This document shows, in pieces, positions 1 to 64,000 of a DNA stretch of 64,000 bases. Made by a program: the position numbers and the translations under genes. The stretch covers positions 29,774 to 93,773 of the forward strand of contig JAFEDI010000129.1 of the NCBI GenBank assembly GCA_018241725.1. Direction: 5' to 3'. Position 1 is the stretch's first letter, and each line of letters opens with the position of its first letter. Under the pieces are notes generated by a model that did no database searches, was not told the DNA's origin, and was given only the letters and a program-made list of their open reading frames with translations. Origin of the DNA: Pseudomonadota bacterium. GTDB taxonomy: Bacteria > Pseudomonadota > Gammaproteobacteria > Burkholderiales > Rhodocyclaceae.

Positions 1-687
1 GACGTCCGAGTACTGCATGCGGCTCTGGATGCGTACCGCATGGGCGGCCAGACGCGGCCCGTAGGTTCTTTCGTACTTGCGCGGATTGGGCAGCATGACC
101 GCCAGGCGGGCGGCTTGGGCAGGTGCCAGCTGGGCCGCGGAGACCCGGTAGTAGCGCTGGGCGGCCGCCTCGCTGCCGAAGATCCCGTCGCCCCATTCGA
201 CGACGTTGAGATAGACCTCGAGGATCCGCCGCTTGTCCCACAGGTTCTCGATCATCACCGTGATGACGGCTTCCTCGGCCTTGCGCAGATAGCTGCGGGC
301 GGGGGACAGGAACAGGTTCTTGGCCAGTTGCTGGCTGATCGTCGAGCCTCCGGCGACGGCTTTGCCCTTCTTCTGGTTCTTCTCTATGGCCTTCTGGATG
401 CCGTCCCAGTCGAAGCCCTCGTGGTCCACGAACTTGTCGTCCTCGGCCGCTATCACCGCTCGTTTGAGGTGTACCGAGATCTTCTCGTAGGGCACCCAGC
501 GGTACTGGAGCTGGGCGCTCGGATTACGGGCCAGCAGTTCCTCGCGACGCAGGCTCATGAAGCTGGTTTCCGACGGCGGCTCCCACTTCCACCACAGCAC
601 ATGGCCGAGCAGCCACAGTTGGTAAGCGATCAGGAGCAGGACCAGCGCCAGCAGGCCGCGGCGGGCCCAGTGCCAGACCGTCTTCAC
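1..687 (-). CDS. mtgA: monofunctional biosynthetic peptidoglycan transglycosylase (C-terminus beyond window edge)
   Basis: The ORF runs off the left edge, so it is absent from the ORF track. Reverse-strand translation from GTG (685-687) reads VKTVWHWARRGLLALVLLLIAYQLW...ETSFMSLRRE...RAVIAAEDDKFVDHEGFDWDGIQKAIEKN...GGSTISQQLAKNLFLS...ILEVYLNVVEWGDGIFG. This gives a TM anchor plus GT51 transglycosylase motifs. Confidence 0.85.
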   Translation of the reverse strand, partial: MKTVWHWARRGLLALVLLLIAYQLWLLGHVLWWKWEPPSETSFMSLRREELLARNPSAQLQYRWVPYEKISVHLKRAVIAAEDDKFVDHEGFDWDGIQKAIEKNQKKGKAVAGGSTISQQLAKNLFLSPARSYLRKAEEAVITVMIENLWDKRRILEVYLNVVEWGDGIFGSEAAAQRYYRVSAAQLAPAQAARLAVMLPNPRKYERTYGPRLAAHAVRIQSRMQYSDV

Positions 688-698
688 CGCCGGGGCGC

Positions 699-1517
699 CT
701 ACAGGGCCGCGCGCAGTTCGGCGAGAACCGGAGCGGTTGTGGGGCGGACGCCGCGCCACAGCAGGAAGCTCTCTGCGGCCTGTTCGACCAGCATGCCTAG
801 GCCGTCGGCCAGGCGGGCTGCGCCTTGTTCGCGGGCTGCGCGCATGAACGGAGTGTCACCCTTGCCGTACATCATGTCGTAGGCCAGGCTGCCAGGCGCA
901 TAGAGCCAGGCGGGCAGATCGGGGGCCGCATCGGACAGACTGGCGCTGGTGGCGTTGATGACGACGTCGAAACTTTGGCCGGCCAGATCCGCAAAACCGC
1001 AGCCAAGCGGGCGCAGCGGTCCGGTGGCGAATTCGTCCGCCAGCTCGGCAGCCTTGACGGCAGTGCGGTTGGCGATGGTGAGGCTGGCCGGCTTGGCATC
1101 CAGTACGGGCAGGATGGTGCCGCGGGCGGCGCCACCGGCACCCAGCAGCAGCACGCGGCGACCCTCCACCGGGCAGCCGAGATTGACGGTGATATCACGC
1201 AGGATTCCGGCGCCATCGGTGTTGTCGCCGAGCACGCCGTCGGGGCCGAAGGCCAGCGTGTTCACCGCACCGGCGGCCAGGGCGCGAGGGGTATGGCGGT
1301 CGGCGAAGTCGAAGGCTTCGAGCTTGAAGGGCACGGTCACATTGAGGCCGCGGCCGCCGGCAGCACGGAAGGCTTCGACGGTCGCGACGAAGGCGTCGAG
1401 GGGCGCCAGCAGCGCCTCGTAGCTGAGGATCTGGCCGGTCTGTGCGGCAAACAGGGTATGGATGCGCGGCGACTTGCTGTGGGCGATCGGGTTGCCTATG
1501 ACGGCGTAGCGGTCCAT
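699..1517 (-). CDS. aroE: shikimate dehydrogenase
   Basis: 272 aa with classic AroE motifs: [45 protein letters not shown]. Confidence 0.9.
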
Positions 1518-1524
1518 CTTGGGC

Positions 1525-2454
1525 TTACTCTTTCTTGGAGGACGTTTGCAGGATGTCCGAGTTGGTGAAGGTCCAGGTACGGGTGATCTCGATCAAGTCG
1601 GTATCACGCCGGATGTCCGGCGGGAAGGTCGCGTAAGGGGCTGCCAACTGGACGATGCGCCTGGCCGCATCGTCGAGGACCTTGTGACCGGAGGAACGGT
1701 GGATGTCGATGCTCTGCACCGTGCCGTCGGCGCGGATCGTGACCGACAGCAGCAGGCTGCCGTAGAGCTTGCCGCGGGCCGCGTCCGGGTAGTTCAGGGT
1801 GCCGACCCGCTCGATCTTCTGACGCCAGTCTTCCGCATACTGGGCGAAGCGGTATTCCTGGGCGCGGGCGCCGATGAACTTCTTGCGCGGCCGTGCGGAG
1901 TAATCCACCAGATCCTTGTCGATCTGCGCCTCGATGCGGGCAACCGCGGCAGAGCTGTCGAGGAGGTCGTAACCGGACACCTGGCGGGGGGTCTCGGTGG
2001 GCGACACCTGCTGGTTGTCCACGGGGAGTGCTGCCCGGCTGCGGCTGACGGTCAAGGCCTGGGTCTGGGGTGTTTCCGGGGCCTCGCTACGCCGCTGCGC
2101 TTCGACCAGGCTATCGCCGGAGCGGGTCTGCTCCAGCGGCGGCAGCGGCGTGCTTGGCCGGCCTTCCGGTCCATTGGTGCCACCGGCGTCGAGATTGGTC
2201 TGGGCCAGTACGTCGGCTTGCTCGGGGGACTGGGCGTGGCGCGAATTGACGAGCACCACTTCCAGCCCCTTGTCCCGGTGGTGCAGCTTGTCTGCGTCCG
2301 GCATCACGAAGTGGACGGACAGCAGGATGGCGTGCAAGGCCAGGGACAGGCCGACCCCCCATTCCAGCGCATAGCGCACTGTGCCGCCGCCGGCGGAAAG
2401 AGCGTTGGGAGGGGGACTCGGCTGCGGAGGCTGGGAGCGGCGCAGGGCTGGCAT
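1525..2454 (-). CDS. TonB-family energy transducer (TonB C-terminal domain protein)
   Basis: 309 aa. N-terminal TM ([15 protein letters not shown]), a Pro/Glu/Gln-rich spacer, and a TonB-C-like end [47 protein letters not shown]. Confidence 0.7.
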
Positions 2455-2465
2455 GGAGATCGGTG

Positions 2466-4433
2466 TCAGGCGGCGGCCGGAGGTGCTTCCGTGGTTGCCG
2501 GCGCCGGGGTGTCCACCGCCGGTGCCTCGTCGGGGACCAGGTCTTCGTCCTCGGGGAGCGGATCGCCACTCGCTTCGCCCACGGTTTCGACGTAGGTGGC
2601 GCGGACTTCCACGTCCACCAGGTCGCTACGCTCGAGGGCCAGGCGAACTCGCGTACCCGGCGGTAGCGTCGGCAGCGATGGGACCTTGAAGACGAAGGGG
2701 ATGTCGTCGAGGCGGACTAGGCTCTCGCGCAGCACGCGGGCGTTCATTTGCGGGTGGCCGGCCTGGCGCAGCCAGCGTACGCACCAGTAGCGCTCCATGC
2801 CGCGCTGGAATTCGGCGTAGGCGGCATAGGTGAGTTCGAAGTCGCGCATCGCGGCGATGAGCTCTGGCGACTTGGGCGGGAAGGCCGGGGCCGTGCCGCG
2901 CAGCCAGCTGATCAGCTGCCACTGGTTGACCAGGTCCACGTAGCGGCGCAGCGGCGAGCTGGACCACGCGTAACAGTCCACGCCGAGGCCTTCGTGGGGC
3001 GCTGCGGCGGTGGTCATACGCACCTTGCCGCCGGTCTGGGCCCGGTACAGGGCCGGAATGCCGGCGTCGGCGAGAGCCTTGCCCCAGGTGCTGTTGGCGG
3101 CGATCATCAGTTCCGCGACCAGCTTGTCCAGGGGCGAACCACGCGGGCGCCGACCAATCTCGATGCGGCCAGGACCGTCGTCGGTAACGGCATCCCAGTC
3201 GACGTTGAAGTTGTAGTCCACCAGGTTCTGGTTGGCGGCGGGCTTGCCGCGGCCGGCCTCAAGGACGGTGGCCAGTTCCCACAACAGGGTCAGTTCGGCC
3301 TTCCACGGGAAGTTGGGGCCGCCTTCGGCCAGCGTCGTTTCGTTGAAGACCGGCTCAATGTCGTGGTGGCGCAGGTTGGCGACCACTGGCACGCGCTCAA
3401 GGCGCGAGCTGTTGCCGGTAACGATCAGATCGCGGCTGACCTCCAGATACAGGGACAGGGCTGGACAGTCGCGCCCTTCGCCCAGCGTGAAGCGGGCCAC
3501 CACGTTGTCCGGCAGCATGGTGATCTTGTTGCCCGGCATGTAGACCGTGGACAGCCGCCCGCGAGCGATTCCGTCGAGGGCTGAGTCGCGGCCGAAGCCC
3601 AGGCCCGGTGCGGCGATGTGGATGCCGATGCGCCAGCCTTCGGCGGTGGGCGTGACCGAGAAGGCATCGTCGATCTCGGTGGTGGCGGCGTCGTCGATGG
3701 AGAAGGCGCGTACGTCGGCAAGCGGCAGATCGATGGGCTCAGCTGGTGCTTCGACGGTTGGGAAGGCGGTGCCGTCCGGGAAGTATTCGAACAGGAATCG
3801 GTCGAAATGCAGCTCATGGGTCGAGGCCAGCGCACCGCAGTCGAGCAGCAGGCGGGCTGCCGACTTGCCATTTTCGGCACAGGCGGCTTCCAGGGCCTTG
3901 GTTTCGAGGCGGTTGCGGTCCGGCTTGTACAGGAGCTGGCGGATCAGTGGCTTGAGCTCTTCCGGGAGCTGGCCACCGAGCAGTTCGTCGCGCATGCGCT
4001 CGACGGCGGCTGCCTGCTGGCGCTTCTTCTCGAGGCCGGCGAGGGCGGCTTGCAGGATCTCGGTCGGCGCCTTGCGGAAACGGCCCTTGCCCTTGCGGTG
4101 AAAGTAGATCGGCGCGGCGTGCAGACGCAGCAGCACTGCGACGGACTCCACCGGGCTCGGTGTATGGCCGAAGTACTCCTGTGCAAACTCGGCGAAACCG
4201 AACTCCTCGTCGCCACAGACCTCCCACAGGAATTCGGTTTCGAGGCCCTCCGCCTCGGTCTCGGCACGGTCCAGCAGTTCGCCGGCAGACGGCTGGTTGA
4301 AGCGCAGCAGCACATCCTTGCTCTTCAGCTTGAGGCGCTTGCCGTGGGGCGTTTCCACCTGCAGGGAGGCGTCGTTGTCGGTCAGGATGGTGCCGGTCTT
4401 GAAGGCACCATCCTCTTCGAAGAGCAGATTCAT
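2466..4433 (-). CDS. RNB-domain 3'-5' exoribonuclease (RNase II/R family)
   Basis: 655 aa with RNB catalytic motifs AFSIDDAATTEIDDAFSV and SSPLRRYVDLVNQWQL. Confidence 0.8.
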   Translation of the reverse strand: MNLLFEEDGAFKTGTILTDNDASLQVETPHGKRLKLKSKDVLLRFNQPSAGELLDRAETEAEGLETEFLWEVCGDEEFGFAEFAQEYFGHTPSPVESVAVLLRLHAAPIYFHRKGKGRFRKAPTEILQAALAGLEKKRQQAAAVERMRDELLGGQLPEELKPLIRQLLYKPDRNRLETKALEAACAENGKSAARLLLDCGALASTHELHFDRFLFEYFPDGTAFPTVEAPAEPIDLPLADVRAFSIDDAATTEIDDAFSVTPTAEGWRIGIHIAAPGLGFGRDSALDGIARGRLSTVYMPGNKITMLPDNVVARFTLGEGRDCPALSLYLEVSRDLIVTGNSSRLERVPVVANLRHHDIEPVFNETTLAEGGPNFPWKAELTLLWELATVLEAGRGKPAANQNLVDYNFNVDWDAVTDDGPGRIEIGRRPRGSPLDKLVAELMIAANSTWGKALADAGIPALYRAQTGGKVRMTTAAAPHEGLGVDCYAWSSSPLRRYVDLVNQWQLISWLRGTAPAFPPKSPELIAAMRDFELTYAAYAEFQRGMERYWCVRWLRQAGHPQMNARVLRESLVRLDDIPFVFKVPSLPTLPPGTRVRLALERSDLVDVEVRATYVETVGEASGDPLPEDEDLVPDEAPAVDTPAPATTEAPPAAA

Positions 4434-4510
4434 GGAATGGCCAAGCGGGAAAACAGCCGATTATAGCCAAGCCGGGGCCCGGCCCGGACGAAAGCAGTGC
4501 TCTGTCCGGG

Positions 4511-7500
4511 TCAGGCTGGCGTGGTGACGAAGTTGTGGATCAGGCTGAGCAGCACGTCTTCGTCGTAGGGCTTGCCGAGGTAGTGATTGACGCCGATTTC
4601 CTCCGCGTAACGCTTGTGCTTTTCGGCCGTGCGGGAGGTGATCATGATGATCGGCACGGCCTTCAGGCGGGCGTCGGCGCGGATGTTGCGGGTCAGGTCG
4701 AAGCCGTCCATTCGCGGCATCTCGATGTCGGCGATGACCACGTCAGGGGTGACAGTAAGCAGTTGCTCCAGTGCATCGACGCCGTCCTTGGCGGTGACGA
4801 CACGGTAGCCTTCCCGTTCGAGCAGGCGCCCGGTGATTTTGCGCACCGTCAGGGAGTCATCGACCACCATCACCGTCGGCTGGCTCGGGGTGCTGGCACC
4901 CGCCTGGATCGGCGTTTCATCGTCGCCCTTGTCCGGACTGCGGCCGGCCAGCGCGACCGGGTTGAGGATCAGCACGATCTCGCCATCACCGAGCACCGTG
5001 GCACCGGAGTAGCCAACCATCCGGGCATACTGCGGGCCAGCGTTCTTGACGACGATTTCCTGGTTGCCGCGCAGGGCGTCCACGTGCAGTGCCAGGGTTT
5101 CGCTGCCGGCGCGCAGCAGCAGCACCCAGTTGAAGCGTTCGACCTGCGGCTGGGATAGCGGGTCGCCGAGCAGGCGCGGCAGGTAGCGGTAGCCGTAGTG
5201 CTCGCCGAGCCAGTCGGTGCCGTGGTCGCCGCGGATCTTCTCGAGGGCTTCCGCCTTCAGTTCCAGCACCTGAGCGACCATCGACGAGGGGATCGCGAAG
5301 GTCCGGTTACCGGCGCGTACCAGCAAGGCCTGGGTGACCGCCAGGGTCAGCGGCAGGTGGATGCGGAAAATGGTGCCTTCGCCGGGCGTCGTGTCCACGC
5401 TGATGCGGCCGCCGACCGCGGCGGTTTCGCTCTTCACCACGTCCATGCCAACGCCGCGACCGGCCAGGCTGGACAGGCTGGCGGTGGAGAAGCCCGGCAC
5501 GAAGATCAGATTGGTGAGGCGCTTGTCGTCGGTGTCCTCGTCGGCGGAAATCAGTCCGCTGTCGATGGCGTGTCGGCGGATGCGTGTGAAATCGAGGCCC
5601 GCGCCATCGTCACGGAATTCGATCAGCACCTCGTTGCCCTCATGGGCGATCTTGAGGGTGATCTGGCCGATTTCCGGTTTGCCGGCGGCCCGTCGTGCCT
5701 CCGGCGTCTCGATGCCGTGGGCGACCGCATTGCGCACCAGGTGGGCGAGGGGGCCGCTCATCGCGTCGAGCACGCTGCGGTCGATTTCGATCTGCCCGCC
5801 GATGATGTCCAAGTTGGCGCGGCGGCCGAGCTCCTTCGCTGTCTGGCGGACCAGGCGGTAGAGTCGCTCGGCCAGACTGTCGAAGGGCACCATGCGCACG
5901 TGCATCAGCGACTGCTGCAGTTCGCGGGCCATGCGGGACTGGGCATGCAGTGCCGATTCGGCGCCGTCCAGGTTGCGCAGCAAATTCTGCTGCACGGTGG
6001 TCACGTCGCCGACGCTCTCCGCCATCATCCGCGTCAGTTCCTGCAGACGGGTGTAGCGGTCCATCTCCAGAGGATCGAACTCGGTGTGCTGGGTCTCGAC
6101 CTGGGACAGGCGCGACTGCATCTGGGTGTCAGCCTGGATTTCCACTTCCCGCAGCTGATTGCGCAGGCGGATGACGTTCTCGGTGAGGTCGAGCAGGGAG
6201 CGGCGCAGCGTGCGCAGTTCGCCTTCGATGCGGGTGCGCGCGATGCTGATTTCGCCGGCTTCGTTGACGAACTGGTCGACCCGGCTGGCATCCACGCGCA
6301 GCTGGGTGCGGGCCGCGGGGCTGGCTGCTTCGCCGGGTTGCAGCGAAGCGCTCTCTTCGGCCGGAGTCTCGCTTTCACGCGGTACCGGGCTTGTGGCTGT
6401 CTGGCCGCTCTGCAGCGTGTCGAGAGTCTGGCGGGCCTGGTCGAGGGCGGCCTCGATCTCGTCCACGATGGCCGTGCCCCCCGGATCCTGGGTGCGGGCT
6501 CGTTCGAGTCGGGTTTCCAGGTCGTGGAGGTTCTGCCCGAGGTTCATCGCGCCGACCATCCGTGCACTGCCCTTCAGGGTGTGCAGCAGGCGCGCCACGC
6601 CAGAGGGGTGGCTCGTTTCGGCAGGCGCTGTACGCCAGGTACGCAGGGCCGTGTCGAGGTGGTCGAGAAGCTCGTTGCCTTCGTCGAGGAAGATCGGCAG
6701 CAGTTCCGGGTCGAGATCGTCATGGAGCTGCGTCGCGGGCGGGCTGCTTTCGGTTGCGCGGGCCGGGGTTTCCTCGCGGGGGCGCAGGGTGGCGGTGACG
6801 AGTTCGGGTGGAGCTGTCTCCGTGGGCAGGGAAATGATGTCGGCGAGATGGGATGCCTGTATGGCGTCCAGCTGCGTGATCAGTTCCGGTTCAGGGGCGG
6901 GCAGCACGCGGGCGCCAAGCTGAACCACCATGCTTTCGAGGGCCGCAGCGCTGTCGATCAAGACTTCTGCTTGCTTGGCGGATGGAGCCTTGTCGAGGTC
7001 GGCAAGACGCTGCTGAGCGAGTTCGAGGGCCTTGGCGAGCTGTTGCGGCGCACTGAAATGGGCGGTACCGGAAATGCCGGCCAGCGTGTGGGCTGCACGG
7101 ATGGACACCGTGGCGGGTGTCTGCGCGGGATTGACCGGCAGGCGCGACAGTTCCTGGCGTAGCGTGGCCACGTGCTGCCGGGCCTCGGCGAGATAGAGGT
7201 CGAACAGCGGGCGGGACAAGGTGATTCCGCCGAAGCGGACTTCGTCCGGGCCGATGGCCGTTTCGGGTTCCCCGACGATCTCTTCTGGCAGCAGAGGCTC
7301 GGTAGAGGGCACCTCCACCTCTTCGAGCTCTTCGACGGTTTCGGTGGTGAGTTCGATGTCTTCCAGGGGAAGGGGCTCTTCGAGCACCACTTCCGCGGGA
7401 AATTCGGCCACGATCTGCTCCGCTTCCGCTTCCGCTTCCGCTTCCGCTTCCGCTTCCGCTTCCGCTTCCGCTTCCGCTTCCGCTTCCGCTTCCGCTTCCG

Positions 7501-10500
7501 CTTCCGGCATTGGAGCCTGTTCGGCAGGTGGTATCTCTCCCAGGTCGAAGATGTCGAAGGATTCGATGTCGTTGGGTGCTTCGAGGGCTTCGAGAGGCTC
7601 GGGGATTTCGAGGGTGTCTGCTCCTTCCCGCTCGCCCGCTTCGGTGGGCTCCTCGGGTGGTAGAAGCTCTTCGATTTCCAGAGCATCCGTCACGGTAGCC
7701 GGTTCTTCCTCGCTGTCGAGGATGTCCAGTTCATCGAGGGACTCCGGAACCGTTTCGTCGAGAGGCTCGATCACGTCCGCCGCAGGGCGGGCTGCTTCGT
7801 CGTCACTGGGGAGGTCGAAGCTGAGATCGAAGTCGACAGGGGTCGGAGCCGGTTCCTCGGCGAGTACCGTGGTCAGGCTGACATCGGGCTCCCGCTCCCG
7901 CTCCTGTTCCGGTGCGGAACGGGCGGTTGGCTGGTGGGTTCGGGTGCGAGCCTCCTCGAAACTGAGGTCGGGGAAGTTGAGGTCGATGGTCTCGATTGCA
8001 CTGACATGGGCTGCGGCCGCAAGCGTGAGGCTTTCGCCCAGGTCGGTGGCGGCGAAATCCAGTTCGGGCAGCGTGATCGACGCTTCCAGGTCGACTTCCT
8101 GTGGTGCGCTGTCGAGGCTGATTTCAGTCAGCCCCGGTTCCGTCGGAGCCGCCTCGGGTTGAGTCTTGGCGGGTTTCGCCGGCTCGACAGCGGACGGTGG
8201 GGCGGTCTCGTTGCGCAGGCGGGCTGCTTCGGTGAGCAGGATGCTGACATCCCGATGATGGCCGGCTCCGGCTTCGAGTTGGTCGATCCAGGCGGAGAAG
8301 GCCTCCAAGCCATTGGCAATCAACCGCAGCAGTTCGTCGTCGACCGGTAGTTCGAGACGCAGCCAGTGGTTGAGGGTCTGCTCCATGCCCCAGGCGGCTT
8401 CGCCGAAGTCCTTGAGCCCGACCATTCGGCCGCTGCCCTTGAGGGTATGGAAACTGCGCCGGATGGCCGTGAGCACTTCCAAATTGGACGGTTCCTGTGC
8501 CAGCTGGGCCAGGTTGGCGGCGATGGCGGCGCGGACGTCGATGGCCTCTTCAATGAAGATCGCCAGCAGTTCCGCGTCGATCTCCTCTTCGCTGGCATCA
8601 ATAAGCCGGCTGGCCTCGGGGGACAGAGCCGGTGCTTCGGTGGCGGCGATGGGGGTGGGGGCGTTGAACAGCGTGCCGGCGTCGAGCAGGTTGAGGGCGT
8701 CGCGGGCCTGCTTCTCGAGCTCGGGGTCGGCGGTCAGTGAGGCGTCCTGGCGCAGGCTCTCCAGGTTGATCTGGAGTTCGGTGCGCAGCCCGGAGTCGTC
8801 GGGGTTGTTCTTCAGGGCCGCAGCGAGAGCGGCAGTTTCCCTGCGCTGCTGTGCGAGCCCAGCCTCGATGCTGTCGGTAGGGGCGCGCTGAAGCTCGGCA
8901 TCCGGGTACAGAATGCGTTCAAGGTCGGCCGGGCCGTGCTGCAAGGCTTCGACATAGATGCCGAGGGCCGACAGCCTGTGGGCGATCTCTTCGAAGGCCG
9001 GCTCTTCGGGCGACACTTCCTCACTGGTTGACAGGGCCCGGATGCGGGCCGCTGCATCCTGAAGCAGGCGCACCGCAGCATCCTCGTTGAGGACCGACAA
9101 GGCCCCCTCGATCTGCTTGAGGGGCGCGCGCACGGCGGCGAGGATGTCCGTACGCGTGGGGGCGCGGAAGAAGCTATCCAGATTCTGTTCGACGTCACCC
9201 AGCGAGGTGAGGATCTCATGCGCCAACTGGCGGTTGAGGTGATGAGTCTGGACATCACTGTCGGCAATCACCAGCGGGGATACCTGCTCACCTCGCTGAT
9301 GGGCTTGCAGGCGGGCCACCACTTGGGCGAGCTGGGCATCGCTGACGTCGTCACCATGCTGGTGATTGTCGAGGCGGGCTTCCAGCAACAGCATCGTTGT
9401 CGCCATGTCCATGGACAGTGCGTCGGTGAGCTGCAGAGGGTCCTGGCGCAGCCAGCGTGCAGTGGCACCCAACTCTTCGAGCAGCTCCGAGACGTCGGGC
9501 TGGTCAATGGCTTGGGCCATTTCCGCCAGAGGGGCGATGGCGTCCTGGAAACGGGGCAGGCCGATGGCATTGCCCTTGGCGAACTGGTTCCAGGCCTCCT
9601 TCGCGTCAGTCAGTCCGCTACGCAGTCCAGCGAGTAGGGGCGCCTGTGGTGTGTCGCTGATGGGGTGCTTTCCTGCCGGGATCAGGTATTCGAGCTGGTA
9701 CGCGGCACGAATCGAGTCGATGGCCGGCGAGTGAGCCGAGGACATGGCGACCTGGTACAGCACGTCGCGCATCAGGCGCTCGGCGACGACTCCGGAACCT
9801 TCGAGGACGCGCCGCATCTGGGCGTCGATACGGCCGCAGAGTCGTTTGCTGGCCGCGTCCGCCGGGATGCCCTGCAGGCCGAGGGCGTCGAAGAAAGCCG
9901 AGCAAGCGAGCCAGAAGGCGCGCGCGGCCGGAACGGTCTGCAGATCTTCGATGCCGCTGGTGGCTTCGCGCATCTCCTGCGGGCCAGACGGGTCCTGGGG
10001 GGCGCGGAACCACTTGAGCAGCCCGCGCTCGAAGCGGCTGCGCAGGGCACGCAAGTGCTTCGGGTCGTTACTGTCGATGGCTGGTGTCGCAAAATCCGGA
10101 CGCAGGTTCAGATCGGGGAAGAACAGTTCGCTGGGCGTCGGCGCTTCCTGGCCACGAGCCGCTGCCAGTTCGGCGTATAGCTCGAAGAGCCGTAGGGCCT
10201 GATCGGGTTGCCCACGGGTCAGCTCGTCGAGGTAGTTGCCGATGGCTGCGATGCAGCGGGCGGCCAACTGGGCGATCTCGGGCGTGCAGGCGATCTGTTG
10301 CGAAGCCAGTTCTCCGAGCAGGCGGTCAAGCTGGTCGGAGAACTGGGTCAGTCCGTCCAGTCCGACGATGGACAATGCGCCGTGGGCCTGGTGCAGGTGG
10401 GTCTGGGCAAATTTGATCCGGCCGAGGCGGTCGGGGCTCGAGCTGGCTTCAGCCAGCGCGTCCGCCGCCCGTCCGAGGGCCAGGTCGATCTCGCCTTTGA

Positions 10501-10546
10501 CCCAGGTCAGCGGACCCAGGTCGAGTTCGTGTGCAGGGCTCATCAA
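4511..10546 (-). CDS. chpA: ChpA/PilL-type multi-Hpt hybrid CheA histidine kinase of the type IV pilus chemosensory system
   Basis: 2011 aa. Canonical Hpt motifs FHTLKGSGRMVG and LHTLKGSARMVGA, plus degenerate Hpt-like segments (HQAHGALSIVGL, IEGALSVLN, AAHTLAGISGTAHF). HATPase motifs (HLVRNAVAHGIE, GRGVGMDVV), a CheW-like domain, and a C-terminal REC (MVVDDSLTVRK...DIEMPRMDG...IIMITSR). Lies directly downstream of pilGHIJ. Confidence 0.9.
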   Translation of the reverse strand: MMSPAHELDLGPLTWVKGEIDLALGRAADALAEASSSPDRLGRIKFAQTHLHQAHGALSIVGLDGLTQFSDQLDRLLGELASQQIACTPEIAQLAARCIAAIGNYLDELTRGQPDQALRLFELYAELAAARGQEAPTPSELFFPDLNLRPDFATPAIDSNDPKHLRALRSRFERGLLKWFRAPQDPSGPQEMREATSGIEDLQTVPAARAFWLACSAFFDALGLQGIPADAASKRLCGRIDAQMRRVLEGSGVVAERLMRDVLYQVAMSSAHSPAIDSIRAAYQLEYLIPAGKHPISDTPQAPLLAGLRSGLTDAKEAWNQFAKGNAIGLPRFQDAIAPLAEMAQAIDQPDVSELLEELGATARWLRQDPLQLTDALSMDMATTMLLLEARLDNHQHGDDVSDAQLAQVVARLQAHQRGEQVSPLVIADSDVQTHHLNRQLAHEILTSLGDVEQNLDSFFRAPTRTDILAAVRAPLKQIEGALSVLNEDAAVRLLQDAAARIRALSTSEEVSPEEPAFEEIAHRLSALGIYVEALQHGPADLERILYPDAELQRAPTDSIEAGLAQQRRETAALAAALKNNPDDSGLRTELQINLESLRQDASLTADPELEKQARDALNLLDAGTLFNAPTPIAATEAPALSPEASRLIDASEEEIDAELLAIFIEEAIDVRAAIAANLAQLAQEPSNLEVLTAIRRSFHTLKGSGRMVGLKDFGEAAWGMEQTLNHWLRLELPVDDELLRLIANGLEAFSAWIDQLEAGAGHHRDVSILLTEAARLRNETAPPSAVEPAKPAKTQPEAAPTEPGLTEISLDSAPQEVDLEASITLPELDFAATDLGESLTLAAAAHVSAIETIDLNFPDLSFEEARTRTHQPTARSAPEQEREREPDVSLTTVLAEEPAPTPVDFDLSFDLPSDDEAARPAADVIEPLDETVPESLDELDILDSEEEPATVTDALEIEELLPPEEPTEAGEREGADTLEIPEPLEALEAPNDIESFDIFDLGEIPPAEQAPMPEAEAEAEAEAEAEAEAEAEAEAEAEAEAEQIVAEFPAEVVLEEPLPLEDIELTTETVEELEEVEVPSTEPLLPEEIVGEPETAIGPDEVRFGGITLSRPLFDLYLAEARQHVATLRQELSRLPVNPAQTPATVSIRAAHTLAGISGTAHFSAPQQLAKALELAQQRLADLDKAPSAKQAEVLIDSAAALESMVVQLGARVLPAPEPELITQLDAIQASHLADIISLPTETAPPELVTATLRPREETPARATESSPPATQLHDDLDPELLPIFLDEGNELLDHLDTALRTWRTAPAETSHPSGVARLLHTLKGSARMVGAMNLGQNLHDLETRLERARTQDPGGTAIVDEIEAALDQARQTLDTLQSGQTATSPVPRESETPAEESASLQPGEAASPAARTQLRVDASRVDQFVNEAGEISIARTRIEGELRTLRRSLLDLTENVIRLRNQLREVEIQADTQMQSRLSQVETQHTEFDPLEMDRYTRLQELTRMMAESVGDVTTVQQNLLRNLDGAESALHAQSRMARELQQSLMHVRMVPFDSLAERLYRLVRQTAKELGRRANLDIIGGQIEIDRSVLDAMSGPLAHLVRNAVAHGIETPEARRAAGKPEIGQITLKIAHEGNEVLIEFRDDGAGLDFTRIRRHAIDSGLISADEDTDDKRLTNLIFVPGFSTASLSSLAGRGVGMDVVKSETAAVGGRISVDTTPGEGTIFRIHLPLTLAVTQALLVRAGNRTFAIPSSMVAQVLELKAEALEKIRGDHGTDWLGEHYGYRYLPRLLGDPLSQPQVERFNWVLLLRAGSETLALHVDALRGNQEIVVKNAGPQYARMVGYSGATVLGDGEIVLILNPVALAGRSPDKGDDETPIQAGASTPSQPTVMVVDDSLTVRKITGRLLEREGYRVVTAKDGVDALEQLLTVTPDVVIADIEMPRMDGFDLTRNIRADARLKAVPIIMITSRTAEKHKRYAEEIGVNHYLGKPYDEDVLLSLIHNFVTTPA
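7421..7504 (-). repeat. perfect hexanucleotide microsatellite (CGCTTC)x14 inside chpA, encoding (Glu-Ala)14
   Basis: Counted directly: 14 consecutive CGCTTC units from 7421 to 7504. They are flanked by the imperfect unit CTGCTC (7415-7420) and by CGGCAT. On the coding strand this reads MP(EA)14EQ. Confidence 0.95.
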
Positions 10547-10581
10547 TGGTTCTTCGGCGGAATCCGTGCGCTATCGGGGTC

Positions 10582-12702
10582 TCAGACCTTGAAGCCGGAG
10601 ACGGAACCCTTGAGTTCGACGGCCAGGTCGGCCAGTTCGCCGATGGAGACGGCGGTCTGCTGGGTACCGGTGGTCGTGCGGTCGGTGATGGCGAGAATGT
10701 TCTTCATCTTCTCGGCCACCTGGGTTGCGGCCTTGGCCTGAACTTCGGTACTGACCGAGATGCGTTCGATCAGCTCCGCGGTTTCGGCGGACACGCGCTC
10801 AATCTCCGCCAGTTCCTGGCCAGCGGTTTCGGACAGGTGGGCACCGTCCACCACGTCGCGGGTTGCGTTTTCCATGGCCGCCACTGCGTCGCCGGTGTCG
10901 GTCTGAATGGTCTTTACGATCGCGCCGATCTGCTTGGTAGCCTCGGCGGAGCGTTCGGCGAGGCGCTGCACTTCTTCGGCAACCACCGAGAAGCCGCGAC
11001 CGGCTTCGCCGGCCGAGGCCGCCTGGATGGCGGCGTTGAGGGCGAGCACGTTGGTTTGTTCGGTAATGTCGGAAATCAGTTCCACGATTTCGCCGATCTC
11101 CTGGGAGGACTCGCCGAGGCGCTTGATGCGCTTGGAGGTTTCCTGGATCTTCTCACGGATGTCGTTCATGCCCTTGATGGTGTCTTCCACCGCGACGGCA
11201 CCCTTCTGGGCGGCCTGCAGGGAGCGCCGTGCGACCTGGGCGGACTGCAGTGCATCTTCGGATGCGGCGCTCATGGAGCTGGCCATGTTCTGGGCGGTTT
11301 CACCGGCGAGGCGCAGTTCCTGGGCCTGACGTTCTGTGGCGGCCAGCAGTTCATCGGATGTCTGCTGGGCGGACTCCGTGGCGGAGGTCACGCGGATGGC
11401 GGCGTCGTTGATGCGGCGTACCAGCACCGAGAGTTCTTCGATGGTGTAGTTCACCGAGTCGGCGATGGCGCCGGTGATATCTTCCGTCACCGTGGCGCGG
11501 ACGGTGAGGTCGCCGTCGGCCAGATCGCCCATCTCGTTCATCAGCCGCAGAATGGCCTGCTGGGTGTTGTTCCGCTCGGCTTCGGCGGATTCGCGCAGAC
11601 GCTCGGCGGCCAGGCGGCGGCGGGCGATATCGTCGTTATAGGTCTTGGCCATCAGAGCCAGGCTGGCCAGCGTGATGAGCGCGCAGAGGATGATCGCCAG
11701 GCTGACCCAGGTGAAGAAGCCGGTATAGCCACGGGTGTAGGCGTCGGTCAGCGCGGAGGTCTTCTCGAGCAAGGGGCCGGAGTTCTGGAAGATATGGCTG
11801 CCGGCCTGCTTGGCCTGCACCAGCAGCTGGATGTTGCCGAGGATCTCCATCACCGAGGCGAGGTTGTCTTTGCTGACCTTCTCCAGTTCGGTGAGCTTGG
11901 TCTTGGCATCGCTGCCGTCAGCGGTCATCTTCTGCAGCTGTTCGATGAGGTCGCGGAATGTGTTGGTGTCCTTGCCGAGCAGGAAGGCGACTTCCGGGTC
12001 GATGGCGTTGGCGACCAGCAGTGCGTTGGCGTTCTTGGCGATACGCTGGGTCAGCATCACCACTTGGTTGGCGACGGCGATCTCGCGGGCTGATGCACCG
12101 CCTTGCAGCTTGAGGGAGGCGACCTGTTCGGAGAGTTCGAGCAGTTGGGGGTTCTTGGTGTTGATGGTGCCAACGGCCTTGCCCAGGCCGGTGAGATTCT
12201 TTTCCTGGCCGAGGAGGGCGGTGGCATCCTTATCGGTCTTCTGCCACAGTTCGGTCACGGCGGCGAGCTCGTCGGTGGCAGCGTTGGCTCCGCCCGGCAC
12301 GCTGGCCCCGTTGACGTCTCCGCCGTTGGTTACCGCCTCAAGGAGCGTATTGAATTGCTCGCGGCTGTTCTTCAGTTCGATGAAGGCCTTTGGGTCGCCC
12401 TGCAGGGTCAGTTGGCTGGCCTTGGCGATTTGCTGGGAGAGTGTGCGCATCTCACCGCCGGCTGTCACATAGGCAGTGCCGAAGTGGCTGACGCGGATCT
12501 GATAGAGGACGAAGGCTCCGGTCAGCGCTGCGAAGATCAGGAAGGGAACGCGCAGGATGCGCAATTGTTCGGTGGACGATTTGCCGGCCAGGAAGGGCAG
12601 CGAAGCCTTGATGGCCCCGTCTCCCGAATCGAGAATCGTATCCACATTGCCGGAGGCGGGCTTGCTGCTGCCCTTAGACAGCCCTGGTAGCTTAAATGCC
12701 AT
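10582..12702 (-). CDS. pilJ: PilJ-type methyl-accepting chemotaxis protein
   Basis: 706 aa. N-terminal TM and periplasmic region, plus the MCP signalling hairpin [38 protein letters not shown]. Sits between pilI and chpA. Confidence 0.85.
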
Positions 12703-12750
12703 ATTATCCTCATCAGCGGATCGAGCCCGCTGTATCTCCCGAATTGAATT

Positions 12751-13266
12751 TTACGAAAGCGCGGCGTCCAGAAAGCGCGAGTGATTGAGCAGTGCCGGTA
12801 CCTTGAGCCGGGTCCAGGAACTCCCCCGGCTGTCCTGCATGCGTTCTCCGATCCACGGCTGGTCTTCATCAGCAGGGGCCGGCACAGGGATGAAGTCTTC
12901 GATGGAGCGCAGGCCCAGCGCACGGGTCACCAGCAGCGCAGAGTTGAGGCCGTGGCGCACCCCGACGAGTAGCAAGCGGGCATGGCCGACTGGTGCGATG
13001 GGCGGTTCGCCATGGAAAGCGGCGAAATCGACGACGCTGAATAGGTTGCCGCGCACGCTTGCCAGACCGCGGAACCACGGATGGGTCAGTGGTACGGAGG
13101 CCAGGGGCGGGACGGCGAGAATCTCACCGGCTTCGGTGAGGTCCACGAGCCAGTTCCGGCCGCCGGCCTGAACGGCAAGCAGCGCCGAGGCCCGGTTGTC
13201 GCGGGCTTCGGCCAGACGTCGGGCGAGGCCGGCCTGGAATTCATGGAGGCTGATCCGTTTGGCCAT
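12751..13266 (-). CDS. pilI: CheW-like coupling protein PilI
   Basis: Single CheW-like domain. I place the start at ATG 13264-13266 (MAKRISLHEFQAGL...), 7 nt after the pilH stop. The ORF-track start 13338 would overlap pilH. Confidence 0.8.
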   Translation of the reverse strand: MAKRISLHEFQAGLARRLAEARDNRASALLAVQAGGRNWLVDLTEAGEILAVPPLASVPLTHPWFRGLASVRGNLFSVVDFAAFHGEPPIAPVGHARLLLVGVRHGLNSALLVTRALGLRSIEDFIPVPAPADEDQPWIGERMQDSRGSSWTRLKVPALLNHSRFLDAALS

Positions 13267-13273
13267 GGGATGT

Positions 13274-13639
13274 TCAGCCGAGGGCGCGAATCTTGTCGAG
13301 CAGCGTGGTGTGATCGATGGGCTTGACCATGTAGTCATGTGCGCCCTGGCGGAGACCCCAGATCTTGTCTGTTTCCTGCCCCTTGCTGGTGCACATGATC
13401 ACCGGGATGCCACGGGTGCTCTCATCCCTGGAAATCGTGCGGGTCGCCTGGTATCCGTTGATGCCGGGCATTACGACGTCCATCAGGATCAGATCGGGAT
13501 GCTCGCTCTTGCTCTTCAGCACTGCTTCCTCGCCATTTTCGGCAGTCACCACCTGGTAGCCATTCTTCACCAGCACTTCCGACAGGGCCAGGCGCTCCGT
13601 CGGGGAGTCGTCTACAACAAGGATTTTCTTGATCGGCAT
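13274..13639 (-). CDS. pilH: CheY-like response regulator PilH
   Basis: 121 aa single REC domain (ILVVDDSPTER...LILMDVVMPGINGY...VIMCTSKG...MVKP). Confidence 0.85.
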   Translation of the reverse strand: MPIKKILVVDDSPTERLALSEVLVKNGYQVVTAENGEEAVLKSKSEHPDLILMDVVMPGINGYQATRTISRDESTRGIPVIMCTSKGQETDKIWGLRQGAHDYMVKPIDHTTLLDKIRALG

Positions 13640-13656
13640 GGATGCTTCTCTTGCGG

Positions 13657-14055
13657 TCAGTCGTTGGTGGAGGTGCGGCTGGTTTGGGTGTGGTTAGCCA
13701 CCGAGCGCAGCAGGCTTTCTTTGGTGAAGGGTTTGGTCAGGTATTCGTCGGAGCCGGCCAGACGGCCACGGGCACGATCGAACAGGCCGTCCTTGGACGA
13801 CAGCATGATCACCGGGGTGGCCTTGAGACGCGCGTTCTTCTTGATCAGGGCGCAGGTCTGATAGCCGTCGAGGCGCGGCATCATGATGTCCACAAAGATC
13901 AGGTCGGGAGCATGATCGGCGATTTTGGACAGCGCGTCGAAGCCGTCTTCGGCCAGCACGACCTGGCAGCCGGCCTGAGCGAGAAAGATCTCCGCACTGC
14001 GGCGGATGGTGTTGCTGTCGTCGATGACCATGACCTTGATGCCACTGAGATTCAC
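13657..14055 (-). CDS. pilG: CheY-like response regulator PilG
   Basis: 132 aa single REC domain (VMVIDDSNTIRR...LIFVDIMMPRLDGY...VIMLSSKD...LTKPF). First gene of the pilGHIJ-chpA order. Confidence 0.85.
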   Translation of the reverse strand: MNLSGIKVMVIDDSNTIRRSAEIFLAQAGCQVVLAEDGFDALSKIADHAPDLIFVDIMMPRLDGYQTCALIKKNARLKATPVIMLSSKDGLFDRARGRLAGSDEYLTKPFTKESLLRSVANHTQTSRTSTND

Positions 14056-14128
14056 CGGGGACCTCCGGAAGCGGTTCGGATGGTGTGCTCTTTATACATG
14101 GTACGGGTCTTGGGAATGATCGGATGGA

Positions 14129-14308
14129 TCAGATGGCAACCATCTCGAAATCTTCCTTGCGGGCACCACATTCGGGGCAGGTCCAGTTCGGAGGGATGTC
14201 TTCCCAGCGGGTGCCGGGTGCGATGCCCTCATTTGGTGAACCGGCTGCTTCGTCGTAGATGAAGCCACAGATCAGACACATCCAGGTCTTGTAGGGAGGA
14301 TTTGCCAT
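14129..14308 (-). CDS. rubredoxin
   Basis: 59-aa ORF below the ORF-track cutoff. My translation is [59 protein letters not shown]. It has the two rubredoxin CxxCG knuckles (CLICG, CPECG) and the conserved W/Y/F core. Confidence 0.85.
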
Positions 14309-14399
14309 TTGGGTGCAGCGTAGTGATTTCGGCTAGAATCGCTTGGATCGTGAATGGTAGCGCAGTCGCAGTTAAATTTGTGCGTCCTTGTTTCTCCGA

Positions 14400-15239
14400 A
14401 TGACTATATCCCGTAATGATCCTGGTCCTCCCCTAGTCCTTGTTTTTGCTGCGTCCGATCCAACCGGCGGTGCGGGCATTCAGGCGGATATTATGACGTT
14501 GTCAGGAATGGGTTGCCACCCCCTGACGGTCATTACCGCATTGACAGTCCAGGATACGGCTGGCGTGGAGGATGTGATGGCGATCGACGCCGACTTCGTC
14601 GTCGAGCAGGCCCGGGCGGTCCTCGAGGACATGCCGGTGAAGGCCTTCAAGCTCGGCGTGCTGGGCAGCGTCGACAACATTGCAGCGATCGCCGAGATCA
14701 TTTCCGACTACCCGCATGTGCCGGTGGTCGTTGATCCGGTGGTGGCTTCGGGGCGGGGGGATGAGCTCGCTTCAGAGGCGATGCTGGAGGCCATGCGCGA
14801 GCTTATCCTGCCGCAGGCCACTGTCATCACTCCCAACACCATCGAGGCGCGCCGCCTGGCAGACCGGCATCGGGACGGGCACGACGAGGGTTCCCTCTAC
14901 GATTGCGCCACCCGGTTGCTTGATTCGGGCTGCAAACACGTATTGATCACCGGTTCCCACGCCCAGACACCCCAGGTCATCAATACCCTCTACGGCCGCG
15001 GCGGAGTGATCCGCGCCGATACCTGGGAGCGCCTGCCCGGCAGCTACCATGGTTCCGGCTGTACGCTGGCGTCCGCGGTGGCGGCGGCGCTGGCCCACGG
15101 CATGGAGATGTCTGCAGCGGTCCAGGAAGCCCAGCGCTTCACGTGGAGGACGTTGGAGGCAGCCTTCCGGCCCGGCATGGGGCAGCACATTCCCGATCGA
15201 TTTTTCTGGTCCAGGCCGAGCCTGGTGGGCGAGGGCTGA
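14400..15239 (+). CDS. thiD: hydroxymethylpyrimidine/phosphomethylpyrimidine kinase
   Basis: Motifs VLVFAASDPTGGAGIQADI and GSGCTLASAVAAALA. ATG 14400 is preferred over the TTG 14388 used by the ORF track. Confidence 0.85.
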   Translation: MTISRNDPGPPLVLVFAASDPTGGAGIQADIMTLSGMGCHPLTVITALTVQDTAGVEDVMAIDADFVVEQARAVLEDMPVKAFKLGVLGSVDNIAAIAEIISDYPHVPVVVDPVVASGRGDELASEAMLEAMRELILPQATVITPNTIEARRLADRHRDGHDEGSLYDCATRLLDSGCKHVLITGSHAQTPQVINTLYGRGGVIRADTWERLPGSYHGSGCTLASAVAAALAHGMEMSAAVQEAQRFTWRTLEAAFRPGMGQHIPDRFFWSRPSLVGEG

Positions 15240-15243
15240 AGCG

Positions 15244-15858
15244 ATGTTCGGACGTGGTCTTTATCTGGTGACGCCGGACTGGAACGACACCGAGGCGCTG
15301 GCTGCCGCCCTCGCCAATGTGCTGCCGGCCCGGCCGGCCCTGGTCCAGTACCGTAACAAGAATGCCGATCCATCCTTGAAGCGGGAGCAGGCGGTCCGCC
15401 TGCTGGCCTTGTGCCGTGAGGCGTGCGTGCCGCTGGTGCTCAACGACGACCTGGCGCTTGCGCTGGAGATCGGTGCTGATGGCGTCCACCTGGGCCGTGA
15501 TGACGGCGATCCGGCGGTGGCCCGGCAGGCCCTCGGCGCGCAGCGCATCCTCGGCGTCAGTTGCTATGGGGAGTGGCAGCGGGCGGTGGCGGGGGCTGCG
15601 GCCGGTGTCAACTACGTCGCCTTTGGCGCCATGTACCCGTCTTCCACCAAGCCCGCCGCGGTGCCGGCGCCCCTCGACATCCTGACCCGTGCCAAGCGGG
15701 AGCTGGGCCTGCCGGTGGCGGCCATCGGCGGCATTACCGTCGATAATGCCCCGGCGCTGATCGAGGCCGGCGCCGACCTGCTGGCCGTCATCAGCGACGT
15801 ATTTGCAGCCCCCGCTCCGGCCGCCCGCGCGGCCGCTTACGCCGGGCTGTTCGATTGA
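15244..15858 (+). CDS. thiE: thiamine-phosphate synthase
   Basis: Start ATG 15244 (MFGRGLYLVTP...), 4 nt after the thiD stop. Motifs ADGVHLGRDD, ILGVSC, YVAFGAMYPSSTK, AIGGI. The ORF-track start 15049 overlaps thiD. Confidence 0.85.
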   Translation: MFGRGLYLVTPDWNDTEALAAALANVLPARPALVQYRNKNADPSLKREQAVRLLALCREACVPLVLNDDLALALEIGADGVHLGRDDGDPAVARQALGAQRILGVSCYGEWQRAVAGAAAGVNYVAFGAMYPSSTKPAAVPAPLDILTRAKRELGLPVAAIGGITVDNAPALIEAGADLLAVISDVFAAPAPAARAAAYAGLFD

Positions 15859-15877
15859 CCACTAAGGAAACATCAGT

Positions 15878-17164
15878 ATGAGCAGCCGTAACGAAGAACT
15901 CTTTGCCCGCGCCCAGCGCACCATTCCCGGCGGTGTCAATTCGCCGGTCCGGGCCTTCCGCTCGGTGGGCGGCACGCCGCGCTTCCTGAAGAAGGCGCTT
16001 GGCGCCCGGGTGTGGGACGCGGACGGCAAGGAATACCTCGACTACGTTGGCTCCTGGGGGCCGGCGATTCTTGGCCACGCCGACCCGATGGTGGTCGAGG
16101 CGGTGCGCGCGGCGGCCCTTGACGGCCTGTCCTTCGGCGCGCCGACCGAGCGCGAGATCGACATGGCCGAGCGCCTGTGCGAGCTGTTGCCCAGTCTTGA
16201 GATGGTGCGCCTTGTCTCCAGCGGCACCGAGGCGACGATGAGCGCAATCCGCCTGGCGCGCGGCTTTACCGGCCGCGACGCGATCGTCAAGTTCGAGGGC
16301 TGCTATCACGGCCACGCCGACAGCCTGCTGGTGAAGGCCGGCTCAGGCCTGCTGACCTTCGGCAACCCGTCGTCGGCGGGCGTGCCGGACGATTTCGCCA
16401 AGCACACGGTGGTGCTCGACTACAACAACCCGGCCCAGCTCGAGGAAACCTTCAAGGCCCGTGGCGGCGAGATCGCCTGCGTGATCATCGAGCCGATCGC
16501 TGGCAACATGAACCTCGTCAAGCCGTCCGCCGAATACATGCACCTGCTCCGTCGCCTGTGTACCGAGTACGGCACGGTGCTGATCTTCGACGAGGTGATG
16601 ACCGGTTTCCGCGTCGGACCGCGCGGTGTGCAAGGCCTGTTCGGCATCACGCCGGATCTGACGACCCTCGGCAAGGTGATCGGTGGTGGCATGCCGGTGG
16701 GTGCCTTCGGCGGCCGCCGCGACATCATGGAAAAGATCGCCCCGCTGGGCGGCGTGTATCAGGCCGGCACCCTGTCGGGGAGTCCGGTGGCTGTGGCGGC
16801 CGGCCTCGCCAGCCTGGAGCAGATCGCCAGGCCGGGGTTCTACGAGGTGCTCACGGCCCGAACCGAACGTCTCGTGGCAGGACTTAACGCGGCGGCGGCC
16901 AAACACGGCGTGACCTTCATCGCCGATTCCGTCGGCGGCATGTTCGGCCTGTATTTTGCCAAGACCGTGCCGCAGAGCTACGCGGATGTGATGGTCTCTG
17001 ATCGGGAACGCTTCAATCGCTTCTTCCACGCGATGCTGGATGCAGGGCATTACTTCGCGCCGTCGGCCTTCGAAGCCGGTTTCGTGTCGGCCGCCCATTC
17101 GGAAGTGGATATCGACAGCACCGTCGCTGCAGCTGAAGCCTGGTTTGCCGCCAACGCGGGCTGA
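15878..17164 (+). CDS. hemL: glutamate-1-semialdehyde 2,1-aminomutase
   Basis: 428 aa class-III aminotransferase with GSA-aminomutase signatures FDEVMTGFR and [17 protein letters not shown]. Confidence 0.95.
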
Positions 17165-17203
17165 GCTGGGACGCCGGGGTGAGGCCCCGGTGAGACGGAT
17201 GTG

Positions 17204-17231
17204 AAAAGGGGCGAGTGAATCGCCCCTTTTT
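17204..17231. terminator. bidirectional intrinsic terminator between convergent hemL and mgtE
   Basis: AAAA-GGGGCGA-GTGAA-TCGCCCC-TTTTT. A 7-bp GC-rich stem flanked by an A-run and a T-run. Confidence 0.8.
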
Positions 17232-17253
17232 CGTACTGGTCAGCTGGCTGCTT

Positions 17254-18696
17254 CTACATCAAGAAGATCGTAGCCAGTCCGAGGAAGATGAAGAAGCCGC
17301 CGGAGTCGGTGACGGCGGTGATGATCACGCTGGAGCCGACCGCCGGATCCTGCCCGATGCGGTGGCGGAGCATTGGGGCCATCACGCCGACGAAGGCGGC
17401 GACGAGCAGGTTGAGCGTCATCGCGGCGGTCATTACCAGGCCCAGCTTGCCGCTGCCGTAGAGCACCCAGGCTAGCACTCCGAGCAGGCCACCCCACACG
17501 ATGCCGTTGATCAGCGCGACGCCGAGCTCCTTCTTGAGCAGGCGGCTCAGCGCGTCGTCCTGTACCTGGCCCATGGCGATGCCGCGGACGATCATCGTGA
17601 TGGTCTGGTTGCCCGAGTTGCCGCCGATGCCGGCCACGATGGGCATCAATGCGGCCAGTGCGACCAGCTTCTCGATGGAGCCTTCGAAGGCGCCGATCAC
17701 CCGGCTGGCTATGAAGGCGGTGACCAGGTTGGCGGCCAGCCAGGACCAGCGGTTCTTCACCGAGTCCCACACCGGCGCGAAGATGTCCTCACCTTCCTTC
17801 AGGCCGCCCTGGCTGAGCAGTTCGCTCTCGGTTTCCTCGCGGATGAAGTCCACCACCGTGGCCACCGTCACGCGGCCGACCAGCTTGCGGTGGTAATCGA
17901 CGACCGGCGCCGACACCAGATCGTAGCGCTCGAAGGCCTGGGCGGCGGTCTCGGCTTCGTCGGAGGGCTCAAGCGTGAGGGTGTCGGTGAGCATGATCTC
18001 GCTCACCTCGGTTTCCGGGTCGTTGATCAGCAGCCGGTCGATCGGCAGCACGCCGCGCAGGTGTTCGTCCCGGTCCACCACGAAGAGCTGGTCGGTGTGG
18101 TCGGGCAGTTCGTCGAAGCGGCGCAGGTAGCGCAGCACCACTTCAAGCGTGACGTCCTCGCGTACGGTGACCATCTCGAAGTCCATCAGCGCGCCGACGG
18201 AGTCTTCCGGGTAGGACATGGCAGCACGCAGCTGCTCGCGCTCTTCCGGGTCGAGGCCCTGGTAGACCGCCTCCATGACTTCGTGGGGCAGGTCGGGTGC
18301 CAGGTCGGCCAGTTCGTCGGCGTCGAGCTGCTCGGCCGCGGCGCGCAGGGAGGCCGAGTCCATCGACTCGATGAGGGATTCCCGAACGGCGTCGGAGACT
18401 TCCAGCAGGATCTCGCCGTCCCGCTCGGCCTTGACCAGATCCCAGACGAACAGACGCTCGTCGAGCGGAAGGGCTTCGAGGATGTGGGCGACGTCGGCCG
18501 AGTGCAGGCTGTCGAGCTTGTGGGTCAGCTCGTGGACGTGTTGCTTGTGGACCAGGCTTTCCACCAGGTCATGCTTGGGCATGTCCTGGCGATGGACGAG
18601 TTCTTCTACCAGCTTGTGGCGGGCAAGCAGGTGCTGAACCTCGCGCAGGTGGCTTTCGAGGTCGTCGTGTTGCTGCAGGTCGTCGGCTTCGGCCAT
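17254..18696 (-). CDS. mgtE: magnesium transporter MgtE
   Basis: 480 aa. Acidic N-domain, tandem CBS region and a C-terminal multi-TM MgtE domain (IVAGIGGNSGNQTIT). Confidence 0.9.
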   Translation of the reverse strand: MAEADDLQQHDDLESHLREVQHLLARHKLVEELVHRQDMPKHDLVESLVHKQHVHELTHKLDSLHSADVAHILEALPLDERLFVWDLVKAERDGEILLEVSDAVRESLIESMDSASLRAAAEQLDADELADLAPDLPHEVMEAVYQGLDPEEREQLRAAMSYPEDSVGALMDFEMVTVREDVTLEVVLRYLRRFDELPDHTDQLFVVDRDEHLRGVLPIDRLLINDPETEVSEIMLTDTLTLEPSDEAETAAQAFERYDLVSAPVVDYHRKLVGRVTVATVVDFIREETESELLSQGGLKEGEDIFAPVWDSVKNRWSWLAANLVTAFIASRVIGAFEGSIEKLVALAALMPIVAGIGGNSGNQTITMIVRGIAMGQVQDDALSRLLKKELGVALINGIVWGGLLGVLAWVLYGSGKLGLVMTAAMTLNLLVAAFVGVMAPMLRHRIGQDPAVGSSVIITAVTDSGGFFIFLGLATIFLM

Positions 18697-18807
18697 GGTC
18701 GCAATCCCGTGCTCCGCTGCGCGCCGGGTGGTGCGCAGGGGGCGGATTCTACGGGGTTTGCGGCGCTGCGGCGACGGGCATTTTCACGCTCGCGGGAGGG
18801 TTTCTGG

Positions 18808-19950
18808 TCAGGGCCAGGCGCGCGCCCCGAACATCATCCGCTTGGCGACGAAATGGCGGGCCGGCGGCAGCAGGTCGAGGGCGAACAGCCCCGCGCCACG
18901 GGCGTGCTTGAACGGCTCGAACGAGGTGCTGAACAGGCGTACCAGGGCATCGGTGAAGCGGATGGTACCGGTCCGGTCGAGGCGGCGGGCATCGGCGTAA
19001 GCGGCCAGGGTTTCCGTCGCGCCCGGGTCGCCGCCGGCGCGGATCAGCGTCTGAGCGCAGGTCCACACGTCGCGCAGGGCCAGGTTGTAGCCCTGGCCGG
19101 CGACCGGGTGGAGGGTCTGGGCGGCGTTGCCGAGCCACACCGTGCGGTGCCCGACGGGTTTCTGTCGATAGCGCAGCACCAAGGGGTAGCGCGCGCGTGG
19201 GCCAACTGTGGCAAAACGCAGGCGCTGGCCGAAGTGTTCCTGCAGGCGCGCCAGGTAGGCTGTGTCGTCAAGGGCGAGCAGGTCGTCCGCGTCGTCTGGC
19301 GCGGCGGTATGCACGATCGCGCAGTCGTGGCCGCAGGGCAGCACGGCCAGTGGCCCCTGGGGGGTGAAACGTTCCCAGGCGCGGCCGTGGTGCGGCGTGG
19401 CCGGCGTGGCAACGCTAATCACCGCGTGCTGGCCGTAGTCCCGCTCGACGAGGGGGCTCTCCTCGTCGCTGACGATGCTGCCTTCGGCGCAGGCGGCCAG
19501 ACGGGCGGACAGGTTGTGACCGTCGGCGAGGCTGATCAGCACATCATCGGCGCCGGGCACCAGGCGGCTGACCGTGGTGTGCTCGCGCACCGGGATGCCA
19601 GCCGCCATCAGCGCGTCGTCCAGCGCAGCGGCCAGCGCACCGGCGGCGACCACGTAGCCGAGGGCCGTCTGGCCGTATTCCTCTGCCTGCAGCAGTGTGC
19701 GGCCGAGGCCGCCTTGGTGGGAGACGTGGATGCTCTCGATGGCGGTGGCCGGCAGGCGATCCCACACGCCGAGGCGTTCCAGGGTCAGGCGGGTGCCGTG
19801 GGACAGGGCCAGGATGCGCGGGTCGTCGCGCGCTGCGCCGCGGGGACGGGCGTCCACCAGCTGCATGTCGAGGCCGGCGTCCTTGAGGGCAAGGGCCAGC
19901 GCCATGCCCACAGGGCCGGCGCCGACGATGACGAGGTCGTGGCGGGTCAT
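18808..19950 (-). CDS. ubiH: UbiH/UbiF/VisC-family FAD-dependent ubiquinone hydroxylase
   Basis: 380 aa with FAD-binding fold DLVIVGAGPVGMALALAL. Lies 1 nt downstream of pepP, as in the E. coli pepP-ubiH arrangement. The exact paralogue is uncertain. Confidence 0.7.
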   Translation of the reverse strand: MTRHDLVIVGAGPVGMALALALKDAGLDMQLVDARPRGAARDDPRILALSHGTRLTLERLGVWDRLPATAIESIHVSHQGGLGRTLLQAEEYGQTALGYVVAAGALAAALDDALMAAGIPVREHTTVSRLVPGADDVLISLADGHNLSARLAACAEGSIVSDEESPLVERDYGQHAVISVATPATPHHGRAWERFTPQGPLAVLPCGHDCAIVHTAAPDDADDLLALDDTAYLARLQEHFGQRLRFATVGPRARYPLVLRYRQKPVGHRTVWLGNAAQTLHPVAGQGYNLALRDVWTCAQTLIRAGGDPGATETLAAYADARRLDRTGTIRFTDALVRLFSTSFEPFKHARGAGLFALDLLPPARHFVAKRMMFGARAWP

Positions 19951-19951
19951 C

Positions 19952-21268
19952 TCAGCCCTCGGCCATCACGGCTTCGATGTCGGCGACGCTCTTCGGCGTA
20001 GCGGCGGTGATGATCTCGCAGCCGCTGTCGGTGACCAGTGCGTCGTCCTCGATACGGATGCCGATGTTCCAGAAGGCTTCCGGTACGCCAGCGGCGGGGC
20101 GGATGTAGCAGCCGGGTTCGACGGTCAGCACATTGCCGGTGACCAGCGGGCGCCATTCGCCGGCCAGCTTGTATTCGCCGGCGTCGTGCACGTCGAGGCC
20201 GAGCCAGTGGCCGGTGCGGTGCATGTAGAACTGGCGGTAGCTGCCGGATTCGAGCACGCCATCGAGGCTGCCGCTGAGCAGGCCCAGGTCGATGAAGCCC
20301 TGGGCAAGCACTCGGGTGGCGGCGTCGTGCGGGTCGTTCCAGCCGGCGCCGGGGCGGATCGCCGCAATGGCGGCGGCCTGGGAGGCCAGCACCAGTTCGT
20401 AGGCGGCCTTCTGCGGTCCGCTGAAGCGGCCGCTCACCGGGAAGCTGCGGGTGATGTCGGACGCGTAGCCGTCGAGCTCGCAGCCGGCGTCGATCAGCAG
20501 CAGGTCGCCGTCCTTCAGCTGGCAGTCATTCTCCACGTAGTGCAGCACGCAGGCGTTGGCGCCGCCGGCGACGATGGAGCCGTAGGCCGGGGCCTGGCTG
20601 CCGTGGCGGCGGAATTCGTGCAGCAGTTCGGCTTCGACCTCGTATTCCCAGGCACCGGGGCGAGTGGCACGCATCGCGCGGCGGTGGGCGCCGGCGGAGA
20701 TGTCGGCGGCGCGGCGCATGGTGGCGAGCTCCGCCGCGTCCTTGACGAGGCGCATCTCATCGATCAGGCCGCGCACGTCGCGGATCTGGCCGGGGGCGTG
20801 GCAGCCGGTGCGGGCCTGGGCGCGCACGCGGTTGAGGGCGTCGGCGATGCGGCTGTCCCAGGCTGGCTCGTAGCCGACCGAATGGAAGATGGCCGGCTGG
20901 TTGGCGAACAGTGTGGCGAGCTGCTCGTCCAGTTCGGCAACCGGGTGGGCCTCGTCGAAACCGAAAGCCTCCTGTGCGGCCTCGGGGCCGAAGCGGTAGC
21001 CGTCCCAGATCTCCCGTTCCATGTCTTTGGTGCGGCAGAACAGGATGCTGCGCGGCGTGTCGCCGGCCACCAGCACCAGCACCGCCTCGGGCTCGCGGAA
21101 GCCGGTGAGGTAGTAGAAGTAGCTGTCGAAGCGGTAGCCGTAGTGGGTGTCCCGGTTACGGATGCGTTCCGGCGCGGTGGGAATGACGGCGACGCCGCCT
21201 CCGGCAGCCTGCATGGTCTGCAGCAGGCGGGCGCGGCGGGCCTGGAAGGGGGAAATGTCGAGGGGCAT
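19952..21268 (-). CDS. pepP: Xaa-Pro aminopeptidase
   Basis: 438 aa with M24B motifs (IDAGCELDGYASDITR, HRTGHWLGLDVHD, LTVEPG). Confidence 0.9.
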   Translation of the reverse strand: MPLDISPFQARRARLLQTMQAAGGGVAVIPTAPERIRNRDTHYGYRFDSYFYYLTGFREPEAVLVLVAGDTPRSILFCRTKDMEREIWDGYRFGPEAAQEAFGFDEAHPVAELDEQLATLFANQPAIFHSVGYEPAWDSRIADALNRVRAQARTGCHAPGQIRDVRGLIDEMRLVKDAAELATMRRAADISAGAHRRAMRATRPGAWEYEVEAELLHEFRRHGSQAPAYGSIVAGGANACVLHYVENDCQLKDGDLLLIDAGCELDGYASDITRSFPVSGRFSGPQKAAYELVLASQAAAIAAIRPGAGWNDPHDAATRVLAQGFIDLGLLSGSLDGVLESGSYRQFYMHRTGHWLGLDVHDAGEYKLAGEWRPLVTGNVLTVEPGCYIRPAAGVPEAFWNIGIRIEDDALVTDSGCEIITAATPKSVADIEAVMAEG

Positions 21269-21340
21269 GGCGATGTCCGGTGGCTGGATTCTGGATTGAC
21301 CGTGGGGTGGCCGCTTTGTTGCGAGCTTACGGCAATCCCC

Positions 21341-22042
21341 TCAGGGCGTGCAGGGACGGGCTTCGCGCAGGCGGGCGTCGAGCTCGCGCAGGCGCTCCGG
21401 CGTGCCCACGTCCACCCAGTCGCCGATCAGGCGGCTGCCGGCGACGTGCTTCCCGTTCATCGCGCTGCGCAGCAGCGGCGCCAGCTTGGCCGGGCCGGTG
21501 CCGTCCACACCGATGAACAGCGCCGGGTGATAGGCACCAAGGCCGGAGAAGGTCAGGCGCTGGTCGCCGTTGTCGTGGACCAGACCGTCCGGGCACAAGG
21601 CGAAGTCGCCTTGCGGATGATGAGGCGGATTGGCGACCAACAACAGGTGGGCTTGAGTGCCACCGGGGCTCAGGTTGTCGGCGGCGCGGCGCAGGCCAGC
21701 CAGGTCGGCATCGCAGAAGACGTCACCGTTCACCACCAGGAAAGGCTCGTTGCCGAGCAGCGGCAGCGCGCGGGCGATGCCGCCGGCGGTTTCCAGCGCG
21801 GTCTCTTCTGCTGAGTAACGGATATGCACGCCGAAGCGCGATCCGTCGCCAAGGGCGTCCTCGATCATCCGGCCCAAGTGGGCGTGGTTGATCACCAGCT
21901 CGCGGATGCCCGCTGCCGCCAGGCGCTCGATGTGCCACACGATCAGCGGCTTGCCGCCTACTTCCAGCAAGGGCTTGGGGCAGCTGTCGGTGAGCGGGCG
22001 CATGCGTTCGCCGCGGCCCGCGGCGAGGATCATCGCTTTCAT
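21341..22042 (-). CDS. murU: N-acetylmuramate alpha-1-phosphate uridylyltransferase-like nucleotidyltransferase
   Basis: 233 aa with sugar-nucleotidyltransferase loop MILAAGRGERMRPLT. Paired with an AmgK-like kinase and divergent from lptD, as in Pseudomonas. Confidence 0.75.
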   Translation of the reverse strand: MKAMILAAGRGERMRPLTDSCPKPLLEVGGKPLIVWHIERLAAAGIRELVINHAHLGRMIEDALGDGSRFGVHIRYSAEETALETAGGIARALPLLGNEPFLVVNGDVFCDADLAGLRRAADNLSPGGTQAHLLLVANPPHHPQGDFALCPDGLVHDNGDQRLTFSGLGAYHPALFIGVDGTGPAKLAPLLRSAMNGKHVAGSRLIGDWVDVGTPERLRELDARLREARPCTP

Positions 22043-22052
22043 CGCCGTGTGC

Positions 22053-23051
22053 TCAGAACGAGTAGCCGACTTCGGTGATGGTCGGGTCGGTCTGTTCCAG
22101 GAGGCGCAGCAGCGGCTTGAGTTCGCCGTAGCGCTCGCAGGTCTTGCGCAGGTAATGCAGGACCAGCGGCATGTCCTTCAGGTAGCCGTCCTTGCCGTCG
22201 CGGTGATACAGACGGGCGAAGATGCCGAGCACCTTGATGTGGCGCTGCACGCCCATGTACTCGTAATCGCGGTGGAAGTCGGCGAAGTCCTCACGGACAG
22301 GCAGGCCGAGGCTGCGGGCGGTTTCCCAGTAGCGCGCCAGCAGGTCGAGGGTGAAGTCTTCGTCCCAGTGGACATAGGCGTCCTTGAGCAGGGAGGCCAG
22401 GTCATAGGTCAGCGGGCCGTAGACTGCGTCCTGGAAGTCGAGCACGCCCGGGTTGGGCGCGGACAGCATCAGGTTGCGGCTGTGGTAGTCGCGGTGGACG
22501 TAGACCTTGGGCTCGGAGAGGTTTACATCGAGGATGCGGTCGAAGACTTCATAGAGCTGCTGGGCCTGCTTGTCGGTGAGGGTGAGGCCCTTGTGGCGCG
22601 ATACGTACCACACCGGGAACAGCTCCATCTCCCGCAGCAGTAGCTCGCGGTCGTACTCGGGCAGCACGCCGGGCTTGCTGGAGAGCTGGATGCTCATCAG
22701 CGCGCCGAGGGCTTCCGCGTACAGGTTGTGGGCATTGTCCTTGGTCAGGGCCTGCAGATAGGTCGTGCTGCCCAGGTCGGACAGTAGCAGGAAGCCCTGT
22801 TCGAGGTTCTGTTTGATGATCTGCGGCACATGCACGCCGGCAGCGCCGAACAGTTCGGCGACCTTGACGTAAGGGCGGCAGTCTTCGTGGCTGGGCGGCG
22901 CGTCCATGACGATCAGCGAAATCGGATCGTCGGCGAAGGTCAGCCGGAAATAGCGCCGGAAGCTGGCGTCGGCGCTGGCCGGGGCGAGTTCGAAGGCGCG
23001 GCCGGGAAATTCGGCGGCGATCCAGGCCTGGAGTTGTTGGCGTCGTTCCAC
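22053..23051 (-). CDS. amgK: anomeric MurNAc/GlcNAc kinase-like phosphotransferase (APH family)
   Basis: 332 aa APH/choline-kinase fold (VHRDYHSRNLM, VLDFQDAV). Immediately upstream of murU. Confidence 0.75.
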   Translation of the reverse strand: MERRQQLQAWIAAEFPGRAFELAPASADASFRRYFRLTFADDPISLIVMDAPPSHEDCRPYVKVAELFGAAGVHVPQIIKQNLEQGFLLLSDLGSTTYLQALTKDNAHNLYAEALGALMSIQLSSKPGVLPEYDRELLLREMELFPVWYVSRHKGLTLTDKQAQQLYEVFDRILDVNLSEPKVYVHRDYHSRNLMLSAPNPGVLDFQDAVYGPLTYDLASLLKDAYVHWDEDFTLDLLARYWETARSLGLPVREDFADFHRDYEYMGVQRHIKVLGIFARLYHRDGKDGYLKDMPLVLHYLRKTCERYGELKPLLRLLEQTDPTITEVGYSF

Positions 23052-23132
23052 GGGAGTCGAAGAAGGGTTCGTGTAAAATCCAGCAGTTTATCAAACCAAG
23101 CGGTCGGCTCGCCGGCTGGTTCCCGCTCCAGG

Positions 23133-25619
23133 ATGAAACCACGTACGCAGTTGCGCTTCCTGTCCATCGCCCTTTTCGCCCTGTGGGGGCGGGCGGGTGC
23201 TGAAGATCTCCCTCCCTTCGTGGTGTCGCCGTCGTTGCTCGGCAAGCCGGCTACCGCCCGGCCTGCCGCCACGCCGCAGCCTTCGGCGCCAGCCGCCGTG
23301 CCGTCCCGGTCTGCGGCCGTATCGGCCCCCGCCCCCGCGAAGAAGGCTGCCACGCCGGCTGCCGGCGGGCGCAAGGGCGCTACGCTGCAGCCTGCCACGG
23401 CCGGAGCTGCTGCGCAGCCGCCGCATACGACGGTGATCGACGGCGACCGGGTGACCGGTCGTCAGGATCTGGATGCGGTGGCCGAGGGCTCGGCCGTGCT
23501 GACCCGCGACAACACCCGTGTCGAAGCTGACAAACTGCAGTATTTCGAATTGACCGACGAGGTGGAGGCCACCGGCCACGTCCGCATCACCCGTGGACAG
23601 GACGAGATGACCGGCCCCCATGCACGCATGAAGGTGCAGGAGCAGGTCGGCACCTTCGATTCTCCGAGTTACTCGATCAGCCGTCCGCCGCGCGGCCCGC
23701 GCCCCGGCGAGGCACCGCTGCTGCCCGGCCAGGCCGTGCCGATGAGCCAGCAGCCGCTGACTGGCCATGGCTCGGCCGATTCCCTGCAACTGGAGGGCGA
23801 GAACCAGTTCCGCTTCTTCAACGCCACCTGGACCAGCTGCAAGCCCGACCGTCCCGACTGGTACGTCAAGGCCAAGGAGCTCGAGCTCGATTACGATCGC
23901 AGCGTGGGCGAAGCGACCAACGGGACGCTCATCTTCAAGGGCGTGCCGCTGGCCTACATGCCGTGGGCCGACTTCCCGCTCGGCGACAGCCGCAAGTCCG
24001 GCCTGCTGTCGCCGACCTTCGGTACGTCGAACAAGGTCGGCTTCGACCTGACCATTCCGTACTACTTCAACTTGGCGCCGAACTACGACGACACGTTGAC
24101 GACCCGTTACATGGGGCGGCGCGGCCTGCAGCTGCGCAACGAGGCGCGCTACATCACGCCGACCTACCGGGGCACGAACTACTTCGAGTGGATGCCCAAC
24201 GATGAAGTGGAAGGGCGCAGCCGGATGGCCGGCCAGATCCGCCACAATCAGGTCTTCGGCGATGGCTGGGCCGGCAACATCGACTTTTCCGGTGTCTCCG
24301 ATCCGCGCTACTTCATCGACCTGAGCTCGCGGCTGGCACTTACGTCCCAGGTAAACCTGCTGCGCCAGGGCTCCTTGAGCTACTCCGGAGGCGGCTGGTG
24401 GAATGCGACCGGCCTGCTGCAGGCCTACCAGACCTTGCAGGATCCCAATGGCGCGCCGGTGGCTGTTCCATACAAACGCCTGCCGCAATTGACCCTGACG
24501 GCGAACCGGCCGGAGCTGCCCGGTGGTACGACCTTCCTGCTCAACAGCGAGTACGTGGCCTTCAGCCACCCGACCCTTGACGAAGGGCGGCGGATGACGC
24601 TCTACCCGCAGCTGTCCCTGCCGTTGCAGACTTCGGCGTTCTACATCACGCCGAAGGTCGGCGTGCACATGACGCGCTACGACCTCGACCGCCGCACGAC
24701 CGTCGGTGAGAACACCGTGACCCGGACGCTGCCGATCATGTCGGTGGATAGCGGCGTGACCTTCGAGCGCGACACCAATTTTGTCGGCCGCGACTACGTG
24801 CAGACCCTCGAACCGCGGGTGTACTACCTCTACGTGCCGTATCGCGACCAGTCGATGATCCCGAACTTCGATTCGGGCTCCTACGACTTCAACTTCGCGC
24901 AGCTCTTCGCTGAAAACGTTTACACCGGCGGTGACCGCATCTCCAATGCCAACCAGCTCACCACCGCGGTCCAGTCCCGCCTGATCGACCCCGCCACGGG
25001 AGCCGAGACGGTGCGTGCGCTGCTCGGGCAGCGCTATTACATGGACGATCAGCGGGTCGTGCTGCCGGGCGGCACGCCACGCACCGGCAAGCGGGCCGAC
25101 CTGCTGGGCGCCTTCGGCATCAACCTGGCATCGAAGACTCAACTGGAGACGGCGTGGCAGTACAACCCGCGGGATCACTGGACCGAGAGATTCAACTTCG
25201 GCCTGCGCTTCCAGCCCAGTTACGCTCACGCCATCGGCGTCAACTGGCGCTATCGCCGCAACTATTCCACCGATGATGCCAACCCGGACGGTTTCCGTGA
25301 CCTGGACATCACCGGCCAGTGGCCGCTGTGGGGCAACTGGTATGGCGTCGCGCGCTATAACCGCAACCTGCGTGACCATCGACTGAACCAGGGGGTTGCC
25401 GGCATCGAGTACAACGCGGGGTGCTGGGTGTTCCGCGGCGTCGTGCAGCAGCTGACCACCAGTGTCAACGATGTGACCCGCGCCTTCTTCTTCCAGCTCG
25501 ATTTCAACGGTGCCGGCAGCCTCGGCTCCAGCCCGATCAACGTGCTCCGCCGTAGCATCCCCGGATATGGGAAGATCAACGACGGTTCCAACCCCTTCTA
25601 CAGTGAAGACGACTTCTGA
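23133..25619 (+). CDS. lptD: LPS-assembly outer membrane protein LptD
   Basis: Start ATG 23133 (MKPRTQLRFLSIALFALWGRAGA signal peptide). OstA-type N-domain plus a large beta-barrel body, followed by surA-pdxA-rsmA. The ORF-track start 22830 overlaps amgK. Confidence 0.9.
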   Translation: MKPRTQLRFLSIALFALWGRAGAEDLPPFVVSPSLLGKPATARPAATPQPSAPAAVPSRSAAVSAPAPAKKAATPAAGGRKGATLQPATAGAAAQPPHTTVIDGDRVTGRQDLDAVAEGSAVLTRDNTRVEADKLQYFELTDEVEATGHVRITRGQDEMTGPHARMKVQEQVGTFDSPSYSISRPPRGPRPGEAPLLPGQAVPMSQQPLTGHGSADSLQLEGENQFRFFNATWTSCKPDRPDWYVKAKELELDYDRSVGEATNGTLIFKGVPLAYMPWADFPLGDSRKSGLLSPTFGTSNKVGFDLTIPYYFNLAPNYDDTLTTRYMGRRGLQLRNEARYITPTYRGTNYFEWMPNDEVEGRSRMAGQIRHNQVFGDGWAGNIDFSGVSDPRYFIDLSSRLALTSQVNLLRQGSLSYSGGGWWNATGLLQAYQTLQDPNGAPVAVPYKRLPQLTLTANRPELPGGTTFLLNSEYVAFSHPTLDEGRRMTLYPQLSLPLQTSAFYITPKVGVHMTRYDLDRRTTVGENTVTRTLPIMSVDSGVTFERDTNFVGRDYVQTLEPRVYYLYVPYRDQSMIPNFDSGSYDFNFAQLFAENVYTGGDRISNANQLTTAVQSRLIDPATGAETVRALLGQRYYMDDQRVVLPGGTPRTGKRADLLGAFGINLASKTQLETAWQYNPRDHWTERFNFGLRFQPSYAHAIGVNWRYRRNYSTDDANPDGFRDLDITGQWPLWGNWYGVARYNRNLRDHRLNQGVAGIEYNAGCWVFRGVVQQLTTSVNDVTRAFFFQLDFNGAGSLGSSPINVLRRSIPGYGKINDGSNPFYSEDDF

Positions 25620-25636
25620 CAGATCGTCCCGCCCCC

Positions 25637-26935
25637 ATGAAACTGATCGTCTCCCTGCTTGCCGCCTTTCTGGTCACTCAGTCCGCCTTCGCCGCCAACG
25701 GGCCGGTCGAAGTGGACCGTATCGTGGCCGTCGTGAATAGCGAAGTCATCACCCAGTCCGACCTGCGCCAGCGGGTCGACCAGGTCACCCGCCAGTTGTC
25801 CCGCCAGGGCACCCCGCTGCCGCCCACCGACGTGCTCGAAAAGCAGGTTCTGGAGCGCCAGATCATGGAGCGGCTGCAGATCCAGCTGGCCAACGAAACC
25901 TCTCTGCGGGTCGACGATGTGACCCTCGATCGGGCTATCGGCCGCATCGCCGACAACAACAAGCTGTCGATGACCGATTTCCGCAAGGCCCTCGAGAAGG
26001 ACGGCTTGTCCTGGGACCGTTTCCGCGAGGAGATCCGCAACGAGATCCTGATCAGCCGTGTGCGTGAGCGCGAGGTGGAAAGCCGTATCGTGATCTCCGA
26101 TGCCGAGGTGAACAACTTCCTGGCCCACCCGGAGAACGTACTCGGCCAGCAGGAATTCAATCTGTCCCACATCCTGATCCGCACGCCAGAAGGCGCCACG
26201 CCGGAGCAGTTGGCCCGTGTTCGCGCCCGCGCCGAAGACGTGGCGGCCCGCATTGCCCGTGGTGAGCCCTTCGACAAGCTGGCCGCCAGCTTCTCCGATG
26301 CGCCGGACGCCCTGTCCGGCGGCAATCTGGGTTGGCGCAGTGCGGAGCGTCTGCCCAGTCTCTTCGCCGAGGCCGTGGCCAGTCTGAAGCCCGGCGACAC
26401 GACCCCGATTCTGCGCAGCTCGGCCGGTTTCCACATCGTGCGCCTGCTGGACCGGCGTGGTGGCAACGAATCCGCGGCGCCGACGAAGGTGCAGCAGACC
26501 CACGCCCGCCACATCCTCATCAAGACCAGTGAAGTGGTGTCCGACGCGGAAGCCCGTCGTCGCCTGGCCGAACTGCGCGAGCGGGTAGTGCAGGGCGGTG
26601 CCAGCTTCGCCGAACTGGCCAAGGTCCATTCCGCCGACCTGTCAGCCTCCAAGGGCGGTGATCTGGGCTGGATCTATCCGGGCGATACCGTGCCGGAATT
26701 CGAGCAGGCCATGGACGCACTCAAGCCGGGCGAGATCAGTCAGCCCATCCAGTCACCCTTCGGCTGGCATTTGATCCAGGTGGAAGAGCGTCGCATGCAG
26801 GACGTCTCCGAAGACCGCAAGCGTGCCGCTGCCCGCAACGCCCTGCGCGAACGCAAGATGGACGAGGCCTATCAGGACTGGTTGCGCCAGCTGCGCGACC
26901 GCGCTTACGTGGAATACCGCACGGAAGACAAATAA
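25637..26935 (+). CDS. surA: periplasmic chaperone/peptidyl-prolyl isomerase SurA
   Basis: 432 aa with a signal peptide, the SurA N-domain and two parvulin domains (GGNLGW and GGDLGW contexts). Confidence 0.9.
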   Translation: MKLIVSLLAAFLVTQSAFAANGPVEVDRIVAVVNSEVITQSDLRQRVDQVTRQLSRQGTPLPPTDVLEKQVLERQIMERLQIQLANETSLRVDDVTLDRAIGRIADNNKLSMTDFRKALEKDGLSWDRFREEIRNEILISRVREREVESRIVISDAEVNNFLAHPENVLGQQEFNLSHILIRTPEGATPEQLARVRARAEDVAARIARGEPFDKLAASFSDAPDALSGGNLGWRSAERLPSLFAEAVASLKPGDTTPILRSSAGFHIVRLLDRRGGNESAAPTKVQQTHARHILIKTSEVVSDAEARRRLAELRERVVQGGASFAELAKVHSADLSASKGGDLGWIYPGDTVPEFEQAMDALKPGEISQPIQSPFGWHLIQVEERRMQDVSEDRKRAAARNALRERKMDEAYQDWLRQLRDRAYVEYRTEDK

Positions 26936-26989
26936 ACCGGGAACGGCGCGCTTCAGACGATGGTCTGACGCGCGTATAGTCTTCTCTTC

Positions 26990-27010
26990 AGCCCCCGTAG
27001 CGGGGCTTTT
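26990..27010 (+). terminator. weak terminator/attenuator-like hairpin between surA and pdxA
   Basis: AGCCCC-CGTAGC-GGGGCT followed by TTT. A second hairpin, TCAGAC-GATG-GTCTGA, lies at 26953-26968. Confidence 0.35.
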
Positions 27011-27026
27011 CCATTTCCTCTCTCCG

Positions 27027-28016
27027 ATGTCCTCTCAGCTTCCCGTCCTTGCCATCACCAGCGGCGAGCCCGCCGGGATCGGCCCCGACCTGTGTGCGGC
27101 CCTGCCGCGCCGCGAATGGCCTGCCCGCCTCGTTGTGCTGGGCGACCGTGACATGATCGCGGCACGCATCCATGCGGTCGAACCCTCCCTTGACATCATC
27201 GACTATCGTCCGGACGGCGCCTCCCGCGAGGGTGCGCTGGAAGTCCTGAACGTGCCGCTGGCCATGCCAGCGGCCCCTGGCCGACTCGATGCGATCAATG
27301 CCCGCTACGTGCTGGCGGTGCTGGATCGGGCCATCGATGGCTGCAAGTCCGGCGAGTTCGCCGGCATGGTCACTGCGCCGGTGCACAAGGGCATCATCTG
27401 CGAAGCCGGCGTGCCGTTCTCCGGCCACACCGAATACCTCGCGGAAGCCACCGCCACGCCACTGGTGGTGATGATGCTGGTCGGTGGCGGCCTGCGGGTG
27501 GCGTTGGCGACGACCCATCTGCCGTTGAAGGATGTGCCGGCGGCGATCACCCGTCCGCTGCTCACCGACACCCTGCGCATCCTGCACAAGGATCTGCGCG
27601 AGCGTTTCGGCCTGGTGTCGCCGCGCATCCTGGTGGCCGGCCTCAACCCCCACGCGGGCGAGGGCGGTCACATGGGTACCGAGGAGATCGAGGTCATCAC
27701 GCCGGTGCTGGACGCCCTGCGTGCCGAAGGCATGCAGCTCGTCGGCCCGCTGCCGGCCGACACCCTGTTCGTGCCGCACACGCTGGAGCAGGGTGACGCG
27801 GTGCTCGCCATGTACCACGACCAGGGCCTGCCGGTGCTCAAGCACGCCAGCTTCGGCGGCGGCGTCAACGTGACCCTCGGTCTGCCGATCATCCGTACCT
27901 CCGTCGATCACGGTACCGCGCTGGATCTGGCCGGCACCGGCCGCGCCGAGCCGGGTAGCCTGTTTGCTGCCGTCGAACTGGCCATCCAGATGGTCAAGGG
28001 GCGGAGCCAGGCATGA
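27027..28016 (+). CDS. pdxA: 4-hydroxythreonine-4-phosphate dehydrogenase
   Basis: Start ATG 27027 (MSSQLPVLAITSGEPAGIGPDL). Motifs GHTEYL, NPHAGEGG, MYHDQGL. Confidence 0.9.
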   Translation: MSSQLPVLAITSGEPAGIGPDLCAALPRREWPARLVVLGDRDMIAARIHAVEPSLDIIDYRPDGASREGALEVLNVPLAMPAAPGRLDAINARYVLAVLDRAIDGCKSGEFAGMVTAPVHKGIICEAGVPFSGHTEYLAEATATPLVVMMLVGGGLRVALATTHLPLKDVPAAITRPLLTDTLRILHKDLRERFGLVSPRILVAGLNPHAGEGGHMGTEEIEVITPVLDALRAEGMQLVGPLPADTLFVPHTLEQGDAVLAMYHDQGLPVLKHASFGGGVNVTLGLPIIRTSVDHGTALDLAGTGRAEPGSLFAAVELAIQMVKGRSQA

Positions 28017-28909
28017 ACACCCGCCGACGTTTTTTGCTTGGCGCCGCCTCCGCGCTGGGTCTGGCCGCCTGTGGCGGCCTGCCGCAAAAATCTGCCGAGG
28101 TGCCCGCTCGCCCGCTGGTAGCCCGCAAGCCGAAGATCGCACTGGCCCTTGGTGGCGGCGCGGCGCGCGGCTTCGCCCACATCGGGGTCATCAAGGCCCT
28201 GGAAACCAATGGCATCGTGCCGGACTTCGTGGTCGGCACCAGCGCCGGCTCGGTGGTCGGTGCGCTCTACGCGGCGGGGCACGGGCCTTTCGAACTGCAG
28301 CGCCTGGCGATCCAGCTCGACGAGTCGGCGATCACGGACTGGAGCCTGTTCGACCGCGGCGTGATCAAGGGTGAGGCTCTCGAACGCTTCATCAACACCA
28401 ATGTCGGCAACAAGCCCATCGAAGGGCTCAAGCGGCGTTTTGCGGCGGTTGCCACCGACCTGCAGAGCGGCGAGCCGATCGTTTTCCAGCGCGGCAACAC
28501 CGGCATGGCGGTACGTGCGTCGGCGTCCATCCCCGGTGTCTTCCCGCCCGTGGCGGTCAGTGGCCGTGAGTACGTGGATGGCGGCCTGGTGGCGCCGATC
28601 CCGGTGCGCGAGGCGCGTAGCCTCGGCGCCGACATCGTCATCGCGGTGGACATCTCCGGCCGCCAGAGCGGCAAGAAGAACCAGGGCACGGCGGACGTGT
28701 TGCTCGACACCATCTCCATCATGGGCGGCGCCCTCGGCAAGGTCGAACTGGCCGGGGCCGATGTGATCATCCGTCCGGAATTGCGTGGTGTGCCGGCCAC
28801 CAATTTCCAGCAGCGCCACGAGGCGATCCTCGCCGGTGAACAGGCTGGTTTCTCGGCGGTCGCCCGCATCAAGGACGCGCTGGCCGCGTGGGAAAGGAAA
28901 AACGGATGA
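28013..28909 (+). CDS. patatin-like phospholipase lipoprotein
   Basis: 298 aa. Lipobox (ALGLAACGG), oxyanion GGGAARG, nucleophile GTSAGS and catalytic DGG (YVDGGL). ATGA overlaps at both ends: with the pdxA stop at 28013-28016 and with the rsmA start at 28906-28909. Confidence 0.85.
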
Positions 28910-29706
28910 GCGAACAACATCAGGCGCGCAAGCGCTTCGGCCAGAACTTCCTGTCCGACCCCAACATCATCCGCAAGATCATCGAGGCGATCCGTCCGGT
29001 TGAAGGTGACCGCATGGTCGAGATCGGCCCCGGCCTCGGCGCGATGACCGAGCCGCTGATGGACCGCCTCGGCCACCTGCACGTGGTGGAGATCGACCGC
29101 GACCTGATCGCCCGCCTGAAGACGACCCACTCGCCGGAGCGCCTGACGATCCACGAGGGCGACGCCCTCAAGTTCGATTTCGGCAGCCTGGTGCCCGACG
29201 GTGCGCCGCTGCGGGTGGTCGGCAATCTGCCCTACAACATCTCCACCCCGATCCTGTTCCACCTGGCCGAGTTCGCCGACAAGGTGAAGGACATGACCTT
29301 CATGCTGCAGAAGGAAGTGGTGATGCGCATGGTCGGCGAGCCGGGCACCGAAGAATACGGGCGCCTGTCGGTGATGCTGCAGTATCGCTTCAACATGGGG
29401 CGCGTGTTCGACGTGCCGCCCGGCGCCTTCCGCCCGGCACCGAAGGTGATGTCGAGCATCGTGCGCATGGTGCCGCGGCCAGCCGCGGAATGCACGGCGG
29501 CCGACTACGCGCTGCTCGGCAAGATCGTCACCGCCGCCTTCGGTCAGCGCCGCAAGACGCTGCGCAACACGCTGCGGGATTACCTCGGCGAGGATGACTA
29601 CACTGCGCTCGGCATTGATCCTGGCCTGCGTGGCGAGAAGCTCGGTGTGGATGAGTTCGTGCGCATCGCCAACCACGTGGCGGCACGTGGCGGGGCTGCC
29701 GCTTGA
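28906..29706 (+). CDS. rsmA: 16S rRNA (adenine1518/1519-N6)-dimethyltransferase
   Basis: Start ATG 28906 ([16 protein letters not shown]). SAM motif [11 protein letters not shown] and NLPYNIS. Confidence 0.9.
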
Positions 29707-29725
29707 GCGCGGAAGGGCGGGCATG

Positions 29726-29754
29726 AAAAAACCCGGCGGAGAGCCGGGTTTTTT
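29726..29754. terminator. bidirectional intrinsic terminator between convergent rsmA and DUF2892 gene
   Basis: AAAAAA-CCCGGC-GGAGA-GCCGGG-TTTTTT. Confidence 0.8.
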
Positions 29755-29775
29755 CATGGTACGGCGGCGTGCGGA

Positions 29776-29967
29776 TCAGTCCTTCTTCATCGGACAAGTG
29801 TTGATGCCGATCAGCGTGTAGGCCGGGCAGAAACCGATCAGCCCGGTGGCGATCGGAATCAGGCCGATCCACGCCCAAACCGGGCCGCCGAGGGCCGCCC
29901 ATGCCACCAGCGCGGCGCCGCCGCCGACGCGCACGATCCTGTCGAGATTGCCTTCGTTTCGTTTCAT
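29776..29967 (-). CDS. small two-TM membrane protein, DUF2892/YgaP-like
   Basis: 63 aa from ATG 29967, preceded by a strong SD (AAGGAGG). Two hydrophobic helices and a GFCPAY motif. The family call is from memory. Confidence 0.65.
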   Translation of the reverse strand: MKRNEGNLDRIVRVGGGAALVAWAALGGPVWAWIGLIPIATGLIGFCPAYTLIGINTCPMKKD

Positions 29968-30030
29968 GATAGCCTCCTTGGCCGCTTCATTCGGGTGTTC
30001 GTATTTCACCAGCATTTTGCGACGGGCGTC

Positions 30031-30046
30031 TGTAACCTTGGTTACA
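30031..30046. promoter_or_regulatory. perfect 16-bp palindrome TGTAACCTTGGTTACA (Crp/Fnr-type TGTNA-N6-TNACA geometry)
   Basis: Read directly. Lies between the stop of the Crp/Fnr-family gene (30061) and the DUF2892 start (29967), 64-79 nt upstream of that ATG. Confidence 0.4.
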
Positions 30047-30060
30047 CAGCCTGCCTGCCG

Positions 30061-30720
30061 TCAGCCCGCCGCCACGCGGCGCAGGCCGGCGGGATCCAGG
30101 ATGTCCACCTGTTCGCGGGACAGGGCGACGAGCCCTTGTTCGGCGAAGCCTTTCAACAGGCGGCTGACGATCTCCCGCACGCTACCCAGTTCGTCGGCCA
30201 GCTGCTGGTGGGTGACATGCAGGCGTTGTCCCTTGCCGAGCAGCAGCGCGGCGAGGCGCTGGTCGAGCTTGCGGAAGGCGACTTCCTCGATCAGCTGCAT
30301 CAGATCGGCAATGCGTTCGGAGAACAGCTGGAAGATGAAATCGCGGAAGGCTGCCTCGCCGAGCAGGGCCTGGAAATCGGCATTCGGCAGGAGCAGCAGA
30401 CGCGTCTCCGTCTCGGCGATGCCGCGGGCGTTGTAAGGTGCGTGGCCGAGCAGGCAGGCCGACGAGATGATGCAGGTTTCGCCCGGCGTGACCCGGTACA
30501 GCGGCAGTTCCCGCCCGTTGGGGGCGGCCTTGACGACCCGAAGGCTGCCCGATAGCACGAAGGGGAAGCCCTGGCAGGCCTGCAACTCGTCGAAGACGAC
30601 GGCCCCGGCCGGCACGCTGACGACCTGGGCGTGCTGTTGCAGGCGCTGGTTGGCGGCGGCCGGCAGCGCCGCCAGCACCGGGTAGAGGGCGTTCAGCGCG
30701 TTGTCGGCGTTGTCCGTCAT
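30061..30720 (-). CDS. Crp/Fnr-family transcriptional regulator
   Basis: About 219 aa from ATG 30720, which overlaps the xthA stop (ATGA). cNMP-binding-type beta-barrel and a C-terminal HTH (QQLADELGSVREIVSRLLK). There is no N-terminal Cys cluster, so it is not a classical Fnr. Confidence 0.8.
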   Translation of the reverse strand: MTDNADNALNALYPVLAALPAAANQRLQQHAQVVSVPAGAVVFDELQACQGFPFVLSGSLRVVKAAPNGRELPLYRVTPGETCIISSACLLGHAPYNARGIAETETRLLLLPNADFQALLGEAAFRDFIFQLFSERIADLMQLIEEVAFRKLDQRLAALLLGKGQRLHVTHQQLADELGSVREIVSRLLKGFAEQGLVALSREQVDILDPAGLRRVAAG

Positions 30721-31475
30721 GCCAGTTCGACGACCACCGGCGCATGATCGGACGGGCGCTCCAGCTTGCGCGGCGCCTTGTCGGTGAAGCAGGCGGTACA
30801 TTTTTCCACCAGCGGCTGGGACACCAGCAGGTGGTCGATGCGCAGGCCGAAATTGCGGCGAAAGGCGCCCATGCGGTAATCCCACCAGGAGAAGCTCTTC
30901 TCGGGCTGCTCGAAGAGGCGGAAGGCGTCGGTGAGACCAATGTCCAGCAGGGCCTTGAAGGCGTCCCGCTCAGGCACCGACACGTGGATCTCGTCCTTCC
31001 AGTCCGGGTGGGCGTCCCGGTCTTCCGGCGCAATGTTGTAGTCGCCGCCGAGCACCAGTTGCGGTGTGGCTTGCAGCTCCGTCTTCAGCCAGGCGGTCAG
31101 CGCCTCCAGCCAGGCCAGCTTGTAGACGAACTTGTCGGAGCCGACTGCCTGCCCGTTGGGGAAGTAGCCGCACACGATGCGGACGCCGTCCAGGGTGCCG
31201 GCGATGATGCGCTTCTGCTCGTCGGCGAAACCGGGGATGTCCAGCGTGACGTTCTCCAGCGGCTTGCGCGTGAGGATGGCCACGCCGTTGTAGGTTTTCT
31301 GGCCGTTGAAGACGGCTTGGTAGCCGGCCGCTTCTATCTCTGCCAGAGGAAAGGCCTTGTTTTCGCACTTGAGCTCCTGCAGGCACAGGGCATCGGGCTG
31401 GTTTGCGGCCAGCCAGTCGACGACGTGGGGGAGGCGGACCTTGAGGGAGTTGACGTTCCAGGTGGCGATCTTCAT
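30717..31475 (-). CDS. xthA: exodeoxyribonuclease III
   Basis: Start ATG 31475 (MKIATWNVNSLKVRL). ExoIII/AP-endonuclease motifs (CLQELK, GDYNIAP, WWDYR, LRIDHLL). Confidence 0.9.
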   Translation of the reverse strand: MKIATWNVNSLKVRLPHVVDWLAANQPDALCLQELKCENKAFPLAEIEAAGYQAVFNGQKTYNGVAILTRKPLENVTLDIPGFADEQKRIIAGTLDGVRIVCGYFPNGQAVGSDKFVYKLAWLEALTAWLKTELQATPQLVLGGDYNIAPEDRDAHPDWKDEIHVSVPERDAFKALLDIGLTDAFRLFEQPEKSFSWWDYRMGAFRRNFGLRIDHLLVSQPLVEKCTACFTDKAPRKLERPSDHAPVVVELA

Positions 31476-31624
31476 GGGGGCTTGAAATCCAGTATTGGCG
31501 CGGTGTCGGTGCGCTGGATGCGCTCTTGGCTGCACACCTGGCGACTCACCGCTGATGGGTTTGCCGTGATTGTGCCAGTGACAGGGGCCTTAGCGCTTGC
31601 CGATCCATGCGGGGAGGGGGGAGA

Positions 31625-32803
31625 TCAGGCGGCTGGGCGGTGAAGGCCGAGCCAGGCCACGATGCCGGCGGCGCTGAGGACCACGCCGACCGTGACGACG
31701 CCGGACCAGCCGGCAATGCCGTAGGCCTGGGCCGAGGCGAGCGAGCCGAGCGCGCCGCCGATGAAATAGCTGGTCATGTAGGCGGCGGTGAGGCGATTGC
31801 GCGCATCCGGACGGATCCGGTAGATCGCTCCCTGGTTACTCACATGGACGCCCTGGACGGCCCAGTCGAGCAGCAGAATGCCGACCATCAGACTCATCAG
31901 GCCGTGTTCGGCGGCCAGGCCCAGCGGCACCCAGGACAGCAGCAGCATGCAGAGCGCCAGCAGGGTTGCGATCTCCCCGCGCCCCGAGTCGGCCAGACGG
32001 CCGGCGAGCGGGGCGGCGAGGGCTCCTGCCGCCCCGGCAAGGCCGAAGAGACCGATGGTGGCCGGGGCGTAGCCGAAGGGCGGTGCGCTCAGGAAAAAGG
32101 CCATCGAGGTCCACAGCACGCTGAAGTTGGCAAAGGACAGGGCGCCGAGCACGGCCCGGCGACGCAGCACCGCTTCTTCGCGGAAGAGCTGGAGCACCGA
32201 CAGGAGCAGGCGCGGATAGGGAAGATCCACGCTGCCGCTGCCGCCGGGCAGGTGCCGGGCCAGCACGATGGCGATGGCAAGCATGGCCAGGGCGCCGGCG
32301 AAATAGACGGTGCGCCAGTCGCCGAGCCCCGTCAGCAGCCCGGCGATCGTGCGGGCGAGCAGGATGCCCAGCAGCAGGCCGCTCATCACCGTGCCGACGA
32401 TCTTGCCGCGCTGGGCGGGCTCCGCCAGCGCGGCGGCGAGGGGAACCAGGATCTGGGCCACCACCGAACACAGGCCGGCGATGGCGGTGCCGACGAGCAG
32501 CATGGTGAGTCCAGGTGCCAGGCCGTTGATCAGCAGGCCGCCGGCCGCCAGCAGGCTCATGGCGACGATCAGGCGGCGGCGGTCCACGAGATCGCCGAGG
32601 GGCACGATCAGCAGCAGACCCAGGGCATAGCCGAGCTGGGCGGTCGTGACGATGGCGCCGGCCGCGCCGCTGTCCAGGTGCAGGTCGTCGGCGATGGCGG
32701 GCAGCAGGGGCTGTGCGTAGTAGTTACAGGCCACGGCCAGCCCGGTGGCGATGGCCATGAGGCGCACCAGACCGGGTGTCAGGGCTTGAGTGTGGGGGGG
32801 CAT
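31625..32803 (-). CDS. MFS transporter
   Basis: 392 aa with about 12 predicted TM helices and the MFS loop motif (LGDLVDRRR). Confidence 0.85.
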   Translation of the reverse strand: MPPHTQALTPGLVRLMAIATGLAVACNYYAQPLLPAIADDLHLDSGAAGAIVTTAQLGYALGLLLIVPLGDLVDRRRLIVAMSLLAAGGLLINGLAPGLTMLLVGTAIAGLCSVVAQILVPLAAALAEPAQRGKIVGTVMSGLLLGILLARTIAGLLTGLGDWRTVYFAGALAMLAIAIVLARHLPGGSGSVDLPYPRLLLSVLQLFREEAVLRRRAVLGALSFANFSVLWTSMAFFLSAPPFGYAPATIGLFGLAGAAGALAAPLAGRLADSGRGEIATLLALCMLLLSWVPLGLAAEHGLMSLMVGILLLDWAVQGVHVSNQGAIYRIRPDARNRLTAAYMTSYFIGGALGSLASAQAYGIAGWSGVVTVGVVLSAAGIVAWLGLHRPAA

Positions 32804-32896
32804 CGGGGGCTCTCCGGCAGGGGGTCCGGGGTGTCTGCCCCGGATCGGTTGGGATCAACGTTCGGAGGACAGTATCGGCAAGGCGGATTGATCATT

Positions 32897-32917
32897 CCAA
32901 TGTATTGTTGGCATTGG
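32897..32917. promoter_or_regulatory. dyad CCAATG-N9-CATTGG in the divergent MFS/LysR promoter region
   Basis: Read directly. AT-richer patch 27-47 nt upstream of the LysR ATG (32944). Candidate LysR-type operator. Confidence 0.3.
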
Positions 32918-32943
32918 TTTGATCGTGAAAGGAGATTGTTGAG

Positions 32944-33828
32944 ATGAACCTGCGGCAGATCGATTTCGTGCTGGCCCTTGCCGAGGAAGGCAATTTCACG
33001 CGGGCCGCAGCCCGTTGCCATACTGTCCAGTCGGCCTTCAGCCACCAGGTGGCCCGTCTTGAGGAAGAGTTCGGCTCCCGGCTGTTCGAACGCTCGTCAC
33101 GGCGGGTCTCCCTGACGGCGGCGGGTCGGACTTTCGTTGCCCATGCCCGCGAGGTGCAGGAGGCGACCCGCCGCCTGCAGGACGAGATGGCCGCGGCGAC
33201 GGGCGAGATCCGCGGCACACTGACCGTCGGGACCATCTCGACCCTCACCGTGGCCAATCTGCCGGCCTTGCTGGCCGAATTCCATCGCCGCCATCCCCGC
33301 GTCGATATCCGTCTCCACATCGGGATGAGCGATGCGCTGCTCGATGAGCTACGCGGCCAGCAGACCGATGCGGCCTTTATCGGGGTGTGGCCCGGCGAGC
33401 CGGTGGCGGGAGTGTCGGCGCGTCTCCTCAGCGAAGAGTGCCTGGTCGCTATCCTGCATCCGGATCATCCGCTGGCCGGGCGAAGCAGCCTGGGCCTGGG
33501 GGAACTGGCCGGGCATACGCTGGTGGACTATCAGGCCGGCACCGGGCCGCGGCAGCAGACCGATGCGGCATTCCGGGCAGCCGGTATCGAGCGGCGCGTG
33601 GCCTTCGAGGTCAACCATGCGGAGCTGCTCGAGCAGATCGTTCGCCAGGGCCTGGCCATCGGCTTGGTGCCCGAACAGTCGGCGCTAGGCTACGCCGGGC
33701 TGCTCAGGGTCCGCATTGAGGAGGCGCCGCAGCGCAAGGTCTACTTTGCCTGGAGCCGCAACCCCACGCCGGCCGCGGCAGCCTTCCAGGCATTGGTGCT
33801 GGGGGGCGACGCAGCGCAGGGGAGCTGA
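32944..33828 (+). CDS. LysR-family transcriptional regulator
   Basis: 294 aa. N-terminal wHTH MNLRQIDFVLALAEEGNFTRAAARCHTVQSAFSHQVARLEEEFG, SD AAAGGAG upstream, divergent from the MFS gene. Confidence 0.9.
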   Translation: MNLRQIDFVLALAEEGNFTRAAARCHTVQSAFSHQVARLEEEFGSRLFERSSRRVSLTAAGRTFVAHAREVQEATRRLQDEMAAATGEIRGTLTVGTISTLTVANLPALLAEFHRRHPRVDIRLHIGMSDALLDELRGQQTDAAFIGVWPGEPVAGVSARLLSEECLVAILHPDHPLAGRSSLGLGELAGHTLVDYQAGTGPRQQTDAAFRAAGIERRVAFEVNHAELLEQIVRQGLAIGLVPEQSALGYAGLLRVRIEEAPQRKVYFAWSRNPTPAAAAFQALVLGGDAAQGS

Positions 33829-33860
33829 AGCGTGCTGCGGCCGGGGCGGATCAGGGCCGA

Positions 33861-34226
33861 TCAGGCCCCGCTGCGGGCTGTATACCAGGCCCGTAAGAAC
33901 TCCTCGGTGGCGCCGTAGGCGAACTCGTCGGATGCTTCGATGCCGGCGTCCTGCAGGCGCTTCTTGGGGCCGTCGCCAACCTTGGCGACGAGCAGGCCGG
34001 CACAGTCGGAGAGAGCGCGGATGATCACTTCGCGTTTGTCCTCGTCGCCGAAGCCGCCCTGGCAATAGTGTTCGACAATGCGCTTTTCGATGAAGCGGAT
34101 GCCATCTTTGTCGACTTCGTACACATGGAAGTCGTCGGCATGGCCGAAGTGCAGGTCCACCTGGCCATGGCCCTTGGTGGCAACGGCGATCTTGATAGCG
34201 GCGGATTGGGTGGGCGTGTCGGTCAT
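33861..34226 (-). CDS. NifB/NifX-family (dinitrogenase FeMo-cofactor-binding fold) protein
   Basis: 121 aa. IAVATKGHGQVDLHFGHADDFHVYEV...LLVAKVGDGPKKRLQDAGIE matches the NifX/NifB C-terminal-like fold as I remember it. No other nif genes are in the window. Confidence 0.6.
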   Translation of the reverse strand: MTDTPTQSAAIKIAVATKGHGQVDLHFGHADDFHVYEVDKDGIRFIEKRIVEHYCQGGFGDEDKREVIIRALSDCAGLLVAKVGDGPKKRLQDAGIEASDEFAYGATEEFLRAWYTARSGA

Positions 34227-34303
34227 GGAGGCCTCGCTGAATGTCGGTGAAGGCCCCGCGACTGCGGGGCCGTTACCGGAAAATCAAGCGAGGTCCATGC
34301 CAG

Positions 34304-34780
34304 TCAACGCTTGCCGGATGGATAGCCGGCCCGATCGAGGGCACCGTTCCAGGCGGCCTCGGCAAAGCCGGCTTCCAGTTCGCGGCCGACGGTCATGCTT
34401 GGTACGAAAGGCTCTTTCCCGAAACGGCTTTTGAAGGCCGCAAGCTCGGCTTCCGTCTGAATCAGGGTTTCCGAAAACGGCACGCCGCGTTTGTTGAGGA
34501 GTGCCCGTGCGTTGTCGCAGGCCTGGTCGCAGTCCTTGCCCACATAGAGGGTTACCGGAAAATCGGCGGCCGCCTTGCGCGTGGCGTAGGGAAGCTGGGG
34601 ACCGGCTGCGGCGCGGTTGGCCTGCAGCTTGCGCTCGTCGAACTTCTTCACCGACTGGGGCGGCGGCTGGTCGCTGTACTGCACGCGCCCTTTTTCGTCC
34701 ACCCAGCGGTAGGCGTTCTGGGCTGCAGCCGGCAGCGCGGCGGCCAGCAGCAACAGGCCGAACAGCCGCCGGGCCGTCAT
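34304..34780 (-). CDS. secreted DUF4124 + glutaredoxin-like domain protein
   Basis: 158 aa from ATG 34780, which overlaps the prlC stop (ATGA). Signal peptide MTARRLFGLLLLAAALPAAAQ, DUF4124-like YRWVDEKGRVQYSDQPP, and a thioredoxin-fold-like VTLYVGKDCDQACDNARALLNKRGVPF. The longer ORF-track version (to 35500) overlaps prlC in another frame. Confidence 0.65.
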   Translation of the reverse strand: MTARRLFGLLLLAAALPAAAQNAYRWVDEKGRVQYSDQPPPQSVKKFDERKLQANRAAAGPQLPYATRKAAADFPVTLYVGKDCDQACDNARALLNKRGVPFSETLIQTEAELAAFKSRFGKEPFVPSMTVGRELEAGFAEAAWNGALDRAGYPSGKR

Positions 34781-36846
34781 GCCGGCACCATGCCGCTGTG
34801 GCGCAGCAGGGCGTCCACCTGCGGTTCGCGGCCACGGAAGGCCTTGAAGGAGTCGAGCGCCGGGCGGCTGCCGCCGACGGCGAGGATCTCGTTCCAGAAG
34901 CGCTCGCCGGTCTGGGCGTCGAGCACGCTGCCCTTCGGGCGGCCTTCTTCTTCGAAGGCGGCGAAGGCGTCGGCAGACAGCACCTCGGCCCACTTGTAGC
35001 TGTAGTAGCCAGCTGCATAGCCGCCGGCAAAGATGTGGCTGAAGCTGTTGGGGAAGCGGTGCCAGGCCGGCGGCACCAGCACGGCGACTTCCTTGCGCAC
35101 CTCGGCGAGCAGGTCCATGACGTCCCGTTTGGCCGGGTCGAAGTCCATGTGGATCTGCAGGTCGAACAGGGAGAACTCCAGCTGGCGTACGGTCTGCATG
35201 CCGCTCTGGAAGTTCTTGGCGGCCAGCATCTTGTCGAACAGCTCCTTCGGCAGCGGGGCGCCGGTTTCGCTGTGCGCGGTCATTTCGCGGACCACGTCCC
35301 ATTCCCAGCAGAAGTTCTCCATGAACTGGCTGGGCAGCTCGACCGCATCCCACTCGACGCCGTGGATGCCGGATACCGCGAGGTCGTCCACCTTGGTGAG
35401 GAGGTGGTGCAGGCCGTGGCCGCTCTCGTGGAACAGGGTGATCACGTCGTCGTGGCTGAAGGTGGCCGGCTTGCCGCCCACCGGGCCGGGGAAGTTGCAC
35501 ACCAGGTAGGCCACCGGCGTTTCGATGCCGCTGGCCAGGCGCCGGCGGGTGATTGCCGAATCCATCCAGGCGCCGCCCTTCTTGGTGTCGCGGGCGTAGA
35601 GGTCGAGGTAGAACTGGCCGACCAGCTGGCCGTCACGCTCGATGCGGAAGAAGCGCACGTCCGGGTGCCACACCGGGCCGGTGTCGGGCTTGATGCTGAC
35701 CCGGTAGAGCTTCTGGACCACGCCGAACAGGCCGTCGAGCACCTTGGGTTCGGGCAGGTATTCCTTCACCTCCTGCTCGGAGAACGCGTACTGGGCGACG
35801 CGCAGCTTCTCGGAGGCGTAGCCCACGTCCCACGGTTCGAGCGGGTCGAGGCCCAGCTGGTCCTTGGCGAAGGTCTTCAGTTCGGCCAGATCGCGTTCGG
35901 CGAAGGGCTTGGCCTTGGCGGCCAGCTCGCGCAGGAAGCCCAGGACCTGCTCCGGCGTGTCGGCCATCTTGGGTACCAGCGACACCTCGGCGTAGTTCTT
36001 GTAGCCTAGCAGTGCGGCCTCTTCGGTGCGTAGGGCGAGGATCTGGCTGATCAGTGGGCCGTTGTTCCATTCGGCCTTGCTGTAGCCATTGTCGATCTCG
36101 GCGGCGCGGGTGGCGTAGGCGCGGTAGAGGGTTTCGCGCAGGACCCGGTTGTCGGCATACTGCATCACCGGCAGATAGGACGGCATTTTGAGGCCGAACT
36201 TCCAGCCAGTGCTGCCGGCTTTGTCGGCGGCCTCCCGGGCTGCGGCGATGACGTCGTCGGGCAGGCCGGCCAGCTCGGCCTCGTCGGTGACGATGTGGGC
36301 GAAGGCATTGGTGGCGTCGAGCAGGTTCTCGGAGAACTTGGCGCCGAGGCCGGCGAGTTCTTCCTGGATAGCCTGGAAGCGCGGTTTCTGTTCGTCCGGC
36401 AGTTCTGCCCCGGACAGGCGGAAGCCGCGCAGCTCATTGTCGATGATGCGCTGGCGGGCCGGGCTCAACGTAGCGAACTCGGGGCCGTTCTTGATGGCCT
36501 TATACTTCTGGAAGAGCTTGAGGTTTTGCCCCAGTTCGGCATAAAAGCGGGTGACCTCCGGCAGCATCGCGTTGTAGGCTTCACGCCATTCGGGGGTATC
36601 CATGACGCTGTGCATGTGCGCGGCAACGCCCCAGGCACGGCCGAGGCGTTCGCCTTCGTTCTCGATGGGTTCGACGAAGTTGGCCCAGGTGGGCACGGCG
36701 GGATCGTCCTGGAGGCGTTCGACGGTGGTGCGCAGGGCATCCAGCAGGCTGCGGACAGCGGGCTCCACATGCGCCGGCTCGATCGCATCGAAGCGTGGCA
36801 GGCCGGAGAGTTCGAGCAGGGGCGAGGTGGCTGGGGTGTTGGTCAT
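34777..36846 (-). CDS. prlC: oligopeptidase A (M3 family)
   Basis: 689 aa with zinc motif FHESGHGLHH and overall M3A length. Confidence 0.9.
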   Translation of the reverse strand: MTNTPATSPLLELSGLPRFDAIEPAHVEPAVRSLLDALRTTVERLQDDPAVPTWANFVEPIENEGERLGRAWGVAAHMHSVMDTPEWREAYNAMLPEVTRFYAELGQNLKLFQKYKAIKNGPEFATLSPARQRIIDNELRGFRLSGAELPDEQKPRFQAIQEELAGLGAKFSENLLDATNAFAHIVTDEAELAGLPDDVIAAAREAADKAGSTGWKFGLKMPSYLPVMQYADNRVLRETLYRAYATRAAEIDNGYSKAEWNNGPLISQILALRTEEAALLGYKNYAEVSLVPKMADTPEQVLGFLRELAAKAKPFAERDLAELKTFAKDQLGLDPLEPWDVGYASEKLRVAQYAFSEQEVKEYLPEPKVLDGLFGVVQKLYRVSIKPDTGPVWHPDVRFFRIERDGQLVGQFYLDLYARDTKKGGAWMDSAITRRRLASGIETPVAYLVCNFPGPVGGKPATFSHDDVITLFHESGHGLHHLLTKVDDLAVSGIHGVEWDAVELPSQFMENFCWEWDVVREMTAHSETGAPLPKELFDKMLAAKNFQSGMQTVRQLEFSLFDLQIHMDFDPAKRDVMDLLAEVRKEVAVLVPPAWHRFPNSFSHIFAGGYAAGYYSYKWAEVLSADAFAAFEEEGRPKGSVLDAQTGERFWNEILAVGGSRPALDSFKAFRGREPQVDALLRHSGMVPA

Positions 36847-36953
36847 GTTCTTCGGGTGATCGGTTGAGTGGTTTTATTGTGCCGAATTCTGCACGGAGTG
36901 TCGCCCTTCCTTGGCGGCAGGTGTGGAGCGGCCGGTTTGAAGGGGAACAAGCT

Positions 36954-37826
36954 GTGAGCGACAAGGCATTGAATCTGGCGGAGCAGGCGTTCCTGCATAC
37001 CGTCACCAAGGAGCTGGAGGAGGGGGAGCTGCGCTTCCCGACCTCGATGGAAGTCACGATGCGGGTGCTCGAAGCCCTCGACGTGCCCGACATGGAGGTG
37101 TCGAAGATCTCCGCGATGGTGTCGGCCGAGCCCCTGCTGGCGGCGCGGACCGTGGCCCTCGCGAATTCGGTCTGGTACAACCCCGGCGGGCGCTTGGTGA
37201 CCGATGTACCGAAGGCGCTGGTACGCATCGGTTTCGGCAAGCTACGGGCGCTGGCGATGGCGGTGGCGGCAGAGCAATTGCTGCACCGGGAGCTCCTCGG
37301 GCCGTACCAGCCGCTGATCCGCAAGCTGTGGGCGCACAGTGTGGATGTGGCGGCGACGGCCTGCGTGCTGGCGCGTCGGTGCACCCGGCTCGATCCGGAT
37401 GCCGCCTTCTTTGCCGGCATGGTGCATGACATCGGGCAGTTCTTCCTGCTGGCACGGGTGTGGGAATACCCGGAGATGCTCAGCGACGAAAGCCCCCTGT
37501 CGGATCTGGTGCGAATCTGGCATGCGCCGGTCGGGCGGGCTGTGCTGGCGGCGATGAACATGCCGCGGGAACTGGTGGATGCGGTCGACAATCCCGAGCT
37601 TTATGGTGGCTCCTGGCCTCCGGGTACGATTCCGGACCTGATCTTCATTGCCAACCTGGTTGCCGAGACGCGGAATCCCTTCACTCCGGAAACGGAAACC
37701 GAGAATCTGCGTCATGGGCTGGCCAAGGCAGCGACGCTGGGGCTGGACGAGGCCAAGCTGGCAGAGGTGCTGGAAGAGTCGGCGGAAGAGCGCAAGGCGC
37801 TGATCGACATCTTCCACGTCGGCTGA
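36954..37826 (+). CDS. HDOD domain-containing signalling protein
   Basis: HDOD-like core (ISAMVSAEPLLAARTVALANSVWYN..., MVHDIGQFFLL). The start is uncertain. GTG 36954 avoids the overlap with divergent prlC that the ORF-track start 36795 creates. Confidence 0.7.
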   Translation: MSDKALNLAEQAFLHTVTKELEEGELRFPTSMEVTMRVLEALDVPDMEVSKISAMVSAEPLLAARTVALANSVWYNPGGRLVTDVPKALVRIGFGKLRALAMAVAAEQLLHRELLGPYQPLIRKLWAHSVDVAATACVLARRCTRLDPDAAFFAGMVHDIGQFFLLARVWEYPEMLSDESPLSDLVRIWHAPVGRAVLAAMNMPRELVDAVDNPELYGGSWPPGTIPDLIFIANLVAETRNPFTPETETENLRHGLAKAATLGLDEAKLAEVLEESAEERKALIDIFHVG

Positions 37827-37949
37827 GGGGCTCAGAAACGACACAACCCGCCGGGGCGGGTTGTGGGCGGGCGCACTGCTTGCGCAGGTGCCATTGGTGT
37901 TGCCGCCAATCGCGGGGCGAATCTGGTCGCCCCACCATGGCGCGTCGGC

Positions 37950-38882
37950 TTACAGCGTGTTGCCGGTCAGCTTCTCGTAGGCTTCCACGTACTTGGCCGC
38001 GGTGCGGGCGACGACTTCTTCCGGCAGCTTGGGGCCTGGGGCGACCTTGCCCCAGTCGAGGGTTTCCAGGTAGTCGCGCACGTACTGCTTGTCGTAGCTC
38101 GGCGGGCTGATGCCTTCAGCGTAGCTGTCGGCGGGCCAGAAGCGCGAGGAGTCGGGCGTCAGCGCCTCGTCGATGAGATGCAGCGTGCCGGCGGCGTCGA
38201 TGCCGAACTCGAACTTGGTGTCGGCGATGATGATGCCGCGGGTGGCGGCGTAGTCGGCGGCCTCGGTGTACAGGCGGATCGCTGCGTCGCGGGCTTCGGC
38301 CACCAGCTGGGCGCCGGTCTTGCCGGTGCCCTTGAGGGCGTCGGCGAGCAGCGCGTCGGTGCGGGCCTGGGCCTGTTCGAAGCTGATGTTCTCGTCGTGG
38401 TCACCCACGTCGGCCTTGCTGGCCGGCGTGAAGATCGGGAACGGCAGCTTCTGGGCCTGCTTGAGGCCGGCCGGCAGCTCGATGCCGCAGATGGCGCCGG
38501 TGTCCTGATAGTCCTTCCAGCCGGAACCGATCACGTAGCCGCGCACCACTGCCTCGATGGGCAGCGGGGTGAGGCGCTTGACGACCAGGGCACGGCCGCG
38601 CACCTGCTCGGCTTCGTCGGCCGCGACGACGCTGGCCGGGTCGATGCCGGTGAGCTGGTTCGGGACGATGTGACCGAGCCGGGCGAACCAAAAGTTGGCC
38701 ATGGCGGTGAGCACTTCGCCCTTGCGGGGAATGGGATCCGGCAGGATCACGTCGAAGGCCGACAGACGGTCGGAGGTGACGATGAGCAGCTTGTCGGCGT
38801 CGATGGCGTAGATGTCGCGCACCTTGCCGCGGCCCAGCAGGGGCAGGCTGCGGATGGAGGATTCGAAGAGCGGAGTGGTCAC
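37950..38882 (-). CDS. purC: phosphoribosylaminoimidazole-succinocarboxamide synthase (long form)
   Basis: 310 aa with [15 protein letters not shown] and the typical SAICAR synthetase layout. Confidence 0.9.
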
Positions 38883-38975
38883 GGTCTGTCAGGTCCGTTG
38901 GACAAAAAGCGATTATACCGGCGCAGCCGAAGGTGAGTAACGCTCACGTTCCGTGCTGCGGATCAGCCAGGGCGT

Positions 38976-39005
38976 CTGTGGGAGCGAGTGCATTCGCTCC
39001 CACAG
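38976..39005. repeat. REP-like perfect palindromic hairpin CTGTGGGAGCGA-GTGCAT-TCGCTCCCACAG
   Basis: 12-bp perfect stem with a 6-nt loop, read directly. Lies in the gap between the DUF3422 gene stop and the purC start. Shorter relatives sharing a GCGA...TCGC core are at 17208, 37914 and 45662. Confidence 0.6.
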
Positions 39006-39021
39006 ACCCTTCCATGACGCT

Positions 39022-40323
39022 CTAAGAGTGACCCTCGGCAGCAGCCAGGTGCTTGCGCATGCGATGGGTGCCGATGGCGACCAGCGCGGCGATGACCGGG
39101 ATCGCGACGGCGGTGATGCCTTCCGGCGTCAGCGGCTCGATGTAGTGCTTCACGCCCTTGGCCAGGTATTGCACCAGCTGCGAGGCGTAGTAGGTGATGG
39201 CCACCACTGACAGGCCTTCGACGGTTTCCTGCAGGTGCAACTGGAGCTTGGCTCGGCGGTTCATCTGGGCCAGCAGTTCCTGGTTCTGGCGTTCCAGCTC
39301 GACCTCGACACGGGTGCGCAGCAACTGACTGTTGCGTGCCACGCGGCTCGATAGATCCTCCTGGCGGCGGGCCATCGTCACGCAGGTGTTCATCGCCGGC
39401 AGCAGGCGGCGCTCCATGAATTCGTGGAAGGTCGGCAGGCCGCTGATGCGCTGCTCACGCAGTTCGGTGATCCGCTGCATGACCAGGCTGTGATAGGCCC
39501 GTGCGGCGCCGAAGCGGAAGGTGGTGCGGGCCACCGAGTGCTCGATCTCCGCGGCCATGGTGGTCAGGTCGGCCAGCACGCTGCGCTCGTCTTCCGGGTT
39601 GCGGGCCGAGCCGGTGCGGTCCATCAGGTCGGCTAGGCGCTGCTCGGCAGCGCCGATCGTGCGGCCGACGTCCTTGGCCACAGGGAAGGCCAGCAGGGCC
39701 ATCAGGCGGTAGGTCTCGATCTCGACCAGGCGTTGCACGGTGCGGCCGGCCTGGCGGCGGGTCAGGGACACGTCGATGATCAGGAAGCGCGAGAAGCCTG
39801 CTTCGAACAGGAAGTCGGTAAACACCCAGGCAGCGCCGTCGGCCACCTTGGCGCCGACCATCTGGTTGCCGGTCGGCGACAGCTTGGCCATCACGCTCTC
39901 GGGGGTGATTTCGGTGACGCTGCGCAGTTCCACGTGGGTGGCGACGATCAGCTTGCCGGGCATGCTGCGCAACCAGGCTTCCGGCACCACCGCCAGCGCC
40001 GAGGTGGGCTGGTCGAGGCCTTCACCGTGACTGACCTTGCGGAAGAAGGTGTAGCTGGAGAACTCGTTGTGCAGTTCCCACTTGAGCTGGAAGCCGCCGA
40101 AGTCGATCAGGCTGTGGCGGCCGTCACTGTCGATCGGGCGTTCGAGAAGTTTGCCGAGGGCGAGCAGATGCTGCAGAGCGGCGTCGGGAGCATTCTCCCC
40201 GTGGTGCATCGCCAGGTAGCTGATGAGCTGGGGGCTTTCCAGCGGCACCGGCGGCCGGGCGTGGAATTCGTCGTTGAGGGCCTGGCGCTGGTCGTGCTCG
40301 ATGAATAGGTCGGGCAGGGTCAT
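39022..40323 (-). CDS. DUF3422-family membrane-anchored protein
   Basis: 433 aa. N-terminus HDQRQALNDEFHARPPVPLE and C-terminal TM helices (LSVVAITYYASQLV, ITAVAIPVIAALVAIG). The family call is from memory of DUF3422 (about 430 aa). Confidence 0.65.
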   Translation of the reverse strand: MTLPDLFIEHDQRQALNDEFHARPPVPLESPQLISYLAMHHGENAPDAALQHLLALGKLLERPIDSDGRHSLIDFGGFQLKWELHNEFSSYTFFRKVSHGEGLDQPTSALAVVPEAWLRSMPGKLIVATHVELRSVTEITPESVMAKLSPTGNQMVGAKVADGAAWVFTDFLFEAGFSRFLIIDVSLTRRQAGRTVQRLVEIETYRLMALLAFPVAKDVGRTIGAAEQRLADLMDRTGSARNPEDERSVLADLTTMAAEIEHSVARTTFRFGAARAYHSLVMQRITELREQRISGLPTFHEFMERRLLPAMNTCVTMARRQEDLSSRVARNSQLLRTRVEVELERQNQELLAQMNRRAKLQLHLQETVEGLSVVAITYYASQLVQYLAKGVKHYIEPLTPEGITAVAIPVIAALVAIGTHRMRKHLAAAEGHS

Positions 40324-40459
40324 GGTGGCGGCTCTGCGGCATTATTGGCCGGGCGGGGTCGTCGGGCCATCATCTTGCCGTTACGGCAGGGGCGCTGGCA
40401 AGGGCGGCTGCCAATGCGTCGTGGTGCGGATCACACAGGATGTTGCAATGCAGCAACGA

Positions 40460-40822
40460 TCAGCGGAAAAGGCTGGCGACGAACGCGACGGCGAGAAGCA
40501 GCAGGCCACCTCCAAGAATCTGCACGCGGCGGCGCAGGGCTTCGGCGGCGCGTACGAGTTCGGCGTTCTGTGCAGCGAGGGCGGCGAGCAGTTCGGCACT
40601 GTCCTGCTGGCGGGCTTCGAGTTCGGTCAGGCGGGCATCGATTGCGCCGAAGCGGGAATCGGGATCTGTGGCCGCCGGCGCGGTGGGGGTTTCCGCTTCA
40701 TTGGTGTGATGCTTGCCAACCTTCTGCCACAGCTTGCGGGCGCCCTTGGCTACGGTCGGGGCATGGGCGATCACGTCGGACCAGGGAATTGCGCTGAACA
40801 GGGCGGACCAGGGGGCGGCCAT
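40460..40822 (-). CDS. hypothetical tail-anchored coiled-coil protein
   Basis: 120 aa from ATG 40822, preceded by AAGGAG. Coiled-coil-like LTELEARQQDSAELLAALAAQNAELVRAAEALRRR and a C-terminal TM ILGGGLLLLAVAFVASLF. The longer ORF-track version (to 41101) has no support. Confidence 0.55.
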   Translation of the reverse strand: MAAPWSALFSAIPWSDVIAHAPTVAKGARKLWQKVGKHHTNEAETPTAPAATDPDSRFGAIDARLTELEARQQDSAELLAALAAQNAELVRAAEALRRRVQILGGGLLLLAVAFVASLFR

Positions 40823-40957
40823 CGGGAACTCCTTCAGAACGAGGGCGAAAACCTTCGCCGGCAGGCTTTGGGTGGGCTGGGAGGTGCATCTGCTTGCCCC
40901 CCGCGAATGACCTTTGGTCAGGCGGTAGGGCGAACAAGTTCGCCGCAGACTGCTGGC

Positions 40958-40990
40958 GAACCCCCGGATTTCTCGGGGGTTCTGTTTTTC
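40958..40990 (+). terminator. orphan intrinsic-terminator-like hairpin (plus-strand orientation)
   Basis: GAACCCCCG-GATTTCT-CGGGGGTTC followed by TGTTTTT. There is no plus-strand gene upstream, and on the minus strand no U-tract follows. Confidence 0.45.
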
Positions 40991-41099
40991 CGGGTTTAGC
41001 AGAAGGCGGTGTGCAAGCGTCCGTGAAACGCGAGTCGGAAAGCCATTTTGGCCAGGCCGCGGTTCTGCAGGTTCGGTGAGCCCTTCTGAGGGCAGGATC

Positions 41100-41324
41100 A
41101 AGACGTAAAAGTAGCCTGTCGGCCTCTTCCTTTGCCTTGCGGGTCAGTACCAAGGCCATTTTCTTCATGTTCTGACAGGCGGCCGAGAGCAGGCATTGGG
41201 CCTGCACTTTGGCCAAGCCCCTGAAGCGGGCATGGCGATGCCCATGCAGCTCCTTGGCGTCGGCAAAGCTGCGCTCAACCGTTTCCCTGCGCCGGGCGTA
41301 GAGACGCTTGCCCAGCAGTGTCGG
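41100..41324 (-). pseudogene. C-terminal remnant of an IS1182/IS5-type DDE transposase
   Basis: Reverse-frame translation gives PTLLGKRLYARRRETVERSFADAKELHGHRHARFRGLAKVQAQCLLSAACQNMKKMALVL. This matches the conserved tail of this transposase family (TVER-FA--K---G-R--R-RGL-KV ... N-KK-A). No N-terminal or catalytic part is present. It begins immediately after the recQ stop. The left boundary is uncertain. Confidence 0.6.
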
Positions 41325-41325
41325 A

Positions 41326-43149
41326 TCAGCCTGCTTCGCTGGCAAGCAGCGCGAGGATGTCCTCCCCGTAGGCATCCAGCTTGCGGTCGCCTACGCCGGA
41401 GATGGTCGCCAGGCCTTCGATGCTGTCTGGGCGCTGGCGGGCGATGTCGCGTAGCGTAGCGTCGTGGAAGATCACGTAGGCGGGCACGTTACGTTCCTTG
41501 GCGGTGGCGGCGCGCCAGGCGCGCAGGCGGTCGAGGAGGGCGGCTTCCGCGCCGGTGGCTTCCGGCCAATCTCGCAGCTTGCGGGTAGTGTCGCCCTTGC
41601 GGCCCTTCTTGGCCGGGGCAGTGTCGATGCGCAGCGTGAAGCTGCTTTCGCCGCGCAGCAGCGGGCGGGCGGCCTCGGTGAGGGTCAGCGCGCCGTAGCG
41701 TTCGTGATCCACCGCCAGTGCGCCGTGGGCCACCAGCTGGCGGATCAGCGTGCGCCAGCCCTTGTCGTCCAGTTCGTTGCCGATGCCGAAGGTGCTGACC
41801 TGGTCGTGCTGCCATTCCCTGACCTTGTCGGTGGTCTTGCCGAGCAGCACGTCCACCACGTGGCCGGCGCCGAAGCGGTTGCCGGTGCGGAATACGCAGG
41901 ACAGGGCCTTGCGGGCCGATTCGGTGGCGTCGCGCACCTGTGGCGGATGCAGGCAGGTGTCGCAATTGCCGCAGGGCTCGGCGGCTTCGTCGAAGTAGCC
42001 GAGCAAGCGTTGGCGGCGGCAACCGGTGGTTTCGCAGAGGCCCAGCAGTGCGTCGAGCTTGGCGGTGGCGACGCGCTTTACTTCGTCGCCGGCTTCGCTT
42101 TGGTCGATGAAGCGGCGCTGCTGTACCAGGTCGGCCACGCTGTAGGCCATCCATGCCTCGGCGGGCTGGCCGTCGCGGCCGGCGCGGCCGGTTTCCTGGT
42201 AGTAGCCCTCGATGGAGCGCGGCAGGTCCAGGTGGGCGACGAAGCGCACGTCGGGCTTGTCGATGCCCATACCGAAGGCGACGGTGGCGACCATCACGAT
42301 GCCGTCCTCGCGCAGGAAGCGGTCCTGGTTGAGGGCCCGCTCGTCGGCGCCCATGCCGGCATGGTAGGGCAGGGCAGAGATGCCTTTCTCCTGCAGCCAG
42401 GCGGCGGTTTCGTCCACCTTCTTGCGGGAACTGCAATAGACGACGCCGGCCTCGTCCAGATGGCCGTCCTTCAGGAAGGCCAGCAGCTGGGCGCGGGGAT
42501 TGTCCTTGGGGACGATGGTGTAGCGGATGTTCGGCCGGTCGAAGCTGGATACGAACTCGCGGGCGTCGGTCAGGCGCAGGCGCTCGGCGATCTCGCGGCG
42601 GGTCTGGGCGTCGGCGGTGGCGGTCAGCGCGATGCGCGGTACCTGCGGATAACGCTCCGGCAGGATCGACAGCTGCAGGTATTCGGGCCGGAAGTCGTGG
42701 CCCCACTGGGACACGCAGTGGGCTTCGTCGATGGCGAACAGGGCCAGCTGGCCAGATTCGTGCAGGTGGTCGAGCAGGTCGAGGAAGCGCGGTGTGACCA
42801 GACGCTCCGGCGCCACGTAGAGCAGGTCCAGTGCGCCGGCCAGCATCGCCCGCTCGATCTCCATGGCCCGCTCGAAGCTCAGGCTGGAGTTGAGGAAATC
42901 CGCCGCCGCGCCGACTTCCTTCAGCGCGCTGACCTGATCCTGCATCAGCGCGATCAATGGTGACACGACGATGGCCACGCCGGGCCGCAACAGCGCCGGG
43001 ATCTGGTAACACAGGGACTTGCCGCCGCCGGTGGGCATCAGCACCAGCGCATCGCCGCCGGCAGCCACGTGCTCGACGATGTCCTCCTGCGAACCGCGGA
43101 AGTGGGTGTAACCGAAGACGTGGAAGAGGGTTTCGCGGGCGCGGCTCAT
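41326..43149 (-). CDS. recQ: ATP-dependent DNA helicase RecQ
   Basis: 607 aa. Motif I (MPTGGGKSLCYQ), DEAH box (DEAHCVSQWGHDFRPEY), RQC zinc-binding Cys cluster (CRRQRLLGYFDE...CGNCDTC) and a C-terminal HRDC. Confidence 0.95.
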   Translation of the reverse strand: MSRARETLFHVFGYTHFRGSQEDIVEHVAAGGDALVLMPTGGGKSLCYQIPALLRPGVAIVVSPLIALMQDQVSALKEVGAAADFLNSSLSFERAMEIERAMLAGALDLLYVAPERLVTPRFLDLLDHLHESGQLALFAIDEAHCVSQWGHDFRPEYLQLSILPERYPQVPRIALTATADAQTRREIAERLRLTDAREFVSSFDRPNIRYTIVPKDNPRAQLLAFLKDGHLDEAGVVYCSSRKKVDETAAWLQEKGISALPYHAGMGADERALNQDRFLREDGIVMVATVAFGMGIDKPDVRFVAHLDLPRSIEGYYQETGRAGRDGQPAEAWMAYSVADLVQQRRFIDQSEAGDEVKRVATAKLDALLGLCETTGCRRQRLLGYFDEAAEPCGNCDTCLHPPQVRDATESARKALSCVFRTGNRFGAGHVVDVLLGKTTDKVREWQHDQVSTFGIGNELDDKGWRTLIRQLVAHGALAVDHERYGALTLTEAARPLLRGESSFTLRIDTAPAKKGRKGDTTRKLRDWPEATGAEAALLDRLRAWRAATAKERNVPAYVIFHDATLRDIARQRPDSIEGLATISGVGDRKLDAYGEDILALLASEAG

Positions 43150-43183
43150 AGGGCCGGGATTTTACCCCGGCTGGCGGTGCAGG

Positions 43184-44176
43184 TCAGAACAGCTTTGCGA
43201 TATGTGCGGACAGTCCTGTGGGATTGACGAAAGTGAGTTCGTACATGCCCGACAGGCCGGTGGCCTGCTCGTCGGTGAGGCCGGTGCAACACAGGATGAA
43301 CTGGCTACGGTCGATGCCCAGGCGTTTCCTCAGTTTGAGGTACTTATCGATATCCTGACGGAACTCGCCCGTCTTGCATTCGACGCAGATGGGCGTGTTG
43401 CCGTCTACCAGGAAGAACACGTCGAGCTCGTGGAGGTCTTCGTTCGGAAAGACGACGGATAGATTGCGGGTGCATGAGAAAGGCCCCTCCTTCTGCTGGA
43501 AGAAGGCGAGGAGTTTCATCAGTGCAAACCACTCCAACCATTCGCCCGCAAAAAAGCTGCGGATGGCCGGGGCCGACTGGATGGTTGCGCGGCCGATCTT
43601 GTCCTGCTTCTGATAAAAATACTTGGCGAGAAAAGTGTGGTCGTAGAGGCGCTTGCAGAAGGCATTGATGGCTTGTCCGTCCTTCTGGCTGCGTTCGCCG
43701 AGCTTGAGGCTGAAATGCGGAACATCCTTCTGCTGGCCCCAGCGGATTTTCTCGACCACGTCGCCGAGGAGACCGTAGTTGTCGCCGATCTCGACCGCGA
43801 TCTCGTCGAAGAAGCCGGTGGTATTGACCGCCTCAAGGCTTGGATGGACTTGAATCTGGCGACGCTGAAACCAGTTCACGATCTGCAGGTGCCATTCTTC
43901 GCTGGCCAGATGGTCCGTGTTGTGAATGTCGAGTGTCGCGAGCCGGGCTGCAGCTCCTGGCTGGGACGAACCCGCCGCCGCCGGTGCTTGGGCGGCGCGC
44001 AGGCGCTTGATTTCATCCTGCTGCGCGAAATATTGCTGCAGCACTTTCCGCACGAAGAGCACGGTGTCGTAAACCGGGACCGGATTTGCGCAGGCGGGGC
44101 AGTCGATCGATGCGCCGATCCGGTCGGTGGGTGCTTCGGCCACATGGCCGCACTTGTTGCATCGGAGAATCGCCAT
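43184..44176 (-). CDS. zinc-ribbon + PD-(D/E)xK nuclease-fold protein (Card1/DUF1887- or NERD-like C-terminal domain), function unknown
   Basis: 330 aa. N-terminal 4-Cys ribbon (CNKCG...CPAC), an Ala/Gln-rich linker, and a central ~120-aa region with no motif I recognise. C-terminal GEWLEWF...HELDVFFLVDGNTPICVECKTGEF gives D-x13-E-x-K. Lower G+C than the neighbouring genes. No obvious SD. Confidence 0.7.
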   Translation of the reverse strand: MAILRCNKCGHVAEAPTDRIGASIDCPACANPVPVYDTVLFVRKVLQQYFAQQDEIKRLRAAQAPAAAGSSQPGAAARLATLDIHNTDHLASEEWHLQIVNWFQRRQIQVHPSLEAVNTTGFFDEIAVEIGDNYGLLGDVVEKIRWGQQKDVPHFSLKLGERSQKDGQAINAFCKRLYDHTFLAKYFYQKQDKIGRATIQSAPAIRSFFAGEWLEWFALMKLLAFFQQKEGPFSCTRNLSVVFPNEDLHELDVFFLVDGNTPICVECKTGEFRQDIDKYLKLRKRLGIDRSQFILCCTGLTDEQATGLSGMYELTFVNPTGLSAHIAKLF

Positions 44177-44183
44177 TTGGGCT

Positions 44184-44221
44184 GAAAATGAAAACGGGTT
44201 GGCTGATTATGCCAACCCGTT
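44184..44221 (-). terminator. intrinsic terminator after the small ORF, abutting the nuclease-candidate start codon
   Basis: On the minus strand: AACGGGTTGGC-ATAATCA-GCCAACCCGTT followed by TTTCATTTTC. An 11-bp perfect stem. The T-rich tract ends 8 nt before ATG 44176. Confidence 0.65.
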
Positions 44222-44249
44222 CCACGCGAGGCGACCCCAGAATGGTGGC

Positions 44250-44513
44250 CTATGCGGCTCCGTGATGTTCGCCGATGTATTGCTTGAGTACCGAGCGCAG
44301 TGCTGCGGTGTGTTCCTCGTCACCCTTTTCACGCGAGTGCTTGATGTCGTCGGCGATCATGTGGCGGATGCGTCGGTCGCCTTCCGGAGAGTGACATAGA
44401 TAGCAGCCCATCTCCACCGCGAGCATTTCAGGTACATGCTCGTGTTCGGCAATGGCCAGGATTTCGTCTTCGCTCAGGTCTGAGAGTTCGATGCAGTCTT
44501 GCAGTGTCAACAT
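44250..44513 (-). CDS. small acidic Cys/His-containing hypothetical protein
   Basis: 87 aa from ATG 44513 (AGGAGA SD 9 nt upstream). The ORF-track start 44540 has no SD. Sequence: MLTLQDCIELSDLSEDEILAIAEHEHVPEMLAVEMGCYLCHSPEGDRRIRHMIADDIKHSREKGDEEHTAALRSVLKQYIGEHHGAA. I recognise no family. Confidence 0.6.
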   Translation of the reverse strand: MLTLQDCIELSDLSEDEILAIAEHEHVPEMLAVEMGCYLCHSPEGDRRIRHMIADDIKHSREKGDEEHTAALRSVLKQYIGEHHGAA

Positions 44514-44615
44514 GATGGCGTTCTCCTGCTGGCTTTCCATCGATGTTGCGGGAGGCCGGACGGTCGTCGTCAGATACGGTCTTCGATGGAAGGCAACCCT
44601 TATTTAAGTTCTTTT

Positions 44616-44631
44616 CGTGAATGAAATCACG
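44616..44631. promoter_or_regulatory. CRP/Vfr-type palindrome CGTGA-ATGAAA-TCACG
   Basis: Read directly. GTGA-N6-TCAC core in the AT-rich divergent region between the small ORF and the MBL hydrolase gene, 21-36 nt upstream of ATG 44652. Confidence 0.35.
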
Positions 44632-44651
44632 GTTTATTTGAAGGAATTTTC

Positions 44652-45602
44652 ATGCATGGCTTGATCGGTTTCGGCAATGGCATCTACGCGGTGGATTCGG
44701 GCTACACCGGGCCGGACGTGGCGGCAATCCACCTCATCGAGGAGGGCGGCCGGGCGGCGCTGGTGGATACTGGCAACAACGAATCCCTGCACCAGGTGCT
44801 GGCAGCGCTGGCCGAGACCGGGCTGACGCCGGAGGCGGTCGACTACGTGCTGCTGACCCACATCCACCTCGACCACGCCGGTGGCGCCGGGGCCTTCATG
44901 CAGGCCTTCCCCAATGCCAGGCTGGTGGTCCATCCCCGCGGCGCGCGGCACATGATCGAGCCGTCCAAGCTGTTTGCCGGCGTGTCGGCGGTGTACGGGC
45001 CGGAGCGTGCCAAGGAGCTTTACGGTGAGCTGGTGCCGGTGCCGGCGGAGCGCATCATCGAGGCTACCGAGAGGCTGGAGATCGATCTGGCCGGACGCAA
45101 GATCCGTGTCTTCGATACGCCGGGTCATGCGCGCCACCACGTGTGCTACTTCGACACCGCCAGCCGCGCCTTCTTCACTGGCGATACCTTCGGCCTGTCC
45201 TACCGGACCCTCGATGTGGACGGCCGCCCGAGCATCTTCCCGACCACTACGCCGGTGCAGTTCGAGCCGGACGCGATGCACGCGTCGGTTGCTCGCATGG
45301 AAGCCGAGCAACCGACGGCCATGTATCTGACCCACTATGCGCAGGTGCAGGACGTGCCGCGCCTGGCCGCCGACCTGCACCGCCTGATCGATGCCCATGT
45401 GGCCATCGCCGAGCGTCATGCGGCGGCCGGCACCGGCCGCAAGGCGGCGATCGAGGCGGACATCTGGGCGCTGGTCGGCGAAGAGGCGCAGCGCCAGGGC
45501 TGGACCGTGCCGGAAGCCGAGTGGCGGCGTATGTTGGCACTGGACGTGGAGCTCAATGCCCAGGGTCTGGACGTGTGGCTGGACGCCCGCGCCAAGGCGT
45601 GA
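44652..45602 (+). CDS. MBL-fold metallo-hydrolase
   Basis: 316 aa with the HxHxDH motif (LLTHIHLDHAGGAG) and a downstream His (DTPGHARHH). Confidence 0.85.
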   Translation: MHGLIGFGNGIYAVDSGYTGPDVAAIHLIEEGGRAALVDTGNNESLHQVLAALAETGLTPEAVDYVLLTHIHLDHAGGAGAFMQAFPNARLVVHPRGARHMIEPSKLFAGVSAVYGPERAKELYGELVPVPAERIIEATERLEIDLAGRKIRVFDTPGHARHHVCYFDTASRAFFTGDTFGLSYRTLDVDGRPSIFPTTTPVQFEPDAMHASVARMEAEQPTAMYLTHYAQVQDVPRLAADLHRLIDAHVAIAERHAAAGTGRKAAIEADIWALVGEEAQRQGWTVPEAEWRRMLALDVELNAQGLDVWLDARAKA

Positions 45603-45719
45603 TCGATTGACGTGATGGCTGGCGCGCTGGACGGCTGGTCTGTCGGGGGCTGGACTGCAAAGGCGAGTTCATTCGCCCCTACGATTGGCCCAGGTCCGGA
45701 TGTGAGCCGACTCGCCTGC

Positions 45720-46077
45720 ACAGGTGGCTGAGTGCCTCCGCTCAGTTCGTCGCCGAAGTCGGCGCTTAACTGCACGGCCAGATGACCGTTCGGAATACGG
45801 CGAAGCATGTCGGCAACGGCGTCGCCGTGCTGGTGGCGGCGGATCGTGTCACCGAACAGTCCGGCGACCTGGACTGCCGGGTCGGGCACGAGCTCCGCTG
45901 AAATTCCCGCTGCCTCGAAATGGGCGAGGGTGATCCGGTCGCGCACGCCGACCGCGTGGGCGGCAGCCAGCTTCGCCAGGACTTCGCGGCGTAGTGCTGG
46001 CTCGGTCTGGTCCAGGCTCACGCCGCGAACGCCGGCGTAGATCACCCGCGCGGCAGGATGCCGGTCGTAGCGGGCGC
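45720..46077 (-). pseudogene. decayed internal fragment of a polysaccharide pyruvyl-transferase-like gene (tentative)
   Basis: Reverse-frame translation gives YDRHPAARVIYAGVRGVSLDQTEPALRREVLAKLAAAHAVGVRDRITLAHFEAAGISAELVPDPAVQVAGLF. This resembles the central VGVRD-S---L---G----L-PDPA region of pyruvyl transferases. There is no start or N-terminus, because glnE occupies that space, and downstream the frame degenerates. Confidence 0.3.
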
Positions 46078-48771
46078 TCAGCGGGCCAGCGTGTCGCCGA
46101 AGACCCGGTCCCACAGGGCGCGCACGCCGGCTGCCTGCTCGGCCACCTGCGCCCGCTCCACCCGAGATGCCTGGCTGTTGAGGCGCAGGCCGTGTTGCAG
46201 GCGGCGGTACTCCCGGTAGCTGTCGGCCACTGCGGCGGCTTCGTCGGCAGGGATCAGGCCGAGTTCGCCGGCCATCTTCAGCAGCGCGATGTTGCCCAGA
46301 TTGCCGGTCAGGCTGGCGTGCTCATGGGCGTAGCCGAGGACCAGGTACTGGACGATGAACTCCACGTCGATCAGGCCGCCGCGGTCGTGCTTGAGGTCGA
46401 ACAGCTCCGACTTGTGGCTGTGGGCATCCACCATCCGCTGGCGCATCGCCAGCACCTCTTCACGCAGCTTGGCCAGATCGCGGGGTTGGCGCAGCACCTC
46501 GATACGGATCTCTTCGAATTTGCGGCCGATCTCCCGGTCGCCGGCGCAGAAGCGGGCCCGCGTCAGGGCCTGGTGTTCCCACACCCAGGCGTTCTCCAGC
46601 TGGTACTGGCGGAAGGCTTCGAGGGACACCACCATCAGGCCCGAGTCGCCGTTGGGGCGCAGGCGCAGGTCGGTCTCGAAGAGCTGGCCGGCCGGGGTCT
46701 GGGCGGACAGCCAGGTGTTGGTGCGCTGGCCGAGGCGGGTGTAGACCTCGGCGGCCTCCGGGGCGTCGTCGTCATGGACGAAGACCATATCCAGGTCGGA
46801 GGCGTAGCCGAGTTCCTTGCCGCCCAGCTTGCCGTAGGCCAGTACCGCGAACTTCGGGTCGTCCCGGTGGCGGTTCTTGATCTTGCGCCAGCACATGGTG
46901 ATGGTGAGGTCCACGATGATGTCTGCGAGTGCCGACAGGAAGTCGGCATGGCGCTCGACGGTCAGCTTGCCGGCGATGTCCTTGGTGAGCAGGCGGAACA
47001 CCTGGGCGTGGTGCTGTTCGCGCATCAGGTCCATCTGGCGCTCCATGTCCGGCTCGATCTCGTCGAGCTGGTGGGCCAGATCGGTGCGGAAGGCCGGCAG
47101 GTCCAGTTCTTCCTCGAGGATGCGTGGGTCGAGGGCTTCGTCGAGGAGCAGCGGGTGGCGGTTGAGGAACTGGGCCGCCCACAAGGAGGCGCTGACCAGC
47201 TCGGCAACCTTGTGCAGGGTCTGTGGATATTGCTGCAGCAAGGCCAGGTAGGAGCCGCGCCGGCTGATCGCGTCGAGCATGTCTAGCAGGCGTTCAAAGG
47301 TAGCGTTCGGGTCGGCAGTCTCGGCGGCGGCCTCGATGACCCGTGGGATCAGCGGGTCGAAGCGCATCTTGATGCCGGGGGGCATCTGCTGGTAGCGGTT
47401 GCCGCTGCGCACTGCGGACAGGCGGCGCGCAGCGGCGGCCGGGTCGGGGTAGCCAAGGCGCTGGAACTCTTCGCTGCTGCGTGTCTCGTCGCAGGCAGTC
47501 GACCACAGGGTGTCGAGGTCGTGGCCGGCCTCGGTGGGGTCGCCGAAGACGCCGTTGAAGTGGCGGCCGACCATTTCCCGGTGATCGTCCAGTTCCACCA
47601 GCAGGGCCTCGTAGGAGGCGAAGCCCATTGCCTTGGCGATGATCGCCTGGTCCTCCGGGCTGGCCGGCAGATTGTGGGTCTGGGCGTCGTCCAGGTATTG
47701 CAGACGGTGCTCCAGGCGGCGCAGGAAATCGTAGGCCGCCGCCAGCTCGCGCTCCGCCTGGCGGGTGATGATGCTCCGCTCGGCGAGGCGGTCGAGCACC
47801 CTGAGGGTCGGCTTGATCTGCAGCGCGCTGTCGCGGCCGCCGCGGATCAGCTGGAAGACCTGGGCCAGGAACTCGATCTCGCGGATGCCGCCGGGGCCCA
47901 GCTTGACGTTGTTGGCCATGTCCTTGCGCGCCACCTCGCGGCGGATCTGCGCGTGCAGGTCGCGCATCGCGTTGATGGCGCCGAAGTCCAGGTACTTGCG
48001 GAAGATGAAGGGGCGGGCGATGGCCGACAGCTCGGCACCGCGGATGCCGGTCATCACGCGGGCCTTGATCCAGGCATAGCGCTCCCACTCGCGGCCCTGG
48101 GTGATGAAGTAGTTTTCCAGCATGTCGAAGCTGGCCACCAGCGGACCGGAGTCGCCGTTGGGGCGCAGGCGCATGTCCACGCGGAAGACCTGGCCGTCGC
48201 CGGTGAGGTCGTTGAGGGCCTGGATCACACCGCGGCCGAGCTTGGTGAAGAATTCGAAGTTGTCGATGATCTTCGGTCCGGCGGTGGCGCCGTCTTCCGG
48301 ATAGACGAAGATCAGGTCGATGTCGGATGACACGTTGAGCTCGCGGCCGCCCAGTTTGCCCATGCCGATGATGATGAACTCCTGCTCGCGGCCGTCGGAG
48401 GACACCGGCACGCCGTGGCGGGCCACCAACTGTTCGCGCAGTACGTCGTGGGCGGTCTCGACGGCGATGTCGGCGAGCAGCGTCATCGTCTCGGTGACTT
48501 CCGTCAGGTCGGCCAGGCGCGCGATGTCGCGCACCAACACATGGCAGATCACCCAGGCCCGCAGCTTGCGCAGAACCGTCTTCAGGTTGTTGTCGTCCAC
48601 TTTCTCGGCACGCAGGTAATCCCGCAGCGCGGTGGCGTCGAGGGGCGCGCCAATGCTGGCGGCGAGTGTCCCTGCCAGCCACGGGCGGCTGTCCAGCTGG
48701 CGACGCAGGAAGCGGGAGCTGGCGAGTGCAGTCTCGACGGGGGCAGGAAGAATGATGTTCGGTTCGGACAT
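46078..48771 (-). CDS. glnE: bifunctional glutamine synthetase adenylyltransferase/adenylyl-removing enzyme
   Basis: 897 aa with duplicated nucleotidyltransferase cores (GKLGGRELNVSSDIDLIFVY and GKLGGKELGYASDLDMVFVH). Confidence 0.95.
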   Translation of the reverse strand: MSEPNIILPAPVETALASSRFLRRQLDSRPWLAGTLAASIGAPLDATALRDYLRAEKVDDNNLKTVLRKLRAWVICHVLVRDIARLADLTEVTETMTLLADIAVETAHDVLREQLVARHGVPVSSDGREQEFIIIGMGKLGGRELNVSSDIDLIFVYPEDGATAGPKIIDNFEFFTKLGRGVIQALNDLTGDGQVFRVDMRLRPNGDSGPLVASFDMLENYFITQGREWERYAWIKARVMTGIRGAELSAIARPFIFRKYLDFGAINAMRDLHAQIRREVARKDMANNVKLGPGGIREIEFLAQVFQLIRGGRDSALQIKPTLRVLDRLAERSIITRQAERELAAAYDFLRRLEHRLQYLDDAQTHNLPASPEDQAIIAKAMGFASYEALLVELDDHREMVGRHFNGVFGDPTEAGHDLDTLWSTACDETRSSEEFQRLGYPDPAAAARRLSAVRSGNRYQQMPPGIKMRFDPLIPRVIEAAAETADPNATFERLLDMLDAISRRGSYLALLQQYPQTLHKVAELVSASLWAAQFLNRHPLLLDEALDPRILEEELDLPAFRTDLAHQLDEIEPDMERQMDLMREQHHAQVFRLLTKDIAGKLTVERHADFLSALADIIVDLTITMCWRKIKNRHRDDPKFAVLAYGKLGGKELGYASDLDMVFVHDDDAPEAAEVYTRLGQRTNTWLSAQTPAGQLFETDLRLRPNGDSGLMVVSLEAFRQYQLENAWVWEHQALTRARFCAGDREIGRKFEEIRIEVLRQPRDLAKLREEVLAMRQRMVDAHSHKSELFDLKHDRGGLIDVEFIVQYLVLGYAHEHASLTGNLGNIALLKMAGELGLIPADEAAAVADSYREYRRLQHGLRLNSQASRVERAQVAEQAAGVRALWDRVFGDTLAR

Positions 48772-48864
48772 GGGCTGGGCCGATTGATAGAATACGGGAC
48801 TGTTTATGTTCGCCCCGAGTTATGTCTGCCGGACTGATTTTCGTCAAGCCTGAAGCCGGATGCA

Positions 48865-51800
48865 TTGCCCTCCGGCAACCTGTCCGGCCCGCCCCTGTCG
48901 GGGCTGAATCCGCCCGTAAGGGTGGCCTCCGTGCTGCACGTGCCTAAGTTTCTACGCTGGTTGCTACTCCATCTGCCCAGCGTGTGCGTGCGCCGGCTGG
49001 TGAGTGTCGGCTTGATCGTCTATTTTGTCGCCGGGCTGGGCTTTCTCGGCATGCGCCACGTGGTACTGCCGATGGTGCCAGCCTACCGCGGCGAGGTCGC
49101 CCAGCTGCTGTCCCGTTCCCTCGGCCTGCCGGTGGACATCGGCAGCCTGTCCGCCGACTGGCGCGGCTTGCATCCGCACCTGCAACTGGGCGGGCTGGTC
49201 ATCAAGGACAGGGCCGGCCAAGCGGCCCTGAGCCTGAACCAGGTGGATACCGAAGTGGGTTGGTCATCGCTGCTGTTCATGCGCCTGCGCCTGCACCGGC
49301 TGGAGATCGAAGCGCCCGACCTGGCCATCCGGCGCCTTGCCGACGGGCGCATCTTCGTGGCTGGATTGCAGGTCAATACGGCCGGTGAATCCAGCGATTT
49401 TCCGGCATGGTTGCTCGACCAGCGCGAGATCGTGATCCGCAACGCGCGGGTGGAGTGGTCCGACGCGCTGCGTGGGGCCGAGCCGTTGAGCCTCGACAAG
49501 CTGTCCTTCCGCCTGGAAAACCACGGCGCCAGCCACCGTTTTGGCTTGGTTGCTCAGCCGCCGGCGCAGCTTGCGGCGGCCCTCGACGTGCGCGGTGAAT
49601 TGCGCGGCCGCGATCCGGCCCGCCTCGACACCTGGAGCGGCGAACTCTATGCCGGCCTCGATTACGCCGATCTCGGTGCATGGCGGCAATGGGTCGATTA
49701 TCCCCTCGATGCCGACGGTGCCGGTGGCCTGCGCGTCTGGCTGGATTTCGCGAAGGGCCGTTTCATGGCGCTGACCGCTGATTTCGCGCTGCGCGACGCC
49801 CATGCCCGCCTCGGCAAGGATCTCGACGACATCCCGCTGGCTCACGCCGAAGGCCGGCTGCGCTTCCGCAACGACAAGGGCGTCATCGAAGCCAGCGCCA
49901 AACGCCTGTCCTTGCAGACCCGCGATGGCCTGACGGTGGCGCCGACCGATTTCTTCCTGCGTCTGCAGGAGCGCCGCGGCGGCACGCCGAGCAAGGGTGA
50001 GTTCGTTGCCAATCAGCTGGATCTGGCCGCGCTGTCGGGTCTGGCCGGGCGGTTGCCTCTCGACGAGGACTTCCGCAAGCGCCTGGCCGAACTGGCTCCG
50101 AGCGGTACGGTGGCGCCACTTAACGTGAAGTGGAGCGGCGGTACCGACGGTGAGCCTGTCGCCACCTACGCGATGGACGCCACGTTCAGTCACCTGGGTA
50201 TCGCGCCGGTGGGCACGTGGCCGGGCTTTGCCGGGCTGTCCGGGCGTGTGGAGGGCAACGACCGCGGCGGCCGCTTCACCCTGAGCGGCAAGGACGCCAG
50301 CGTCGATCTGCCGCGGGTTTTTCCTGAGCCGCGGCTGGTGTTCGCCGAGCTGGCGGCGGAGGGGGCCTGGAGCCACCCCGGCGGCGTGCTGGAGGTGAGC
50401 CTGGATAAGGTCGGTTTTGCCAACAAGGACGCCCGTGGTACCGCCTCCGGCCGCTATCGGGCCATGCCCAATACGCTGGGGGAAATCGACCTGCAGGCCC
50501 GCCTGTCGGAAGCCGAGAGCACCGCGGTGTGGCGCTACATGCCCAGCGTGGTGAACAAGGACGCCCGCGACTGGCTGCAGCACAGCCTGACCGGTGGCAA
50601 GGCACTGGACACGCGGCTGGTCCTGAAGGGCGATCTGGCCAAATTCCCGTTCCGCAACCCGAAGGACGGAACCTTCCGCGTCATTGCGCGGATCGCCGAC
50701 GGTCGCCTGGACTATGCACCGGGCTGGCCGAAGATCGACGGCATCACCGGCGAGCTGATCTTCGAAGGCCCCGGCATGACCGTGAAGGCCCAGCGGGCCC
50801 ATATCTTCGGTGTCGAACTGAAGGATGTGGCGGTTGTACTGCCGGATTTCGAGAACAACGATGTGCTGGGCATCCGCGGCGGCGCCGGCGGGCCGACACA
50901 GGACTTCCTGCGCTTCCTCTCCGAGAGCCCGATCGCCGGCAAGATCAACCATTTCACCGACCCTTTCCGCGCCGACGGCAGCGGCAGCCTGGACCTGCAC
51001 CTGACTCTGCCGCTGCAGAAAATGGAGAACTCTCGGGTCAAGGGCGAATACCAGTTCACCCACAACCAGCTGCAGGTCGACCCGGCGATGCCGGTGTTCA
51101 CCGAGGCGAGCGGGAGGGTGGCCTTCACCGAGAGCCAGCTGCAGATCAAGAGCGGCACCGCCCGCGTGCTCGGCGACCCGGTCAGCGTCGCCGGCGGCAG
51201 CCGCGCCGACGGCAGCGTGCTGATCAATGCCCAGGGCACCCTCAGCGCCCAGGCCCTGCGGCGCGAGCTGGACCTGCCGCTGCTTGACCACCTGTCGGGC
51301 TCTGCTGCGTGGAAGGGGGCGATCAGCGTGCCGAAGCAGGGCGGCGTGGCCTTCGTGCTGGACACGGGCCTGCAGGGGGTCAGCTCCAGCCTGCCCGAAC
51401 CGCTCAACAAGTCAGCTTCCGCGGTGCTGCCCTTCCACTTCGAAATGCTCGCCAACCCCTCGGTCAATGGCGTGCCGGGCGGCGATACCCTCAAGCTGGC
51501 CGCCGGCCAGGCCTTCCAGGCCCAATTCCTGCGCCGCCGTGAAGGCAACCGCACGGTGGTCGTGCGCGGTGGCATGGCCCTCAACGAACCGGTGCGACTG
51601 GGCGATAAGGGCGTGCTGGTCAGCGCCACCGCCGACCGCCTGGATGCCGATGCGTGGCGCAAGGCGCTGGCCGGCAAGTCGGCGGCTGCTCCGGCCAACG
51701 GCAGCCAGGACAGCAGCGGCTTCCCGCTGTCCGGCCTGGCCCTGCGGGCCAGCGAGCTGCGCCTGCTCGGCCAGCGCCTCAACGACGTGACCCTGCGCGC

Positions 51801-52815
51801 GGTGATGGAGGAGGGCGGCTGGCAGGCCCGGCTGGCCAGCCGTGAGGCCAGCGGCGACGTAGTATGGCGCGATCAGGGCCGTGGCCGCCTGCAGGGGCGC
51901 TTCAAGCAGCTGTCTGTCGGCTCGGCCAGCGGCAAGGAGGCCGCCGACACCGCGTCCCGCACCGACGAGGAGCGCCTTTCCGAACTGCCCGGCCTGGACA
52001 TCAGTGCCGACAGTTTCGTGCTGCGCGGCCACTCCCTCGGCAAGCTCGACCTGAAGGCCGCCAACCGCGGCGACCTCTGGCGGCTGGAGCAGCTCAGCAT
52101 CGTCAATCCGGACGGCAGCCTGACTGGCGACGGCAGCTGGCGGCCGGGTAGCCGGGAGGAGACCCGCCTCAACTTCAAGCTCGACGTGAGCAGCGTGGAG
52201 AAGATGCTCAGCCGCCTCGGATACCCGGAGGCGGTCAGGCGCGGCAAGGCCCAGCTGGAAGGCGACGTGTCCTGGCGCGGGGCGCCCACGTCCATCCACT
52301 TCCCGACCCTGGGCGGCAAGCTGCAGGTCAATGTGGAAAGCGGTCAGTTCACGCAGCTCGAGCCGGGCGTCGGGCGTCTGCTCGGGGTGCTCAGCCTGCA
52401 GTCGCTGCCGCGCCGCATCACGCTGGATTTCCGTGACGTGTTTTCCGAAGGATTCGCCTTCGACCGTATTTCCGGTAGCATCCAGATGAACAACGGCGTG
52501 CTGCGTACCGATGACCTCGATGTGTTCGGCCCCGCGGCCCGTGTCTATATGAGCGGTGAGGCTGACTCAGTGCGGGAAACGCAGAACCTGCGGGTCAAGG
52601 TACAGCCCACGCTGTCCGAGTCGATCGCGGTCGGCTCCGCCATCGCGACCACCGGTGCCATCCACCCGGCGATCGGGTTGGCCGCCTATCTGGTGCAGAA
52701 GGTTCTGCGCGATCCGGTCGAGAAGCTGTTCAGCTTCGAGTACGCGGTGACCGGCAGCTGGTCCGACCCAAAGGTCGACAAGCTGGCGGTCAAGCCGCTC
52801 GCGACACCCCCTTAG
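48865..52815 (+). CDS. yhdP: YhdP-family (AsmA2/TIGR02099-like) large envelope protein
   Basis: 1316 aa from TTG 48865; an alternative GTG 48931 has AAGGGTGG upstream. N-terminal TM (LVSVGLIVYFVAGLGFLG), a long beta-rich body and the conserved C-terminal YAVTGSWSDPKVDKL. Confidence 0.8.
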   Translation: MPSGNLSGPPLSGLNPPVRVASVLHVPKFLRWLLLHLPSVCVRRLVSVGLIVYFVAGLGFLGMRHVVLPMVPAYRGEVAQLLSRSLGLPVDIGSLSADWRGLHPHLQLGGLVIKDRAGQAALSLNQVDTEVGWSSLLFMRLRLHRLEIEAPDLAIRRLADGRIFVAGLQVNTAGESSDFPAWLLDQREIVIRNARVEWSDALRGAEPLSLDKLSFRLENHGASHRFGLVAQPPAQLAAALDVRGELRGRDPARLDTWSGELYAGLDYADLGAWRQWVDYPLDADGAGGLRVWLDFAKGRFMALTADFALRDAHARLGKDLDDIPLAHAEGRLRFRNDKGVIEASAKRLSLQTRDGLTVAPTDFFLRLQERRGGTPSKGEFVANQLDLAALSGLAGRLPLDEDFRKRLAELAPSGTVAPLNVKWSGGTDGEPVATYAMDATFSHLGIAPVGTWPGFAGLSGRVEGNDRGGRFTLSGKDASVDLPRVFPEPRLVFAELAAEGAWSHPGGVLEVSLDKVGFANKDARGTASGRYRAMPNTLGEIDLQARLSEAESTAVWRYMPSVVNKDARDWLQHSLTGGKALDTRLVLKGDLAKFPFRNPKDGTFRVIARIADGRLDYAPGWPKIDGITGELIFEGPGMTVKAQRAHIFGVELKDVAVVLPDFENNDVLGIRGGAGGPTQDFLRFLSESPIAGKINHFTDPFRADGSGSLDLHLTLPLQKMENSRVKGEYQFTHNQLQVDPAMPVFTEASGRVAFTESQLQIKSGTARVLGDPVSVAGGSRADGSVLINAQGTLSAQALRRELDLPLLDHLSGSAAWKGAISVPKQGGVAFVLDTGLQGVSSSLPEPLNKSASAVLPFHFEMLANPSVNGVPGGDTLKLAAGQAFQAQFLRRREGNRTVVVRGGMALNEPVRLGDKGVLVSATADRLDADAWRKALAGKSAAAPANGSQDSSGFPLSGLALRASELRLLGQRLNDVTLRAVMEEGGWQARLASREASGDVVWRDQGRGRLQGRFKQLSVGSASGKEAADTASRTDEERLSELPGLDISADSFVLRGHSLGKLDLKAANRGDLWRLEQLSIVNPDGSLTGDGSWRPGSREETRLNFKLDVSSVEKMLSRLGYPEAVRRGKAQLEGDVSWRGAPTSIHFPTLGGKLQVNVESGQFTQLEPGVGRLLGVLSLQSLPRRITLDFRDVFSEGFAFDRISGSIQMNNGVLRTDDLDVFGPAARVYMSGEADSVRETQNLRVKVQPTLSESIAVGSAIATTGAIHPAIGLAAYLVQKVLRDPVEKLFSFEYAVTGSWSDPKVDKLAVKPLATPP

Positions 52816-52836
52816 TCCGTCTGCGAGGAGACGCCC

Positions 52837-53652
52837 ATGACACAATCGCTTTGCCGCATCGCCAGCGTCCAGATGGTCTCCGGCCCCGACGTGGACGCCA
52901 ACCTGGCCGATGCCGGGCGCCTGATCGCCGAGGCGGCCGAGGCCGGTGCGAAGCTCGTCGCGCTGCCCGAGTATTTCCCGCTGATCACCGCCGACGAGAC
53001 CGCCAAGGTACGCATCCGCGAGCGGGACGACGGCAGCGGCCCGATCCAGACCTTCCTGCGTGACACGGCCCGCCGACACAAGGTGTGGCTGATCGGTGGC
53101 TCCTGTCCGATGGAAGCCTCGGTGTCCGACAGGGTCAAGAATTCGACCCTCGTCTACGACGACGAGGGCCGGCGCGTGGCCCGCTATGACAAGATCCACC
53201 TGTTCGGCTTCCGCAAAGGTGACGAGTACTACGACGAATCCGCCACCATCGAGGCCGGCAACGAGGTTGTCAGCTTCGAGGGGCCCTGCGGCCGCATTGG
53301 CCTGTCGATCTGCTACGACCTGCGCTTTCCCGAGTTTTTCCGTGCGATGGGTACCGTCGACCTGATCGTCCTGCCGGCGGCCTTCACCTACACTACCGGC
53401 AAGGCCCACTGGGAAATGCTGCTGCGCGCCCGCGCGGTTGAAAACCAGTGCTACGTGCTGGCCAGCGCCCAGGGCGGCAGGCACCCCAGCGGGCGGCGTA
53501 CCTGGGGTGACAGCATGATCATCGACCCGTGGGGCGAGGTGCTCGCCCGCCTGCCGGAAGGCCCCGGCGTGATCGTCGCCGACCTCGATCCGGCGCGCAT
53601 CGCCGATGTCCGCGCCAGCCTGCCGGCCCTGCAGCACCGCAAGATCGGCTGA
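52837..53652 (+). CDS. carbon-nitrogen hydrolase family protein
   Basis: 271 aa with Glu-Lys-Cys triad contexts ([25 protein letters not shown]). Confidence 0.85.
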
Positions 53653-53683
53653 CCCGAAGAACACACATTTTCCCCGAGAGACC

Positions 53684-55141
53684 ATGAGCAAGAATCCCCC
53701 GCCCAACCCCCTCAAGCTGGCCAGCAAACTGCTGCTGAAGCCCTACGACCTGGACTTCGAGGATCTCGACAAGGTTTTCGGCAAGCTGTTCCGCCACAAG
53801 CTCGACTACGCCGACCTGTACTTCCAGTACCACCGCTCCGAGGCGTGGAGCCTGGAGGAGGGCATCGTCAAGTCGGGCAGCTTCAACATCGAGCAGGGCG
53901 TCGGCGTACGCGCCATCACGGGCGAGAAGACCGCCTTCGCCTACTCCGACGACATCAGCCTGAAGGCCCTCAAGGATGCCGCCGATGCGACCCGCGCGAT
54001 CGCCGACAGCGGTCGCCGCAAGACCCACAAGATCGAGGCCGTCAAGAAGGCGCCGCTGGCCCTGTACCGCGCAGACAACCCGCACGACTCCCTCGACGAC
54101 GTGGCCAAGGTCAAGTTGCTGGAGCGCCTCGAGGCGATGGCTCGCGCCGAGGATGCGCGCGTCAAGGAAGTCATGGCCAGCCTGGTCGGCACCTGGGAGG
54201 TAGTGCTGGTGGCGCGCAGCGACGGCCATCTGGCCGCCGACGTGCGCCCGCTGGTGCGGGTGTCGGTGTCTGTGATCATGGAAGAGAACGGCCACCGCGA
54301 GCAGGGCTCCAGCGGCGGTGGCGGGCGTTACGACTACGGCTACTTCAGCGACGAGGTGCTGTCCGGCTTCGCCAAGGCGGCGGTTCATCAGGCGCGCGTC
54401 AATCTCGGTGCCAGCCCGGCGCCGGCCGGCACGATGACCGTCGTGCTCGGCAATGGCTGGCCCGGCATCCTGCTCCACGAAGCCATCGGCCACGGCCTGG
54501 AAGGGGACTTCAACCGCAAGGAAAGCTCGGCTTTCAGCGGCCGCATCGGCCAGCAGGTGGCGGCCAAGGGCGTCACCGTGGTGGACGACGGCACGCTGCA
54601 GGATCGTCGGGGCTCCCTGACCATCGACGACGAGGGCAATCCGACCCAGCGCACCGTGCTGATCGAGGACGGCATCCTGGTCGGCTACATGCAGGACATG
54701 CTCAACGCCCGCCTGATGGGCGTCGCGCCCACCGGCAACGGCCGTCGCGAATCCTTTGCCCACCTGCCGCTGCCACGCATGACCAACACCATCATGCTGG
54801 CCGGCCAGCACGAGCCGGCCGAGATCATCGCGTCGGTAAAGAACGGCCTCTATGCCGCCAACTTCGGTGGCGGACAGGTGGACATCACCTCCGGCAAGTT
54901 CGTTTTCTCCACCTCCGAGTGCTACCTGATCGAGGACGGCAAGGTCACCCGCCCGGTGAAGGGTGCAACGCTGATCGGCAACGGCCCCGACTGCCTGACC
55001 CGCGTGTCGATGATCGGTAACGACCTGCAGCTCGATCCGGGCGTCGGCACCTGCGGCAAGGATGGCCAGAGCGTACCGGTCGGCGTCGGGCAGCCCACCC
55101 TGCGTATCGACGGCCTGACCGTCGGCGGTACCGGCGCTTGA
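53684..55141 (+). CDS. tldD: metalloprotease TldD
   Basis: Start ATG 53684 ([14 protein letters not shown]...). [12 protein letters not shown] motif and Gly-rich C-terminus. Confidence 0.9.
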
Positions 55142-55146
55142 GCACG

Positions 55147-55956
55147 ATGGAGCGGCGGCGCTTCCTGGCCCTGGCCGGGGTCTGCAGCAGTCTGGCGGTG
55201 AAGGGCGTGCTGGCAGCGCCCGCTCCGGCGGAGGCCGTCGGCAGTTCCAGCCTGGCCATTGCCATCAACAAGGCGGGGCGCCAGCGCATGCTGTCCCAGC
55301 GCACGGCCAAGGCCTGGCTGATGCGTGTGCTGGGTGTGCAGCCCGACCGGGCCGGCATCCTGCTGAGCCGTTCGGTGCAGCTCTTCGACCTGCAGATGAC
55401 TGAGTTGAAGGCCATCCAGCCCAGCGACGACGTGCGCGCCGCTTTGCCGCCACTGGAGCAGGAGTGGGCCCGTTACCGGCCGCTGCTCAACGACCTCCGT
55501 AGCGATCCGAAGGCGGTGTGGACCAGCAGCGAGGCGGTGCTGACGGCCGCCCACAAGCTGACGCTGGCCTATGAAAAGAGCGCCGGCTCGCCGGCCGGCC
55601 AGTTGGTGAACCTTGCCGGACGTCAGCGCATGCTGTCCCAGCGCATGGCCAAGGCGTATTTTTTCCGCCAGCTCGGCGTCAATGCCGGCCCCGCCGGAGA
55701 GATGCTGGACGCGGCAGTCAAGGAATTCGCCAAGGCACACGAGACGCTGAAGGCCAGCCCGCAGAACACGCCGCAGATCAAGACCGAACTGGTGCTGGTG
55801 GAACAGCAGTGGTTCTTCTTCCGCAACGCATTGGGCCTCAACACCGCAGCCGACCAGAAGAAGGCTGCGGAGGTGGTCGGCTCGACCAGCGAACGCATCC
55901 TCGAGCAGATGGATCTGGTCGTCAGCCTTTATGAAAAGCTGGCCCGCGATGCGTAA
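55147..55956 (+). CDS. Tat-exported stand-alone PilJ-N/NarX-type periplasmic sensor-domain protein
   Basis: Tat-like signal MERRRFLALAG. Two internal repeats each carry AGRQRMLSQR(T/M)AKA (a P-box-like motif). No TM or output domain. Confidence 0.7.
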   Translation: MERRRFLALAGVCSSLAVKGVLAAPAPAEAVGSSSLAIAINKAGRQRMLSQRTAKAWLMRVLGVQPDRAGILLSRSVQLFDLQMTELKAIQPSDDVRAALPPLEQEWARYRPLLNDLRSDPKAVWTSSEAVLTAAHKLTLAYEKSAGSPAGQLVNLAGRQRMLSQRMAKAYFFRQLGVNAGPAGEMLDAAVKEFAKAHETLKASPQNTPQIKTELVLVEQQWFFFRNALGLNTAADQKKAAEVVGSTSERILEQMDLVVSLYEKLARDA

Positions 55957-56497
55957 TCGGGCGCTTGCCCGCCTGCGGGGGGCGACCCTCGCCGCTGCTA
56001 CCGTGTTGCTCGGCGCCTGTGCGACGCCGTCGTCCTCGCCACAGGCCATCCAGCGTCTCGACCCGGCTGAACTGGCCCGGCTCGAGGCGGCTCGTGCGGA
56101 ACCGCCCTTGAGCCTCGACGAGATCCTGCGCCAGTCCCGCGCCGGCGTGCCGACCGCGACGCTGCTGGAAACCCTCAAGCGCACCGGCACCCGTCATGCG
56201 CTCAGCCCGTCGGAGGCGATCCGCCTGCGCGAGCAGGGCGTGGCACCCGAGGTGCTCGACGCGATCACCGCGGCCCAGGAACGCTGGGCTCGCGACCAGG
56301 CCACCGCCGACAAGGTCCGCCGCGACACCGAGCAGGCCGCCGCCCTCGACAAGGCGAAGGCCGACGCCGAGCGCTACCGCTTGCAGTCCCAGCCCTACTG
56401 GGACCCGTTGTGGCCCTATCCCTACGCCTATCCGCCGGGCTACCCGGGCTGGCGCGGTTACGGCGGCATAGGCTGGGGCGGGCGCCTGCGGCGCTGA
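55949..56497 (+). CDS. hypothetical lipoprotein with Tyr/Pro/Gly/Trp-rich tail
   Basis: ATG 55949 overlaps the upstream stop. Lipobox VLLGAC. C-terminus PYWDPLWPYPYAYPPGYPGWRGYGGIGWGG. Confidence 0.55.
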   Translation: MRNRALARLRGATLAAATVLLGACATPSSSPQAIQRLDPAELARLEAARAEPPLSLDEILRQSRAGVPTATLLETLKRTGTRHALSPSEAIRLREQGVAPEVLDAITAAQERWARDQATADKVRRDTEQAAALDKAKADAERYRLQSQPYWDPLWPYPYAYPPGYPGWRGYGGIGWGGRLRR

Positions 56498-56515
56498 GCC
56501 CGTTTCATTCCCCTT

Positions 56516-57610
56516 TCAGAAAAGCTGTAACTGCCGCTCATCGGCGGGCCGTGCCGGTGGCCGGAAGGCCGCTGTGTTGAGGCGCCGCCGCGAACGGTTG
56601 AGCCCCAGCCTTTCGACCAGCCGCTGCAGGCGCTGCTTGTAGAGATCGGCGAAGACACCCTGGCCGCGCATGCGGTGGCCGAAGCGCGTGTCGTACAGTT
56701 CACCGCCGCGCAGCTGGCGCAACAGGCTCATCACGTGCCGGGCCCGATCCGGGAAATGGCTGTCCAGCCAGTCGGCGAACAACTCCTTCAATTCGTAGGG
56801 CAGGCGCAGCAGCGCGTAGCCGGCGGTATCGCTGCCGGCCGCGTGGGCTGCTTCGAGCACCGCTTCCATCTCGTGGTCGTTGATGGCCGGGATCAGCGGC
56901 GCAAAGAGCGTGCCGACCGGCACCCCGGCTGCGCGCAGGCGCTCCATCGCCGCCAGGCGCCGGGCAGGCGTCGCTGCGCGGGGCTCCAGCTTGCGGGCCA
57001 GGGCCGGGTCGAGGGTGGTGATCGAGAACATCACGTGCACCAGGTCGTCCCGTGCCATGTCGGCGAGCAGATCCACGTCGCGTTCGATCAGCGCCGACTT
57101 GGTGACGATGGACACCGGGTGCCGCGTCTCGGCGAGGATCTCCAGCAACTGGCGGGTCAGGCCAAGGCGGCGCTCGACCGGCTGCCAGCCGTCGGTGTTG
57201 ATGCCCAGTGCGATCGGCTCGCAGCGGTAGCCGGGGGCAGCCAGCTCGCGGCGCAGCACGGCCGGTGCGTCGGGCTTCCACACAATCTTGGTCTCGAAAT
57301 CCAACCCCGGCGACAGGCCCAGGTAGGCGTGGGTCGGCCGCGCGAAGCAGTATGCGCAACCGTGCTCACAACCTTTGTACGGATTGACCGACTGGTTGAA
57401 GGGCACGTCCGGCGAGCTGTTGCGCGTGATCACCGACTTGGCCTGGTCAAGGATCAGCGTTGTTGCGGGGCTCTTGGACGGGGCCGCGTCGTCGTCGGCA
57501 GCGCTGGCGGAGCCTTCCCAGCCGTCATCGAAACCGTCGCGCCGCCAGGCGGCGAAGCGGTTGTCCGGGTTCAGGCGGCTGCCGCGTCCGCGGGGTGGGG
57601 CAGGCTTCAT
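56516..57610 (-). CDS. PA0069-family radical SAM protein (SplB-like, COG1533)
   Basis: Start ATG 57610 (MKPAPPRGRGSRLNPDNRF...). Cluster motif CEHGCAYC (CxxxCxxC). The ORF-track start 57787 would place the SOS box inside the coding sequence. Confidence 0.85.
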   Translation of the reverse strand: MKPAPPRGRGSRLNPDNRFAAWRRDGFDDGWEGSASAADDDAAPSKSPATTLILDQAKSVITRNSSPDVPFNQSVNPYKGCEHGCAYCFARPTHAYLGLSPGLDFETKIVWKPDAPAVLRRELAAPGYRCEPIALGINTDGWQPVERRLGLTRQLLEILAETRHPVSIVTKSALIERDVDLLADMARDDLVHVMFSITTLDPALARKLEPRAATPARRLAAMERLRAAGVPVGTLFAPLIPAINDHEMEAVLEAAHAAGSDTAGYALLRLPYELKELFADWLDSHFPDRARHVMSLLRQLRGGELYDTRFGHRMRGQGVFADLYKQRLQRLVERLGLNRSRRRLNTAAFRPPARPADERQLQLF

Positions 57611-57620
57611 CAGAATGATT

Positions 57621-57636
57621 GTGTATAAAATTACAG
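57621..57636 (-). promoter_or_regulatory. LexA (SOS) box, CTGT-N8-ACAC on the gene strand
   Basis: The plus strand reads GTGTATAAAATTACAG and the gene strand CTGTAATTTTATACAC. This is one mismatch from the beta/gamma-proteobacterial CTGT-N8-ACAG consensus, with an AT-rich spacer. It lies 11 nt upstream of the radical SAM ATG. Confidence 0.55.
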
Positions 57637-57748
57637 TATATCTAGTCATTCCGATTTTGCCGACCAACGCGTTTACGCCTTTTTTATGTGGGCGGTGCAA
57701 CAATTTGCTCCGTGTTCCCTTCGGGCGTCCCGACCGGCGCCGCGACCC

Positions 57749-59290
57749 ATGCCCGTACCCTTCGGCCGCTTGCTGTTCGAATCGCAATCGGTGCGCTTCC
57801 GTTACCTGCTGGCTGTGCTCGCCTGCATGCTGGCGCTGGGCGTGGCCTTGCTGCTGCGCGATGTGCTCGACCTGGCCAACGCGGTGATGATCTTCCTGCT
57901 GGCTGTCGTGCTGGTGGCCAGCCGCCTTGGGCGTGGGCCGGCGGTGCTCACGTCCTTCGCCAGCGTGGCGCTGTTCGATTTCTTCTTCGTGCCGCCACGC
58001 TTTTCATTGGCGATCAGCCATAGCCAGTATCTGGTGACCTTCGTGGTGATGCTGGCGGTGTCGTTGCTGATCGGCCAGCTGACCGCCGGCCAGCGCCGCC
58101 AGGCCTATGACGCGGGCCGCCGGGAGCGCATCGTCCGTGCGCTGTATGACCTCGCCAAGCGTCTGGCCGGCGTGCGCCAGCCCGGCGAGGTGGACCGGGC
58201 GCTGCGGGACTTCATCGGCAAACAGCTGGGGGCGGGCGCGTGGCTGCTATTGCCCGATGGCGACGGTGCCCCGCAGGCGGAAAGCCTCGCAGCCGGCACG
58301 CTCGGCACGCTGGACATGCAGATCGGCCGCATGGTGCTCGACAGCGGCCGCGTCATCGAGTCGGGGGCGTCCGAGCGGCCTGGCCGGCGCCGCCATTTCC
58401 TGCCGCTGGCCGGGGCCGGCGAGGTGTGCGGCGTGCTGATCGTCTCGCTGGCCGAGGACGCGATCGACGAGCTGCCGCTACTGGAGGCCCTCACCTCGCT
58501 GGCAGCGACGGCGGTGGAGCGCCTGCACTTTGTTGCAGCCGCCCAGTCGGCGCAGCTGGAGGCGGAGTCCGAGCGGCTGCGCAGCTCCATCCTGTCGGCC
58601 CTGTCCCACGACGTGCGCACGCCGCTGACCGCCCTCTACGGCATGGCCGATTCCCTGGCACTGCTGCGCCAGCCCTTGCCGGATGAGGCGCGCGAACTGG
58701 CGGCGGCGATCCGCGAGCAAGCCCTGCGCGTAAACGGCATGGTGGACAAGCTGCTCGACATGGCCCGCCTGCAGAGCGGCCGCGTCAGCCTGCGCAAGGA
58801 CTGGCAGTCCATCGAGGAAGTGGTCGGCTCCAGCCTGCAACTGCTGGGCCCGGCGATGGCCCGCCATCCGGTGCGCACCAGTGGCCTCGGCGAGCTGCCG
58901 CTGGTGCAGTTCGACGCGGTGCTGCTGGAGCGGGTCTTCTGCAACCTGTTCGAGAACGCGGCCAAGTACGCGCCGCCGGATACGCCGGTCCATGTCAGCG
59001 CCCGTGCCGGCGCCGACCTGCTCGAAGTGCAGGTCAGGAGCGGCGGCGACGGCTTCCCGCCGGACCGCCTGGAGCGGGTCTTCGAGCCGTTCGAGCGCGG
59101 CGGCAGCGAAGGGCCGGTGGCCGGCATGGGGCTCGGCCTGGCCATCTGCCGCAGCATCGTCGAAGCCCACGGTGGCACCATCCGCGCCTTCAATCCACCT
59201 GCGGGTGGCGGCTGCGTGGCCTTCACGCTGCCCCTCGGCACGCCGCCGGCCATTGATGTCGAAGCGCTGGAATCAGGAGTGTTGCCATGA
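57749..59290 (+). CDS. KdpD-type sensor histidine kinase lacking the N-terminal KdpD/Usp sensor domains (DUF4118-GAF-HisKA-HATPase)
   Basis: About 513 aa from ATG 57749. It begins directly with the KdpD-like TM block (ANAVMIFLLAVVLVASRLGRGPAVLTSFASVALFDFFFVPPRFSLAI). H-box LSALSHDVRTPLTAL. ATP-lid GMGLGLAICRSIVEAHGG. Confidence 0.8.
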   Translation: MPVPFGRLLFESQSVRFRYLLAVLACMLALGVALLLRDVLDLANAVMIFLLAVVLVASRLGRGPAVLTSFASVALFDFFFVPPRFSLAISHSQYLVTFVVMLAVSLLIGQLTAGQRRQAYDAGRRERIVRALYDLAKRLAGVRQPGEVDRALRDFIGKQLGAGAWLLLPDGDGAPQAESLAAGTLGTLDMQIGRMVLDSGRVIESGASERPGRRRHFLPLAGAGEVCGVLIVSLAEDAIDELPLLEALTSLAATAVERLHFVAAAQSAQLEAESERLRSSILSALSHDVRTPLTALYGMADSLALLRQPLPDEARELAAAIREQALRVNGMVDKLLDMARLQSGRVSLRKDWQSIEEVVGSSLQLLGPAMARHPVRTSGLGELPLVQFDAVLLERVFCNLFENAAKYAPPDTPVHVSARAGADLLEVQVRSGGDGFPPDRLERVFEPFERGGSEGPVAGMGLGLAICRSIVEAHGGTIRAFNPPAGGGCVAFTLPLGTPPAIDVEALESGVLP

Positions 59291-59973
59291 GCGGTCCGCG
59301 GATCCTTGTTGTCGAGGACGAACGCCAGATCCGTCGCGTCGTGCGCTCGGCGCTGGAGTCCGAGGGCTATCGGGTGCAGGAGGCGGACAACTGCCGCCAG
59401 GCCCTGATCGAGGCTGGCAACGGCCGGCCCGAGCTGGTGATCCTCGACCTCGGCCTGCCGGATACCGACGGTGCCCACTTCGTGCAGGACTTCCGCAGCT
59501 GGTCGTCGGCGCCGGTGCTGGTGCTGTCGGCCCGCTCCACCGAGCACGACAAGATCGACGTACTCGACGCCGGCGCCGACGACTATCTGACCAAGCCCTT
59601 TTCCATCGGTGAGCTACGGGCCCGCGTGCGCGCGCTGCTGCGGCGTGGGCGCACCAATGCGGAGGCCGAGGCGGCACAGGTCGGCTTCGGCGACGTGGAA
59701 GTGGATTTCTCCCGCCGTCTGGTCAGCCGCAGAGGAGAGGCGGTCAAGCTGACGCCCATCGAATACCGCCTGCTCGCCGTGCTGATTGCCCACGCCGGTC
59801 AGGTGATGACCCACCGCCAGCTGCTGCGCGAGGTGTGGGGCACAGCCTCCACCGACAGTAACCATTACCTGCGAATCTATGTCGGGCACCTGCGCCACAA
59901 ACTGGAGAGCGATCCGGCGCAGCCCCGTCATTTTCTGACCGAAACTGGAGTGGGTTACCGCTTCCAGCTCTGA
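59287..59973 (+). CDS. kdpE: OmpR-family response regulator KdpE
   Basis: 228 aa. Collinear with my recollection of E. coli KdpE throughout (ILVVEDE, LDLGLPD, DAGADDYLTKPF, HYLRIYVGHLRHKLESDPAQPRHFLTETGVGYRF). ATGA overlap with the kinase gene. Confidence 0.85.
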   Translation: MSGPRILVVEDERQIRRVVRSALESEGYRVQEADNCRQALIEAGNGRPELVILDLGLPDTDGAHFVQDFRSWSSAPVLVLSARSTEHDKIDVLDAGADDYLTKPFSIGELRARVRALLRRGRTNAEAEAAQVGFGDVEVDFSRRLVSRRGEAVKLTPIEYRLLAVLIAHAGQVMTHRQLLREVWGTASTDSNHYLRIYVGHLRHKLESDPAQPRHFLTETGVGYRFQL

Positions 59974-60011
59974 AACCCGCGGCCACCGCTTCAGTCCTTC
60001 CGGAGTCCTGC

Positions 60012-61886
60012 ATGAGCCAAACCGACAGTCATTCCCGTTCCGGCCTGGTTGGCCTCGCCCTCGCTGCGTTGGGCGTGGTCTATGGCGACATCGGCACCAG
60101 TCCGCTGTATGCCTTCAAGGAAGCCTTCACCGGCCCCCACGGTATCGACCCCTCCGAGGTCAATGTGCTGGCCGCGCTGTCGGCCTTCTTCTGGGCCGGC
60201 CTGCTGATCGTCTCGATCAAGTACGTGTGGGTCGTGTTGCGCTTCGACAACGAAGGGGAGGGGGGCGTGCTGGCCCTTACCGCGCTGGCCCAGCGGGCCT
60301 CCCACCGGCCGCGTTGGGCGATGATCGCGGTAGGCTGCGGCATCTTCGCCGCCGCGCTGTTCTACGGCGACGCCATCATTACCCCGGCCATCTCGGTGCT
60401 GTCGGCGGTGGAGGGTCTCAGTGTCGCCACCCCGCAGTTCGAGCACTACGTGGTGCCGATCACCGTCGGCATCCTGGTCGGCCTGTTCATGATCCAGAAG
60501 CACGGCACCGGCCGGGTCGGACAATTCTTCGGGCCGATCACCGTGGTGTGGTTCCTGGCCCTCGGCGCCCTCGGCGTCGGCAGCATCCTGCAGACCCCCG
60601 AGGTGCTGCGCGCCATCGATCCGCGCTACGCCCTCCAGTTCGCCATCGAGCGGCCTCACACCGCCTTCATCCTGCTGTCGGCGGTGTTCCTGTCGCTGAC
60701 CGGCGGCGAGGCCTTGTACGCCGACATGGGCCACTTTGGCGCGCGGCCGGTGCGCCTCGCCTGGTATGGCCTGGTGTGGCCGTCGCTGGTGCTCAACTAC
60801 TTCGGCCAGGGAGCCCTGGTGCTGCGTTCGCCGGTGGCCATCGAGAACCCCTTCTACCTGCTCGCACCGGACTGGTTCCTGCTGCCGCTCGTCGGCCTCG
60901 CCACCATTGCGACGGTGATCGCCTCCCAGGCCACCATCACCGGCGCCTATTCCATGACCCTCCAGGCCGGCCGCCTGGGCTACCTGCCGCGCCTGCGCAT
61001 CCTGCACACCTCCGACACCGAGAAGGGCCAGATCTACATCCCCAGCGTCAATTGGCTGATGCTGGTGGCGGTCATCGTGCTGGTGCTGCAGTTCCGCTCC
61101 TCCGGTGCGCTGGCGGCGGCCTATGGCATCGCCGTGTCGGGCACCATGATCATCACCACGCTGCTTACCGCCTTCATCCTGCTGATGGCCGAGGGCCGCG
61201 TCCGCGTCGGCCTGCTCGCCGCGCTGGCGCTGTTTGGTTTCTTGGAGCTCCTGTTCTTCAGCTCCAACCTCACCAAGCTTGGCGAGGGCGGCTGGCTGCC
61301 GATGGCCCTCGGCGCGACGATCTTCCTGCTGCTCACCACCTGGAAGGAGGGCAGCCTGCTGCTCGCCAACCAGCGCTGCAAGATCGACGTGCCGATGGCC
61401 GGCTTCGTGCGCGGCCCGCTGCCCGACGTGCCGCGGGTCTTCGGCACCGCCGTGTATCTCACGTCGGAACCGAGCCTGGTGCCCAGCGCGCTGTTCCACA
61501 ACCTCAAGCACTACAAGGTGATGCACGAGCGCATCATCTTCCTGCACGTGGTCAATGAAGGTATCCCGCGGGTAGACGATGCCGAGCGGGTGGCCGTCAC
61601 CCAGCTGGCGCCGGGCCTCTACAACGTCGATGCGCGTTTCGGCTTCCGCGAGGAGCCCGACCTCCCCGCTGCGCTGGCCCTTGCCGCCAAATACGGTCTC
61701 GAACTGGAGGAGATGACCACCACCTACTTCGTCGCCCGCGCCCGCATCGTCGATGGCCCGGGGGCCATGCCGCGTTGGCGCTGCGGCCTGTTCGCCTGGA
61801 TGATGCGCCAGTCGGAAGGGGCAGCCAGCTACTTCAAGCTGCCGGCCAACCAGGTTGTGGAACTGGGCACCCAGGTCATGCTGTAA
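60012..61886 (+). CDS. kup: KUP/HAK/KT-family potassium transporter
   Basis: 624 aa with N-terminal signature ALGVVYGDIGTSPLYAF and the EGEGGVLAL motif. Confidence 0.95.
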   Translation: MSQTDSHSRSGLVGLALAALGVVYGDIGTSPLYAFKEAFTGPHGIDPSEVNVLAALSAFFWAGLLIVSIKYVWVVLRFDNEGEGGVLALTALAQRASHRPRWAMIAVGCGIFAAALFYGDAIITPAISVLSAVEGLSVATPQFEHYVVPITVGILVGLFMIQKHGTGRVGQFFGPITVVWFLALGALGVGSILQTPEVLRAIDPRYALQFAIERPHTAFILLSAVFLSLTGGEALYADMGHFGARPVRLAWYGLVWPSLVLNYFGQGALVLRSPVAIENPFYLLAPDWFLLPLVGLATIATVIASQATITGAYSMTLQAGRLGYLPRLRILHTSDTEKGQIYIPSVNWLMLVAVIVLVLQFRSSGALAAAYGIAVSGTMIITTLLTAFILLMAEGRVRVGLLAALALFGFLELLFFSSNLTKLGEGGWLPMALGATIFLLLTTWKEGSLLLANQRCKIDVPMAGFVRGPLPDVPRVFGTAVYLTSEPSLVPSALFHNLKHYKVMHERIIFLHVVNEGIPRVDDAERVAVTQLAPGLYNVDARFGFREEPDLPAALALAAKYGLELEEMTTTYFVARARIVDGPGAMPRWRCGLFAWMMRQSEGAASYFKLPANQVVELGTQVML

Positions 61887-61959
61887 GGCCGCCATGGCTT
61901 CCGGGCGGGTGCATCGGCTAGAATCGACGGTTCATATCAAGCAGCCGACAGGATTCACC

Positions 61960-63042
61960 ATGCATTCCGCCTCGAAAGCCCATATCGACGACGTCCGGAT
62001 CAAGGAGATCAAGGAACTCGCCCCGCCCGCCCATGTGCTGCGGGAATTCCCCGCTTCGCCGAAGGCTGCGGAAACGGCCTTTGAGGCGCGCAGCGCGATC
62101 CACCGCATCCTGTTCGGCGCCGACGACCGCCTGCTGGTCGTCATCGGCCCCTGTTCGATCCACGACACCGATGCGGCGATGGAATACGCCCGCCGCCTGC
62201 AGGCCGAGGCCGAGCGCCTCAAGAACGACCTGCTGGTGGTGATGCGCGTCTATTTCGAGAAGCCCCGCACCACCGTGGGCTGGAAGGGTCTCATCAACGA
62301 CCCGCAGCTCGACGGCAGTTTCCGCATCAACGACGGCCTGCGCCTTGCCCGCAAGCTGCTGTCCGACGTGAACGACCTCGGCCTGCCGGCCGCCACCGAG
62401 TTCCTCGACATGATCACGCCGCAATACGTGGCCGACCTCATCGCCTGGGGCGCCATCGGCGCACGCACCACCGAGAGCCAGGTGCACCGCGAGCTGGCCT
62501 CCGGCCTGTCCTGCCCGGTGGGCTTCAAGAACGGCACCGACGGCAACATCCGCATCGCCGTGGACGCCATCAAGGCCGCCCAGTCGCCGCACCACTTCCT
62601 GTCCGTCACCAAGGCCGGCCACTCCGCCATCGTCAGCACCACCGGCAACGAGGACTGCCACCTGATCCTGCGCGGCGGCAAGGGCCCCAACTACGACGCC
62701 GCCAGCGTCGACGCCGCCTGCAAGGAACTGGCCGCCTCCGGCGTCACCGGCAAGCTGATGATCGACTTCTCCCACGCCAACAGCAGCAAGCAGCACAAGC
62801 GCCAGGTGGACGTGGCCCGCGACGTGGGTGGCCAGATGGCCGCCGGCGACGACCGCATCATCGGCGTGATGGTCGAGTCCCATCTCAAGGAAGGCCGTCA
62901 GGACCTCAAGCCCGGTGTCGAGCTGGAATACGGCAAGAGCATCACCGACGCCTGCATCGGCTGGGAAGACAGCCTCATCGTCCTCGATGTACTGGCCGAC
63001 GCCGTGCGCCAGCGTCGTGTGCAGCGCGCCGTGCCCGAATAA
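61960..63042 (+). CDS. class I 3-deoxy-7-phosphoheptulonate (DAHP) synthase
   Basis: Start ATG 61960 (MHSASKAHIDDVRIKEIKEL). Motifs GPCSIHD, FEKPRTTVGWKGLINDP, DFSHANS. The feedback isozyme (aroG/F/H) cannot be decided by eye. Confidence 0.95.
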   Translation: MHSASKAHIDDVRIKEIKELAPPAHVLREFPASPKAAETAFEARSAIHRILFGADDRLLVVIGPCSIHDTDAAMEYARRLQAEAERLKNDLLVVMRVYFEKPRTTVGWKGLINDPQLDGSFRINDGLRLARKLLSDVNDLGLPAATEFLDMITPQYVADLIAWGAIGARTTESQVHRELASGLSCPVGFKNGTDGNIRIAVDAIKAAQSPHHFLSVTKAGHSAIVSTTGNEDCHLILRGGKGPNYDAASVDAACKELAASGVTGKLMIDFSHANSSKQHKRQVDVARDVGGQMAAGDDRIIGVMVESHLKEGRQDLKPGVELEYGKSITDACIGWEDSLIVLDVLADAVRQRRVQRAVPE

Positions 63043-63066
63043 GTCCTGTTCTGACCGCACTTTCCG

Positions 63067-63095
63067 ACGGCGCCGCGAGGCGCCGTTTCTTTTTT
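63067..63095 (+). terminator. intrinsic terminator after the DAHP synthase gene
   Basis: ACGGCGCC-GCGA-GGCGCCGT followed by TTCTTTTTT. Confidence 0.7.
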
Positions 63096-63289
63096 GCATG
63101 CCGCACACTTTGTCGGGAATCTTTACACCGCCCGAGCAGCACCCCCGCCAGACCGTCGGCGCAGCGCATCAACGGCTTAGGAATCAAGCAATTAAAACTC
63201 ACTGCCCGGATTGGTAGGTTAATTGCTAAACCCCTCGCAGACGACGGTCCGCATCGAAACCGGCCACTGGCCTGGTCTTTCTCGCGAGT

Positions 63290-63856
63290 GTGAATGCCGT
63301 GCGCTTCCTGCTGCTGCTCATCGTGCTGTTGCTGGCTTCGCCGCTGTCCGGGTGCGGTGGCGGTACGTCGCCCGATCAGCGCGACAGCGAGCAGGCCCTC
63401 CGCAAGGTCGCCGTCGCCGATCTGCCGGCCCTGTCCGATTGTCTCGGGCGCATCAGCAAGCACCTCAATACCGCCGGTGGCCAGGAACAGCTGGGTATTT
63501 CCTGCGCGGTGGGTACCTATGTCGGCCGCAGCACCAGCGGCTACGACTGTTCCCTCAAGGTGGATGTGGAGCCCGCCGAGCTGCGCCTCACCATCCAGGA
63601 CAGGGAAATCTCCATCCCCCTCGGCGCGACTGCCTACAGCGCCGACGGTCGCCCGCACATGAACGTGGAAGACGCCAGCCTGCCTGGCCAGCCCGGCTTT
63701 CAAGCCGTGCGCTATGTGGCCGGCAGTGCCGACGAGGCGCTCACCGAATCCCTGACCTTGCGGCTCGGCAATGGCACGCCGCGCCTGCCATCGATGATTT
63801 ACCAAAGCGTAAGGAACAACAAAGCCCAGAACACCGTATGCAATTTCGGCCGCTGA
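63290..63856 (+). CDS. hypothetical lipoprotein
   Basis: 188 aa from GTG 63290. Signal peptide plus lipobox (LLLASPLSGCGGG). I recognise no family. Confidence 0.5.
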   Translation: MNAVRFLLLLIVLLLASPLSGCGGGTSPDQRDSEQALRKVAVADLPALSDCLGRISKHLNTAGGQEQLGISCAVGTYVGRSTSGYDCSLKVDVEPAELRLTIQDREISIPLGATAYSADGRPHMNVEDASLPGQPGFQAVRYVAGSADEALTESLTLRLGNGTPRLPSMIYQSVRNNKAQNTVCNFGR

Positions 63857-63907
63857 CGGTCGATCGCCACCGCCGGTTGCCAAGCTGAATCCAGCCAAGG
63901 AGGGAAT

Positions 63908-64000
63908 ATGCGTCTGAATTCGTCATCTCCATGCTTGCCCCGTCTCCTGCGTGGCGTCGCCCTTGCGATGGCCGTCAGCATCAGTGCCCCGGCGCTTGCC
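63908..64000 (+). CDS. secreted protein, N-terminal 31 codons only (continues beyond window)
   Basis: ATG 63908 preceded by a strong SD (AAGGAGG). MRLNSSSPCLPRLLRGVALAMAVSISAPALA looks like a Sec signal peptide. Confidence 0.4.
   Translation, partial: MRLNSSSPCLPRLLRGVALAMAVSISAPALA

What the first reader, a model, noticed from the sequence alone, without database searches (positions are those of the whole stretch)
43184..44176. Candidate undescribed effector: zinc-ribbon + unknown middle domain + Card1/NERD-like PD-(D/E)xK nuclease core, encoded directly upstream of recQ
The protein has three modules. (1) MAILRCNKCGHVAEAPTDRIGASIDCPACANP is a CxxC-x16-CxxC zinc ribbon. (2) After an Ala/Gln/Pro linker comes a ~120-aa region (WHLQIVNWFQRRQIQVHPSLEAVNTTGFFDEIAVEIGDNYGLLGDVVEKIRWGQQKD...) in which I find no known motif. 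(3) The C-terminal FFAGEWLEWFALMKLL...NEDLHELDVFFLVDGNTPICVECKTGEFRQDIDKYLKLRKRLG has the helix-Glu, Asp and Glu-x-Lys spacing (D-x13-E-x-K) of restriction-endonuclease-fold nucleases. The ECKTG string recalls the Card1/Can2 (DUF1887) and NERD cores. In Card1/Can2 that core is driven by a CARF sensor, which is absent here. It appears to be replaced by a zinc ribbon plus a novel domain. Two hypotheses follow. It may be a stand-alone defence or abortive-infection nuclease with an unknown trigger. Or it may be a nuclease partner working with the adjacent RecQ helicase.
Basis: partly seen in the sequence, partly recalled or inferred. Interest (0 to 1): 0.75.

Follow-up and report, generated by a model that had tools for sequence, protein, structure and literature searches.

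The report
CARF-less Can2/Card1-type nuclease with zinc ribbon
This gene encodes an uncharacterised but well-conserved relative of the CRISPR helper nucleases Can2/Card1 in which the usual signal-sensing domain is replaced by a zinc ribbon, and its position next to recQ is a genus-specific accident, not a functional partnership.

Summary
The ORF (43184-44176, minus strand, 330 aa) is real and conserved in about 400 genome loci.

**What it is.** It is a Can2/Card1/Cdn1-clade PD-(D/E)xK nuclease.
- All of the top 20 PDB fold matches are VC1899, Cdn1, Can2 or Card1 (E down to 7e-10).
- The five-residue catalytic network E215/E250/D252/E266/K268 matches Can2 and Cdn1. It is kept in at least 94% of 149 diverse relatives.

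**What is missing.** There is no CARF domain and no cyclic-oligoadenylate source nearby.

**The "unknown middle domain" is only half unknown.** Its C-terminal half appears to be the accessory lobe that Can2-family nuclease domains already carry. Residues 93 to about 145 (W102, TxGFFDE) remain unassigned.

**What varies.** The middle domain plus the nuclease form an invariant core. The N-terminus is interchangeable across relatives: zinc ribbon with coiled coil, TerD, TPR or other.

**recQ link.** recQ adjacency holds only in Zoogloea and close kin (26 of 80 loci). Elsewhere the gene stands alone, has its own promoter, and sits among unrelated housekeeping genes.

**Evolution.** The gene lies in the lowest-GC stretch of the window. 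It is under purifying selection (dN/dS 0.10-0.20). It is absent from plasmids and phages.

**Verdict.** The nuclease identity is well supported. A stand-alone conflict-effector role is inferred, not shown. This is a new variant of a known kind, of moderate interest.

The parts
43184..44176 (-). Whole ORF, 330 aa plus stop: CARF-less Can2/Card1-family nuclease
   Evidence: ORF list. 1318 homologues, with the top 120 full length. About 400 genome loci. AF2 model mean pLDDT 88, pTM 0.73.
44066..44176 (-). Residues 1-37: four-strand zinc ribbon, C6xxC9-x16-C26xxC29
   Evidence: The four Cys are invariant. Strands 2-5, 12-15, 23-25 and 32-37 appear in the model. Zn_ribbon_8 E=0.004, below cutoff. 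Rpo12/RPA12 ribbons E=0.014-0.14. phrog_9414 E=8e-5. Present in only 52-60 of 149 diverse relatives.
43991..44065 (-). Residues 38-62: long amphipathic helix, an inferred coiled-coil dimerisation element
   Evidence: Helix 38-62 in the model. Relatives P0137 and P0149 carry much longer coiled coils at this position, seen as Prefoldin, DUF4200 and similar hits. Dimerisation itself is inferred.
43901..43990 (-). Residues 63-92: Ala/Pro/Gln-rich flexible linker
   Evidence: pLDDT is below 50 for residues 63-78. It is the least conserved segment, mean column identity 0.44 against 0.62-0.70 elsewhere.
43778..43900 (-). Residues 93-133: N-terminal half of the middle domain, with W102, T119-x-GFFDE125 and G131; unassigned
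   Evidence: Invariant or nearly so in A1. W102 122/131, F123 109/138, D124 118/137 and G131 131/139 in diverse relatives, whatever their N-terminal module. No significant PDB fold match when folded alone. No Pfam hit.
43577..43777 (-). Residues 134-200: C-terminal half of the middle domain (alpha-beta-alpha-beta-beta); probably the Can2-family accessory lobe
   Evidence: PADLOC CARF_PDDEXK and Csx1 profile alignments start at residues 146-177. hhalign to an Arcobacter DUF1887 CARF protein starts at residue 161. Full-length Foldseek TMq of 0.47-0.49 exceeds the 0.39 that the 128-aa core alone could give, and alignments span 237-249 columns. Can2 and VC1899 carry an extra four-helix, two-strand motif in their nuclease domain (PMC7969007). 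Residue-level superposition was not available.
43187..43576 (-). Residues 201-330: PD-(D/E)xK nuclease core of Card1_endonuc (DUF1887) type
   Evidence: PADLOC CARF_PDDEXK E=4e-11. PDB profile hits to Can2 (E=1e-4) and VC1899 (E=8e-4), with GxWxE, ELDV and IECKT aligned. Foldseek top 20 are all VC1899, Cdn1, Can2 or Card1.
43373..43534 (-). Catalytic network E215 (43532-43534), E250-L-D252 (43421-43429), E266-C-K268 (43373-43381)
   Evidence: Aligns with Can2 E243, E276/D278 and E291/K293 (mutants in PMC7969007). Matches the spacing of Cdn1 E274/E308/D310/E323/K325 (PMC12825302). Conserved 131/134, 122/130, 129/130, 125/129 and 125/129 in diverse representatives.
44193..44221 (-). Perfect 11-bp inverted repeat enclosing TTGGCATAAT (44206-44215): a candidate extended -10 promoter, possibly also an operator or the orf87 terminator, 17 nt upstream of the ATG
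   Evidence: Sequence. TTGGCATAAT is invariant in 12 of 12 aligned Zoogloea loci. It lies at -36 to -44 in nearly all Zoogloea loci, and also in L010 and L038. RNA fold -36.8 kcal/mol, z=-2.6. Other lineages carry their own TATAAT or TATACT at a similar distance. Function is inferred.
41326..43149 (-). recQ, a neighbour that is not part of the system
   Evidence: Full RecQ domain set. Adjacent to the nuclease only in Zoogloea-type loci. GC 68.3% against 58.8% for the nuclease.

Best explanation
The gene encodes a stand-alone, metal-dependent PD-(D/E)xK nuclease of the Can2/Card1/Cdn1 (DUF1887, Card1_endonuc) clade that has no CARF sensor.

**Shown**
- The fold and the complete five-residue catalytic network of the cOA-activated CRISPR ancillary nucleases are present.
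- That network is conserved under purifying selection.
- Residues 93-330 (middle domain plus core) form one invariant module.
- The N-terminus is a swappable module. Here it is a zinc ribbon, a helix and a flexible linker. In relatives it is TerD, TPR or long coiled coils.
- The gene is a solitary unit with its own promoter-like element. It was acquired horizontally (lowest GC in the window) and is patchily distributed across phyla.
- It is not linked to Cas10, to cyclases or consistently to recQ.

**Inferred**
- The protein probably dimerises through helix 38-62.
- In Can2, Card1 and Cdn1, activity requires the two nuclease lobes to close into a shared substrate cleft. I assume the same here.
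- That closure would be controlled by whatever the zinc ribbon binds (nucleic acid or a protein), not by a cyclic oligoadenylate.
- Once active, it would cut ssRNA or ssDNA, or nick dsDNA, as Can2 and Card1 do.
- The most likely biological role is as a conflict or stress effector, causing growth arrest or abortive infection.

The nuclease identity is firm. The trigger and the biological role are not established.
For: **Fold.** Foldseek top 20 PDB hits are all VC1899, Cdn1, Can2 or Card1, E=6.6e-10 to 4e-4. The model has pLDDT 88.

**Sequence.** PADLOC CARF_PDDEXK E=4e-11 over residues 177-304. The family profile hits Can2 and VC1899 with the motifs aligned.

**Catalytic residues.** They map to experimentally mutated Can2 E276/D278 and to the Cdn1 network (PMC7969007, PMC12825302). 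They are conserved in at least 94% of 149 representatives that are <=50% identical to each other.

**No CARF.** No CARF hit at E<=1, although the same PF23400 model does detect the CARF in a Caballeronia homologue. None of 72 longer relatives has CARF or SAVED. Instead 6 have TerD and about 3 have TPR, with zinc ribbons and coiled coils in others.

**Solitary gene.** There is no shared neighbour in 53 non-Zoogloea loci. A -10 element lies upstream in most lineages.

**Horizontal origin.** GC is 57.2% for 43184-44651 against 66.4 +/- 2.3% for the window, the minimum of the window. Identity is 48-52% between Betaproteobacteria, Desulfobulbales, a cyanobacterium and an Anaerolineae MAG.

**Functional constraint.** dN/dS is 0.10-0.20.

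**Family precedent.** Every characterised member of the fold family is an antiviral effector (PMC7969007, PMC12825302, PMC11090510).
Against: **Against a defence role**
- The gene is not in recognisable defence islands. Of 63 immediate neighbours, only 3 are AAA_21-type and 1 is a DNA methylase; the rest are housekeeping.
- It has no tblastn match in 72,556 plasmid or 50,697 phage records, and only one partial copy among 2.9 million viral contigs.
- It sits at one fixed locus in every Zoogloea species examined, with dN/dS like that of recQ. That behaviour fits a domesticated chromosomal gene better than a fast-turnover defence gene.

**Against assuming activity**
- VC1899, the closest structural match, is nearly inactive in vitro (PMC7969007).
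- Pfam Card1_endonuc is below its cutoff on this protein: 16.9 bits against 26.4.

**Untested.** Dimerisation, the trigger and the substrate were not tested here.
Confidence: 0.6

Rival explanations
1. It is a nuclease partner of RecQ. The two would be co-transcribed, with the nuclease processing DNA intermediates unwound by the helicase during repair or recombination.
For: The two genes are on the same strand with a 34-nt gap and no terminator-like site between them. The arrangement is conserved in all Zoogloea loci. Elsewhere there are occasional helicase or topoisomerase neighbours: hrpA divergent in Azonexaceae loci, and a topoisomerase gene directly downstream in L054 and L056.
Against: - Adjacency is confined to one genus plus one MAG (26 of 80 loci). 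It is absent in Methyloversatilis, Pseudomonas, Thauera, Thiobacillaceae, Azonexaceae, Desulfobulbales, the cyanobacterium and the Anaerolineae MAG.
- The nuclease differs in composition from recQ: GC 58.8% against 68.3%, GC3 0.76 against 0.88, and dS about 2.4 times higher. This points to a separate origin.
- A promoter-like site precedes recQ within the 3' end of the nuclease gene, although one such site is no more than chance would give.
- About three helicase or topoisomerase contexts among roughly 25 independent contexts is close to what chance would give.
Confidence: 0.07
2. It is a domesticated chromosomal nuclease with a cellular role, such as RNA turnover, stress-induced nucleic-acid processing or repair, and is not an anti-phage effector.
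For: It occupies a fixed syntenic position in all Zoogloea and lineage-level synteny elsewhere. dN/dS is as low as for recQ. It is absent from plasmids, phages and viral contigs. Its neighbours are mostly housekeeping genes. TerD fusions in relatives point to stress or metal sensing, not to phage sensing as such.
Against: - Its distribution is very patchy: about 400 loci among 185,579 species genomes, with cross-phylum identity near 50%. That marks an accessory, horizontally moving gene.
- It lies in the lowest-GC stretch of the window.
- The N-terminal modules are swappable, and one MAG has a tandem duplication. Both are typical of conflict systems.
- All characterised relatives are immune effectors.
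Confidence: 0.25
3. It is a decayed, inactive remnant of a CRISPR ancillary nuclease that lost its CARF domain, 'cast adrift' like VC1899.
For: VC1899 is the best structural match and is almost inactive and CRISPR-orphaned (PMC7969007). No cOA source is nearby.
Against: - All five catalytic residues are nearly universally conserved in 149 diverse relatives.
- dN/dS is 0.10-0.20.
- The architecture is full length in about 400 loci.
- The family has diversified into several architectures.
Confidence: 0.05

Closest known systems
Can2 / Card1 / Cdn1 (DUF1887 CARF nucleases, type III CRISPR ancillary effectors; PDB 7BDV, 6WXW, 8Q3Z, 9U49)
   Same: They share the PD-(D/E)xK fold (Foldseek E down to 4e-9). 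They share the GxWxE, ExD and ExK motifs and their spacing (PMC7969007, PMC12825302). They probably share the accessory lobe N-terminal to the core.
   Different: The target has no CARF domain and no Cas10 or type III CRISPR nearby. Its N-terminus is a zinc ribbon, a helix and a disordered linker. It also has an extra conserved segment (residues 93 to about 145, TxGFFDE) with no detectable counterpart. It therefore cannot be regulated by cA4 or cA6 binding to CARF.
VC1899 of Vibrio cholerae (PDB 1XMX), an orphan DUF1887 protein
   Same: It is the best structural match (E=6.6e-10, 249 columns). It is also encoded away from any CRISPR locus, and it retains the nuclease active-site residues (PMC7969007).
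   Different: VC1899 still has a CARF domain, though a degenerate one, and shows only weak residual RNase activity in vitro. The target family lacks CARF altogether and shows strong conservation and diversification.
2xCARF-D-ExK nuclease of compound type III-A CoCoNuT operons (Bell et al. 2024, PMC11090510)
   Same: It shows that Can2-type nucleases are used outside type III CRISPR. An example was recovered here on Caballeronia plasmid pSBC2-5, in an FtsK-VWA-PP2C-kinase-AAA operon.
   Different: Those proteins keep their CARF domains and sit in large multi-gene operons. The target is a single gene without CARF.
Effector families with swappable N-terminal sensor modules, such as Shedu SduA (from my own knowledge)
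   Same: A conserved PD-(D/E)xK effector module is combined with variable N-terminal domains. The variable N-termini of the target's own superfamily were shown.
   Different: It is a different nuclease subfamily. PADLOC gave only CARF_PDDEXK, Csx1 and PD_DExK hits, with no Shedu hit. This is a resemblance in design, not membership.

Membership tests
PD-(D/E)xK phosphodiesterase superfamily | The alpha-beta-beta-beta-alpha-beta core carrying (E)...D...(D/E)xK metal-binding residues | tested here: met
   The AF2 model has H203-229, E233-242, E248-257, E261-268, H273-286 and E293-297. D252 and E266-x-K268 are invariant. Foldseek hits are to PD-(D/E)xK nucleases.
Card1_endonuc / DUF1887 nuclease domain (Pfam PF09002) | Sequence match to the family model, with GxWxE, ExD and ExK motifs | tested here: inconclusive
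   On the target itself the score is 16.9 bits, E=0.005, below the 26.4-bit cutoff. However, close homologues carry precomputed PF09002 hits, and 53 of 72 longer relatives match at E<=1e-3. PADLOC profiles of the same domain give E=4e-11. The motifs align residue for residue with Can2 and VC1899. Membership of the domain family is well supported by transitivity and structure, but the curated threshold is not met.
Can2/Card1/Cdn1 CARF nucleases (type III CRISPR ancillary effectors) | N-terminal CARF (Rossmann-fold) domain that binds cyclic oligoadenylate | tested here: not met
   There is no CARF family hit at E<=1, including PF23400 CARF_Card1, which does detect the Caballeronia homologue. Residues 1-200 are a zinc ribbon, a helix, a linker and a non-Rossmann alpha/beta domain. 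The isolated middle domain has no CARF match in the PDB.
Can2/Card1/Cdn1 CARF nucleases (type III CRISPR ancillary effectors) | Genomic association with a type III CRISPR-Cas locus (Cas10 cOA synthase) | tested here: not met
   No Cas10, Csm or Cmr hits among 46 window proteins or among 63 immediate neighbours in other genomes. Only +/-1 gene was scanned in the other genomes.
Can2/Card1/Cdn1 CARF nucleases (type III CRISPR ancillary effectors) | cA4- or cA6-activated, metal-dependent cleavage of ssRNA, ssDNA or supercoiled DNA by a homodimer | not testable with these tools
   This needs biochemistry. No multimer prediction was available.
   No NERD hit in Pfam at E<=1, and none in the Foldseek top 50.
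Zinc ribbon (Zn_ribbon_8 / FmdB-like, Rpo12-like) | Two CxxC knuckles on beta-hairpins that coordinate one zinc ion | tested here: met
   The four Cys are invariant. The model has four short strands. Sequence matches are below cutoff: PF09723 E=0.004, RPA12/Rpo12 E=0.014-0.14, phrog_9414 E=8e-5. Zinc binding itself was not tested.
RecQ-associated operon partner | Conserved gene adjacency with recQ across lineages | tested here: not met
   26 of 80 loci show it, all Zoogloea-type synteny. None of the other lineages does.
Known anti-phage defence systems (PADLOC v2.0) | Match to a defence-system protein model other than the CRISPR ancillary nuclease domain, or location in a defence island | tested here: not met
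   Only CARF_PDDEXK, Csx1 and PD_DExK nuclease-domain hits were found. Neighbours are mostly housekeeping.

The most novel reading that the evidence does not exclude
The invariant middle-domain-plus-nuclease module defines a previously undescribed family of single-gene conflict or stress effectors (about 1,100 clusters at 50% identity). In it, a Can2-type nuclease is switched on by interchangeable non-nucleotide sensors (zinc ribbon with coiled coil, TerD, TPR), not by a cyclic-oligoadenylate-binding CARF. The conserved W102/TxGFFDE segment would act as the new allosteric relay or ligand site.
Probability: 0.3. Interest if true: 0.65.

Novelty: new variant of a known kind. Interest (0 to 1): 0.45.

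Why it matters
Can2/Card1-type nucleases are known only as CARF-gated effectors of cyclic-oligoadenylate signalling. A large, well-conserved branch that keeps the catalytic module but replaces CARF with a zinc ribbon, TerD or TPR would show that this effector is used outside nucleotide second-messenger immunity. It would also give a tractable single-gene system for asking how the closure of the two nuclease lobes can be triggered by other inputs.

There is a practical point too. Database labels such as 'DUF1887 family CARF protein' on members of this family are misleading, because there is no CARF domain. The recQ adjacency should likewise not be used for functional inference.

Tried and rejected
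1. **Fetching full-length Can2/VC1899 homologues.** I seeded the 5.8-billion-protein search with four PDB fragments. It returned only 8 short fragments. The VC1899 fragment had no plasmid match.
2. **Profile comparison against single full-length DUF1887 CARF proteins.** hhalign of the family profile against proteins recovered from plasmids gave low probabilities (4.6% and 1.2%). The only usable result is that one alignment begins at residue 161.
3. **Folding and searching the middle domain alone (residues 80-202).** The model had pLDDT 77. There was no significant PDB match. Local resemblances of 64-71 columns to the ribosomal S8 N-domain, Smr and MarR wHTH were too weak to assign a fold.
4. 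**An 'empty-site' test using orf87.** In Parazoarcus and Azoarcus it lies in unrelated contexts, so no insertion site could be reconstructed.
5. **A two-gene island of orf96 plus the nuclease.** Rejected, because orf96/orf87 is a Rhodocyclales-wide small protein that occurs independently of the nuclease.
6. **A conserved operator shared across lineages.** Rejected. Only a -10-like element recurs, and the palindrome is specific to Zoogloea.
7. **Other searches that found nothing.** No literature on a CARF-less Card1-like nuclease or a TerD-DUF1887 fusion. No Rfam family anywhere in the window at gathering scores. No significant viral structural relatives in BFVD.
8. **My first greedy ORF census.** It was contaminated by antisense shadow ORFs and was redone with a GC3 filter.
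Full report
**1. Observation**

- The sequence contains C6xxC9-x16-C26xxC29 and D252-x13-E266-x-K268.
- A gene with the full RecQ domain set (DEAD, Helicase_C, RecQ_Zn_bind, RQC, HRDC) begins 34 nt downstream on the same strand.

The ORF is a real gene.
- A search of 5.8 billion proteins gave 1318 hits. The top 120 are all full length at 48-100% identity.
- A scan of one genome per species found about 400 loci that encode a relative.
- dN/dS against eight Zoogloea orthologues is 0.10-0.20, close to the 0.08-0.15 of the adjacent recQ.
- The best-matching loci are Zoogloea and related MAGs (95-70% identity), so the window comes from a Zoogloea-like betaproteobacterium.

**2. The nuclease**

Pfam alone is weak: Card1_endonuc E=0.005, below its cutoff. 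Other evidence is much stronger.
- PADLOC profiles of CARF-PD-(D/E)xK proteins match residues 177-304 at E=4e-11, and thirteen related profiles also match.
- An AlphaFold2 model built on a 30-sequence alignment is confident: mean pLDDT 88, pTM 0.73.
- Its 20 best matches among solved structures are all VC1899, Cdn1, Can2 or Card1, with E from 6.6e-10 to 4e-4.
- The family profile aligns GEWLEW, ELDVFFL and IECKTG to the corresponding Can2 and VC1899 strings.

Counting along that alignment gives these equivalences:

| Target | SthCan2 |
|---|---|
| E215 | E243 |
| E250 / D252 | E276 / D278 |
| E266 / K268 | E291 / K293 |

E276 and D278 are the pair mutated to inactivate Can2 (PMC7969007). The spacing 35-2-14-2 also matches the Cdn1 network E274/E308/D310/E323/K325, whose spacing is 34-2-13-2 (PMC12825302).

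These residues are invariant in the 30-sequence alignment. In 149 representatives that are no more than 50% identical to each other, they are kept in 131/134, 122/130, 129/130, 125/129 and 125/129. No NERD similarity was detected.

**3. What replaces CARF**

No CARF model matches the protein at E<=1. The dedicated CARF_Card1 model does pick up the CARF in a Caballeronia homologue. The model of residues 1-200 shows:
- a four-strand zinc ribbon (residues 1-37);
- a long helix (38-62);
- a disordered, poorly conserved linker (63-92);
- an alpha/beta domain (93-200) that is not Rossmann-like.

A full-library profile search found 1,115 cluster representatives.
- Residues ~90-329 recur as one block.
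- The N-terminus varies. Only 52-60 of the top 149 have the zinc ribbon.
- Among 72 longer relatives, 6 carry a TerD domain and about 3 carry TPR repeats. Several have long coiled coils after the ribbon, many have unannotated C-terminal extensions, and none has CARF or SAVED.

So the swappable, sensor-like part is the zinc ribbon with its helix. The middle domain belongs to the invariant core.

**4. Is the middle domain novel?**

Folded on its own (residues 80-202, pLDDT 77), it has no significant structural neighbour. The best E is 0.078, with only 64-71-column local resemblances to the S8 N-domain, Smr and MarR-type wHTH.

Four lines of evidence indicate that its C-terminal half is the accessory lobe already present in Can2-family nuclease domains.
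- PADLOC profile alignments begin at residues 146-177.
- An hhalign alignment to an Arcobacter DUF1887 CARF protein begins at residue 161 (low probability).
- Full-length Foldseek alignments span 237-249 columns with TMq 0.47-0.49. The 128-residue core alone could contribute at most 0.39.
- The Can2 paper defines the nuclease domain as residues 166-366 and describes an extra motif of four helices flanking two strands, shared with VC1899 (PMC7969007). In Cdn1 the nuclease domain starts about 116 residues before the first catalytic Glu (PMC12825302). That would put the equivalent boundary near target residue 99.

I could not obtain residue-level superpositions, so this mapping is inferred. Residues 93 to about 145 carry the strongly conserved W102, T119-x-GFFDE125 and G131. 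They remain without a detectable counterpart.

**5. Genomic context**

The block MBL-fold hydrolase / orf96 / nuclease / recQ is syntenic in every Zoogloea locus and in one Rhodocyclaceae MAG (26 of 80 loci). recQ is not adjacent in any other lineage examined:
- Methyloversatilis, Pseudomonas oryzagri, Thauera and Thiobacillaceae;
- Azonexaceae, Accumulibacter, Desulfobulbales and cable bacteria;
- Nodosilinea and an Anaerolineae MAG.

After correcting my first census for antisense shadow ORFs, no neighbour family is shared across lineages.
- The 63 non-redundant immediate neighbours are mostly housekeeping. Examples are ribonucleotide reductase, GlnRS, HrpA, a topoisomerase, transporters and hydrolases.
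- Only three are AAA_21-type proteins and one is a DNA methylase.

The 64-kb window is ordinary core chromosome. It holds a Pil-Chp chemosensory cluster, lptD-surA, purC, glnE, yhdP, tldD/pmbA and kup, and it has no Cas10, cyclase or CBASS components.

Composition and mobility point in different directions.
- The nuclease-orf96 segment is 57.2% GC against 66.4 +/- 2.3% for the window. It is the lowest of any stretch of that length.
- GC3 is 0.76 for the nuclease against 0.86-0.90 for the flanking genes.
- The family has no tblastn match in 72,556 plasmid or 50,697 phage records, and only one partial copy among 2.9 million viral contigs.

orf96 turned out to be an 87-aa acidic protein conserved across Rhodocyclales. 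It occurs independently of the nuclease, so it is not a dedicated partner.

**6. Regulation**

A perfect 11-bp inverted repeat (44193-44221) lies 17 nt upstream of the ATG. Its 5' arm and loop read TTGGCATAAT.
- That string is invariant in 12 aligned Zoogloea loci.
- It sits 36-44 nt from the start codon in nearly all Zoogloea loci, and also in a Methyloversatilis locus and a Desulfobulbaceae locus.
- It fits an extended -10 element.
- Other lineages carry their own TATAAT or TATACT at a similar distance.

The gene is therefore most simply an independent transcription unit. No terminator-like site separates it from recQ, so read-through in Zoogloea cannot be excluded.

**7. Mechanism**

Shown:
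- an intact Can2-type catalytic module, fused through a flexible linker to a zinc ribbon and a helix;
- no CARF domain;
- a solitary gene;
- horizontal origin;
- purifying selection;
- modular N-termini across the superfamily.

Inferred:
- The protein dimerises through the helix. Relatives have longer coiled coils at that position.
- As in Can2, Card1 and Cdn1, catalysis depends on the two nuclease lobes closing into a substrate cleft (PMC7969007, PMC12825302).
- That closure is controlled by a ligand of the zinc ribbon, not by cOA.
- The outcome is cleavage of ssRNA or ssDNA, or nicking of dsDNA.

I favour a conflict or stress-effector role for three reasons: every characterised relative is an immune effector, the sensor modules are swappable, and the phyletic pattern is patchy and shaped by horizontal transfer. 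The stable chromosomal synteny, the low dN/dS, the absence from mobile elements and the lack of defence-island context count against it. They keep a domesticated cellular role alive as a serious rival (0.25). The RecQ-partner idea rests on one genus (0.07). A decayed remnant is contradicted by the conservation (0.05).

**8. Novelty and score**

Some database entries already label members 'DUF1887 family (CARF) protein' or 'Card1-like endonuclease'. I found no paper describing a CARF-less branch, its zinc-ribbon, TerD or TPR architectures, or any experiment on it. Can2-type nucleases outside CRISPR are known in CoCoNuT operons, but those keep CARF (PMC11090510; example).

This is a new variant of a known kind. 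It is of moderate interest to defence-system specialists, since swapping sensor modules on a conserved effector is a familiar theme. Interest 0.45.

Noticed in passing
window 44193-44221 (-), core 44206-44215: A perfect 11-bp inverted repeat, AACGGGTTGGC-ATAATCA-GCCAACCCGTT, lies 17 nt upstream of the nuclease start codon. Its TTGGCATAAT core is invariant across Zoogloea, and also occurs at about -37 in a Methyloversatilis locus and a Desulfobulbaceae locus. It looks like an extended -10 promoter inside a palindrome, which could be an operator or the orf87 terminator.
   Followed up: partly
window 44250-44540 (-); homologues start at Met10 (44513): orf96/orf87 is a small acidic, His-rich protein with 347 homologues, conserved at 60-100% identity across Rhodocyclales. 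It stands alone in unrelated contexts in Parazoarcus and Azoarcus. It has no Pfam family, and the JGI automatic name 'LuxS' appears to be wrong.
   Followed up: partly
L028 4885-7002 (Rhodocyclaceae MAG DAOQMM010000074.1): Two tandem paralogous copies of the nuclease gene (342 and 334 aa) sit in the otherwise Zoogloea-type syntenic block.
   Followed up: no
P0144, P0155, P0199 (TerD); P0220 (TPR); P0216, P0262 (1311-1321 aa): Some relatives of the middle-domain-plus-nuclease module are fused to N-terminal TerD domains or TPR repeats. Giant proteins carry 3-4 matched stretches of the module. Their genomic contexts were not examined.
   Followed up: partly
L082 (Caballeronia sp. SBC2 plasmid pSBC2-5, NZ_CP049321.1 22738-30968): A 597-aa DUF1887 CARF protein lies in an FtsK/SpoIIIE - nuclease - VWA - PP2C - Ser/Thr kinase - AAA operon. 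This matches the published compound type III-A CoCoNuT layout.
   Followed up: partly
L040, L044, L058, L066, L073, L077 (hrpA); L054 and L056 about 7127-9730 (topoisomerase); L029, L030, L033 (489-aa helicase): Outside Zoogloea the nuclease gene sometimes lies near other nucleic-acid enzymes: hrpA divergently upstream in Azonexaceae, a topoisomerase gene directly downstream in two Desulfobulbaceae, and a helicase 2-3 kb away in Thauera. This is probably lineage synteny or chance.
   Followed up: partly
window 40698-41375 (-): A fragment of a DDE transposase (DDE_Tnp_1_6, only the last ~54 profile positions) lies immediately downstream of recQ. Its ORF overlaps the recQ 3' end by 50 nt. An adjacent 213-aa ORF with low GC3 (0.71) has no Pfam hit.
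   Followed up: no
window 43184-44176 compared with 41326-43149: Synonymous divergence of the nuclease gene between Zoogloea genomes (dS about 1.0-1.3) is roughly 2.4 times that of the adjacent recQ (about 0.42) in the same genome pairs. This could reflect relaxed codon bias or a separate history of recombination.
   Followed up: no
window, one of 46 scanned proteins (most plausibly recQ, 41326-43149): PADLOC models DpdF (E=1.7e-261), PsyrT (2.6e-95), an 'alt. Cas3' model and BrxH each match one window protein, with no partner genes of those systems present. These look like generic helicase cross-hits, probably from the housekeeping RecQ. The tool output does not say which protein matched.
   Followed up: no
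P0089, P0114 and similar entries: Several family members are named 'DUF1887 family CARF protein' in NCBI, although the family has no detectable CARF domain. The name has probably been propagated automatically.
   Followed up: partly
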